DNA of 55,680 nt from Neophaeotheca triangularis. Lineage: Eukaryota. The stretch covers positions 1 through 55,680 of the forward strand of contig BAAIJX010000087.1 in NCBI GenBank assembly GCA_054600435.1, in the 5' to 3' direction. Below the pieces are notes generated by a model, which made no database searches, was not told where the DNA came from, and was given only the letters and a program-made list of their open reading frames with translations. Shown here piece by piece: positions 1 through 55,680 of the stretch (position 1 is the first letter of the stretch; every line of letters starts with the position of its first letter). The position numbers and the translations under genes were made by a program.

Positions 1-88
1 TTTTTATGTTTTTTTCTCGGGTTTTCCTTTTTTAAATATCTTTTTTTAAAATCACTCCCCCCCCCCCCCCCCCAAAAAAAAAAAAAAA
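1..88. repeat. Homopolymer-rich low-complexity end (poly-T, poly-C, poly-A); probable contig edge
   Basis: Runs of T, then a C run at 57-73 and an A run at 74-88. The window also ends in poly-C. Confidence 0.7.
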
Positions 89-170
89 CCGCTCGCTATG
101 CAAAAGACCTGCACACAAAGTCTTGATCAAAACCACCGTTCCCGACGCATCCTCAGGTTTTATTCACACT

Positions 171-1357
171 CTACCAGAGAGTGTAGCCACCATCGATGAG
201 ACAGTTGTTGCCCGTCATGAACTTGCTAGCATCGGCGGCCAAGTAGACTGCCAGCCCGTTCAAATCGTCCACGGCGCCCAACCTCTTCTGCGGCGTGTGG
301 TCGATCCAAATACGCTTCTGCGCCTCGAGCGCCGGAACGCGGTTGAGAGCCGTGTCCATGTAACCGGGGGAGATGGCGTTGACGCGGATGCCGTAGCGGG
401 CCCATTCGGCGGCGAGGGATTTGGTCAGTTGCACCACGGCGGCTTTGGAGGCGTTGTAGCAGGATTGCTCTTGTGGGTAGTTGACGACTGTGCCGCTCAT
501 GGAGGCGATGTTGATGATGCTGCCGCCGGCGCCGGAGCGGATCATGGCGTTTCCTACGGCTTGGGCGACGAGGAAGGAACCGGTGATGTTGATGTCTAAC
601 AGGCGGCGGAACTTCTCGACGTCGTATGTTTCAGCTTTCATGTTGGAGCTGTGAGATGGCTTGTCAGTGTGTGCCGTGGGGGGGATACAGAGTTTTCTCG
701 TGGTGACTTACTCAGCGATACCAGCGGCGTTGATGAGAACGTCAATTTGGCCGTAGTGGTCGACGACATCAGCGACAGTCTGGTGCATAGCCGAGCCGTC
801 GCGAACGTCGACTTTGTAGAAACGGACGTCAACACCAGTCTGCTCGCTCAGCTCGCGCGCGCTCTTGTCGCCGAGCTCGGGTTGCACATCCATAATGGCA
901 ATACCACGGACGCCCACTTCGGAAAGAGCTTGCGCCATGTTGTAACCGAGACCACGACCGCCGCTGAGAATAAGTGTTAGTTTGCGATGGGCGTCTGCTA
1001 TACAGTTCGCGTGACTGCTCACCCAGTGACCACAGCAACCTTTCCAGGAAGCGTGAATTTGTGCAGCGTAGGCGTCAAATGCCTCAAGACCTGCGGGTTC
1101 AAAGGCTGTGCGCGCGTCTCGAGGTCTTCGCCTGGGGGGCTCACGGGGCCGTTGCCCGCAGACTCAACGTGGATGTCTTCAGTCTGACGTTGACCGTCCT
1201 TGTAGCTGACGACTGGGATTTCCTTCTCTTGCACGACTTCGGGGTCGTTGCTCTTGGCGGATGTGTTGAAGCGAGCGGTGTTGGCCGGGGCAAAGGTGCG
1301 CATAGGCTGGGCCATCATGCGCCTGCCGGCGATTCTGAGTGCTGGACGAGCGAACAT
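171..1357 (-). CDS. Short-chain dehydrogenase/reductase, D-arabinitol 2-dehydrogenase / sorbose reductase-like, with N-terminal presequence-like extension. Exons 1357-1023, 963-712, 648-171
   Basis: The spliced frame gives the Rossmann motif VTGGGRGLG, plus NAAG, the catalytic SMSG...YNASK, and NAISPGYMDT/IDGGY. GT-AG introns at 1022-964 and 711-649 with CTAAC/CTGAC branch sites join three ORF-track fragments in frame. Confidence 0.9.
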
Positions 1358-1750
1358 TGTGTTGGTGTGTAGGATTGCCGATTGAAATGTGATAAGAGTT
1401 TCGCTATTGGCCTAAGCCTTTGCTAAAGAGGCGGCTTTTCAGGTGTGCACCAGGTTGGATAAAGGATGGATGGATGAGTTGATGACGATGATGTGGGAGA
1501 TGTCCTGGTGGCGGAGTATGCAAAGCTCGAGGTGTTGCTTCTTTCCTATCGAACGAAACGGGTGGTCGAAGAAATGGCAAGGGCGTTGGTTTCAAAGACG
1601 CAAAAAGAGTATCTCTGAACAGTGGAGGATGGAGCAAGAATACAAAGGTACAGAAGGAGTAGAGATGGCAGGAGGAAAGTAGGAAAGCAGGAAAGAAAAC
1701 AACCGGATCGAGCTCAAGTTCAACAGAATAGGGTATGACGAAAGAAAAGA

Positions 1751-1774
1751 GAAGAAGAAGAAGAAGAAGAAGAA
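1751..1774. repeat. (GAA)n microsatellite
   Basis: About 8 tandem GAA units within a purine-rich tract. Confidence 0.85.
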
Positions 1775-2004
1775 AAAAAAGGCCAAACCCACCCAAGTGA
1801 AAGTGGCAGGCACGCACGCACGCACGCTCCTCGAGACACGGCCAATAATCGACAATAATAATAATGCTATGGCCAAGTGTGAGAATCAACACCTGGACAA
1901 TGCGATGACAATGCCCTCGAGGAGAAGATGGCCGGGTCCGTTGGTGACAGATTCCTCAACCCTTCGTCCTTGCTCGCTCAACAAGAACAAATGGCGGGCA
2001 ACGT

Positions 2005-2035
<31 letters not shown>

Positions 2036-2036
2036 C
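2005..2036. repeat. (AGGC)n microsatellite
   Basis: About 8 tandem AGGC units. Confidence 0.9.
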
Positions 2037-3476
2037 TCGTCACTACTTGTGAAGGGGACAAGGCTGAAGGGATTGTTGTGAGGTTTTTTTGGAACAAAGC
2101 GTCATCAAATCCGCCGGCCAGGATACCAGACGGTCAATGCAGACGAGACAGTACTAGTCTGATTCTTATCTCGACTAACTTATCGTTTGTACCTACACAG
2201 TATCAACAGTAGTAGGTACCTTTAACCTGACACGCTCAGACGGTTAGACTTTTCCGCCATTTAAGCTTAAAGCGGGTCGGCCTCCATCCTTGTAGGTACT
2301 ACTGTAGCCGTGTCATCGGACGGCGGTGAGCGAGATGATGATGATGCTATTCACTACTCCTACTATGCCTGAGTCATCAATCCATTATCAACACTTCTCA
2401 GAGCCGGAGAGAGAATTTTTTTTCTCTACCGGATTTCAATTGAATCAGCAAATCAAGCGGTATTATTATTATCCAATTTGCTTTTCCCCATGTCCGAAAC
2501 GTTCCATCACTTCCAGCCCTTGCTCTACAGCTATCCAATGTTACACACAAACTCAAAAAAATGCACTTCCGGCTTTGCGCCTATTCAAGCCCGTAGGTAC
2601 CTTATTTGACAATTGACCTCGGCCATCCACAGCCAGCCTTGAAGGACAAATCCATCGAGTGGCAAAACCCTCCAGACTTCGAGTCGCTGTAACCATAATT
2701 CAAAACCACTCCCAAAACGATGGCACCCAAAGTATTTGTTGGCAGCTTTAATCACACAACGTTGCCAATAAGGTAATCCCCGACACCCAAAGAAGCGCGA
2801 AACAAGCAGAGAGCGAATGAAAAAGAAAAAAAATCTATAAGGCTGTCTGTTTACTCGGCACGCAAGGGGCCAAAAGTAAAACCCTACGCGCCGTCGTTTT
2901 GAGACATAGAAGCCTTCTAGAATCAATTGTAGATAGACAGATAGACAGACAGCCGAGAACAAGCCATGGTGAATCTTTGGAAAGAGGCGCCTCTCCTGGG
3001 CAATCTTGGTTTAAAAATAATCGTACCCTATACATGCGGTACTTGTTGCCCACATGGGTGACAAGAGTACTTGCAGTGTTGTCGGATGTGGCTATAATTA
3101 TCTGCGCCTTCGTGACCCGAGCGAAGCTTGCGTAATTCCAGTTTCCAACGCCACTTGCCGGAAATGTCGACGGTCAAATAATGTATAGTTGATGTTATGC
3201 ATTGCAAAGAACGGATGCAACGTCGACAACACCAACAAAGAGGTCATGGCGAAGTGAAATGGGACGGCATGGTTTGTAAGACCACGGCAAGATTACTAGA
3301 CAACGGGAAATGTCAAAGACGCTTCTATCCCATCTAGGTAGGGTGATGCAAACGATCAAACAAAGCTCGACTCGATACTTTTCCTTCCTCCTCGTCCTCA
3401 ATCAAAACCTCAGGGGTATCATTCATTCCATCATGCATCAACCATCATCATAATCAACATTCCACCCACATTTCTC

Positions 3477-6400
3477 TCACTGACTGCGCAAATACTGCAC
3501 CAACTCTCCAACCCTGGCCTTGGTCTCAGCATTCAGCTGGTCCTCGGGTGGACCCATGACGGCCTCGAAAACGGGCAGCAGCCTTTGCGTCAAGCCCATG
3601 ACAACACGGTTTTGTTGCTGGTACAGGGAGACGAGCATGTCGAAAACCGGCTCGTTCTCACGGAAGTCCTCCTTCAGTGGGAGCAAGCCGACCAGCTGTG
3701 GCAGGACTTGCTCAAGAGGCACATTGTCGGGAGACTTCTTGATGAGACGCGCAAGGCAGCCGGCCGCGTTGTCGAGCAGTCTCGCTTCCGGAGATGCGGC
3801 GGCGGTGGAAGCTTGGAGCAGGGGCTCGAGAGCACTGAGTATGGTCGGGTAAGCCGAGAGCACCTCTTTGGCATCGGTGGAATGAAGGCAGAGCAGGCCG
3901 ATGCCGAAAGCGGCGTTGGATTTGCTCTCGGGGTCTTCATCGCCGAGGCGCTTTTGGAAGACGCGCATGAATCGCGAGGTAAAGGGCGTGCAGGCCGAGC
4001 CCATGGCTTCAATGCAGTCGGCCATGGCGCCGATGGTGGCGCTGCGCTCGTAGCGCTCTTGGCTGGAGGCGTACTTCATGACGGGGGATTCGAAGATTTT
4101 CCACAGCTCGCCGAACTGTGGGCCCAGTGCGGTAGCGAGGGCGGCAATCACTTCGAGAGCCGTCTCGATGACTAGCCAGTCGTACTCGGAGGACTCGCTG
4201 TCGAGTTCTTCAAATTCCTCTAGGTCGTCGGGGTCCTTTTGGCAGGTGTGCTGCTTTTGCAGAATGAGGACCAGGTGGGCAGTCATTTGCTCCAGAGGGG
4301 TCGAAGTGGCGGAGATTTGGGGGGCGAGGATGGCTGGGCCGCAGAGTTTGAGGGTAGCGGCAATGTTGCGGTTGATTTCCGTGACGGTGCCCCTGTAATT
4401 GGCTGTCAGTAAAACGATCTCGACTTGTGTATAAGCGTCAAAGATGAAATGATAAGTAGGTAGTCAGAAACAGCCTCTATGTTTTCGCAGCATTTGCCGT
4501 AGCATCTGAGTGAGCTGGGTATAACAAAAGTGTTCTCATCACGTAGGGTAATAGTGGAAGGGGAAAAGAAAAGTCGAGACATACCTGTCAACCTCTTCCT
4601 CCCAAAGGGCGAGAGTACCCTTCATGACCACATCACCAAGCTTGGCAAGGTCATCAGTCGGCTGAACCTTCAGAGGCAGGCCAGGCTGCCACTTTTGCAT
4701 GCCGCTGTCCTCAGCCAGGCCCCACAGGCAAGCGTACGCCCTCCACAATGTTCCGATTGCAGACTTCCTTACACCTTCAAACGAGTGTTCGAGCAGCGGT
4801 GCGGTAATCTCGATCGTCTTCTGCATGTACGGGAGGTACTTGGATTTGGTGTGGGTGAGGATGTCGCCCACAACTTCGACGGCAATCTCTTTCTCCATAG
4901 AGACGGCGGTGACGGCACCCAAGTCGTCCCAGTCGTCCTCGTCTTCGTCCTCACCTTGCTCCATCAGGGCGTTGACGAGGGCGTCGTCGTCTTGGTCGTC
5001 CTTGACGAGGTCTTGCTTATCGACACCACCGTCAGGGTTGGCAACCTTGAACTTGCGGCCAGCGACAGTGACTTCTTGGCCAACCAGGTCGGAAGCCTCA
5101 GCCCCGAGGGAAACTTCCTGGTCAGTCTCGTCTTGCTCGAGGCAGGCAACCAGAGCAGAGACTGCACCTTGAAGGAAAGGAGCAAATTCTTCCTCGTAAA
5201 CCCTCGCAAGCGTGGACCACAAGATGTAGCTCGTCTCCTTCAAGCGGGGGTGGTCAAGGTGGAGAGCTTCCTCGCTTGACCTCATCAAGGGCTGCACGTA
5301 CTGCTGGAACATCTCCCCACCAACAGCCGAAGCAATCTTGCCCATGGAGTCGGTGACCATGCCGCGAAGCTCAAGCTCATCCTGAGAGTCCTTGATGTTG
5401 ATGTACTGGCCGAGCTCTTGCATGGTCTTGTCAAAGTAAGGCTTGAAAGACTCCTCAGACGCGCTGGCAATGCTACCGACAGCCGACACGGCAGCCATCT
5501 GCACCTTGTGGTCAGGGTGACCAAACAGCATGCTGAAGCGTGGGACAAGCTCCTGCACGTACTGGGACGCGTCCTTCGGGTCCAAACCCTCAATGAGAGA
5601 GTCGACCGCCATGCAGCTAGCCTTGACAATGTTGGTGTTCTCGTCTTGCTCTTGCGATCCAGCTTGGGCATTCCTCATACCCTGCAAGGCGAGGTCGAAG
5701 TTCTTGACAAGAGCCGGCAGCAGGCGAGCGTGTTCCTTGCCCATGTCCTCGGCCAGGTCGTCGGCAAGCCTGGCAACACCATTGAGCGCAGCACTTCGGA
5801 CGCTGACGCTGGGGTCCTGGAGGAGGTGAAGCACAAGCGGCAGGATTTCTTGCAGCTGGGTAGCGATGAAATCGGGGGCGCCCTCAACACACATGCCGAG
5901 GGCGAGTATACCAGCTCGGCGGTAATCGGGGTTCTCGTTCTGAACATAAGGACCAATGGCTTTGAGAAGGGGTACAGCAACTTGGCTGGGCGGCAGCGAC
6001 TCGGAAAGAATGTCCAACAGACCCAAAGCAGAGCGTGCTGGAGAAATATCTTCATCCTCACTGCTCATGTCCCCAAGCTCAGTAGCGATTTGCAAACTCA
6101 TCTTGGTCAATTGCTCGCCAACCTTCAAGCTCTGCACCTTGAGCTTCCTGTAGCGAACGCTCTGCATGAGGAAGCTAAGTGCTTGGTTGCGAACGTCCTC
6201 GTCGATTTCGGTGTTGGCAGACACTTGGATAAAGTACTGCAGCAAGTCACCAAAGTGAACGTTGAGGAACGCACTCTCGTAGCTCAACAGCTTGTTGAAG
6301 ACCTCAAACGCCAGCATGCTGTGCTCCTCGTCACCGTCGTCGATAGTACCCTGCAAAGCCTTGACCATGTGAGGGATGGTGGCCTGAAAGCTCTTCAAGC

Positions 6401-7001
6401 TCTTGGGGTCTTCCTCAGTGTCGAGGACCATGGCCAACTCGGACAGCGCCAGCATAGTGTTGACGCGGACCTCGACAGACTCGGGATCTTGGATAGTACG
6501 GTTGAAGAGGGTCAACATTTGGGTCATATTCTCCTGGAACAAGTCGGGCATGGTCTCGATCAGGGTGAAGATGATGTAGACGGCCACCTCACGGTGTTTG
6601 GCATCGTTACTGGTGGCGGCCTGCTGGAGGACGCCGGGCAAGTCTGTCCACTCACCCTCAGGGAGATCGAGCTTTGCAATGGCAGCAATAACGCGGGCTT
6701 TGGAATGCCTGGCCAATTGCTTCTCCTCGCTGGTGGTGCTTTGCAAGAGTTGCTGCCTCAGCTGAGGCTTCTGGTCGGCGGGAACCGAAATCCAGTGCTT
6801 GTCGACGAGCTTGCGCGCTTCGACAGCAGAGAGTTGCCTGAGACCCGGCTCTTCTTGCGATGTGAGGATATGGAGGAGGGCAATGAGGGATTGCGGGGAG
6901 GAATAGTAGTTTTTGTTCAGCGAAGAGGTCGCCGCCTTGACTTTTTGGGTGTCGGGTTCAAGGAGGGCCCGGAGGAGCGAGACAAACTCTTGCTCGTCCA
7001 T
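3477..7001 (-). CDS. KAP123: Importin beta-4 (Kap123/importin-4) HEAT-repeat karyopherin. Exons 7001-4585, 4392-3477
   Basis: IBN_N-like start (LRQLSAVEARKLV), HEAT repeats, an acidic loop (EDEDEDDWDDL) followed by AVTAVSMEKEIA, and C-terminal DNAAGC / LLPLKEDFRENEP. The intron 4584-4393 (GTATGT...TACTGAC...CAG) restores the frame VDR|GTVTEINRN. Confidence 0.93.
4460..4547 (-). ncRNA. Intronic box C/D snoRNA with two guides: snR71/SNORD29-like at D' and SNORD95-like at D
   Basis: Minus strand: box C GTGATGA (4542-4536), guide ACCCAGCTCAC (4520-4510), box D' CAGA (4508-4505), guide TAGAGGCTGTT (4479-4469), box D CTGA (4467-4464). Both 11-nt guides are complementary to conserved LSU rRNA sequences as I recall them (GUGAGCUGGGU and AACAGCCUCUA). 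End coordinates are approximate. Confidence 0.9.
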
Positions 7002-7430
7002 GATTAGGGGGGACGAGGGGGTTGGTGGTGGTCAAGGAATGTGGGAGTTGGAGAGAGTGTGGTAGGAAAGAGAAGAAGAGGGTGATGTTTTGCAAGGTCA
7101 TGGCAGCAGAAATTGTCCAAATTAATTCTGCCGTCGAATACCGCGCTAAGAAGATTCGGGCCCTGCTTTTCCACCGAGGCGGTGTGTTGGACCCTTGCTG
7201 CAAGAATGCCCAAGGCTGTAACATGCAATGTTTAATATCAGATATCAACGCGTCTCCCGATCCTGAACGGTAAAGCTGAAGGCGTGCCGTGCCAGGCTGC
7301 CATTTGACTTGTTGGACATATAATAACACTCCTCTCCTCTCCCCTCCTCTCCCCTCCTCTCCACTCCACTACACTCCGCTCCGCTCTCTTGCCCCTTTTT
7401 CTTCGAACAAGTCAGTCATTGGCGCCTGCC

Positions 7431-9185
7431 ATGAATCGAATCAACTCATTCACAGGCAACATCCCATTCAAACCGGCAGTCAACTTGCTATCCAGCCAAC
7501 AGCAGTCCAAGAGCAAGACCAAGGACAACAACAGAAGACTCGAAGACGGCCACGGGCATAGACGGAGCATGTCCATTGACGACAGTCCACCTCGTCAGCG
7601 GCAGGATGGTTTCTTGGGAGGCAACACCTCCACCACCACCGACGAGCAGCTTCACCTCCATCACCACCACCACCACCCCCGGTCGATCCCCACCATCACC
7701 GTCTCCCGTTCGCCGTCTCCCTCCCTCAGACGTATCCGAAGTGCAAGCCAGAGCGAAGATGAAGACTACGAAGACCTCGCACTCAGCAACAATGATGCAG
7801 CCTTGAGCAGACCCCTGGTAGGCCACGGTACTAGCACGCGAAGAGGACAGCGCGCCGGGTTATGGCGAAAGGGAGGTCTCGGTCGCTTCCTCTTCAGAAC
7901 GGCTACGGGCCACCAAGTATACATTGGAATGCTGGTCTTCTGGCTCATGGGCTGCCAGTTCGGTCTCTTACTGATGGATCGTTTCTTGCTATGGACTGGC
8001 ACTTACAAGTTTCCGTATCCATTGACTTTGACCATGCTACAACTACTCCTGACCCACCTACTACTGCTTGCCTTTGCAAGCCTGACTCGACTAGCTCGGG
8101 GTCCTCTACACAACCTAGGTCTCGGTGCGCTCGTTGCACCCGCCGAGCCACTGTCCAAAACCCAAGCCCCTCAAGGCTACAGACGGCCGCAAACCAGCCG
8201 CACCCTCTCCTCTCGCCTCGCGCGTAGACTCAACCCAGGCACCGGCGGCATTGCAGGCGGCGGCTTAATTGACCTCGACCGCAAAACGGTCAAACAAGTC
8301 TTGCCCGTCGCCCTTATCTTCCTCGCACGAGTCGTGTTGAGCAACATATCATACGCGTAGGCCACACCCCCCTACCTCTACAGATATCACAGTAAGTCTG
8401 ATACAAAGGTAAAATCTTCTAGCTACGCCGTCCTCCCCGTCTACCAACTCAGCCGTATCGCCATCGTCCCCCTCTCCCTCATCTGCACAGCCCTCATAAA
8501 CAACGAAAGCCACTCCATCCCCACCCTCTCCTCAACGCTGACCGCCACCCTCAACCTCCTCATCGCATCCATCCAACACGGCGTTCTCCGCTCCCCTTGG
8601 CAAGCCATTCTCGCCGGCGCCAGCAGCTCGCTCTTCACAGCCCTCTACCCAATCCAACTCCTCCGAACATACCAAACCCTGCTCTCCGACCTCACTCCCC
8701 AGGGTTCCACCCTCCTAACCGACCTCACGCCCTCCTCCGACTCGGACACCCCCCAAGCGCCTTTAACTCCCTCCACCGTCCTCCCAACCACCCGCGCCGT
8801 CTACAAAACCCTCCACGCCGCCTCCCTCCTCTCCCTCCTCGCTCTAACCCCGATCTGGCTCCTAATCCCCGAACTCCCCCTACTACGCCGCAACTGCTAC
8901 TTCCTCGATGTTCCCTGGTTCTGGTTTCTCATCTTCTGCAGCGGTCTGGGCGCTTTTACAGTTTTCACCGCTACTTTGCTGCTGGTCAAAGCCACTTCCC
9001 CACTCTCGACAACTTTCATCTCCGTGCCGAGGAGTGCTTGGCAGTTGGCGGTTTTGAGTAAGGGAAATATGCCTGTGAGGTGCTGGGTCGGGGTTGCGCT
9101 CTGTTGGGCAGGGAGTGCCTGGTTTTTGGGCGTAAGGAGGAGGGAGGGGAGGAAGAGGGTGGGCGGATTGGAGAGGGGGTGCTAG
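7431..9185 (+). CDS. Nucleotide-sugar / triose-phosphate transporter family (DMT superfamily) membrane protein. Exons 7431-8356, 8423-9185
   Basis: Motifs YKFPYPLTLTMLQL, VLSNISYA|YAVLPVYQLSR and LVKATSPLSTT, with multiple hydrophobic segments. The intron 8357-8422 (GTAGGC...CTGAT...TAG) keeps the frame to the TAG at 9185. The start codon could be 7431 or 7569. Confidence 0.75.
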
Positions 9186-10161
9186 GTGGTGTGGGGGTTG
9201 CTTGAGAGGTTTGCTCCGTTCTTGCCTGGGCGAAGCTCGGAACCTCGTCATTTCACTCGCCTGAGAGTCATCTGAGAGTCATTCGGCTAGAGACTGGGAG
9301 GTGATTTCTTTCTTGCCTTCAAGCGGGGTTGTCTTCACTCCTCGGCGCTGGTCCGGAGGCGGCGCGGCCAGCTCTTCGAATTCTCTTCCGTTACGAGTGT
9401 CGGTACGGCATCCCTTCTTGGATCTGAAGCCTTTTGGACGCGGCGTGGTTGCGGTGTCCCGATTTACCCTTGGTCTAGTGATTTAGAGGTAGCTACTATC
9501 CCCATTCGGGACATCTTCGCTTTCTCTTGCAGCTCAATTGACATGACTGATTGCCTATTGAATTGCAATGTCCCGTATATCTTACAGCGCACTTGCGCGT
9601 ACTAGAACTTGAGCGAGCACTGCGTTCGTCCGACCATGAGGCTTTGGGTGCCGTGGACCAAGATTGATCTATGAAAAGAAGGTCTCCAACTCTGACCCTA
9701 GCGTTCGGGGTTGGTGGAAGGGTGCAGATGGTAATGGGTTTGGTGGGCGGCGTATACTGCGCTAACATCGAGGAGATTGTTCCGTGGGAATCAGGTCGAT
9801 TCGGTTCGGAGGGTGGGCGAGCGCTGGGTGGGATGCGGTTTGTTTTAGGTGAGTACTGGTTGTTACCGGGTCAGTGGATTAGGTAATACCGAAGAGATGA
9901 ACAAGTGTTGATGAACATTGGGGGATACCTGCTCGAAATGCGCTTTGCTGGACGACGATTTACAATTACTGGATGCTGTGGTTCAGCTGATATAGCGAGA
10001 AGAGAGACGAGAGCTGGGTGTAGGTGTCAGGTGCTGACAAATGCATTAATTCGTTACGTAGACTAGACTACCACCACTTGCTCAGGCAGAGTCATTCATT
10101 CGAGACACATCCGATTACAAACCCTCTTCATCTTGCTCCCCGAAAATCCCCCAACGCCTCC

Positions 10162-11922
10162 TCACCACCCTCCAACCTCCTCCAAGTCAACCCAAAGCCC
10201 ACCCCGAGGCTTAGAAGTAATGCCCCCCTTGACCTCCAACTCCCCCCTCGCCAGCGGACTCCCCTCCTCAAACCGCGTCTCAAACCTCCCCACCCACCCC
10301 GCCAATAAACAAGCAAACTCAGCAACGGCAAACCGCTGCCCAATACAACTCCTCGGGCCGTGCAAAAAAGTCAAAAAACTATAATTACTCTCCGCGCCAC
10401 CATGGTTGTTACTCGTGCCATCGGCATCGAGCCAGCGCTCGGGCTTGAACTCCGTAGCATCCGCTCCCCACAGCGCGGTGCAATTGTTGATGGCCCAGGG
10501 GGAGATGACAACGTCCGTGCCGGCCGGTATGGGTTGCGAGTGCAGTTGCGTGGGCCGGCAGGCTGTGCGCATTGTCATTGGTACGGGCGCCCAGATTCGG
10601 AGCACTTCGCTGCAGACGGCTTGCAGGTAGTGGCAGGTGTCGAGCTGGGAGGAGGTTATCGGGGTTGTGGGGGAGGGGAGGTGGGAGCGGATGGCGTTGC
10701 GGAGTTTTTGTTGGATCGACGGGTGTCGGCACAAGAGGTAGAGGGCCCAGGTCATGGCTGTGGCGGTTGTTTCGTGGCCTGCGATAAGGAAGGTCACTGG
10801 GAGGGAGAGGTTAGTTGAGGGGGTGATTGGTGGTGTGGGGGGGTCGACCTCACTCATTTGGTTCACGAGGTCTTCGTCGTCGAAACCCCCGCTCTCCATT
10901 GCTACGGAGAGGATGTCTTTCCCTACACGGTCTTTCTCCGCCATGGCTCTGCGCTTGTTTGCGATCAAGTCGCGACAAGTCTGCTTTATGTACTCGGAAC
11001 TAGCCTCCAACTCCCCATTTCGCTTAACGGGGAGGTTTCGTACAACCCAGGTCGGAAGGAATATGCTGGCGACTTGCAGGATTTTGGCCATTCGCGAGGG
11101 GTTCACGACCATGCGGTAAGTATGGCTGAGTTTGTTGTTGGGGTCTTGCAAGGCACCAAAGTCTTGACCCATGCCCGATAGCCCGATGATGTCGAGAGTT
11201 GCTCGAGAAACCCATTCGCCTACTTCGATGACGCCGGGGGCATGTCTTTTGGCGTCTGGGGCTTCTTTTTCGAGGTCCGAGAGGTTTTCGCCCTTTTCGA
11301 AAGTCGGCGCTGTTGCTTTTGAGGCGAGTGATAAGCAGTCCAGCAGTTCCCTCGACTTGTCCCAGAAGACCGGATACAGCTCCTTGACGTGTCGGAAGGC
11401 GAAAGCCGGCATGAGCATCTTGCGCTGGAGTTTGTGCTCATCGCCTTCCGCGAACAAGATACCGATGCCCAAAATCCTGCCGACGCCATTCTTGAAATGC
11501 GGCGGTTTGGTGAAGTCGTAATTCCTAGTCACCAGAAGCTCGGCCAATACCTTTGGGCTGGTGACTAGCAGACGCTCGCGAAACCAAGACGAGTAGCGGA
11601 TCAGACCGTCATTGGGGACGGTCTCGACCCAGTCTTGCATTGGCCGGCCCGAGGGCTCTTTGAGAATGCGCTTGCTTGAGCCATAGATGAAGTGTTCCTC
11701 GGGGTTTGGTAGGTGGCGAAGTGGGCTGAAGTAGTGGCGGTAGAGGACGCAGCTGTATACAAAGTAGGTGCTGTAGAGGAGGGTGAATATCAAAAAGACT
11801 GTAAGGCTGGATCGAAGTGCGTATTCCGGGTAATATCTGAGAAGAGCAAAGGAGGATACTGCGGTCGCCGCCACGACCTTTTGGAAAGGCGGTATCCGCA
11901 TGTTCACTAGTCGGTCGCTCAT
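10162..11922 (-). CDS. Cytochrome P450 monooxygenase. Exons 11922-10854, 10796-10162
   Basis: N-terminal TM anchor, I-helix AGHETT, EVLR (ExxR), PERW and heme motif FLHGPRSCIG. There is a 57-nt in-frame intron at 10853-10797 (GTGAG...CTAAC...CAG). Confidence 0.95.
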   Translation of the reverse strand: MSDRLVNMRIPPFQKVVAATAVSSFALLRYYPEYALRSSLTVFLIFTLLYSTYFVYSCVLYRHYFSPLRHLPNPEEHFIYGSSKRILKEPSGRPMQDWVETVPNDGLIRYSSWFRERLLVTSPKVLAELLVTRNYDFTKPPHFKNGVGRILGIGILFAEGDEHKLQRKMLMPAFAFRHVKELYPVFWDKSRELLDCLSLASKATAPTFEKGENLSDLEKEAPDAKRHAPGVIEVGEWVSRATLDIIGLSGMGQDFGALQDPNNKLSHTYRMVVNPSRMAKILQVASIFLPTWVVRNLPVKRNGELEASSEYIKQTCRDLIANKRRAMAEKDRVGKDILSVAMESGGFDDEDLVNQMSEVDPPTPPITPSTNLSLPVTFLIAGHETTATAMTWALYLLCRHPSIQQKLRNAIRSHLPSPTTPITSSQLDTCHYLQAVCSEVLRIWAPVPMTMRTACRPTQLHSQPIPAGTDVVISPWAINNCTALWGADATEFKPERWLDADGTSNNHGGAESNYSFLTFLHGPRSCIGQRFAVAEFACLLAGWVGRFETRFEEGSPLARGELEVKGGITSKPRGGLWVDLEEVGGW

Positions 11923-12124
11923 GTTCGCCGGGATGTGTGGCGTTGGTACGAGGATTGGCCTCGTGGCGTGGCAATGGATAGCTGGTGCAACGAGGTTCTA
12001 ATCGGAGAAACCAGGGAACAGTAAATATTTTACCGGTGTCTCCAGGCAGCCGTAGAGGTATAACGTTACTTGAGTTTCGAGACCATCGAACGGTTTGGTT
12101 TGTTGATGTTTCCGACAACGAACG

Positions 12125-13300
12125 ATGATGGTCAGAGTTGATGGGCGCTGCCGAGGCATCATCACAAATTCGACTCGTTTAATTCGACTTCACTCCTTCC
12201 ACGCTAAACCCTTCTTGGTTCGGGCAGCTTCTAAGCGAGACGTGAAGACACTACTTGACTACTACATGACTAGGTACCTCGTTTTAACAGACGTTGCCGA
12301 ACAGCGGCACAAAAGCAGCTTCTACAACGTCTGGGAAGATACGACGGAGGTAGCGCTGTTGATAACCAGCTCAAATCGATTCCAACCAACACCCATTTGG
12401 GATGTGCAAAAGAAAGCCGAGGCTCCGGGGAAATGCTTATTGTGCAAAAACTCGGAGCCCGTAGAACATGGAAACAATTACCACAGACAGTGAGATCGCT
12501 GGACATCACATCACTTCCGTCTTGGGACTGAGTAGCAGATGCTCAGGCGGAGAGTTCTAAAAGAGGAGTATTTTCCAGTCTTGCAGCCAAAACAAACAGT
12601 AGCTCTCTCACACCCCTCGCTATCGCTGCAACCGGACCACAGTGAAAGATCAAAGTAGCATCCGATACCTCTTTTCCGCAGAGATCTTGGATCCTCAAAA
12701 CCTATTCTTCGAACTCAAACTCGACTGCGACATGCAGACGGTTCCACACAGCCTTCCGAACAGCCAAGCGAAGACCCTTCTGCTCGAAGCAGGATGCCAG
12801 TCGCCAGGAGTTTTATGAGAAGCTGTAGGCTTACACCATCGAGAGAGCACTGCAATTCCATAGACACGAGATAAAACGACAACTACCGTTTGACGAGTTG
12901 TGAGAAAGTGAGGAGAGATCGGGCAGCGGGCTGTCCTCGGCATTGAGCCGTCAAGACATGCCTCCATTGACTTGAGCTCGATATCTCGCCGAAGGTCGAG
13001 CCAGTCTTGAAGACAGGACCATGCTCACTGGAGCGTCATCTTATTCATTGAAAACAGCTATGCCTGATATTCAATATGGCTTTGGGAGAAGGACTTCTCA
13101 TATCCGCAATTGCGACAGAGCGACAAAAACGATGCGCAGCGCATCCCCTCCGCTGCTTTGCAGATATGCTTACTTTGTCACCTCGCATGAGAGGTAGACA
13201 GATGGCACCAGACCGACGCATCGCTGTAGAATTGCCCATGAGATGCTCTATCTGGCAATCGAGCTGAATTAGGGGGAGTTTGCTGTTGTCAGACAGGCTG
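12125..13300 (+). pseudogene. Possible highly decayed ankyrin-repeat gene remnant
   Basis: Ankyrin-like fragments are scattered across frames and broken by stops: PFLVRAASKRDVKTLL (~12210), LTPLAIAATG (~12610), IRYLFSA, KTLLLEAGC (~12775). Boundaries are uncertain. Confidence 0.25.
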
Positions 13301-13726
13301 CCCCCCTTTTCAGTTTTCTTCTTTTTGCTTGCCTCCGTCAGATTGTCCGATGAGTCAAAGGGCATGCTACTATATTGTTCCCTACGAAGTTCTTCTGGGG
13401 TGCTTTCTTGCAAGCCTCCACGCGGCTTAGGGCTCGCTATCAATAGCCAGAGGGAAGCTATTCGCAGACAACAGGAAGGACGCCATATACTGGACGACCC
13501 ATTTCCATCACACCTTACCGATCCTATACCCATTCAATGGATGTCGAGTGGTCATATATAAGTGTGAAGACGGTGACAAGATTTGCCGCGCTATTGCTTG
13601 GCGTTCACCTTCGCGGACCCGTCACTACAATCAATACGCATAATATGCCATACTTCTGGCTTGCAACACGCTCTACCTATTCCCGAATCACGCAATCTCG
13701 GTCAATAACAACAGTCTCTTGCAAAT

Positions 13727-14677
13727 ATGCAGTCTAGTCCTGAAAAGCCACAGCACGCCAGGAAGGATTCTCACCTCGACGGCCGTTCGCCTGATGAAAC
13801 TGAGATTATATATCCAACAGCCTCATCTGACTATTTTCGCTCCCCAACACGACTACAAAAGCCTCAACCCGACCCCATCGTACATCCTACGGAGCAAATA
13901 CCCCCGTACATACCACCACACCGACGCCCGGACACAAGGAGAGCCGCTCGTCCCCCTTCAATTACACTCGAAACCAAACTTGCGCAGCCCACTGATTATG
14001 GACGGCCAGCGAGATCCAAAGCTGCAAAGCACCTGGAGAGCCGATTTCTGGGCAAAGTTCTCACGACCGACTGGCGCTCCCGCGAGCTAGCTGATTCGCG
14101 GCGGGCTGCGAAAGAAGCCAAAATCGCCGACGACGTGGACAGTGATATCGCACTACTCCCTGGTTCGGATCTTTCTTCGATCGTTGAGCGCCGAAAACGC
14201 ATCATCGCGCCAGGGACAATCATCTTCGCCTACGACATACGCAAGGTCGACTTATCAACCTCGGCCGGCGGCAAGCTTGGAGAGGGCTACGAGATCTTCG
14301 AAGAAGGCGGCGAAGCCTACAAGCGCAAGCCACGCTACTGGGCCGTATTTAAAACGCAGGAAGAAGGCATTGAAGCCCGAGGCATCTTCACGAATGGCAA
14401 CACCGGGCTTCGAAACACCCCTGCGCACAAATCAAGGGACCTTTTGTCCATTCGCCCACCTTGGGCAAGCGCAAACAACTTTGAGAACCAAAGCCCCGGA
14501 AACCCTGTTCTCAGCATGACTCGGCCGAAAGGGTGGCCGACTGCGAACTTGAGGGCAACGATGGTCGTCGACGTTGGCAAACCGTATTGTATCGATTGGA
14601 CTGCGGAAGAGGTCAGGCTAGTCGGCTGGCTTACCGAAGAGTCTACGGAGACTTTCATCGGATTTGGCACCTCCTGA
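13727..14677 (+). CDS. Hypothetical protein: disordered Pro/Arg-rich N-terminal half plus a ~150-aa beta-rich C-terminal domain (DUF6590-like / PemK-MazF-like motif pattern)
   Basis: Uninterrupted 316-aa ATG-initiated ORF. The C-terminal motifs are PGTIIFA...KPRYWAVF...ARGIFTNGNTGL...MVVDVGKPYCIDW...RLVGWL. Confidence 0.7.
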   Translation: MQSSPEKPQHARKDSHLDGRSPDETEIIYPTASSDYFRSPTRLQKPQPDPIVHPTEQIPPYIPPHRRPDTRRAARPPSITLETKLAQPTDYGRPARSKAAKHLESRFLGKVLTTDWRSRELADSRRAAKEAKIADDVDSDIALLPGSDLSSIVERRKRIIAPGTIIFAYDIRKVDLSTSAGGKLGEGYEIFEEGGEAYKRKPRYWAVFKTQEEGIEARGIFTNGNTGLRNTPAHKSRDLLSIRPPWASANNFENQSPGNPVLSMTRPKGWPTANLRATMVVDVGKPYCIDWTAEEVRLVGWLTEESTETFIGFGTS

Positions 14678-14948
14678 AGGCCGTCGTCTGCCAAAGAACC
14701 TTCGTAGCGCAAACAATGCCGCTGCGAAGCGATCGTCATCTGCTCGACGTGGGCCCCGGAGGGACATACGAAATTGGATATATGGGTGGCAGTGGCGTGG
14801 GCGTAGAGGTCGAGTCGCCACAGATTGCTGAATGTAGAATAGCGGCAGGAGATACCCAGCGTACAGTTGTTTGTCGAGATAGCGGGGACTGATATATTTA
14901 AAGCGCGGGTGAGGGGGGGTATCCAGGCCTGTACGGTTTAGACTTGAT

Positions 14949-16539
14949 CTACTCAATTTCCTCGAACCTCCCCTCGTCCTTGGCCTGCTCGACAGGATTC
15001 TTAACGTCCACTACCCCTGTTGCCTTCAGCCGCTCAAACAGCACAAAAAGCCTCTCGGCCTCCCTTTCCTTCTCCTCCTCGGTCATAGGTTGGCCTTCCT
15101 CCTTGGGGGCGTCTCTTTCCTCCGCGCTAAGCTTCTGCCCGGTGATGGGATTTATATCCTCCTGAACCCCGGTACTCGCTCTGCTCTTGTCATCGGGGCC
15201 CTGCTTTGGAACAGGGATATCGCGTGAATGCAGAAAGCCAGCAGCGTAGCCGTATCCGATGTTCTGGACGAATTTGTTAGGATCACTATCACTAAGCTCG
15301 AACAGTAAAGCAGCGATGTTCTCGCTTAGCGTCGGCACGTATGGGGAAACAGTGAGACGGAGCAAGTGGGAGGCAAGGGAGTCGTCTTGGCCGAGGACTT
15401 TGTCGCGGGATCGATTTGAAGGCGTAAGGCGGTGGCGCATGAGACTTTTGACTGAAGGAGGCGCGGCTTCGTGAATCTTGCGCAGAAGGGTGCAGAGCGG
15501 TGCAGCGGCGGTCTCCAGATCACGCTCGGACGTGTGGCGGACCGCTTGCTCGAGAATTGAGAGGAGATGGTCGATTACGGAATTGGCATCGTCTACGGGA
15601 AAGAGCGGGTTCGGTTTCTCGGAAGAGTCGGAAGGCCCTTCGAGGTTGAGATTGAGAAGGGCGTTGAGCATTTGGCTGATAGGCGCTTGAAGTGGCGGAT
15701 GAGGAAGAGGGTGGTTCATTATTAATTTGATCAACGGCTCGATGGCGGAATCAAAGTCGGGTATCAGACCCTTGTTACGATAAGTGATGTTGAAGAGAAG
15801 CTTCAAGGTTTCCACCATCGCCATTCCGCTGATGGGTGAGCCATCTTTCCTCCTGGTGCCGGAGAGCGTTGCGGTTTCCCTCGAGTGGCGGACGATTTGT
15901 TCACCAACACTAGTGGCCAGTGCGTGGTTGCGCACGAGATCATTGAAGTCGGCAGTAGTGTTGTAAGTGAGCAAGAATAGTATCCTTGATATGACGAATT
16001 CGTCGTCCCTATCGTTGGACTTGAGGCGTCTAGCTGCTTTCGGGGTGAAGCCCTCGTCCACAAAGATCTGGCGGCAAGGTTCGTTCAAGAGGAAGGCGTT
16101 GGCAAGGCATCGCAGCGCCTCTTTCGAAGCGTTGTTGCTGTCAAAGTCAAGACCGTATCTCGAGAGCGTGGTGATTCCCTTTTGGGATGTCAGTGTCATG
16201 TAGTGCCACCTTCAAAAGCCCTATTAATTCTGACGCTTACATCTTTGGTGAATATTGGTGTAGCTGTACGAGGGTCGCGGCCGAAGACCTTCACTTGGCC
16301 TAGTAAGATCTCCTGTTCTACGATCTGAAGTCAGATAAGGAAAAACGCAATTGTGACCTCCGACATACTAGTACCTACGCTTCAACGAGAGCCGGGCTTC
16401 GTGTAAATTGCTCTTCAGCTGCTGCAAGAGGCGGTCGACTTGGGTGATATCTTGGTTCCGGTCAGCTTTTTGTTCGCATTGAGCTGTTGAGCGACTTCAG
16501 GAGTATCTCACTAGTGTCACCAGTGGTAATATTCGCCAT
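14949..16539 (-). CDS. RIC8: Ric8/synembryn G-alpha guanine nucleotide exchange factor and chaperone. Approximate exons 16539-16512, 16450-16379, 16317-16241, 16178-14949
   Basis: Hallmark motifs NIGYGYAAGFL, INPITGQ and MTEEEKEREAERLFVLFERL. The upstream exons splice to give KVFGRDPRTATPIFTKD|GITTLSRY and EALRCLANAFLL. Confidence 0.93.
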
Positions 16540-16659
16540 GTTCGAAACCGCAAGCCCACAGTAAGGTGTTTCTGGGTGACCCTGGCTTAGGTGCTCTACC
16601 CTGCGGCAAAGACTCGAGGTCGCCCAGTTGGCTCGTGAGGTTCATGCCAAGCTTCAGGG

Positions 16660-16708
16660 AAAAACGCGCTAGTGCCACTTTAAGCGGAGTCGCGTCTGCT
16701 CGCGTCGA
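16660..16708. promoter_or_regulatory. Cluster of CGCG (MCB-like) elements in the ~330-bp divergent RIC8/RIF1 promoter
   Basis: AAACGCGCT (~16662), TCGCGTC (~16690) and TCGCGTC (~16700). RIF1 orthologues are plausible MBF (G1/S) targets, but function here is inferred only. Confidence 0.35.
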
Positions 16709-16869
16709 GATTGGTGTCTGTGCGCACATACGCTACAGCAACCACTCCTACAATCCATGGATGCTATTATGCGCATGTCTCCTACCAAATCTTGACCTTT
16801 TTTACTTGTTCAGACTCTCAATATCGTTCCGGATGCTTTTCTGGTACCATCTTGACGTTTGGTCCTAAT

Positions 16870-19800
16870 ATGGGGCCTCCTTCCGCGCTCGAGAAGCTAC
16901 CAGAACGGCCACCAACCCCTCCAAGAGACACCACAAAAGACGTCGAAGATGCCCTCGACTTCCTAGAGGACAGCAATGAGATAGATCGAGCTATTAAGTC
17001 CAAAGCAACGGCACCTGCACCAGTATCAGCAACAGGCTCTCACACACCCGCAAGAGCTTCGCCTGTGGTTTCGTTGCAAGAACCAGCGCCGACAAATTCC
17101 GCGGCCACGAAGAAGGTCGACTTTTCGCCGTGGACGGAAGTATATCGCGACCCCCCGCATCTAGGGCAACATCAGACACCAACACGAAGAGGCATCAAAC
17201 CTTTGAAATCTATCTTGAAGCTATCGACGCTCCCTCCCCCGCTCACCCCAGACGGAGCCGAGAAGGGCTTGAGCTACTTCTCCCCGAAAGAGCCAGGAAG
17301 CTTTGAAAAAATGCTCAAATCGGTACTACAGCAGTTGGCGAGCACATCAGTATCAGCACGACTGGACGCATATCTTGCAATCAATGGAGCCCTCAAAGCC
17401 TACGACAACCTGCCCGAGCCGAAGGCGTTCGAGCAGAACATGGACCAGATCATGCGGTTCGTCATGAGAGACGTTGTTTGGAAAGACGAGAGCGGGAAAT
17501 TGGACACAAACATCGTGACACAATCTTTGAAACTGGCTTGTGCAATTGCATGTGATGAAAAGCACTCCAAGGCCATCAACGACGAATTCCGTGCGTTCCT
17601 CGTCGACAAGGCCATCGTGGCGATGGAAGGTACAGACGTATCAAAAGCCATCGTCAAAACGCAAATGTTTTTGGTCGCTCAGCAGCGGTTTTCAGCTTCA
17701 GTATGGACACCGTCGCGTGCTGAGAGATGCATTACAGCTCTAAATACTATCGACAGCAAAGTGAATGGCAACAATGTGATAGCTACGAGGCTGGTGATCT
17801 ACCAGCGCCTGCTGAGCCAAGCACGACAAGTCATGCTCAATCGTATTCGGGACTGGCTGGACCATATCTTTCACGCAATGCTGAGTAGCGTCAAGGAAGT
17901 GCGGGTACGAGCGATTGAAACAGGGAGGAAGGCTGCACTGGATCTCGGAACACACTACGCCGCTTCGAAAAGCTTGTCAGACATGATGAGCACTCAAGTG
18001 GAGGAGGGCCAAAGCTACTGCGACTACCTGAGCTTGAGGCTGCAGCAAATGATCGACGATAAGGAGATGAACATCTACGTTCCGCAGATTTGGGCTGCTA
18101 CCATCTTATTCTTCCGGAACAAGAAGGTGCCGCTGGAATTCTGGCCAGGCTTCAAGACTTGGCTAAAGATCATGTCAAAATGCTTGAACAGGAAGGAAGA
18201 AAGGTTCATGCGGTACAGCATGCTTGGTTGGAACAAGCTGATCTACGTGGTGCAGCCCGACAAGTCAACCATTGAGAACATGTCAGGGCTAATTGCAACA
18301 CCGACTGCCCAAATGCTTCAAAACTCCTGCAGAGATTTGAAGTCCAAGAAGCTTCGACCTATCATCCTGGAAGGGTACTACAACTTGCTGCACTACGCCC
18401 TCCGCCCCGGCCTTGAATTCGAATCACTCGACAAAGCATGGGATCGGTACGTGGAACCTGCTCTGCTAGGCCTTGCCAAGCTAGGAAGCGCAGGGCGAAG
18501 TAGTGTGTGTCGCATTTTACATGGCCTGTTGATCGCCAATGATGGCGTGTGGAACTCCGACGCCGCACTCAAGGACACCATGCCAGAGAACACGGGTGAT
18601 GGCGACATGTCTGCAGAGAACGCTTTGTTCAGACCCGACGAACTTCCCATGCTCCCTGTCAAATGGGTCCGCACTCGTCTGGCGAAGATCTTCAAGATTG
18701 TAGAGCCTTGCCTCCAGTCAAGCTTCTGGAAGCCGGTCGATGCTTGCGCCGATACAGACGCTGCGTGGCAGGCTCTGATGCAAGCGATTTCCGAGGCCGG
18801 GCGACAAGAAGTCAAGACTTCACAGGAATTAAAGGAAGCAATAGCTTTGCTTGTCAAGATGTTTCGCAGTCTATGGACCTCGCCCCGACCGAAGCCAGAC
18901 GAAGCCGACGACAGCGACTTCGTACGACGAGTTGGTGGCCTTTTTGACACGACTGTCGACGCCCTCGGAGCTTCCGTCTTCACTGAGGATATACTGGCTC
19001 GTACTCGACAAGACGATATCGAAGCTGCCCCGACTCCTTCTCATCGATCTTCAAAGCATCATGTGTCTTTGCAGTCACCTCTCGTGTTCTTGTTGGGGCT
19101 GCTGCTCCAGCCTACCTTCAAGCCTTGCGAACAATACTACGAGATAGTGTACAAGTTGCTTGCAAAGATGTGCGGAAGCAAGACGTCAGAGGCCGCCAAA
19201 GTGGAGCTTCTACGTCGGTGTTGGCAGTCCGTGTCGAAGACCTATGGCGATAAAGTGCCTCCTACAATGCTCTCTGCGATCTGGCAACAGGTCGCAAGGT
19301 GTTCCACCTACGTGCTCAGGCCTGTAGCCGAAGGACCTGTTGCAACTCATGGACTTCATGGGCTCAAGTCAGAAATTGACAATCTACTCACTATCATTAA
19401 TGACGGCCTAAAGTACACTGAATCGGACATGGCCGCCCTTGACCCCTTCCTGGCTCTGTACACAGCGACTGCCGCCTTGGCCCAGAACGAAGCCGGCAAT
19501 GGCGCTTTGGTCTATGCTGTGGCGGAGCCATTTGCTAAAACCTTCAGGACCAAAGGGACAGCTGTTGTCCAGACTTCTACTATGCAGGTAGCTCAAAGAG
19601 TCCTGGAGACAGCACCGTGGGTGCCATCCAAGCAAGCGCTGGAGCAGGGTCGGCGAGCATTGCTAGGCGTAAGCTTGCCCCCCAACAAGGCACCTTACAA
19701 CCCTTTTGAGAACGTCTTTGCGATGATCACAGATCTGTTAGTCCGAACCTACAGCGGGTCGCTTGAGGTCCGGGCTTTGCATGAGGTGGTGAATTTTGTT

Positions 19801-22296
19801 AAAAAGGTTCAGGACTTCTTGCAAAGAGCGCCGAGCTCCCTGTGGGAGCTTGCCGTCCGCAGCATACAAGATGGCATCGCTGTTTGGCTTGCCGATGCCG
19901 GAGTCAAGACAGGGCCGAATCACAACTACGCTGGTGTTGCGGATGCCGTAAGTCATCCTTGTGATGAGATTATTGTGCAACTGGATGCTAACAAATCACA
20001 GATCGAAGCTCTTTACACCGAAGTTCTTACCGGACTTCTCAACTGCTCCGAAGCAAACCTGACACTAGCACAGACAATGGAGCGTTTGTTGGTGGCAGGC
20101 CTGTCGAGCCCTCACAGAAGCATCGTCAGTGCGACCATTGTCTACTGGAACCAGACCTTTGGCACGTTAGAGGATCTTGAGTATCCGCCTCAGCTTGAAG
20201 CCGTCCTGCGCGCCCGTGGGATGGAGGCCGAGATCAGCCTGCCCGGCTTGTCAGATGAGCCTGGGCACGTCGGACCTGCGAGCCTGCCGCCTTTCTTCGA
20301 GTCTACCCTCGAGGAGCCGAAAGGCCTCAAACCACCGAAGCTTACAGCCGCTCCGCCGAGGGCTACGCAAAGCGCGTACTTCACAGCTGGAAAATCACCA
20401 CGACCTCAAAGCTCTGGTGTCGCATCCGCTGCTCCGTCCGAAGCCAATCGCCAACCAGGATCCGCCTCAGCCAAGACAAAACTTAGACACGAGGACTCGC
20501 AGATCGACTTTGCGCCCATTGAGTCTACGCCAATGCTTCATACGGAAGAATCTCAGCATCTGACCGAGCACCAACAAGAGGTTATGATGCAGCAACGTCA
20601 AGATGCTCTGATATTCCCAGACCTCTCTTCAAGTCCGATGGCCCATTCGACTGCCTTGCCGAAGCAGGTACCAAGACGCCTTGATTTCTCCTCCAGCGCA
20701 GTTGACAAGACACACGGAAGCCACCAACAGCGCGAGCAAACTCCGACTGGGACACCAGATGCTGCTTCTCACATGAACGACTACATGGGATCTTCGCCCA
20801 CGCCGAAGGCTTCTGAGAAGGCAGCTCCCGGAGTACAGGCAACGGAGGAGCAGCCCGCCGAGGAGGAAGTGGAAGCCCCACAAGACCCGCCTTCGTCGCC
20901 GCCTAGGGAAGACGGAGGATTGCCCACGTTCGAGCACGCCCAACACCAGGCAGATGAAGGCGACACCACATTGTCAGTGACATGGGAGCCCACCGTTGCT
21001 AGCACGGCCCTTCAGCCCGGCCAGCCGGCCAAGAACCAAGAGGCTGAGGAGGAAGTCACGCTGCAGGACGGCGAGCTTCCCTCCGACTGCGGACTCCCCA
21101 ACGAACAACTGCACCAAGAGGAGACTATTGCGCAAGAACGTATGCAGGGCGACGAGCACGAACGGCCTGATCAAGCCCCCGCAGCTACTGGAGCAAACGT
21201 CGGCAACATTCAGGGCGACCACGATGTAGATGCTACGGAATACCCCTCAAATCCTTCATCACCGGAGAAAGAACACGAGGCTCCAGGCGAGAACCGCTCA
21301 GAACGCAGTTTCGCCGAGTCTACAGAGGAGGACGATGTCAGCAGGGTCGAGAACTCTTTTTCTGCTCCTCAGCCAGACATGGAGAACGTTTCTCCGGCTA
21401 CAAGTCGACGGTCGAGGCGAACGAACGGCAAGCGAAAGCGAGAAAGCGCAAGCACAACCCCCAGAAAGAGGAAGGATGTCTCACCTTACAAGAAACCCTT
21501 CACCTACCTGTCCAGCTTTTTCCGCAAAAGTCAACAAGCCGAGGACGACGACGACATTGGTGATGAGATCGTTGTCGCCAGCAGCCAGCCTTCTGAGTCG
21601 CCCGCCAGCAAACGAGAAGCCGCGTCGCCTTCCAAAGAAGTGGATGTTCCAGGTACTGTAGATGAAGAGCCATCACAAGAGTTCGCCAGCTCGCAACAAG
21701 ACGCCAGCGCCTCGATGCCTCCACCGAAGCGCGGACGCGGTCGACCGCGCAAATCAGCAACACCCACCAGTCAGCCAAGCCAATCTGCAGATGGCAAGCT
21801 CAAACGCACAGCGTCCGCCCTCAGCAACTCCACCACCCATTCTTGCGACGAGAGCGAGACCAGTTTCGTGAAGGATACTCCCGCGCCCGTGCCCCGGAAG
21901 ATGCGCAAGCGCGAAGGCTCGGGCAGCAAGCTCGTGCGCGAGTCGCAAGAAGCGGAAGCCGAAGCCTCACAAAACCCTCCGTCCCGTTCAGGTAGCAGGA
22001 GCTCCCAGCGACGATCCCCCACAGTCATGGTGCCAAGGCGGGCATCTGCCATATCTCAAAATTCTCGTGTCGACGAGGACGACGCGCCGGGTACTCCCGC
22101 GAGACATGCCTCCGCCGAACAGCTTGCTGAGCGCGCTATTGCTACCCCTAGGAGTATTTTGGCACGGCTAAGGGGCGTGTTGGCAGATTGCGGGAAGATG
22201 ATTTTGGGTTCACAAGAGGAGAGGGAGTTTGATGATGCACTTTTCGAGTTGAGGAGGGAGGTGCATGATGCTGCCCGGAGAGGGAGGGAGACTTGA
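16870..22296 (+). CDS. RIF1: Rap1-interacting factor 1 (telomere length and replication timing regulator). Exons 16870-19947, 20002-22296
   Basis: N-terminal RPPTPPR and PP1-docking motifs KKVDF (RVxF) and KSILK (SILK), then a long HEAT-like Rif1_N region (RLDAYLAINGALKAY) and a disordered C-terminus with an AT-hook (KRGRGRPRK). There is a 54-nt in-frame intron at 19948-20001 (GTAAGT...GCTAAC...CAG). Confidence 0.88.
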   Translation: MGPPSALEKLPERPPTPPRDTTKDVEDALDFLEDSNEIDRAIKSKATAPAPVSATGSHTPARASPVVSLQEPAPTNSAATKKVDFSPWTEVYRDPPHLGQHQTPTRRGIKPLKSILKLSTLPPPLTPDGAEKGLSYFSPKEPGSFEKMLKSVLQQLASTSVSARLDAYLAINGALKAYDNLPEPKAFEQNMDQIMRFVMRDVVWKDESGKLDTNIVTQSLKLACAIACDEKHSKAINDEFRAFLVDKAIVAMEGTDVSKAIVKTQMFLVAQQRFSASVWTPSRAERCITALNTIDSKVNGNNVIATRLVIYQRLLSQARQVMLNRIRDWLDHIFHAMLSSVKEVRVRAIETGRKAALDLGTHYAASKSLSDMMSTQVEEGQSYCDYLSLRLQQMIDDKEMNIYVPQIWAATILFFRNKKVPLEFWPGFKTWLKIMSKCLNRKEERFMRYSMLGWNKLIYVVQPDKSTIENMSGLIATPTAQMLQNSCRDLKSKKLRPIILEGYYNLLHYALRPGLEFESLDKAWDRYVEPALLGLAKLGSAGRSSVCRILHGLLIANDGVWNSDAALKDTMPENTGDGDMSAENALFRPDELPMLPVKWVRTRLAKIFKIVEPCLQSSFWKPVDACADTDAAWQALMQAISEAGRQEVKTSQELKEAIALLVKMFRSLWTSPRPKPDEADDSDFVRRVGGLFDTTVDALGASVFTEDILARTRQDDIEAAPTPSHRSSKHHVSLQSPLVFLLGLLLQPTFKPCEQYYEIVYKLLAKMCGSKTSEAAKVELLRRCWQSVSKTYGDKVPPTMLSAIWQQVARCSTYVLRPVAEGPVATHGLHGLKSEIDNLLTIINDGLKYTESDMAALDPFLALYTATAALAQNEAGNGALVYAVAEPFAKTFRTKGTAVVQTSTMQVAQRVLETAPWVPSKQALEQGRRALLGVSLPPNKAPYNPFENVFAMITDLLVRTYSGSLEVRALHEVVNFVKKVQDFLQRAPSSLWELAVRSIQDGIAVWLADAGVKTGPNHNYAGVADAVSHPCDEIIVQLDANKSQIEALYTEVLTGLLNCSEANLTLAQTMERLLVAGLSSPHRSIVSATIVYWNQTFGTLEDLEYPPQLEAVLRARGMEAEISLPGLSDEPGHVGPASLPPFFESTLEEPKGLKPPKLTAAPPRATQSAYFTAGKSPRPQSSGVASAAPSEANRQPGSASAKTKLRHEDSQIDFAPIESTPMLHTEESQHLTEHQQEVMMQQRQDALIFPDLSSSPMAHSTALPKQVPRRLDFSSSAVDKTHGSHQQREQTPTGTPDAASHMNDYMGSSPTPKASEKAAPGVQATEEQPAEEEVEAPQDPPSSPPREDGGLPTFEHAQHQADEGDTTLSVTWEPTVASTALQPGQPAKNQEAEEEVTLQDGELPSDCGLPNEQLHQEETIAQERMQGDEHERPDQAPAATGANVGNIQGDHDVDATEYPSNPSSPEKEHEAPGENRSERSFAESTEEDDVSRVENSFSAPQPDMENVSPATSRRSRRTNGKRKRESASTTPRKRKDVSPYKKPFTYLSSFFRKSQQAEDDDDIGDEIVVASSQPSESPASKREAASPSKEVDVPGTVDEEPSQEFASSQQDASASMPPPKRGRGRPRKSATPTSQPSQSADGKLKRTASALSNSTTHSCDESETSFVKDTPAPVPRKMRKREGSGSKLVRESQEAEAEASQNPPSRSGSRSSQRRSPTVMVPRRASAISQNSRVDEDDAPGTPARHASAEQLAERAIATPRSILARLRGVLADCGKMILGSQEEREFDDALFELRREVHDAARRGRET

Positions 22297-22565
22297 GCTG
22301 GGACAATGGTTGGTATGAGAGGTTTTTGATTGGAGGATGTTCTTGTGTGATGTGTGACTAGATGAAAACTGAATGGATGGATGACAATAGCGTTCAAAGC
22401 GATACTTTGCGACACAACCTCGGTGATGCTTGACTTGCACGACCTCGCGATGGTGAATAATTCAACCAGCTTGATGTAACTTTCGTGTCGCCTATCTTGT
22501 AGGTATATCCCAAGTGACGGTCGATGTCACCTTGCAGCAGATGGATCCGTCTCAGGGGTTGTTGA

Positions 22566-23853
<1,288 letters not shown>

Positions 23854-24489
23854 GGCTTTGACGCCGGCTCGGTCTGGATGACATGACGACTTGATGAATT
23901 GAGACGAGGTTCATGAGCGGCTAGGGGGCGAGTTTCGGGCAAAAAGCATGGATAGCGTTATGCCGGCATCTCAGCGGGTAGGTAGAATATCCTTTCGGTA
24001 AGGTTGATGTCCTGCCAAATTCCAGCTCCTGTGAGTCGGTATGTATTGAGACACCGAGTGCTCAGAAGCTAAGGTCCAGTACCAGCGGCTTGGTAGAAGC
24101 GTGCATCGTGCCTTCATGCTGAAGATGGAGCTTCCAATACCTACTCGCCTTGCACTCTTTCATTCGGCATTTTCATACACCACTCTGTAACGGGCCACCA
24201 CTACGACAACTTCACTATACAGCTAGGTATTGCCACTTTACCGTCCTTCCTGTAATGAAGTGAAGCCTGCCTCCGAATTTCACCCATACATAGTAGGCCC
24301 ACCTGTAGCACGACCTTTGGGTTCGAACTCAAGCGAATATGGAAGTGGCACCCGTCAAGAATGTCAAGTAGGTCACCTCCGCTACTATACCCGTGCATCA
24401 TCAGCTCACCTAGCTGTCTAGCCAGTCGTTCGCGCTCCCTCACCGAGATTGACTCCACCGGGCTCACTTTCAACTTCAGAGCTGCCGAA

Positions 24490-25141
24490 ATGGCGAAGGA
24501 GTAAGCTAGAAGTTAATGCCCGGATCTGGTGTACACCGCTAACTGCTCTTCGAGGCAACCAGTATCAGACTTCTGCGAGAGCATAGTTGTACTTGTCGGC
24601 ACAGAAGCTGCTTCCTTTTCCGTTCATAAGGCCATATTCTGTGATCGATATGTCTTCTTTTGCGCCGATACCTACCGCTATGAAAGTACGACGCGTGCCC
24701 TGAGGAGGTCGCGGGACCTGCCCAGCGAGGACGAGGATGATGACGAGGATGATGACAAGGATGATTGAGCGAGCTGGGTTGCGGGTAGTAGCAGATAGCG
24801 ACCTACTAAGCAAAGTGGTTTCGATGGAAATGACGAGGGGGCGGCAGATCGAGTGGCGTTTCCCCACGACACCGATGGCAGTCAGGATACGCGCCTGAGC
24901 TCGTTTGGAGGACGCCCTTCGCTACTCGCCTGGTACTGTGTCTGCAGCTTTCTCTAGAGCAAAAGGTTGGAAAAGCTCCCCGAGCGATATTTGGAAAGTA
25001 GTTTTGGGAGAAGTGCAAGTGGGGAGAGAGGGGTCACAATGGCTTGTGTGTGTTCTCACGAGTGTTTTCGAACAGCAAATCTCTGCATGCATGCAACTGA
25101 AAGGCCCGGCAGCGGCAGCAGCGACAACAGAACCACACTGA
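24490..25141 (+). pseudogene. Degenerate BTB/POZ-domain gene remnant
   Basis: IVVLVGTEAASFSVHKAIFCDRYVFFCA matches the fungal BTB N-terminal pattern (V-x-VG...F-x-VHK...C...FF-x-A). The BTB core is missing, and stops and frameshifts follow (TGA at 24766-24768, then WVAG-like and WRFP-like fragments in other frames). Confidence 0.55.
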
Positions 25142-25285
25142 ACGGATCATGCTACGGAACGTGAGCGGGTTCCCAAGTCTCAAGAAGACAAAATCGTGTA
25201 TCGTGATACATAACCATAACCGTAACCGTGACCATTAAGCCCCTACCCTCTCAAACCCACGGCCAGCGCAGGCACCCCACACCGG

Positions 25286-26284
25286 TTAATTCCTATACTC
25301 CCTATGCTCTCTCCTCCGCCCCCTCCGCCTCGAATCCTCCTCACTACTCCCTTCACTATATCCCCTATCTCTGGCTCGCGAACTATACCCTTTCCCCCCT
25401 GACGACCCAGAACCCTCATACCTCTTCTCCCGACTCCTGCCGACCTCATGCCCGCCCAAACCGCCTAGTATCGCGCCGCCTATCGTGCCCAGCCCGGGGA
25501 AAATCGCATCCCCGATTAGAGCGCCACCGCCCGCTCCGAGGAAAGTGTTGACGCCACTACTCTTTTTGCGCTCGGGCTGTTGTTGTTGGTGTTGTTGCTG
25601 CTGCTGCGAGCGGTGGGAGTGGTGGCGGCGGTTTCGCGGGCGGGAGCGAGATCGGGATCGGGATCGTGAAGGGCTGTATGTTCGGTTGTGAGCGGGGTCG
25701 GCGAAGGTGACTTGGCTTTGGGAGGGGCGGTAGAGGGGTTGTGATGCCCGGCGGGAGCTGGGTTTGAGGTGGGGCGGTCTGAGGTTGGTGTTGCCTGGGT
25801 ATTGTTGTTGTTGTTGTTGATGGGCTTGTTGTTGCTGTTGCTGTTCGGCGGCTTGTTGGGCGGCGTAGCGTTGGACGTAGTCCTGGGGTGGGGGTTGAGA
25901 GGCGTAGCGCTGGGGCTGGGTTGGCAGGGGTTGTTTTTCTGGGGGGTATTGCCAGGCTTGTTGTTGGGAGTGTTGCTGGGCATTCACTTCCGGGTACTGC
26001 CAGCCGTGCTGCTGCTGCTGCTGTTGTTGTGGTTGTTGCTGTGGATTCGGTCGGTACGGATCATTGCTGTAGCCAGGTTGAGTAGGACGATCCTGGGACG
26101 GCCTCGGCGGCTGCGAGTGTGGTCTCTCCTCGCCGTAAGAGCTGTATGGTGGCGGAGCATCAGATAGCGGGTAAGGGAGGAGGTTTGCTGCTGTCTGTTG
26201 CTGTTGTGGAAGATGATGCTGCTGCTGCTGCTGCGGAGGCGGCGGCGGATGGCTGCTGCCAAAGTAGTACTCATGCGCGGCCAT
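25286..26284 (-). CDS. Q/P-rich low-complexity protein with a C-terminal glycine-zipper motif
   Basis: 332-aa ATG ORF with poly-Q tracts, a PPPY motif, an SR-repeat, and NTFLGAGGGALIGDAIFPGLGTIGGAILGGLGGHE (GxxxG repeats). Confidence 0.8.
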   Translation of the reverse strand: MAAHEYYFGSSHPPPPPQQQQQHHLPQQQQTAANLLPYPLSDAPPPYSSYGEERPHSQPPRPSQDRPTQPGYSNDPYRPNPQQQPQQQQQQQHGWQYPEVNAQQHSQQQAWQYPPEKQPLPTQPQRYASQPPPQDYVQRYAAQQAAEQQQQQQAHQQQQQQYPGNTNLRPPHLKPSSRRASQPLYRPSQSQVTFADPAHNRTYSPSRSRSRSRSRPRNRRHHSHRSQQQQQHQQQQPERKKSSGVNTFLGAGGGALIGDAIFPGLGTIGGAILGGLGGHEVGRSREKRYEGSGSSGGKGYSSRARDRGYSEGSSEEDSRRRGRRREHREYRN

Positions 26285-28485
26285 AGTTGCTGCGCCTCTT
26301 GAGTGAGTTTGCTCGATGACTTGGTCGAGTGGCGGATGAGTTGATCTTTGCCGAGCGTGGACAGGAGGAGTTGAATGAGGCTATGAAACAGCTGGAATGC
26401 TCAAACCTGTTGTTGACTATTGGAGGATGAAGAGTAGCGAAGACCTTGTGGTGATCTGTTTTGGTTACGGGTACAAGTATGTGGCTTTGCAGTAGTACGA
26501 GGTAGTCAGCCGACCGGTATCGATGCCGGTGTCTAGAATAGTGACACAATAACGCAAGGCAAAAGTGGTTCGTTAATATAAACCGGCCTCGTGATCTCGA
26601 GGCGGCGCCGAGTGAAGAAGCTGGGCTAACGTTATTATGCTATGTTTACTGACGAATCGTCGTGTAAGCATGAGATGCATCAAGGTGGCGTCGTTCGGAT
26701 GTAGTTGCGCCGACTGTATGTATGCCTGAGGCTTCTCGACCTACACATCATCCCGAGTGCATGCCGAGTAGATGCCGAGTGGTAAGCCGTCGGTGCTGTT
26801 GTCAAAAAAGGTGACAGCGACACGAGATTTTTGATCCAAGTCAATAATTAAAGCTGAACGGACGGACTGCGCAATACTGCGGTTGTTTGCCGCTGCAGTC
26901 CATTAAGGAAGCCGATTGTAAGATGGATCATTCCGCGTTACCGAATGAGCCAATTTTGTCGCTCTTTCTCTCCTGGGCTCTCAACGCCAGCTCTGGTGCT
27001 CTGTCACCCAGCCTCGGAGGAATGATGATACTCGCCCCGAGGCCGGGATTCAACATGACAACCAAAGCAGAAGCATGTAAAACGCCCGGGATGAAATGTT
27101 CAGTATGGAAGCGAAGATGACATGCACCGGTGAGAATCGGTCGACTCAGAAGACGCGAGGGAAAGGCTGCGAGAAATCCTTGGGAGAGTAATGTGAATCC
27201 TTCGAAAAAAGAGTAGAAGGGGTTGAGAACTAAGTCGCTGCTTATGTATCGATCGGTCGCAGCCACGATAGCAATCGTGGAGCTCTCGAGTCTCGCCTGA
27301 TACCAAGACATTCTGGGTGTATGTATGTTCGAGTCCCGCCAGTAGGCGAAGCGCCAAAGACATTATTGGCGACAGTGCGCTTCAACCAGACGTGTCGCGC
27401 TCAGCACTCGCTCGGGAGCTGTGCGAGAAAACCTCGGAGCCTAGTTGACGAAAATTCGTTGCTACGACGCGGAAGCTCGCGGCTTGAGTGCAGAGAAAAG
27501 ATGAAGTTGCCGGAGGGATACCACGGATACCTCGCAAAGCTCCCGAGCCTCGCAAGCTGAGCACTAACGTGGCTTGGTTCCCATTTGCATGTCTTACTGC
27601 GTGCGGGATGGCTTCGTTCGTTTGCTGGCGAGGCTGTGTGCATAGTGGCATCTCTACAGCTGTACTAAATCGAGTCTAACAAACAAACGCGATCGCTCCG
27701 TTTCATCTGGCAACGACGATCGTCTAACAACCAGTTGAACATCCGGTTCAAAGTTGCCTCGAGGTAACATAGTAGTCGGCTTGAGATGCCGAGAAAGCGC
27801 GGTCTTAAGTGAGTTTCAGTTAGAAGGGCAAACCTAAGAGGGAGTGGCGCCGTCTTGGCGTCTGTGGGTTCGAGTCGGGTGTTTGTATACCAACGTCACA
27901 TGTTCATATCTGACTGTGCTCCAAGGTTGACACGGTGGACTCTGATATGGGATCCTCTCCATCCGTGAGGCAGCCTATAGAGGCCGTAGAAACATGGATG
28001 TGTTTATGCAAGTAAGAAATACGAAAATACACGCTGAACTACCTGTACCTTTGGGGGGGGGCGGGGGGGGGGCAGTGCGGAGGATCGGCTTGAGGAGATG
28101 CCCGCGATTTTAAGGTACATAAGGTTGGCTCACCTTAGGCTTCCCGTCCCACGCAGAAGGATCAGCCCGAGCAACAATCAGATTCGACGTCACTACATAG
28201 TACTACTGCAGGTGCATCTCGGACTGCGCGCATTGCGGCCGCGGCCTTTGTTTTGTCAGCCTTCAAGCTTCATGACAGGCCTTGCAAGCAATTCATCACT
28301 ACTTACTACTGCGCACTTAACTTATTCCGAGCCTGGCGACCGCTCGCTGTGTTCGCTTCCTTCGTGATATCGCGAGCGCTCTTGGACGTTGTTTACCTAT
28401 ATTTTCACTCTCTACCCGTCCTGTTCTCACTCCTTTCGGGACCACATCTGCTTTTCCCTTTACTGCCTTTCTTTCACACTCCAAC

Positions 28486-30567
28486 ATGAAGTCTCAGTCA
28501 CTTTTTAGTGGCGCATCTTGCGCTGCGCTATTCTCTTTTGCCACTGGTGAGCTTCTGCCTGTTCGACGTAACGCTTCGAAAATGTGCTGACGGCGCATAG
28601 GACGAGTAGTCACACCCGGGGAGCCTGCCCTTGAGGATATCCGTGCTGGCATCGTGAAGTGGCAGCCCACCGAGCTGACAGAGCGCGCTCTGCCCGCCAA
28701 TGCGCCGTATGGCTACGTCCCACAGACCAACGACTGCCCTTCCGACTCGCCATCCATTCGGCAAGGCGGAGGAAGGTCGGACCAGGAAGCGGATTGGTTG
28801 GAGATGAGGAGGAATAACACGATCGAGCCGATGATAGACCTGCTCGGCCGCATGAACATCGATGGGCTTGATACCGAGGAGTACATCAACAACCACCGGG
28901 ATAACGCCAGCGCCTTGCCGAATATCGCAATTGCGGTTTCCGGTGGCGGATACAGGGCGATGATGAACGGCGCAGGCGTAGTTGAGGCATTCGACAGTCG
29001 CACAGACAACTCTACTAGCTCCGGGCAGCTTGGAGGGCTCTTGCAATCATCTACCTACCTTGCCGGGCTGTCAGGCGGCGGCTGGCTGGTGGGCAGCCTA
29101 TACACCAACAACTTCACCTCGATCCAGAGCATCCTCGCCGAGAACTTCAATGCGGAGGATTCCGACCAAGATTCCGGGTCTCTCTGGAAGTTTGGTAACA
29201 GCATTTTCGAGGGCCCGGACCAAGGAGGCATCCAACTTTTCGATAGCATCGGCTACTACAGGAGCATTGTCAGCTCGGTCGGGGACAAGAGCGACGCGGA
29301 CTTCAATACTACAATCACTGATTATTGGGGGCGCGCGTTGTCGTATCAGCTCGTCAATGCTACGAATGGTGGGCCGGAATTTACCTTCTCTTCAATCGCG
29401 GAGCAGGACTGGTTCAGCGATGCTGAGGCTCCTCTCCCATTTCTTGTCGCCGACGGCCGTGCACCTGGAGAGACATTGATCCCCTCGAACACGACAGTCT
29501 ATACCTTCTCGCCTTGGGAGCTAGGATCAGACGACCCAACCGTGTTTGGCTGGGCACCCCTCCAGTACGTCGGCACCAATTACACCGAAGGCGAACCTAG
29601 GGACGACAACGAGTGCGTGACAGGCTTCGACAACGTGGGCTTTGTAATGGGCACCTCTTCGTCCCTGTTCAACCAGTTCCTCCTTCGAATTAACGAGTCT
29701 GACGCTGCCGGCGTGGCAGCTGAAGTACTTCAAAGCGCCATTGAAAGAGTTCTAGTTGGGGTCGCTCGCGACGATAACGACATCGCAGACTATCCCAACC
29801 CCTTCTACCACTACAACAACGACACGAACCTGAACGCGGAAAGCATACAATTAACCCTCGTCGACGGCGGCGAAGACGGGCAAAACATCCCACTAAACCC
29901 GCTCATTCAACCCCACCGCGAAGTCGACGTCATCTTCGCCGTAGACAGCTCCGCCGACACCGACAACAACTGGCCCGACGGCTCTGCCTTAATATCCACC
30001 TACCGCCGCTCCGAAACCGACATCCAAAACGGCACCTCCTTCCCCATTGTTCCGGGCCAAAACACCTTCATCAACCTCGGCCTGAACAACCAACCCACCT
30101 TCTTCGGCTGCGACGCTTCCAACGCCACCAACAACGGCGGCGACCGTCCCGCACCCCTGATCGTCTACCTCCCCAACGGCCCCTACAGTTTCGAGTCCAA
30201 CTTCTCGACTTTCAACCCCAGCTACAACGACTCCACCCGCAACGCCGCCATCAACAACGGCTACAACCTCGCAACCCAAGGCAATGGCACGCTGGACGAG
30301 GACTGGCCGGCTTGCGTCGGGTGCGCGATCCTCAGCCGCAGTTTGGAGCGCACGGGCACCGACGTGCCCGAGGTCTGCGAGCAGTGCTTTGAGAGGTATT
30401 GCTGGGATGGGACGACGAACGAGAGCGACCCGGACGCTTATGAGCCCGAGCTCAAGCTGAATGAGGTTGATGTCTCCGAGGACGATGACTCTGGCGCTGC
30501 AAGGGCGGGCGTTGCTGGGGGTTTGGCGGTTGCTGTGGCCGCGGTCCTAGGTGCCGTGTTGTTGTGA
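28486..30567 (+). CDS. PLB1: Lysophospholipase / phospholipase B, secreted and GPI-anchored. Exons 28486-28546, 28601-30567
   Basis: Signal peptide MKSQSLFSGASCAALFSFATG, catalytic motifs SGGGYRA, GLSGG and VDGGED, many NxS/T sequons, and a C-terminal SG-AA followed by a hydrophobic tail (GPI signal). Intron 28547-28600. Confidence 0.95.
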
Positions 30568-31103
30568 TCGTCCAGCTTTCTTTTTCTTTTCTTTTTTTCT
30601 TTGGTTTACGAGGCTTTTGTTGGGTCCACAGATACCAAAAGAGTAGGCGGCTTAGTGCTGCTGAGGATAAGGCTGGGTTCTTTTTTGCATACTATTGGCG
30701 TTGTATATCCCGGGTGGCAGACTATCATGAGAGTTTTCGATGATATGACTGATGGCTTTTTTAACAAAATAATGCAAGTTTTGTTGACTTGGTCTGTTCC
30801 TGGTTTATTCGCTAGCAATTACCACCCACAACGTCTCTGCTCCTTCGCTCCCGAAAGGCTGGCTATGCGTTTAGTGCCTGGACATGGACGGAGGTAAAAT
30901 AGAACTGTCATGGCGCCGGGGACAAGATCGAGTGTGGTCTAAGAGGGCTACAGAGTCTCCCCGCGTGCTCTCTCGCAAAAAGAGAAGCGTAGTCAAGGGA
31001 GAAGGTAAGCGAAATCCCTAGCAGTACAGACTTGAATGCCCGCCGTCGTACTGTCATTACACATTGCACATCTACCTAAACTCGGCGAAAGATCCACCTG
31101 GTG

Positions 31104-32120
31104 TCAAGCCGCAACCGCAGCCTCAGCAACATCATCATGCTTGCCCTCCAAATCCGCGCCCGTCGCCCGCTCAAGCACCGTAACAAAAGCCCTGCGTCTC
31201 TTCGCAGCCACATCCTCGCCGGGCAAATGCCCAACATCCACGCCCTCAAGCGCCTTGACCAAATCTTCGGGCTCCTCAGGCAGCCCCAATTTCCGCAAAG
31301 CCCGCCCAGACCTCTCGTCCACAAAGGGAAAAGCCTCAAGCCACAACCACTGCACGCGACGGAAGAAAATCTCCAACCCGGTCTTGCCCAAACCCTTGAT
31401 CTTGGACTTGAGCATCTCGCGCTCGGCGTCGACGTCTCGGGAACAGTCATCCCGCACTTTCTGCAACCGCGCGCCCTCTTTGTCGTCGGGGGTTGTGAAC
31501 ATCTCGAGAACGACGTCGGCGATCATGCCCATCTCCTGCGCCGTCTTGTCCTTGTGCTGCGTTCGCGCGTCATAGACGGCCTGGTGCCGTTTCTCGCTGC
31601 CGGCGTCTTGCACCTTCTTGGCGCTGGAGAAGTCGTAGGGGGCGTTGAGGATGGTGCGGATGGTGCGCAGGCCTAGCATGTGCGAGATTGGGCGTGAGAG
31701 GATTACCGCGCTGAGGAGCTCTTCGAAGGGGTTGAGGGTGCTGGTGGAGTAGGTGCGGGTTTCGGGGCCGCGGGTCGAGAGGTCGTTGCTTTCGTCTGCC
31801 GGTCGGCAGAGCGTGGAGGCTGAAGGGGTTAGGAGGTAGGTTAGGAGTTGGTCGCGGGTGGGTTGCGCTTTGGTTGCGCTGCGTCCGGATCTTCGGGGTG
31901 CTTTTTGGGGCGAGCTGGGTTTGGTGGCCTTTTTGCGTTTGGATGGGGAGGTTTTGGTGTCTGCGTCTGGCTTTGCTTCATCGTTGGCGGGTGGTGCTTG
32001 TTGTTTTGCTTCGCTTCCTGCACGCGCAGTGTCCGTCTTGGGATCGTCTTCTTGCTTGGGCTGCCCCTCATCCTTGCTCTTTGCTGCTGAGGCCTTGGTT
32101 GATCTCTTCTTTGGTGCCAT
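31104..32120 (-). CDS. Hypothetical protein with an HhH-GPD / endonuclease III-like helical domain and a basic disordered N-terminus
   Basis: Intronless 338-aa ORF containing PFEELLSAVILSRPI and a helix-hairpin-helix KIKGLGKTGLEIF, followed by RRVQWLW...PFVDER...LGLP. NLS-like MAPKKR and KRKK motifs. Confidence 0.75.
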   Translation of the reverse strand: MAPKKRSTKASAAKSKDEGQPKQEDDPKTDTARAGSEAKQQAPPANDEAKPDADTKTSPSKRKKATKPSSPQKAPRRSGRSATKAQPTRDQLLTYLLTPSASTLCRPADESNDLSTRGPETRTYSTSTLNPFEELLSAVILSRPISHMLGLRTIRTILNAPYDFSSAKKVQDAGSEKRHQAVYDARTQHKDKTAQEMGMIADVVLEMFTTPDDKEGARLQKVRDDCSRDVDAEREMLKSKIKGLGKTGLEIFFRRVQWLWLEAFPFVDERSGRALRKLGLPEEPEDLVKALEGVDVGHLPGEDVAAKRRRAFVTVLERATGADLEGKHDDVAEAAVAA

Positions 32121-32574
32121 GATTGGGATAAATTTCTCGAAGAAGCGAGCTCGAAGGGAAGGAATAGGATCGAGAATTCAGAAAAAAAGCGACTCGCATG
32201 TATACATACATATAGACCTACCTGATACTCGAGCTCTCCTGCCCAGCCCCATCAAGGTTCGGAGATACAGGGTACCTGCTTCTATGTCGTCACTGTCGCC
32301 AACGGTGTACATCGGTTTGGAGGACGGTATCAGATCGCCTGAGGTGCTCAAGACCTCGTTAATAATCTTCTTGATGAATTTCACGTTTGATAACGCAACC
32401 TGGGGCTCCAATCGTTGTGAAATTCACGCACCTACCTCGAATTATTGACACTTTGCGAGGTGAGGTGTTGAGATAAGGTAGCTCAGAGTAATGGAGGTGT
32501 TGCGGGGAACCCGCAGAAGGTCGTGTTTCACGTGAGACCGTGTTCTAGCGCGATTGCTCTCTGTACAGAGGTCA

Positions 32575-32580
32575 ACGCGT
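32575..32580. promoter_or_regulatory. MCB element (ACGCGT) ~100 bp upstream of the HIRAN-SNF2 gene, within the divergent promoter
   Basis: Perfect ACGCGT hexamer. MBF regulation of DNA repair genes is established in yeasts. A single hexamer can also occur by chance. Confidence 0.35.
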
Positions 32581-32677
32581 GTTTTGTCCGACGACACTTC
32601 CTCTTCTTCAAGAGAATAAAGGGGGCTTGCGAACTTGATCTCCTTCTTTCTCTCTCAACAATCAAGACACCACCGAC

Positions 32678-35569
32678 ATGTCTCCCGCAGCGAACGGCAG
32701 GGGGAAGCGCAAGCGCACGGAGATCGATCTCACCGGTGATGATAGCGCAAATGCGTCGCCAGCCACCAAAGCCCAGAGGCCTCAGCACAGCGCTAGTGCG
32801 CCCTCTCCAGCACCACCTTCGACAGGTCGCTACCAAAACGTCTACTTACCAGGATCGTACTCAAGCCAGCAGCATACTCAAACCGAGAGAGACACTTGGC
32901 TCGATGACGACAATGAGGACAATGTCAACGACACTGTCCCGGGTGGCACTCAGGCGGCCTACGACGGAACGGATCAACTCCACCACTACGGTAACATTGA
33001 AGCCAAGGTAGTTGGTGTTCAGTACTATCGTGGCATTGCAACCGCAGGCGAGACGATCCTCGTACGGCGCGAGCCATCAAATCCTTTTGACCGCAACGCC
33101 ATAAGGGTGGACAATGTCAATGGAACTCAAGTCGGCCATGTGCCTCGCACTGTTGCCGCGAAGCTCGCTCCATACATGGACCAACGTCTCGTTCACTGTG
33201 AGGGACTCCTTTCGGGTGCCATGAATCAATACGATGCTCCGCTTTCTATTCGCATTTTCGGTCCCGATCAGCTCAGTGATGAAGGCCGTCAACTCACCGC
33301 ACAGATGAAAGATGACAGGGTTCCTATCAAGTCGCTAATGGATGCCGAAAAGGCCGAAAAGGAGCGTGAGAAGCAGCGTCAGCGGGCCGAAAAGCGTCGG
33401 GCCCAGGATGAGAAGAAGCGGTTGGCGGCTGCGAGGCGTGCTGCCGCCGGCAAAGGAGCGCCAGTCCCAGCCAGTCAATCTGAGTTTGCTAACCAGCATA
33501 CGCCTGGTGGCGAAAGTGCTCCTGTCATGAGCGATATTGTCGAGGCTTCGGAACGTTTCAACCCGCGCGAACTCAGCGAGACGGCAGAAAAGTATGGGAT
33601 GCAGGAAGACGATCTGAAGAATATGCCACTCGCTCCTCAGCCTGCCGCGATCAAGACGACCATGTTGCCCTACCAACTTCAAGCACTGAATTGGCTGCTC
33701 GATCAAGAATCTCCGCCACTTCCGGGACCAAGCCCCCAGGACTCAGTGCAGCTGTGGAAGCGTCATGACAGAATCGCAGGCGCCTACACTAATCTGGCTA
33801 CCAACCATTCAGTTCAGCAAGCACCCACCATGGCCAGTGGTGGCATTCTCTCCGACGACATGGGGCTTGGCAAGACTCTAGAAATCATCTCGCTTCTAGT
33901 TGCCGACAACGCCAAGGCCGGAAAGTCGACCGGCACCTCTCTGGTTGTCTGTCCTCTTTCCGTCATGTCGAATTGGGTCGATCAAATAGCCCGCCATGTT
34001 CGCGAGGAGCACGCCCTCAAGGTCTACAAATATCATGGCTCTGGCCGTGTGCACATGACAGCTGCAGACCTTTCGCAATACGATGTGGTGGTTACGACAT
34101 ATGGTACCTTGGCCAGCGACCATATGCCCCGAGGCAAGGGCTCAAAAGCCCTTGAGAATGAGCTGCGCTCATCAGGTCTATACAGCGTACATTGGCGGCG
34201 CATCATCCTCGACGAGGCGCACAGCGTCCGCAATCCCGTCTCCAAGGGTGCGGCAGCGTGCACCGCAGTCATGGCAACCTCGAGATGGTGTTTGACCGGG
34301 ACGCCGATCGTTAATAGTCTCAAGGACCTTTTCTGTCTCGTTCGGTTCATCGGCATCACTGGCGGTCTTGAAAAGCTCGAAATCTTCAACAGCGCTCTTG
34401 TTCGACCCCTGAAGCAAGGCGATCCAAGTGCTACTTTTTTATTGCAAGCTCTGATGGCAGCGTTCACACTCAGGCGCAAGAAAGAGATGGCGTTCGTCGA
34501 CCTCAAATTGCCGGGTCTCGAAGAATACGTCCATCGCATTCCCTTCACCGACAAAGAACAGCAACGCTACAACGCTCTCGAGGCCGAAGCCAAAGGCTTG
34601 TTCAAATCAATCCAGAACAAGGCCGCAGCTCCCGACACAGGCTCCAAGGATACGTACCAGCACCTGCTTGAGATTCTGCTGAGGATGCGACAGAGCTGCA
34701 ACCACGTTGACTTGTGCGGCGAGGGACGTGTGGCGGACCTTCTGGCGCAGCTCGAGAGCCAGAAGACCGTAAATCTAACGCCTGAGAATCGCAAGACGTT
34801 GCAAGATCTGCTGCAGTTGAGCATCGAGAGCCAGGAAGAATGCGCCATCTGCCTCGAGTCATTGCACAATCCCGTTATCACTACGTGCGCCCACGCATTT
34901 GGGCAAGAGTGCATCAGCCGCGTCATCGAAACCCAGGGCAAATGCCCAATGTGCCGCGCCGAACTCAAAGACGCCGAGTGCCTCGTACAGCCCGCCACTG
35001 AATGCGGCGACGAGGATACCCAGGCTGATGCCATAGACGCGACAAACTCCAGCAGCAAGCTCGAAGCGCTCCTCACAATCCTCAAAGCCACGAAAGCCAA
35101 GGGCGACAAGACCGTCATCTTCAGCCAATGGACCAAGTTCCTGGACATCGTGCAGACCCGTCTCGAGAGCGAAGGCTACAAGTACTGTCGCATCGACGGC
35201 ACCATGCCAGCCCCGAAACGCGACATGGCCCTCGGCCGGCTGGAGAACGACAACGACACGACAATCATGCTCGCTTCCCTCGGCGTCTGCGCCGTCGGTC
35301 TCAACTTGACTGCCGCAAACCAGGTCATCTTGTCAGACTCCTGGTGGGCTCCGGCCATCGAAGACCAGGCCGTCGACCGCGTGCACCGTCTGGGTCAAAA
35401 GAAGGAAACTCGCGTTTTCCGGCTTGTCATGGAGCAGAGTATCGAGGAGAGCGTGCTGGACGTTCAGAAGACTAAGCGCAAGCTTATGATGCTGGCTTTT
35501 TCGGAGAAGAGCAACAAGAGGAATGGGAAGGAGGGGAGGTTGGCGGATTTGCAGAAGCTGCTGGGTTGA
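32678..35569 (+). CDS. HIRAN-SNF2-RING helicase / E3 ligase (HLTF/Rad5 family)
   Basis: HIRAN (VVGVQYYRG...REPSNPFDRNAIRV...VGHVPR), SNF2 motif I GGILSDDMGLGKT, DEAH, TGTP, a C3HC4 RING (CAICLE...CAHAF...CPMC), and HELICc (FSQW, GLNL, QAVDRVHRLGQ). Confidence 0.95.
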   Translation: MSPAANGRGKRKRTEIDLTGDDSANASPATKAQRPQHSASAPSPAPPSTGRYQNVYLPGSYSSQQHTQTERDTWLDDDNEDNVNDTVPGGTQAAYDGTDQLHHYGNIEAKVVGVQYYRGIATAGETILVRREPSNPFDRNAIRVDNVNGTQVGHVPRTVAAKLAPYMDQRLVHCEGLLSGAMNQYDAPLSIRIFGPDQLSDEGRQLTAQMKDDRVPIKSLMDAEKAEKEREKQRQRAEKRRAQDEKKRLAAARRAAAGKGAPVPASQSEFANQHTPGGESAPVMSDIVEASERFNPRELSETAEKYGMQEDDLKNMPLAPQPAAIKTTMLPYQLQALNWLLDQESPPLPGPSPQDSVQLWKRHDRIAGAYTNLATNHSVQQAPTMASGGILSDDMGLGKTLEIISLLVADNAKAGKSTGTSLVVCPLSVMSNWVDQIARHVREEHALKVYKYHGSGRVHMTAADLSQYDVVVTTYGTLASDHMPRGKGSKALENELRSSGLYSVHWRRIILDEAHSVRNPVSKGAAACTAVMATSRWCLTGTPIVNSLKDLFCLVRFIGITGGLEKLEIFNSALVRPLKQGDPSATFLLQALMAAFTLRRKKEMAFVDLKLPGLEEYVHRIPFTDKEQQRYNALEAEAKGLFKSIQNKAAAPDTGSKDTYQHLLEILLRMRQSCNHVDLCGEGRVADLLAQLESQKTVNLTPENRKTLQDLLQLSIESQEECAICLESLHNPVITTCAHAFGQECISRVIETQGKCPMCRAELKDAECLVQPATECGDEDTQADAIDATNSSSKLEALLTILKATKAKGDKTVIFSQWTKFLDIVQTRLESEGYKYCRIDGTMPAPKRDMALGRLENDNDTTIMLASLGVCAVGLNLTAANQVILSDSWWAPAIEDQAVDRVHRLGQKKETRVFRLVMEQSIEESVLDVQKTKRKLMMLAFSEKSNKRNGKEGRLADLQKLLG

Positions 35570-36335
35570 GCGGCGGGAGGAAGTGGGCGTGATGAAGATG
35601 AGGGTGGAGATCATGAAGGTGGAGGTAAATGGCTCGCTTGCAAGTTTGTGGCTGTATGATGTGATGTGACGAGACCATCTTGACTTTCATGAGCTCAGAA
35701 ATGTATCAGTAGATGATAGATCACGTAGTCATATATATTACGCCTCGATTGTATCTTACAGCTGTCGAGTCCCTTTGGCTCAGAGAGCAAGTAGAGCTGC
35801 AATTGAAGGCATCGAAAACGATCCGGACGGAATTCTTTGATCCCGACAGACAAGAAATGTCCCATCAATAATGTCATCCTCTGGCACTAATAAGCCGTAC
35901 TCCCGTATTGCCTGTCCTAAGGTAGGTAGGTAGGTAGCGGTCGTTGTGTTACCACCACATGTTCCAACTTTGGAACACGTAGCGGACTGCGAAAATCGCC
36001 TCGGGCGATTTTTTGTTTTGCGGATGCCTTGGATTCATGATGCCTTAGATTCATGATGCGGCGAATGGACGAGGAGATGGTAGGGAGAAAGAGAGCTTCA
36101 AAGACCAATGATGCCGATGAGAGCGAAAGTCGAAGCATGACTAGGGCGGCCAATGGGGAAGGCGTCTTGTCTGTCGCTATACCGAGCAATCAGGCGCGCG
36201 GACATGGAAGCGGGATTATTAAACCCCAAAAGACAGCACCTTACAATGGTAGACACACAGGGAGAAAAACAAAGGGGGGGACGTGGCAAATACGAAACAT
36301 CAGCTGCATTGAGCTCCCACCCACCGCCCCCTCAC

Positions 36336-37862
36336 TCAATCAAAAGTCATCTTCTTCCCTTGGAAAGCGACAGGCGCGCTCTTCTTCTCCTTGGCCCTCT
36401 TCGCAGCCTCCCAACTCGGATGCAACGGCCCACTATCATCCTTCTTCGCCGGCTTCCTCTCAGCAACGCCAAGCCCATTACTCCCAGTCGGCGTCGTCGT
36501 CGACGCTCCCCTACCGCCTCTGCCACCAATCCCGCCCCCTCTTCCCCTACCCCGGAACCGCTGCGGCCCACCGCGAAAAGACTCCGTGGCGCCCCGCTTA
36601 GCATCCCAGCCGGCGTTGCGATCAGCCGCGGCTCCGCTCCCGCCGCCAGCTTGCACATGCTTGGCTTTGGCGCCGAATTTCTTCTCCCAGATTTGCTGCC
36701 GGGCGCGCTGGCCGCGACGGTTCTTTTTCGGCGCGACGTCCATGTCGGCGTCGTCGAGGTCTGAGCCGGAGCCTGAGACGTAGCCGCCCATGCTGAGGGA
36801 GGGGAGGAAAGTTGTTTTCTTCAGGGCAGGGGCTTTGCGGGGTTCGGGGGAGGATTCGTTAGGGGACGATTCTGGCTCAGCGGCGTCGGAGAGGGAGAGG
36901 TCGGCTGAGAGGTCGTATTGGGAGGGTTTTTGGGTTTTGGAAGGGTTGGCGCGTTGCTGTATGCCCTCGAGTTCTAGTTGTTTTTCTAGGTTGTCGATGT
37001 CCTCGTCGTCGTCGTCATCCGAGTGTTCGCCGTCGGATGAACCTAGTCTGTCGTCGAAATCCGCAAACATGGCCGACCCGTCGCTATCCCCGCCCCTCTC
37101 ATCCTCATCATCACTCTCTTCTCCCTCCTCCTCATCATCCTCCTTCTTCACCCGCTTTTGTGAACCACCCTGACCGCGCTTCCCTTCCCCATCCCCAACG
37201 AACCCCCCTGGTCCCCCCTCCTCAAAATCCTTCGCCCTCAACCTCTTCCCCCCTTTACCCCCCTTGACCACCTCAATCCCAAGCGCCCTCTGCACCTCCT
37301 CCAACGCCAGCGGCAAAACCTCCCTAACCGGATTGGAATTACACAACCTCGCATGAACATTCAAGCGCGCCGGATCCAGCGCCAGCTGCCCGGCGGAAAA
37401 CCGCCTCACCTCCCCCGGCAGCGCAGAACACGCACTCACAGCCTTGATCCTGAGCAAAGATTTGAAAAACAAATGTCTAGCCGATGTAGCATTGTCAAGA
37501 GTCTGTCATGCCACCCACGGAAAAATTAAAGAGCTGTCAGCCTACCTAGTCCTCTCTCTTCCTCTCTCTTTCGGAAAATACCCCAAGTCTCATCTCGCGA
37601 TAGTTGGAGGGAAGCGTACCTTTAGCGCAGCGATCTCGGCATTGATACGCAGCAGCACTTCCTCGCCCTCATTGTTGCGCTCGCAAGTCGCCTTCTTTTG
37701 CCTGCGGCCCAGTTTCTGCCGCTCGAAGCCTTTGGCGATTTTGAAAGCGTGGGCGAGTTTGCGCACGTTTTGGTCGAGTTTGAAAGCCGCGCGTTGGTTT
37801 TGGATGCTCGTGCCGTCGGCGGCTGGGCTGCTGGCGTCGGAGCCTCGCTTGCGTTTGGGCAT
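36336..37862 (-). CDS. BUD22: Bud22/SRFBP1 ribosome biogenesis protein. Exons 37862-37620, 37502-36336
   Basis: Motifs AKGFERQKLGRR, KKNRRGQRARQQIWEKKFG and LHPSWEAAKRAKEKK...FQGKKMTFD. The intron 37619-37503 restores ALK|TLDNATSARHLFFK. Confidence 0.9.
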
Positions 37863-38606
37863 TGGTCTGGTGAGTGTGGGTTGGCGGTGGGTGGTTTGCG
37901 GGTTGACAATACATACCCTGGCTAGGTTTGTTGCAGGGCTGGAGAAGGAAAGCTACCTTAGCTTCGAGAAGGCGCTCGGCCTGATTTTGCTTTTTCAGGG
38001 TTAGTGTTTGGTTAAGATGTAGGCAATAATCCATTCGATAGACCTGTCACCTTACCTCCTATAAGAGTGAACAATATCGACGTGTTAATGATTTGAGTTA
38101 TCAAGGTTTAGGGTGGGTGATTTTGCAACCCTCCGTTCCGCAACAAGACACCTCATCTTTGAGCAATCGCGAGGCAACCCATATCCAACAAGCGACGACA
38201 GTATACACACGCAGGTACACGGGCTAGCAAGACCACACATGCAAATACAACACGGCACACATAATCCCCACCAAACTCCCACCAGCAACACAGCATTGGC
38301 AAAACCAAATTCCAAGATGAAAAAACCATGTGTCGCTAAAGAAGCTAAAGACAAATTCGCAATCCCGTCTCCCATTCCCGCATTCTCTATTACTCTCCCC
38401 ACCCTCAATCCCTCTTTCTTTCAAACTCAGACTTGAGCATCTCATAGTCGACAGCGACTGCCTCATAATCTCAATAGCGGTCTCCTTGATACCTACTATC
38501 TGTGCCCGACATTCAATCTCATCCGAAATCCCATCCCTTAGTCCATGCACTTGCAACGCCCTCGTCCCAAGATTTTTTTTTAAAACACATCGATGACGTG
38601 AATAGC

Positions 38607-40916
38607 TTAACTGGTAGTCTGAGGGCCAGCCTTGATGACATCGGCCGTGGCCTCGTCCTTGTACTTTTCGAAATTCTCATTGAACAGCTTGCCGAGCTTG
38701 TTAACCTCCTCGCTGAAGTCGGCAGTACCGGTCCAAGACTTCTTGGGGTTAAGGAGCTCATCGGGAACATTCGGGCACGATTTTGGAACTATCGGCTGTT
38801 AGCAACGCACACGAGAACTATAGCAAGTGGTGAGGGGAAAGAATGGGTGAACGTACCAGGCAAGTTGAAGACGTCGTAAGTCTCGTACTCAACCTTCGCA
38901 AGCTCACCAGAGTGGATAGCGTCGAGGATGGCGCGAGTGTACTTGAGCGGGCAACGCTTGCCACCGGTGGTAGCACCGGCACCGACCCAACCGGTGTTCA
39001 GCAACCAGGCATTGGCGCCGTGCTCGGAGATCTTCTTGGCCAGCATGGAGGCGTAACGCATGGGGTGCAGCGCCAGGAAGGGCTGGGCAAAGCACGACGA
39101 GAAAGTCGCCTGGGGCTCGGTTACACCCTCCTCGGTTCCGGCCATCTTGGAAGTGTAACCAGAAATGAAGTGGAACATGGTCTGCTCGGTGGTGAGCTTG
39201 GAGATGGGCGGCAGGACACCGCGAGCGTCGCAGGTCAGGAGGATGATGTTGGTGGGGTGGTTGGTCGACATGCAGGGGATCTTGGTGTTCTCGATGTACT
39301 CGATAGGGTAAGCGCAGCGGGTGTTTTCGGTAAGGGTTGCGTCGTCGTAGTCGACGACACGGGTAATGGGGTCGAAGACGGTGTTCTCGAGGATGGCGCC
39401 GAACTTGATGGCGTTGAAGATGTCGGGTTCCTTCTCGGCGGAAAGACCGATACATTTGGCGTAGCAGCCGCCTTCAATGTTGAAGACGCCGCGGTCACTC
39501 CAGCAGTGCTCGTCGTCACCAATGAGGGCACGCTTAGGGTCGGCGGAAAGGGTGGTCTTGCCGGTTCCGGACAGGCCAAAGAAAACGGTGACGTCGCCGC
39601 TCTTGCCCTCGTTGGCGGAGGAGTGGAGGGTCAGGACGTTGTGCTTGACGGGCATCTCGTAGAAGAGCACGGTGAAGATGCCCTTCTTCATCTCACCGGC
39701 ATACTCGGTACCGAGAATGACCATTTCCTTCTCGGAGAAGTTGATGGCCACGGAGGTCGCAGAGGTCATACCGGTGGTGAATCTGTTGGCAGGGAAAGCA
39801 CCGGCATTATAGATAACGTAGTCGGGGTGGAAGTGTTCGAGCTCCTTTCTCGACGGCCTGATGAGCATATTCCGCATGAAGAGAGCATGGTAAGCACGCG
39901 CGCAGACGACGCGGACGTTGATCCTGTAACGCTCGTCCCATCCTGCGTAGCCGTCGACGACGTAAATGCGGTTACGGGTGTTGAGGTAGTCGATTGCTCG
40001 CTCTCTATTGATACGCCAGACCTGTCAAAACATTCACATGTCAGTTCATTTGTAGCTAAAATGTCAAGCTCGTTAGGTAGTGTAGTCTCCTTAACCCCGA
40101 CTTGACCCGAGATGCGGGGCACAGGCTCGCATCTCGGCAAAGCTGCAAGGCATGACGTCGGATCCGTCTATTGCCTGAGGTGCTTCCCGTCCTGCCCCAC
40201 CAACACGCGACTTTCTCCATGGCCCGCGTGTATGCGCGAAACAAGCCTCGGTCAAAGAATCAAAGAACAGACAAGGTAAGAACCGTGTCCGAGGCTGGCG
40301 AGAAAAGGCGGCATGTGTAGTAGATGTCGTAACAAGGAAAACAGAGGCAGGCAACAACTCACATCAGGCGTCATGGGCTTATTGACCGGACCCCACCAGA
40401 CATCCTTCTCCGAGCTCTCCTCTTGCACAATCCGCTTGTCCGAGGGCGAACGGCCCGTCTTAGCACCAGAGTAGGCGGAGAGGGCGCCGGACGAGGTGAT
40501 GGCGGAACCCGTCTCGTAGACTAGGGCATCTTCGTAGAGGGCAGGGACGGAAGGGTTGGCGACCTAGGTAGAACGGAAATGCATATCAGTAAGTCGTCAA
40601 AGTCCGAGGAAGTTGTAATGCTTGAAGCTAGGTAGCTTCAGTAGCAATTAAGATCATGCAGTGAGTGGCCTTACAATGGCGACGCGGTCGTAGTCAATGT
40701 GCGCTCTCTCGTGGAGTTCCTCTTCCAGCTCCGTGTGCTCTCTTTGCGGCTCGACACCGCCCGGGTGAAGGGCGGTCTTGTTGACGGTTTGGGCCTGGAG
40801 GAGGAGGAGTGAGTGTCAGTTCAGTAGGAAAGGATATATCGAGCCGATGCCATTCCAGTAGCAGCAGCAGCAGCAGCATTTCGGCATGTCGGAAATGTAT
40901 AGGTACTCACAACCAT
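38607..40916 (-). CDS. PCK1: Phosphoenolpyruvate carboxykinase (ATP), acuF orthologue. Exons 40916-40911 (6-nt ATG GTT), 40794-40675, 40563-40363, 40021-38857, 38788-38607
   Basis: Motifs [37 protein letters not shown] and HIDYDRVAI. Four canonical introns give a continuous frame ending GPQTTS*. Confidence 0.97.
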
Positions 40917-40993
40917 CGTGGGCGGACAGGAGAGGGTCTTGAGCGAAGTGGACTTGAATTAATTGTCACGCAAAAAGTTGACTGACTGGCTGG

Positions 40994-41022
40994 TTGATTG
41001 ATTGATTGATTGATTGATTGAT
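40994..41022. repeat. (TTGA)n microsatellite in the PCK1 5' region
   Basis: About 7 tandem TTGA units. Confidence 0.9.
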
Positions 41023-41311
41023 CGGGAGGACCGGGTGAGTGTGTGGGAGCGAGGGGGGTGTGGGAGCAGGACGTCTGTCTTTTATGTTGCCGCTCATGGA
41101 CCCGGGTCTAGGTAGTTAGGCTGTGCTGTAGCTCCCCAAGTTACCTACCTCCGTACCTTATTACCTGTACCTTACGTTATTATTTACGCCTGGCAGAAAG
41201 CTTGCCGAGCGTCAAAGTAGGAGAGCTAGCGGTGCTTGCGTTTCTGTAAACTATTGCCGTGCACTGATTGGCTCCCGCGACCGCGAGCTGGCCTGGTGGA
41301 TTGAAGAGGCT

Positions 41312-41324
41312 CGGGCAGGATCGG
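41312..41324 (-). promoter_or_regulatory. CCG-N7-CCG motif (AcuK/AcuM-type Zn2Cys6 site) in the PCK1 promoter
   Basis: Plus-strand CGG-GCAGGAT-CGG lies ~400 bp upstream of the PCK1 ATG. CCGN7CCG is the described AcuK/AcuM element of gluconeogenic genes in Aspergillus nidulans. Nearby are CCAAT (~41266) and CreA-type SYGGRG sites (41363, 41603). Confidence 0.6.
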
Positions 41325-42170
41325 AAGCTGCCTTTGCTTGCTGCGGACAGAGTCGTCGATTTGTGGGGGGTTTTGATCTTTTTCACCAAGCTCCGCCATC
41401 ATCCTGTCCCGACTAAAAAAGTGTTAATGGTAAAGCACCTAAATGCTGTGGAAAATGTACGTTAGGGGAACATTGTTATTGATGCCGCTTATCAGTCAAT
41501 CCTCTTGAGACGGATCAATGGAACAGTACCTAGTAAAGTTATTTACATTCCACCTCTGCTGTCATCCGTACCTAACTACTAATAAAACTCCCTGGCCCAT
41601 TTGCGGGGTTGGACCATGGGCAAAATCACTTGCCGTTCCTGCGAGCACCCGTTTCTCCAGACTGACCATCTCCAGTGCTCCACGCTGAGCCGCAGTCTAG
41701 TGTAGCTATAGGCTAGTCGAGCCAAGGAATACTATCTTGTCACTTGCGTCGGTGCAAGTAGTACCTCCTAGTACTAGTAGTACAAAAAGGCCTCGGCGAA
41801 CAAAGAATCCCACCCACTCCCGATTGGAGGAAACCGTTTCCCTCGCCCTGCCTTCAACCCATGTGAGCTTCCGTTCGTACAGACAGCTTCCCTTGTTCCG
41901 AATAGCCCCGGCAGAACAACACCAAAGCCCGCCCGACATCAAACAGTCCCACTCTACCTCCTACGCCGACTGACGCACGATAACGCGACAGCCCATCATT
42001 CGCGCGTAATGCGTGTCATGCAGTCAACAACAATAACCTCAAAGCGATATATCACGCTGGGCACGCTCATACCCTTCCTCATAAGCGGCCATCTCCATCT
42101 GCGCCCTCCGACCCTTCAAAAATTTCGGCGTGCTAGGCAACTTCCTCACCTTCCTATGGGCCTTCGAGTC

Positions 42171-45100
42171 CTATCTCAAAGGGCTGCCATGGTCGGGCGT
42201 AGCAGTTAGCAACCCATTCCTCGCCGCGCTCGTGGGAAGTCTGACCGGAGTACCAGGGGCACTACCGCCGGCCGTGGGCGTCTGAGGCCGACGTCTCACG
42301 GCATCCTTATCTGCAGGCACCTTGAAATCGAAGCGCCGGCCGAGGTTGAAAATCTCGTCGATTTTCGCTTCCAAGATACCGGCGTCGACGAACTCGCAGT
42401 ACTTGCGCCACAGCTTCAACGCCGTGTGCGCGTCCTCGATCGAGTCGTGGCCTTCGGTCGTATTGTGCTGGATGTCTTCGTTGAGTATCGCCCACGCCAG
42501 GAAGCGCAGCGAGAGCTTTCTTCTCGCTCTCGAGCCCAGGGAGAACAGCGTCTGTGTGTCCAACAGCTGGCCTTCCGGGACGTACATGTTGATGATGCGG
42601 AAGTCGCTCGAAAGCCCGTGCCCGATAAAGATGCAGCCCAAGTTCAACATCACCCAGAGTTTCATGTAAACACCCTTGAGATTCACCAGGTAGAAGGGTG
42701 AGTGACCCTCGCTCAAGTCTCCCTCGCGTAGACCAGAGAACTGTGTCAAGTAGTCGTCCACCGGCTCATCGATAGCGATATAGTCGTCGATGAAAGGCAC
42801 GCCCAATCCCGGCTCATCGCCTCTCAGCACTGAGACTCTGGCCAATCCCAGACGCGACGGTCGGTTGATGGTTCGGGAACCATCGGCCCCCATATCAATC
42901 TCCTCGCGCAGGAGCCGGACGAATTCGGCATCGATAGCGCAGTGCGTACTGGTGTCTGGAATCCGGTCACCCTGGCACATGGGCCGCATCTTGTAATCCT
43001 CAGTGAAAGCCGGTTGGACAACACTGTCGTACAGGACATTGGTATTCAAACTGCGCTTCCAGCTGTTGTCCAGCTTACGAGAGAGCGACTTGACCTGGTA
43101 AGTGATGACAGACGGCAATTTCCACCTTGGGTCGAACGAAAGGGCGTCCCCGCGCTCAATCTTGCGCACCAAGAAGTCGTTGAAAACATGCCAGTTGTCC
43201 GGCTGCTCGCCCTCGTTCCCGGTAACGGACGCATCGATGGTGGATACCAGATGCGACTTTTGCGTCTGACCGCTCGTGACGTCCGCCACCACCCCGACCA
43301 GTTCGTAGACAACGATGTTATAGACTTGTCGACGCAGGTGGGTCTGAAGATCCTGCCCTTCATAGCAATAAAACTGACCTCTGTTGACGATGATCCCGAC
43401 CTCTTTGGGCAGAAAGCCCGGAGTAGCCCAAGCTTGCTTCGCCTCGGAGCTGTGAGTGGCGGCGTTTAGAGTGAGCACGGCGGGCACGCCAGTCACTTCG
43501 AGGCGAGAGTTCAGGATCTTGTAACCCTGGCAATTCGAGCACCATCCCCGCTGCTGTCCACTATGCTCCACACTCGCCTTCAGCACTTGCGAAAAGGTGA
43601 GCGTATTGGCACGTCCTGGCTGCCTGGCTGCTCGGGGAGGATACACTAGCTCATGCGTGTAGAGGATGGTGTTCTGCGCATCGCCAAACATCTGGCAATG
43701 CTGACACTGCCGTTTGGTGAAACCTTGCGTGCCAAAGGCGATGTTGAAGTCGTTGATATCGTGCTCCATAGCCCGGTAGTTCTCTTGCATCTTCTGTAAT
43801 AGAAAACGACTCAGATTCTGTACCATGACTGTCAAAGGTGTATTCGACATGCCTTCTTCCAAAATCTTCAGCTGTCTTGCGACGCTGTGCTTGCCCAGAG
43901 CCTTGAAAAAGTTGGTCGCCTGGCAGTTTTGGCCACCGGCCTTCTCTAGCATGTCGACAAGGAAACCAAGCTCGCACAACAGGCAAGTCTGAAGTCTGCA
44001 TCCCTTTGCTACGTGATGTAATGCCATATTGCGAACAACAGGCGTGAACCGGAAAAGCTGCAGCAGCGGGTTCGCGTAAGAGTTGGCAATGTGGGTTTCC
44101 AGGCCGGAATACTTGGTCTTGTTGTAGTAGCCAAAGTCGAAATCGTCCACGCCGAATTTGCTGTATTTGATTTCGACGTTGTGATACCAGACCGGAATAT
44201 CTGTCTTTGACCTGCCATTGGCTGTCAAGTCATTCAGCGATTTACCAATGTCCTCACTCAGCCTCCGCTCCATTTCACCCTCAGTACCATCGTCCTTGGT
44301 CTTCTCGCTGAGGAATTTGGGCGCAACAAGCATCGGCTGAGCTTCACGGAGCTTCCTCGTATCCTCAACCTGATACCGACGAGCTTTCCGCGGATTTGGG
44401 GCGTGGGCGCCAAATTCGAAGCTTCGCAGGTTGTTGAGAATGTCGGGATCGATTTTGGGTGGCGGCGCGCCGACTTCGTGCACCGGATTGTATGCCCAGC
44501 CTGAGAAGAGCATCTCCCTATAGTAAGGCATTCCTATCATGCTGAGCGGCGTCTCCGGCGACCATTGTAGATCCTGCGCAGGCAGTACTGCATCCGCAAA
44601 CTCTGTAGGCTGTGCGAAGTCGGCATACTGCATTTTGGTGGGCGAACCCCAGAGCGTGATCTGGCAATTGCTGTCGGAAAGCCCGAATCCCTTGCCGGAT
44701 GGCATGACTTCAAGTCCAGTCAAAGACGCCTCGTAGGTTTGCATGTAGCGTATGGTCGGTGAGTCTGGATTCTGCACGTCGATCGACTGGATGGCCCCTG
44801 TTTGCGAAACAATAATGCATGTTGAAGTCAAAAGTGGATGCATGCGCACAAAGGCCGCTCCAGCGTGAAAGGCGATGGGAGATAACGGCCGATGGTTCTT
44901 AAGGTCGTAGACGCGCACAAGTGGCTCCAATGCTAAACCCGCATAATGTCGAGGCGCCCAGCCGCAAGTCAGCAGGTAGTCGCCTCTAGCATCAATATCG
45001 TTGACTTGGGCTGGATATGGCTTCCACCTGTTCGTGATGGCAAGGGTTTTGAGGTCCAGCATATGCACAGATCCATCGTGCGAAGCAGCACAAATATATT

Positions 45101-45735
45101 CCTTGGCACGCTTCATCAACGTGAAGGGAATGGGCGTAGGCGGCTCGAAGATCTCCGTCACCGTCCCCTTGTCGACATCAATACGGTAAAGCTGCTTTTG
45201 GCAACCAGCGACCACAAGCTCGTCAGTTCTTCGACCGGTAAAACTCATGCACCGCAGATCGACCATGGACTTGTCACTGATGTGCCACTGCGCGAGACCC
45301 TTTCGCGAGGCCAAGTGAACACTTTTCGGAGAAATGGAGATGATGCCCTTGTCACAGAAGAGCAACTGCTTGACGTGAGCATCCGAAGGCTGTCCTCGTG
45401 GCGCCGTATTAAGATGGGCCTTGTAAGAAATATACTGCTGAAGCTCAGGTCCGAACCAAGCGGTGATGCGACCCTACGAGGCAAACATTAGCAACCAACA
45501 CCGCAGAATAACGCCCTCAACACCCAGACTTACCGCCTCGTTTCCCGTCCATAGCAGCTCCTGTACGGGATCAAAGGCAAAAGCCGTAGGATGATTCGGC
45601 TGCTGTGCCGTCGCGACTCCCGGAACGGTCAGTCGCGCGGTCTCTTGATCGGTCAGCGGTACGAACTTTTTGCACTCGACGAGCGACGAAGTGTGGTGGG
45701 TAGCGCCAGCATACCTCGGCCCAATCAGCCTCCAT
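42171..45735 (-). CDS. PAN2: PAN2-PAN3 deadenylase catalytic subunit. Exons 45735-45715, 45641-45534, 45473-42171
   Basis: MEADW start, WD40 region, linker KYSKFGVDDFDF, inactive UCH domain (YSGLETHIANSYAN), and DEDD nuclease (AIDAEFV, GHGLSSDF, HDSIEDA). Confidence 0.96.
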
Positions 45736-46566
45736 CCTGCTGATGGTACTGAGCCTTGCTGCATCGGATTCGTGGTGGAGTGCAGTTGCCAAGGTCTGCT
45801 GTGAGCTTGAGCTGCCGTGGTTGTAGTCTTCGAATTATGTTCTCGTCACTTGAGCCGTGTTGAGAGCCAACGAATGCTTTGTCGATTCACTCGGGCGGAT
45901 TGCGTACGCGACTTCGGGAACTGTTTCTGGCTCCACTGTTGTCGTTGGCTTTCTGGCGCGTCACGTTCAGTTCGGGTTGCAACCAGGATAACAATGCTCA
46001 AGTAGTCGAATGGCAGGAAAGCTGGCACTGCACGAGTGCGGTGCAGTTTTGTGGAATGTTGAAACAAAGTCAAAGTCAGAATCGAGTAGTAGGAGGTGAG
46101 GTTGCGTACGTACTTGTACTCGAGGGCCGGACATCCATAGGAAGGAAGCGCGGGAGCGGCATCGGCCAATAGGGTTGCCGCTGAGCTGCCAAGACTTGGA
46201 TCACTTCACGTGTACGGCCTCGAAAACATCTACACGTACGGTATACAGGATGCTGTCGTATGCATAGTTTATGGGTATCGTCTAAAATGCCATAAAGATC
46301 TAGCTAGCTACTTGGGTTTCATGACCAGTATACGTGGCATGGCCTTGCCAAACGCCTGCTTTTGCCATCCACGCCCGTTTTGATATGCCTTGAACACCCG
46401 TTGACCGACAACACGCTCAGAACGCACGAGAAGCCTCGTAACTACGAGTGATGCTCAAAAGACTCCATCGCAATCCCATCGATGAACCGTCGCACACCCA
46501 CTGAAAGCGCCTATCACTGAACTCGGCCCCTCTCACCTCTTCACCCCCACCCGCTCATCTTCGCCC

Positions 46567-48342
46567 TCAAGAATTGTTCAAAAACTTCGTCTTCATCCAC
46601 TCACTCGTGCCGACTCCAAGATTCAATCCATTCTTCGCCCACCAACGCCTAACACTCAAACCCCTCTCGCCTTCGTCCCCATCCTCCAACGCCTCCTCGA
46701 CATCACAAGTCTTGTACTCAACCTTCAACCCACTATTCTTCCACCATTCCAACACATCAACGTGCCCATTCTTCGAAGCGCCGACCAAGACCTGGTTGTC
46801 GAAAATCATCTTGCTACCCTTGAGCCCGTGCCACAGCCGCAAGATATCCGTGTGCCCGTGTGTGGAAGCGAGTTTGGCGACAGTGTCTTCGTGGGGAAAA
46901 GCGATACCGCTGTGGGCCCACCAGGAGACGACGGCAGTGTGTCCATTCTGCGTGGCGTAGCAGATGCTCTTGCCGGGTTTGAGGCGAACTTTACTCGCGT
47001 CGGCGGCGTTGGCGTTGGAGTCGTCCACGGATGTTGACTGCGATTTCCACCATTCGAGGACGGGCAGGTGACCTTGACTGCTGGCTTGTTCGAGAGAAGC
47101 TTCGGTGAATTTTAGTGGGAGGCCCGAGTGCTGCCACCATTCGAGAACGTTGACGAAGCCAGCGCGCGAGGCGCCGTCGAGGGCTTCGGCGTTGTATTCT
47201 TTGGTAAGGAAGGACGGAGATGTGCGCCAGAATTCGAGCACTTCTGTACGGCCGAAGACGGCGGATGCCTTATCGGGTAGAAACGTGTGGCCAAAGGTCG
47301 CCCAGAATAGATCTTTGTGGTTTGCTTCTAGATGGGCGAGGATCCAGGTCATTGCGAAGCGCATGATCAGTTTGATACAGAGCTTTGAAAGCCATCTCGG
47401 CACACTGTGGGTTGCTATGAAGCGTTGGACGTCAGCTAGGTTGCCGCGTAAGATTGTGAGCTCTAGCGCCTCCATATAATTGCGGGGACCCTGCGAGCTC
47501 ATATGACTGGTCCACTCTGGAGGAACTGGCACATCTGTATAGACACGCAGCGCTTGCGCTAGCTCCCAGTCTCCCGTGAAGTCGAATATCATGGACCAAA
47601 GCTCAGGCGGTAGCCTGCTGGTAGGTTTTGGCCCACCGTTCGCATAGCTCGACCTGGACGACGAGCTCACCTCCATATCATGTCCGATATTCAGCAGGTC
47701 CACCTGGTTCCTCACGCTCTCAACCAACTCTTCTGCGGCGTCCCAGCTCTGAATCTTTTTTGCCTCCGCTGCAAACGTCCAAAGCAGAGGTTGTAATACC
47801 GTGATCCAGTTCCATTTCCTTCTAATCTTTGTAAGCTGCTTCTTGGTCATTGGATTTTCCCACATGAGCGTTGACATGCCAGGTACCATCAGGATCCTCT
47901 TTGAAACGTTCCAACTCCTCAGCACCTCCAGCAATAGATTGTCCGTAGAGCCATGCAGCATCTTTGCCATATTGTTCGCATCTATTGGCGCCATGACCAG
48001 CAAGTCTGCCCACTCACACAGCTCTACAGCCTCTTGCTCGACCTCGGCAACGTCCCTCACCGCTGAATGCCGTATCATGTTCGGAAGCGTAAGGCAACAC
48101 GCCGAAGCTCTGATGAAGTCTTGTCCCCTGAAGCCATTATCCAGTACCGCTCTCACCGTAACGTCCGGTATCCTCGTCAACTCGATGAGAATGTCAAAGA
48201 CGATTTTGGGATCTGTACAGCCTACCGATGCAAAGACTACTCGAAGTTCGCGGGTGCGGCGTTCGGCGTCCATGTCAGGCACGTTGATCTTGAGGTCTCT
48301 GCTGCTCGGGCCAGGGGTGGCGCCTGTGTTGGTTGATACCAT
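46567..48342 (-). CDS. Flavoprotein (HAL3/PPC-decarboxylase-like) domain + F-box-like motif + ankyrin-like repeat protein
   Basis: N-terminal WADLLVMAPIDANNMAKMLHGSTDNLL...PGMSTLMWENP (HFCD fold), central LPPELWSMIFDF, and repeated AS-x-x-G-H-x-x-VLEWW units. First ATG at 48342. Confidence 0.85.
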   Translation of the reverse strand: MVSTNTGATPGPSSRDLKINVPDMDAERRTRELRVVFASVGCTDPKIVFDILIELTRIPDVTVRAVLDNGFRGQDFIRASACCLTLPNMIRHSAVRDVAEVEQEAVELCEWADLLVMAPIDANNMAKMLHGSTDNLLLEVLRSWNVSKRILMVPGMSTLMWENPMTKKQLTKIRRKWNWITVLQPLLWTFAAEAKKIQSWDAAEELVESVRNQVDLLNIGHDMEVSSSSRSSYANGGPKPTSRLPPELWSMIFDFTGDWELAQALRVYTDVPVPPEWTSHMSSQGPRNYMEALELTILRGNLADVQRFIATHSVPRWLSKLCIKLIMRFAMTWILAHLEANHKDLFWATFGHTFLPDKASAVFGRTEVLEFWRTSPSFLTKEYNAEALDGASRAGFVNVLEWWQHSGLPLKFTEASLEQASSQGHLPVLEWWKSQSTSVDDSNANAADASKVRLKPGKSICYATQNGHTAVVSWWAHSGIAFPHEDTVAKLASTHGHTDILRLWHGLKGSKMIFDNQVLVGASKNGHVDVLEWWKNSGLKVEYKTCDVEEALEDGDEGERGLSVRRWWAKNGLNLGVGTSEWMKTKFLNNS

Positions 48343-50404
48343 GGCCGTTTTGTGGCTTTGCGCAGGTGGAGTGAGGAGGTTTGTAGACACTGTTTGCAAG
48401 CTATTGTGTTGAAGACTTCGCACCTGGCCGCGAATTGGGCAGTCTGTTGCTTCGACCGCAAGTAACCGAGCAGTGTGCTTTTTGGTAGGACTAGGTAAGC
48501 AGAGAATCCAATGGAATTGGAAGAGTGATTGCGCTGAGCAATGGCGAGAGGTGCAGCAATTCGAGGTCGCTTCTCAATATACAGATGGACCAGAATGCCA
48601 ACGGCGATGGCAAGGACGGGAGTGTACAGATGGAAGTGATTGATGATTATGTCAGGTCTGATGTTATTAACCTGGCAGAGCACTGAGCGGTCATTCAGTT
48701 AGGGCAGGCCAAGCGAACAAGCGGCGGACGCTCCCGCTAGGACTTGTGGCGTGAGGTCTGGGGAAGCCAATCAGATACCAGCTTGGCGGTTGGAAAAACC
48801 TGGAAAGTGGCAGACGGAACCGATGCCGTGCTTGGAACATGGTCGTTCGTTACCTAGGTAGTAAAAGTAGTGTCTGGTATTCTACAAACTTCCTTCCATC
48901 ATTTGCATTTGTGGGAATCGATCCGAAGTATTGAGTCTCCAGGTCGCCCGTGCCTCAGGTTCTTGAAGGCGTCATCTAGAACAATTAAGGTATGCCCTGG
49001 ATGTATACCGACTTGAATATCAACATCCCCAGGCCCGCTGCCTTAATTAAAGGTGCCAGGTACCTTGTACGGTAGTGTGGTTGATGATGATGGCATTGTT
49101 ACGTTTCGGGAACACCCCCCATAGCGCAAAACTTGGAACTGATTGCCAATCAGGGCTGGCGGGAGCCCCCACTGAAACACGATGAACACGACCATTATTA
49201 TTATTGCCAATGTCAACATGTCGTTTTGAGCATCACGAGCCCTTTATTTGTCGTCCAATATCAACGACGGACACCAAATCTTGTAATGCTCTTCCGAGAT
49301 CCTACCTTAGAAATGGTATTAATGCCTTCCGAAGGGCTCGTACCCGTGAATTATTAGTACTACTCGTCTTGTCGCTCTAGCGTCGGCTCATACATGGTAT
49401 TCTGGTGTAGATCTCGATGCGCAACTGATCAGCAAATACAAGTACCTAGCTAGTCAGCATCCACAGTTGAAGCATTTGCGTCGCTTTGCGTCGTGTCGTT
49501 GCCCGCCTCCCGTAGGGCCGTAACGCCGCAGGGGAAGAGGATAGCAACGACGGAGTTGGGAACGTCAAGTTGTTGTATCAGAAATGTTTAGAAAATACTG
49601 TACAATGATAATGATCAAAAAATCTGACGATAATAATGTGTCGGTCGTCATTATTACTCGAGTCCAAAGTCCCACGTTCCAATCATTCGTCGTGATCCTG
49701 GCTCTAGGGCAAGGGCAGGGACGAGCATCTAGGCGAACAATCGACGGTCCTCCGTCTGTGTCCATCGCTCGCAAGCTTGCCCCATAGCGCAGGTCCAGAG
49801 CCACCTCATTCTCAACTTCCCACAAACACCCTACCTAGTCACTTTCCTTAGGAACTCAGCTGCACCATTTTACCGCGCCCATTATCCATATCGTGAAGAC
49901 AGACACGAACTCTACCGAGCTTGCTCTCCCGCCCAGCAAGCATCGCAATCAACGCGCACCTTTCCGCCACTACCCGATCCCCCGGTGCCCTATCCGCCCG
50001 ACCTGCGCCACGCATTGCGCTCCAAACCTATACCGACCCTGGGTAAATCCACGCATATCTTATCGACTCGTCTTATACGCTCTCCTGTTTCGACGATTGG
50101 AGTTTGGGGAAGGGGAAAAACAGCAGGTCAAGTGCTCCGGAAGCGGACAAAGGACATTGTCGAAGGTGGCGAAAGGTCAGCCGAATCAAAGACAGAAAGG
50201 CCCACCCTACGGAGCGACCCAGTATACTTCACCCACATAGTGCGAAGACCAAGGCCGCGACACATGGTGACTTGGGGCTGAAGAACCCTCGTCAAGAGGT
50301 AGGGCCGGGCTAAGTAGCTGGCCCATCTACACAGTACACGGAAGTGGTGTCGCCGAACAAGGCATACTTGGACATTGTCGCGTAATAGCATCGTCGGTAC
50401 TTCC

Positions 50405-53400
50405 ATGGCACCACAAGGAGACTCGCAAGAACAGGGCAGCAGAGAATCCAGACAAAGACCGCACCTGCATAGCAGAATGTCTGAGGCAGGACGAAGCAAC
50501 ACGCTGGACAACATGCGCTCGCATAACTCAAACGCTAGTGATGGCCCTTTGTCACCTGCGTCTGCAGATAGAGTATTTCCTATCAGATCTGTCGTGTCTG
50601 TGGATCCCACGCCTACCCCAAGGTCAGATCAGCAGAGTGATGGTGGATATTTCAATTCCGGGCGAGCAAGGAGGACGTCAGTCAATAGCAGTTCGGACTA
50701 CTCCGCGCACCAACAGGCGAGCGGCGATGACCGAAGTGGGAACAGCAGCAGGAAACCGTCAGCTTCGAGTACGTACGAGAACTCGCGCCGCGCTGGGCCG
50801 GAGGTGTTCAATCAAATCGCTTCGAGTAAGACTGGTACAAGTGGTAGCGCTGGATCACGTCCAGCAAGTGAGAGGCCAGAATCCGTACGAGCAGCATCGA
50901 CAATGAGCAGGGGAAGTATTGACGAAACTGGTGGTCTGGTCACGGCACGTTTCAAGCATGTGGTCACAGAGGGTGGGCATGCAGTCATCACCGGCCGGGA
51001 TGGCGAAGTACTTCAAAGATGCGAGGACGAGCCAATACATATTCCTGGCGCTGTGCAAGGGTTTGGGCTTCTAATCGCACTACAGGAGGAAGAGGAAGGC
51101 AAGCTTGTGGTTCGCGTCGTCAGCGAAAACTCGAAGCGCATCACGGGATACACGCCCAAGCAACTTTTCGCTCTCGAGAGCTTCACCGACATTCTTAGCG
51201 AGGAGCAAGCCGAAAACATGCTGGATCATGTTGACTTCATACGAGACGAGGAAGCCGACGTAACTACGAATGGCCCCGAAGTCTTTACAATGTCCATCCG
51301 CTCACCTTCACGTCGAAATCAGAAACTGTGGTGTGCTATGCACATCAACGACGCACATCCTCACCTCGTAATATGTGAATTCGAACTGGAAGACGACCCC
51401 GTCAACCCGCTTGTACCATCCAACGACGAGACTCCCGAGCCTCCAGAGGATACCCTGAACAGCCAACCGACCGAGGAAGAATATGTCGAGAGTACCCACA
51501 ACTCCAGCAAGCCTCTCCGAGTACTGCGCAGTGCACGGAAGCGAAAAGGCGAAGCAGCTGCCATGGAAGTTTTCAACATCATGTCGCAAGTCCAGGAGCA
51601 ATTAGCAGCAGCACCCACCCTTGATCATTTCCTGAAGATCTTAGTTGGCGTAGTTAAAGAACTTACCGGCTTTCACCGGGTGATGATATACCAGTTTGAC
51701 CATGCTTGGAATGGCAGAGTCGTCACTGAGCTCGTGGACCCTCGAGCAACCAAAGACCTGTACAAAGGCCTCAACTTCCCGGCAAGTGACATACCGAAGC
51801 AGGCGCGAGATTTGTACAAGATCAACAAAGTACGTATGCTTTACGACAGAGACCAGGACACCGCGCGACTTGTCTGTCGGACCGTCGAAGACTTGGAGCA
51901 GCCATTGGATCTGACCTACTCATACCTGCGCGCAATGTCTCCCATACACATCAAGTACCTCGGAAACATGGCTGTCAGATCATCAATGTCGATCTCGATC
52001 AACGCTTTTGACGAGCTCTGGGGTCTCATAGCCTGCCATTCGTACGGCTCGAAGGGCATGCGAGTCTCTTTCCCGATAAGAAAGATGTGCAGACTGGTCG
52101 GCGACTCTGCATCAAGAAATATCGAACGGTTGTCATATGCCTCTAGATTGCAGGCCAGAAAGCTGATAAATACAGTACCGACCCAGTCGAATCCTTCTGG
52201 CTATATAATAGCTTCTTCCGAAGATTTGCTCAAGCTATTCGACGCCGATTTCGGCCTTGTTTCGATTCGAGACGAGACCAAAGTTCTTGGGAACCTGGAG
52301 CAAAGCCAGGAGCCACTGGCCATGTTGGAGTATCTACGAATGCGGAACGTAAACAGCGTAACGACTTCCCAAGATATCAAGGCTGATTTCCCCGATTTGC
52401 GTTACAAGCCTGGCTTCCAGTTTATTGCCGGCTTACTACTTGTCCCTCTTTCAGCGAGCGGGTCAGACTTTATAGTATTCTTCCGGAAAGGGCAGCTCAA
52501 GGAAGTGAAATGGGCCGGCAACCCCTATGAGAAGTTCGTAAAGGAAGGCACCGAAGGATACTTGGAGCCGCGCAAGAGTTTTCGAACCTGGAGCGAGACC
52601 GTTGTTGGCAAGTGTAGAGAATGGACTGAAGAGGAGATTGAGACTGCTGCTGTGCTCTGTTTGGTATATGGCAAATTCATCGAGGTCTGGCGGCAGAAAG
52701 AGGCGGCGTTGCAGAACAGCCAGCTCACCAAGCTGTTGCTCGCCAACTCTGCGCATGAAGTGCGGACACCGCTAAACGCTATTATCAATTACCTCGAGAT
52801 CGCACTAGAGGGTTCGCTGGACCAGGAGACCAGAGACAACCTTGCCAAGTCGCACTCGGCATCGAAATCTCTAATCTACGTCATCAACGACCTGCTCGAT
52901 CTGACCAAGACGGAAGAGGGAGGGGAGCTCACCAAGGATGAAGAGTTTGATTTGAAGGGCACCCTCATCGAAGCCACTGATATGTTCAAAAACGACGCCA
53001 AACGGAAGAATATCAGCTACGAGGTTATCGATCATCCGGGTCTCCCTGGCGAGGTCGTGGGAGACCAGCGGAGAGTCCGACAAGCAATCTCAAACATCAC
53101 CGCAAACGCCATCCAGAACACGACGGAAGGTGGCGTGACGGTCGAAATGCGGATGGTCATGCGGGAAGAGAAGCATTGCGAGATCGAAATCGCCGTGACT
53201 GACACTGGAGTCGGCATGGGTCCCAAGAAGCTCGATGCGCTCTTCAGAGATCTCGAGCAAGTGCAGTCTGAAGGTGAAACATCAATGGAAGACGCCCTCG
53301 TATCCGACGCACCCCAAATTGAAAACTCGGGCAGCAAGGACGAGAAAAGAACGCTTGGCCTGGGTCTTGCGTTGGTCGCCCGTATCATCAGAAACATGAA

Positions 53401-55167
53401 TGGCCAACTGCGTCTCAAGTCAGAAGAGGGCAAGGGCTCTAGGTTCGTCATCCAGTTTCCCTTCGAGATATCCGAGTCGGAACCCAATCAGCAGGCTCTG
53501 GAGGCCGCTGGCGCGTCGTCCGTCGGCTCGACAACACCGCATGCAGACATGCCAAACCCAATGACCCCACCGGGAGACGGCGAGATCACGTTAATCGAAC
53601 GTGGCAGCGCCAACAGGAGAGGTTCGAACGAGCAAGACGGTGCCCTCTCAAGACACAACAGCAACGGGAGCATAGGCAGTGGGTCAAAGAGCGTACGTAG
53701 CTACAAGTCTGGCCTCAGTGCCCGCAGTCGAGGCTCGCGCAAGAGCCAGAAGAGCGAGGCGGACCGCCTGATCGACGCTATTCAAGAGCCGCATGGAGTC
53801 GAGACTCGCTCATCAAACAATACTACCCTTGGGCGCTCCTCCAGCCGTGGCAGTAGCTCTACCCGCAGCCTCAACACAGGCGAACCCGCGAAATCAAGCA
53901 TTCCTAGGCCGAGGCTTGACAAGCGACACACCACCGCGGTGGTCCACACCGTCGGTTCGCCGTCGGGCAAGACTCGGCCTAACAGTGCTGACGTCTCTCG
54001 CGTCCCCGAAAACCTAAGATCTATTTCCTATCCCAAAGCTGGGGAATCAAGCGTCATGGACCAAGGCCAGCCCATTAAACCGATCCGTGTTCCCGACGAA
54101 GGCTTCGGACCTACTTTCCAGGACACCACGACGGATGCGCCAAAGGTTCTAGGCGACGCGCAAACCCACGATCCCCCGGACCAGAGCCAAGGCCCCCCCA
54201 ACATCGACAACCTGCACGTTCTTGTCGCCGAGGACGATCCAGTGAACAGCCGCATCATCAAGAAGCGGCTAGAAAAAGCGGGCCACGAGGTCTTCCTCAC
54301 AGTCAACGGCGAAGAGTGCTCAAGTGCGTATGGCGAAAAGAGCGCCTTCTTTGACGTCGTCTTGATGGATATGCAAGTAAGTAGCAAGCTCACCAAATCC
54401 CAGACCTCAGACTCAAAGCTAACACCCCCCTTCTCCAGATGCCAATCGTAGATGGCCTAACAGCGACAAAAATGATCCGCAGCTTCGAGAAATCGCACCC
54501 TTCACACCTCCTCTCCTCGCGCGCCTCCCTCAACAACCGCGTCCCCGTCATCGCAGTCTCGGCCTCCCTCCTCGAGCGCGACCGCCAAACCTACATCGAC
54601 GCCGGCTTCGACGGCTGGATCCTCAAGCCCATTTCCTTCCCGCGTCTCAACGAGCTGCTGACCGGTATCGTAGACAAGGACGTGCGGAAACGCGAACTCT
54701 ACCGACCCGGCGGGAAGTGGGAGCAGGGCGGCTGGTTCGAGGAGGCTTTGCCGAGTGTGTGGGAGGCGGATACGAAGCCTGATGATAACGTGCCGCTTTC
54801 GCAGCCCAGTGAGGGCGTCGTGCACGCTGCTCAGAGCGAGGATCCTCAGGATAAGGAGGATGAAGAGAGTCGGCAGACTCAAGAGCAGAAGCGCATGGCG
54901 GCTGAGCAGGAGCGACAGAGGCACGAAGGGCAGGACGTTGCCGGCGGTGATGAGGATGGGGTGGGTGGTTCCGGTGGTGCCGGTGAGGGCGACAGCGAGA
55001 GCGTGTCCCAGCACTCTGAGCACAAGTCCCGCAGTATGCCCGAGATGCGCAAGACCCAGCCCGTGGCCGTCAGCGAGGAGCAGGTCAGCGAGGCGGAGCG
55101 GACGGCGAGCCCCGCGCCCATGGCTGCAGACGCTGAGGGTGAGGGCGAGGGCGAGGAGCCGAGCTGA
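50405..55167 (+). CDS. fphA: Fungal phytochrome (PAS-GAF-PHY-histidine kinase-receiver). Exons 50405-54376, 54439-55167
   Basis: Bilin-binding Cys in RCEDEPIH, PASDIP, RAMSPIH, PHY tongue PRKSF, HisKA AHEVRTPL, HATPase DTGVG / GLGLA, and receiver AEDD...DMQ|MP...KP. Intron 54377-54438. Confidence 0.97.
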
Positions 55168-55680
55168 CGATTGTAACGACCCCCTTCGAACAGATGAAGA
55201 CCTTGAAGACCTGTCCGCGCTTTCGACGCGCCCATACGATGCCCTGGGCGTGGACGTCGACCGCCGTTCCGGGTAAGCACGGATAACAGGAACGCACGGC
55301 ACCACTGCACGAGTGCGAGAGCGCGACATACGGGATGGTCCCTCGCTGGACACGACCGGACGATGTTTTGCCGAGCTGGTGGGGGATGTAGATGTTCTGC
55401 GTTGGTTTTTTTTTTCTCTTTCTGAGTTTAATCTTGTTTTTCCAAAGCGAAGCGGGCGTAAGCATTTACACCGGTTTCCAGGTCTGAGCACTTTGAGCAA
55501 GTCTCGCGTCATGGAAGAGCGGGCTTTGCTATTTTTTTTGAATTTTTTGGGGGTGCGGCTTGTCGTTGAGGCCTCGAGCGGGATGGAATTTACAAGACAG
55601 AGGGATGGAATCCAGACAGTCAGACAAAACAGATTATTGATCATGCCTCTACTTCTCGGGACCTTTCCAACCCCCCCCCC

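Follow-up and report, generated by a model that had tools for sequence, protein, structure and literature searches.

The KAP123 gene of the fungus Neophaeotheca triangularis is interrupted by an intron of 192 nt, and the question raised by this locus is whether a small RNA carried within it could serve two methylation sites of the large-subunit (LSU) rRNA and, if so, from where its second guide was acquired. A preliminary description, made from the sequence alone, had proposed a double-guide box C/D snoRNA at this position, within what is referred to here as the window, i.e. the whole stretch of 55,680 nucleotides that was analysed (contig BAAIJX010000087.1, positions 1 to 55,680 of the forward strand). 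The conclusion reached here, to which a probability of about 0.8 is attached, is that an RNA freed from the spliced KAP123 intron would form a C/D RNP and guide methylation both at A2910, from box D', and at A1853, from box D.

The host gene and its intron

When the GT..AG intron running from 4584 to 4393 is taken out, a single open frame of 1110 amino acids results, which confirms the 192 nt intron proposed earlier. The top PDB match of the encoded protein is Kap123 (E 5.4e-101), followed by importin-4 (E 7.2e-53), and the protein contains IBN_N and HEAT repeats; the host had thus been correctly named. Kap123 is an importer of ribosomal proteins. The 5' splice site and box C are separated by 43 nt, and box D and the 3' splice site by 71 nt, a geometry that is typical of the family. 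With regard to intron length, 8 of the 23 intron-like candidates in the window were 54 - 68 nt long, the scan being a crude one that itself overlooked the 192 nt intron.

Table 1. Features of the KAP123 gene and of the snoRNA in its intron (window coordinates).
Feature	Position	Strand	Remarks
KAP123 (importin-4) exon 1, host gene	4585..7001	-	PDB match, domains, open spliced frame
KAP123 intron, 192 nt, phase 2, snoRNA-bearing	4393..4584	-	GT..AG ends
KAP123 exon 2	3477..4392	-	spliced frame, domains
Branch-point motif ACTGAC	4405..4410	-	18 nt before intron end
Box C/D snoRNA, snR71/N. crassa CD27 orthologue with second (U95-site) guide	4460..4547, ends approximate	-	
Box C GTGATGA	4536..4542	-	TGATGA invariant in 9/9 aligned copies, but part of the search pattern
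5' strand of short internal stem	4523..4526	-	pairs with 4480-4483
D' guide, 11 nt	4510..4520	-	predicted to direct 2'-O-methylation of A2910 in the organism's LSU rRNA (site of snR71/U29; Am2904 in N. crassa)
Spacer, one base, between D' guide and D' box	4509	-	
Box D' CAGA	4505..4508	-	same box in N. crassa CD27
3-bp hairpin, D' to C'	4495..4504	-	27/27 cells paired in 9 copies; nearly invariant, hence weak support
Probable degenerate box C' ATGCTGCGA	4485..4493	-	placed from conservation
D guide, 11 nt (12 with G.U)	4469..4479	-	predicted to direct 2'-O-methylation of A1853 in the organism's LSU rRNA (site of U95/snoR33; Am1845 in N. crassa)
Spacer, one base, between D guide and box D	4468	-	
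Box D CTGA	4464..4467	-	

Anatomy of the snoRNA

The core of the RNA, from box C to box D, occupies positions 4464-4542 of the minus strand and carries the RUGAUGA near the 5' end and the CUGA near the 3' end by which box C/D snoRNAs are recognised. Boxes, spacers and guides could all be located (Table 1), and the two 11 nt elements previously described, each one nucleotide away from its D or D' box, are present as proposed. Within the internal C'/D' motif the CAGA of box D' is conserved and the putative box C' is degenerate, its placement following from conservation; insertions in C' have been reported in snR71 orthologues (PMC3116282). The short internal stem has a C-G pair in six of nine aligned copies and U-A in the other three, and among 60 distinct snoRNAs the combination CG/CG occurs in 38 and TG/CA in two, but this covariation was matched by 12 of 500 shuffles and is weak, the copies being related. 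The change from C-G to U-A is seen in N. triangularis and two relatives, the paralogue considered below still having C-G. A terminal stem is absent and the fold of the RNA is no better than that of its shuffles (z -0.08). Elsewhere in the window a candidate with C to D spacing was noted at 19961, but it resembles coding sequence.

The two guides and their predicted targets

Both 11 nt guides pair perfectly with the LSU rRNA encoded by the genome itself, a comparison that the preliminary description had suggested, and the D+5 bases are A2910 for the D' guide (-23.2 kcal/mol) and A1853 for the D guide (-20.8 kcal/mol). If a box C/D guide is defined by a complement to rRNA of 10 - 21 nt directly upstream of D or D', then this RNA contains two. 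When the stretch separating box C from box D was dinucleotide-shuffled 100,000 times, a D guide arose 143 times, a D' guide 305 times and the two together not once. Amongst six distinct orthologues, 11 of 11 D guide columns are invariant, compared with 13 of 34 spacer columns (Fisher p = 2.5e-4, a significance that is overstated in that the six related orthologues are treated as independent); the D guide lay outside the pattern used to search for these sequences, box C and the D' guide inside it.

Both target assignments of the preliminary description agree with the work of Liu et al. (2009, PMC2780460) on Neurospora crassa, in which the D' guide of CD27, with snR71 and U29 as homologues, is assigned to 26S-Am2904, and CD28 is assigned to Am1845 from D' and to Am1859 from D. 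As had been supposed, the two jobs are therefore split between separate RNAs in that species. The homologues given for 26S-Am1845 are snoR33 and U95, and none is given for S. cerevisiae or S. pombe. For the snR71 site the preliminary description used the yeast number 2946, and the table in PMC3511168 has Am2943 for snR71 and Am4493 for U29. The literature search found no methylation data from filamentous fungi for sites of the A1853 or A2910 type. It should be noted that in an alternative register of the D' guide, as in CD27, a C lying two positions 3' of A2910 could also be targeted.

The D guide (window 4468-4479) also has a second partner of 12 bp in the organism's own LSU rRNA, at ~1406-1417 around G1410 (-19.3 kcal/mol). 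This duplex is almost as stable as that at A1853, and has a G.U pair at the D+5 position. Such a pair at D+5 disfavours methylation.

On the preferred interpretation the snoRNA would be made as part of the KAP123 transcript, freed from the intron after splicing and processed to a length of ~85 - 90 nt, and would assemble with Snu13, Nop56, Nop58 and Nop1, all as expected from the known pathway. The ancient D' guide would direct 2'-O-methylation of LSU A2910, whilst the last ~12 bases before box D would have become a guide for LSU A1853 near the base of the Capnodiales s.l. and would have been kept by selection since.

Relationship to known snoRNA families

A search of the whole window against Rfam at gathering thresholds gave no match, an outcome that left the matches to SNORD95 (17.3 bits against a cut-off of 55, E 0.33, and to the 3' end only) and snR71 (16 bits where 60 are required, E 8.4) below threshold, together with a third that was to an unrelated lncRNA. 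By score the RNA consequently belongs neither to RF00479, the snR71 model, nor to RF00189, the SNORD95 model, despite having the D guide for the U95 adenosine, and its orthology with snR71 is based on guide, scaffold and position and not on RF00479. It has the D' guide for the equivalent of N. crassa Am2904 that marks the snR71/CD27/U29 lineage, and, when compared by eye, the 16 nt of the D' guide together with the CAGA box are identical to those of N. crassa CD27, the counterpart of yeast snR71 and of U29 (RF00479, clan CL00051). With CD27 it further shares the LSU target and an intronic location, CD27 having been cloned as cDNA from an intronic gene (PMC2780460), and the 5' part and the C' region are similar when compared by eye; unlike the KAP123 snoRNA, CD27 does not have the U95-type D guide. 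On this comparison the RNA in the window is identified as an orthologue of snR71/CD27 that carries an additional guide.

The second guide has its own counterpart in SNORD95/snoR33 (RF00189), in which the same guide sequence stands directly before box D and the same LSU adenosine is the predicted target. The match to SNORD95 is, however, limited to positions 39-64 of the 68 in the model, the remaining scaffold being that of snR71, so that the KAP123 snoRNA is predicted to have a U95-like function at the A1853 site and yet lies outside the SNORD95 family. With CD28 of N. crassa it has the site Am1845 in common (PMC2780460), but it does not show the CD28 arrangement of an Am1845 guide at D' with an Am1859 guide at D.

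Distribution among fungi

A scan of metagenome contigs with box C and the D' guide as its pattern yielded 89 matches at 86 loci. KAP123 was recognisable on both sides of 48 of the 89 matches, with the intron at residue 806, and on one side of a further two; 29 had a D box but no KAP123 match, and the remaining 10 had no D box and were mostly chance or incomplete matches. Hence the inspection of KAP123 introns in other fungi that had been recommended revealed a snR71-type RNA in the same intron at 50 of the 86 loci, as would be required of positional orthologues, and KAP123 is an old host common to many fungi. Nine of the 50 loci in KAP123, with 5 distinct RNAs between them, have the U95-type D guide, and none of the other loci does, L017 being left out of the assessment because its D box was miscalled. 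These nine are the loci closest to the KAP123 of N. triangularis, at 68 - 76% identity compared with no more than 66% for the rest (three short loci left out), and the named KAP123 relatives at 72 - 77% identity are members of the Capnodiales s.l., the order-level grouping used in PMC11362667. One exon of the genome matches, without any difference, a protein labelled Neophaeotheca triangularis.

Phylogenetic analysis gave a consistent result. In a tree of 41 of the 79 rows, a split with an SH-aLRT of 100 separates six loci that have the U95 guide, together with 13 named proteins of the Capnodiales, from the other 22 rows, which include 13 U95-negative loci. In a FastTree analysis covering 78 rows, no negative locus descends from the ancestor shared by all 10 positive ones. 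Unspliced gene calls provide a further source of information in the form of peptides that read through the intron: of those with Capnodiales-type KAP123, 12 more encode the U95 guide and three have near matches, most other KAP123 read-through peptides ending before the guide is reached. Two Capnodiales peptides, P0079 (basal) and P0056 (nested), seem from a reading of the peptides to be without it. From the tree, the positive loci and the read-through peptides it is inferred that the U95-type guide was gained near the base of the Capnodiales s.l., where it is widespread but not universal.

Two other observations were made in the course of the survey. The D side of eight copies (L018, L025, L027, L044, L054, L055, L073 and L077) has a 9 - 10 nt complement to LSU ~1872-1881; in these non-Capnodiales copies it is two bases off the snR62/U34 site and is broken in related copies. 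A Capnodiales-like KAP123 (P0031) and a Capnodiales-like GPI10 (P0211) are labelled as oak in a public source, which is probably a case of fungal contamination. In the genome of N. triangularis a second, weaker SSU rRNA match (L012; G000:C114:3153-4274, 267 bits) is probably mitochondrial.

Origin and role of the second guide

Compared with the ancestral scaffold the KAP123 snoRNA differs only in the last 12 or so bases, a pattern that fits either short-patch recombination or point changes. A second guide for A1853 was not found by pattern searches of the genome's 136 contigs with exact 8 - 11-mers. One such search gave three matches, and the two outside KAP123 lack box C; another gave 29, of which 20 were inspected in full and none was snoRNA-like; and of 14 exact copies of the D guide 11-mer in the genome, only that in the KAP123 intron is followed by a D-like box. 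Nor did pattern searches of the genome reveal a D' guide resembling that of CD28. There is, though, an intronic box C/D snoRNA without an Rfam match (L119:1437-1653; G000:C22 near 346988, plus strand), the D' guide of which predicts methylation of the organism's own LSU A1867, the equivalent of N. crassa Am1859 and hence of the box D site of CD28, and which has no U95 element. Relative to CD28 (PMC2780460), the Am1845 guide would thus have come to lie at D of the snR71 orthologue and the Am1859 guide at D' of L119, with both scaffold and box changed, and since the KAP123 snoRNA has the one guide and L119 the other, both CD28 functions appear to have been retained on other scaffolds with the boxes swapped.

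Because the KAP123 snoRNA is the only candidate guide for A1853 found in the genome, the change is most likely to represent a hand-over of the site, or target switch, in which the KAP123 snoRNA took over from a CD28-like RNA, and not the acquisition of a redundant copy. One possible source of the guide is suggested by the 3' end of N. crassa CD24, which resembles that of the KAP123 snoRNA (PMC2780460), but a CD24/snR77 orthologue was not found in the N. triangularis genome, one of the searches being a search in which the controls too were silent. U5, considered as a target of the D guide on account of the CD24-like 3' end, was discarded as there was no match in the genome's own U5.

The alternative that survives best is that both sites are methylated but A1853 redundantly so, another snoRNA having escaped detection and no hand-over having taken place. 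This is compatible with methylation at both sites, and redundancy is common among fungal guides (PMC5824354); moreover the searches, which required exact 8 - 11-mers in an assembly of 136 contigs, are blind to wobble variants and to assembly gaps. It is nevertheless considered unlikely, given that three pattern searches produced no second A1853 guide, that the remaining guide of CD28 occurs on an RNA free of the U95 element, and that the strict conservation of the D guide fits a sole guide.

Quite unlikely, too, is the suggestion that the RNA is a single-guide snR71 orthologue in which the D-side element makes a docking or chaperone contact with the pre-rRNA, at 1853 and/or 1410, that does not lead to methylation. 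There are precedents for extra base-pairing elements in the position of a second guide, snR71 being one of those RNAs for which flanking complementarity has been described (PMC3116282), the D element has two nearly equal LSU partners, and several non-Capnodiales copies have a 9 - 10 nt match near LSU 1876 at the same position, such that the D side may have touched this region earlier. Against this, the duplex adjoins a perfect box D and places D+5 exactly on a site that is predicted in Neurospora and has guides in plants and humans; the D guide aligns base for base with that of SNORD95; and the extra elements described in PMC3116282 pair beside the RNA's own target and mostly do not adjoin the D box, whereas the target sites of the KAP123 snoRNA are more than 1000 nt apart. 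Finally, a chance complement or neutral relic on the D side of an ordinary snR71, for which it might be said that the D 11-mer match arose in some shuffles and that the GPI10 paralogue in the same genome lost this guide, is highly improbable and largely refuted by the conservation test, as the guide meets a known site in register and is invariant in six distinct orthologues whose host proteins are just 68 - 76% identical to the N. triangularis KAP123.

A paralogue in GPI10

The preliminary description did not include a paralogue that lies in an intron of another gene (L003:1460-1651 on G000:C46, snoRNA at 25419-25502, plus strand). This RNA, the only paralogue in the genome, is 87% identical to the KAP123 snoRNA, and its host, a PF03901 mannosyltransferase, is referred to here as GPI10 because its relatives are labelled GPI mannosyltransferase 3. 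The splice is confirmed by the annotated protein. The D' guide is intact, but the D guide region differs at 6 of its 13 positions, compared with 4 of the 62 positions outside it (p = 1.2e-3), and its duplex with the 1853 site has weakened to -7.9 kcal/mol. The possibility of a new target for this region was rejected, the best being 7 - 8 bp at -7 to -8 kcal/mol, which points to decay.

Amongst the 120 matches listed for the GPI10 junction, all 41 gene calls known from metagenomes only read through it with normal spacing and no long insert; the query ended at the junction, and so did not select against intron-bearing relatives, and some of the calls may derive from transcripts. As all 41 of these calls run through the junction, the GPI10 intron is, from the sequence evidence, a lineage-specific gain. 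It is flanked on both sides by CAG, representing either a tandem acceptor or a short direct repeat. The GPI10 and KAP123 introns are each 192 nt long, in phase 2 and of matching geometry, but this is weakened as evidence of copying by the constraint on intron geometry across the snR71 family. The stretch from branch point to AG is identical at 15 of 18 positions, the best of 62 comparisons, but once splice and branch signals are removed the resemblance of the flanks does not exceed that expected by chance, with z values of 0.7 and 0.9 and rank 3 among 63. An apparent homology of the 3' flank (p = 0.0002) was set aside, because the shuffle had broken the branch motif and the effect was gone when the signals were removed. 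The genome holds two matches to the element, and not the many near-identical copies that would identify an introner-like element.

It may be the case, though the idea is put forward tentatively and is somewhat doubtful, that the KAP123 intron acted as a donor copied whole into unrelated protein-coding genes, giving rise to the new intron of GPI10, in which the second guide was then lost. Relocating snoRNA-bearing introns and recombined double-guide snoRNAs have been described in fungi (Luo et al. 2013, PMC3596301), and intron transposition has been recorded in Mycosphaerella (PMC3443670). The GPI10 case resembles these in that an intron carrying a snoRNA occupies a new position not homologous to the old one, with CAG as a short direct repeat where intron and exon meet. 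It differs in that the presumed donor intron is still in place, as expected of copying and not of excision, and in that the gene with the new intron codes for a protein and lacks this intron in relatives.

Amongst the metagenome loci, snR71-type RNAs were also seen in intron-like settings outside KAP123 (L020, L062, L066, L082, L039 and L098), the first four of these representing intronic copies in other fungi. The best flank match of L020 is a KAP123 intron carrying a 99% identical RNA, and L082 combines a Capnodiales-type inner loop with an ancestral D region. Tandem or dispersed snoRNA copies without an evident intron are present at L040:617-1230, L051:1501-1994 and L075, with three copies ~290 nt apart in the case of L040.

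Significance of the rearrangement

The kind of change described here has precedents. Canzler et al. (2018, PMC5824354) reported that 14 of 68 fungal C/D families combine a conserved guide with a lineage-specific second target, the families being "predominantly single guide", and their survey, in which the Capnodiales were covered, included target switches with shifts from D to D'; double guides arising through recombination have likewise been described in fungi (CD5, Liu et al. 2009; snR78/72, Luo et al. 2013). The KAP123 snoRNA resembles the lineage-specific D targets of Canzler et al. in having a conserved D' guide and a clade-restricted D guide. A search of the main text of that paper gave no mention of snR71, CD27 or U95; its supplementary Table S14 may list the pair. 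A literature search that covered few subscription papers found none in which the U29/U95 combination of guides, KAP123 as its host or the copy in GPI10 is named. The novelty claimed for the double guide therefore stands in part: the second guide is there, but the RNA is an ordinary snR71/CD27 orthologue, the KAP123 host is widespread and the trait is Capnodiales-wide and of a type already described. In the KAP123 snoRNA a known family is thus seen in its Capnodiales form, the rearrangement behind it is of a kind already recognised, and no new mechanism is involved.

What the locus does reveal is a clade-wide rewiring of the predicted guides for rRNA methylation in the Capnodiales s.l. The U95 site, which is guided in plants, humans and Neurospora but has no yeast guide listed, would have been retained in this group by means of a different RNA and a different box, and its being kept although both have changed suggests that selection acts on the modification and not on the gene. 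As the Rfam scores fall below the thresholds, standard annotation omits the snoRNA. The GPI10 paralogue, with one guide left, offers a built-in control, since it retains the D' guide and has lost the D guide: deletion of the KAP123 intron should abolish Am1853 and spare Am2910. If the GPI10 intron was indeed copied from that of KAP123, it would constitute a further instance in which the donor of a gained intron is known, and whole-intron copying would then have left, in one genome, a traceable donor and recipient as well as a natural pair of single- and double-guide RNAs.
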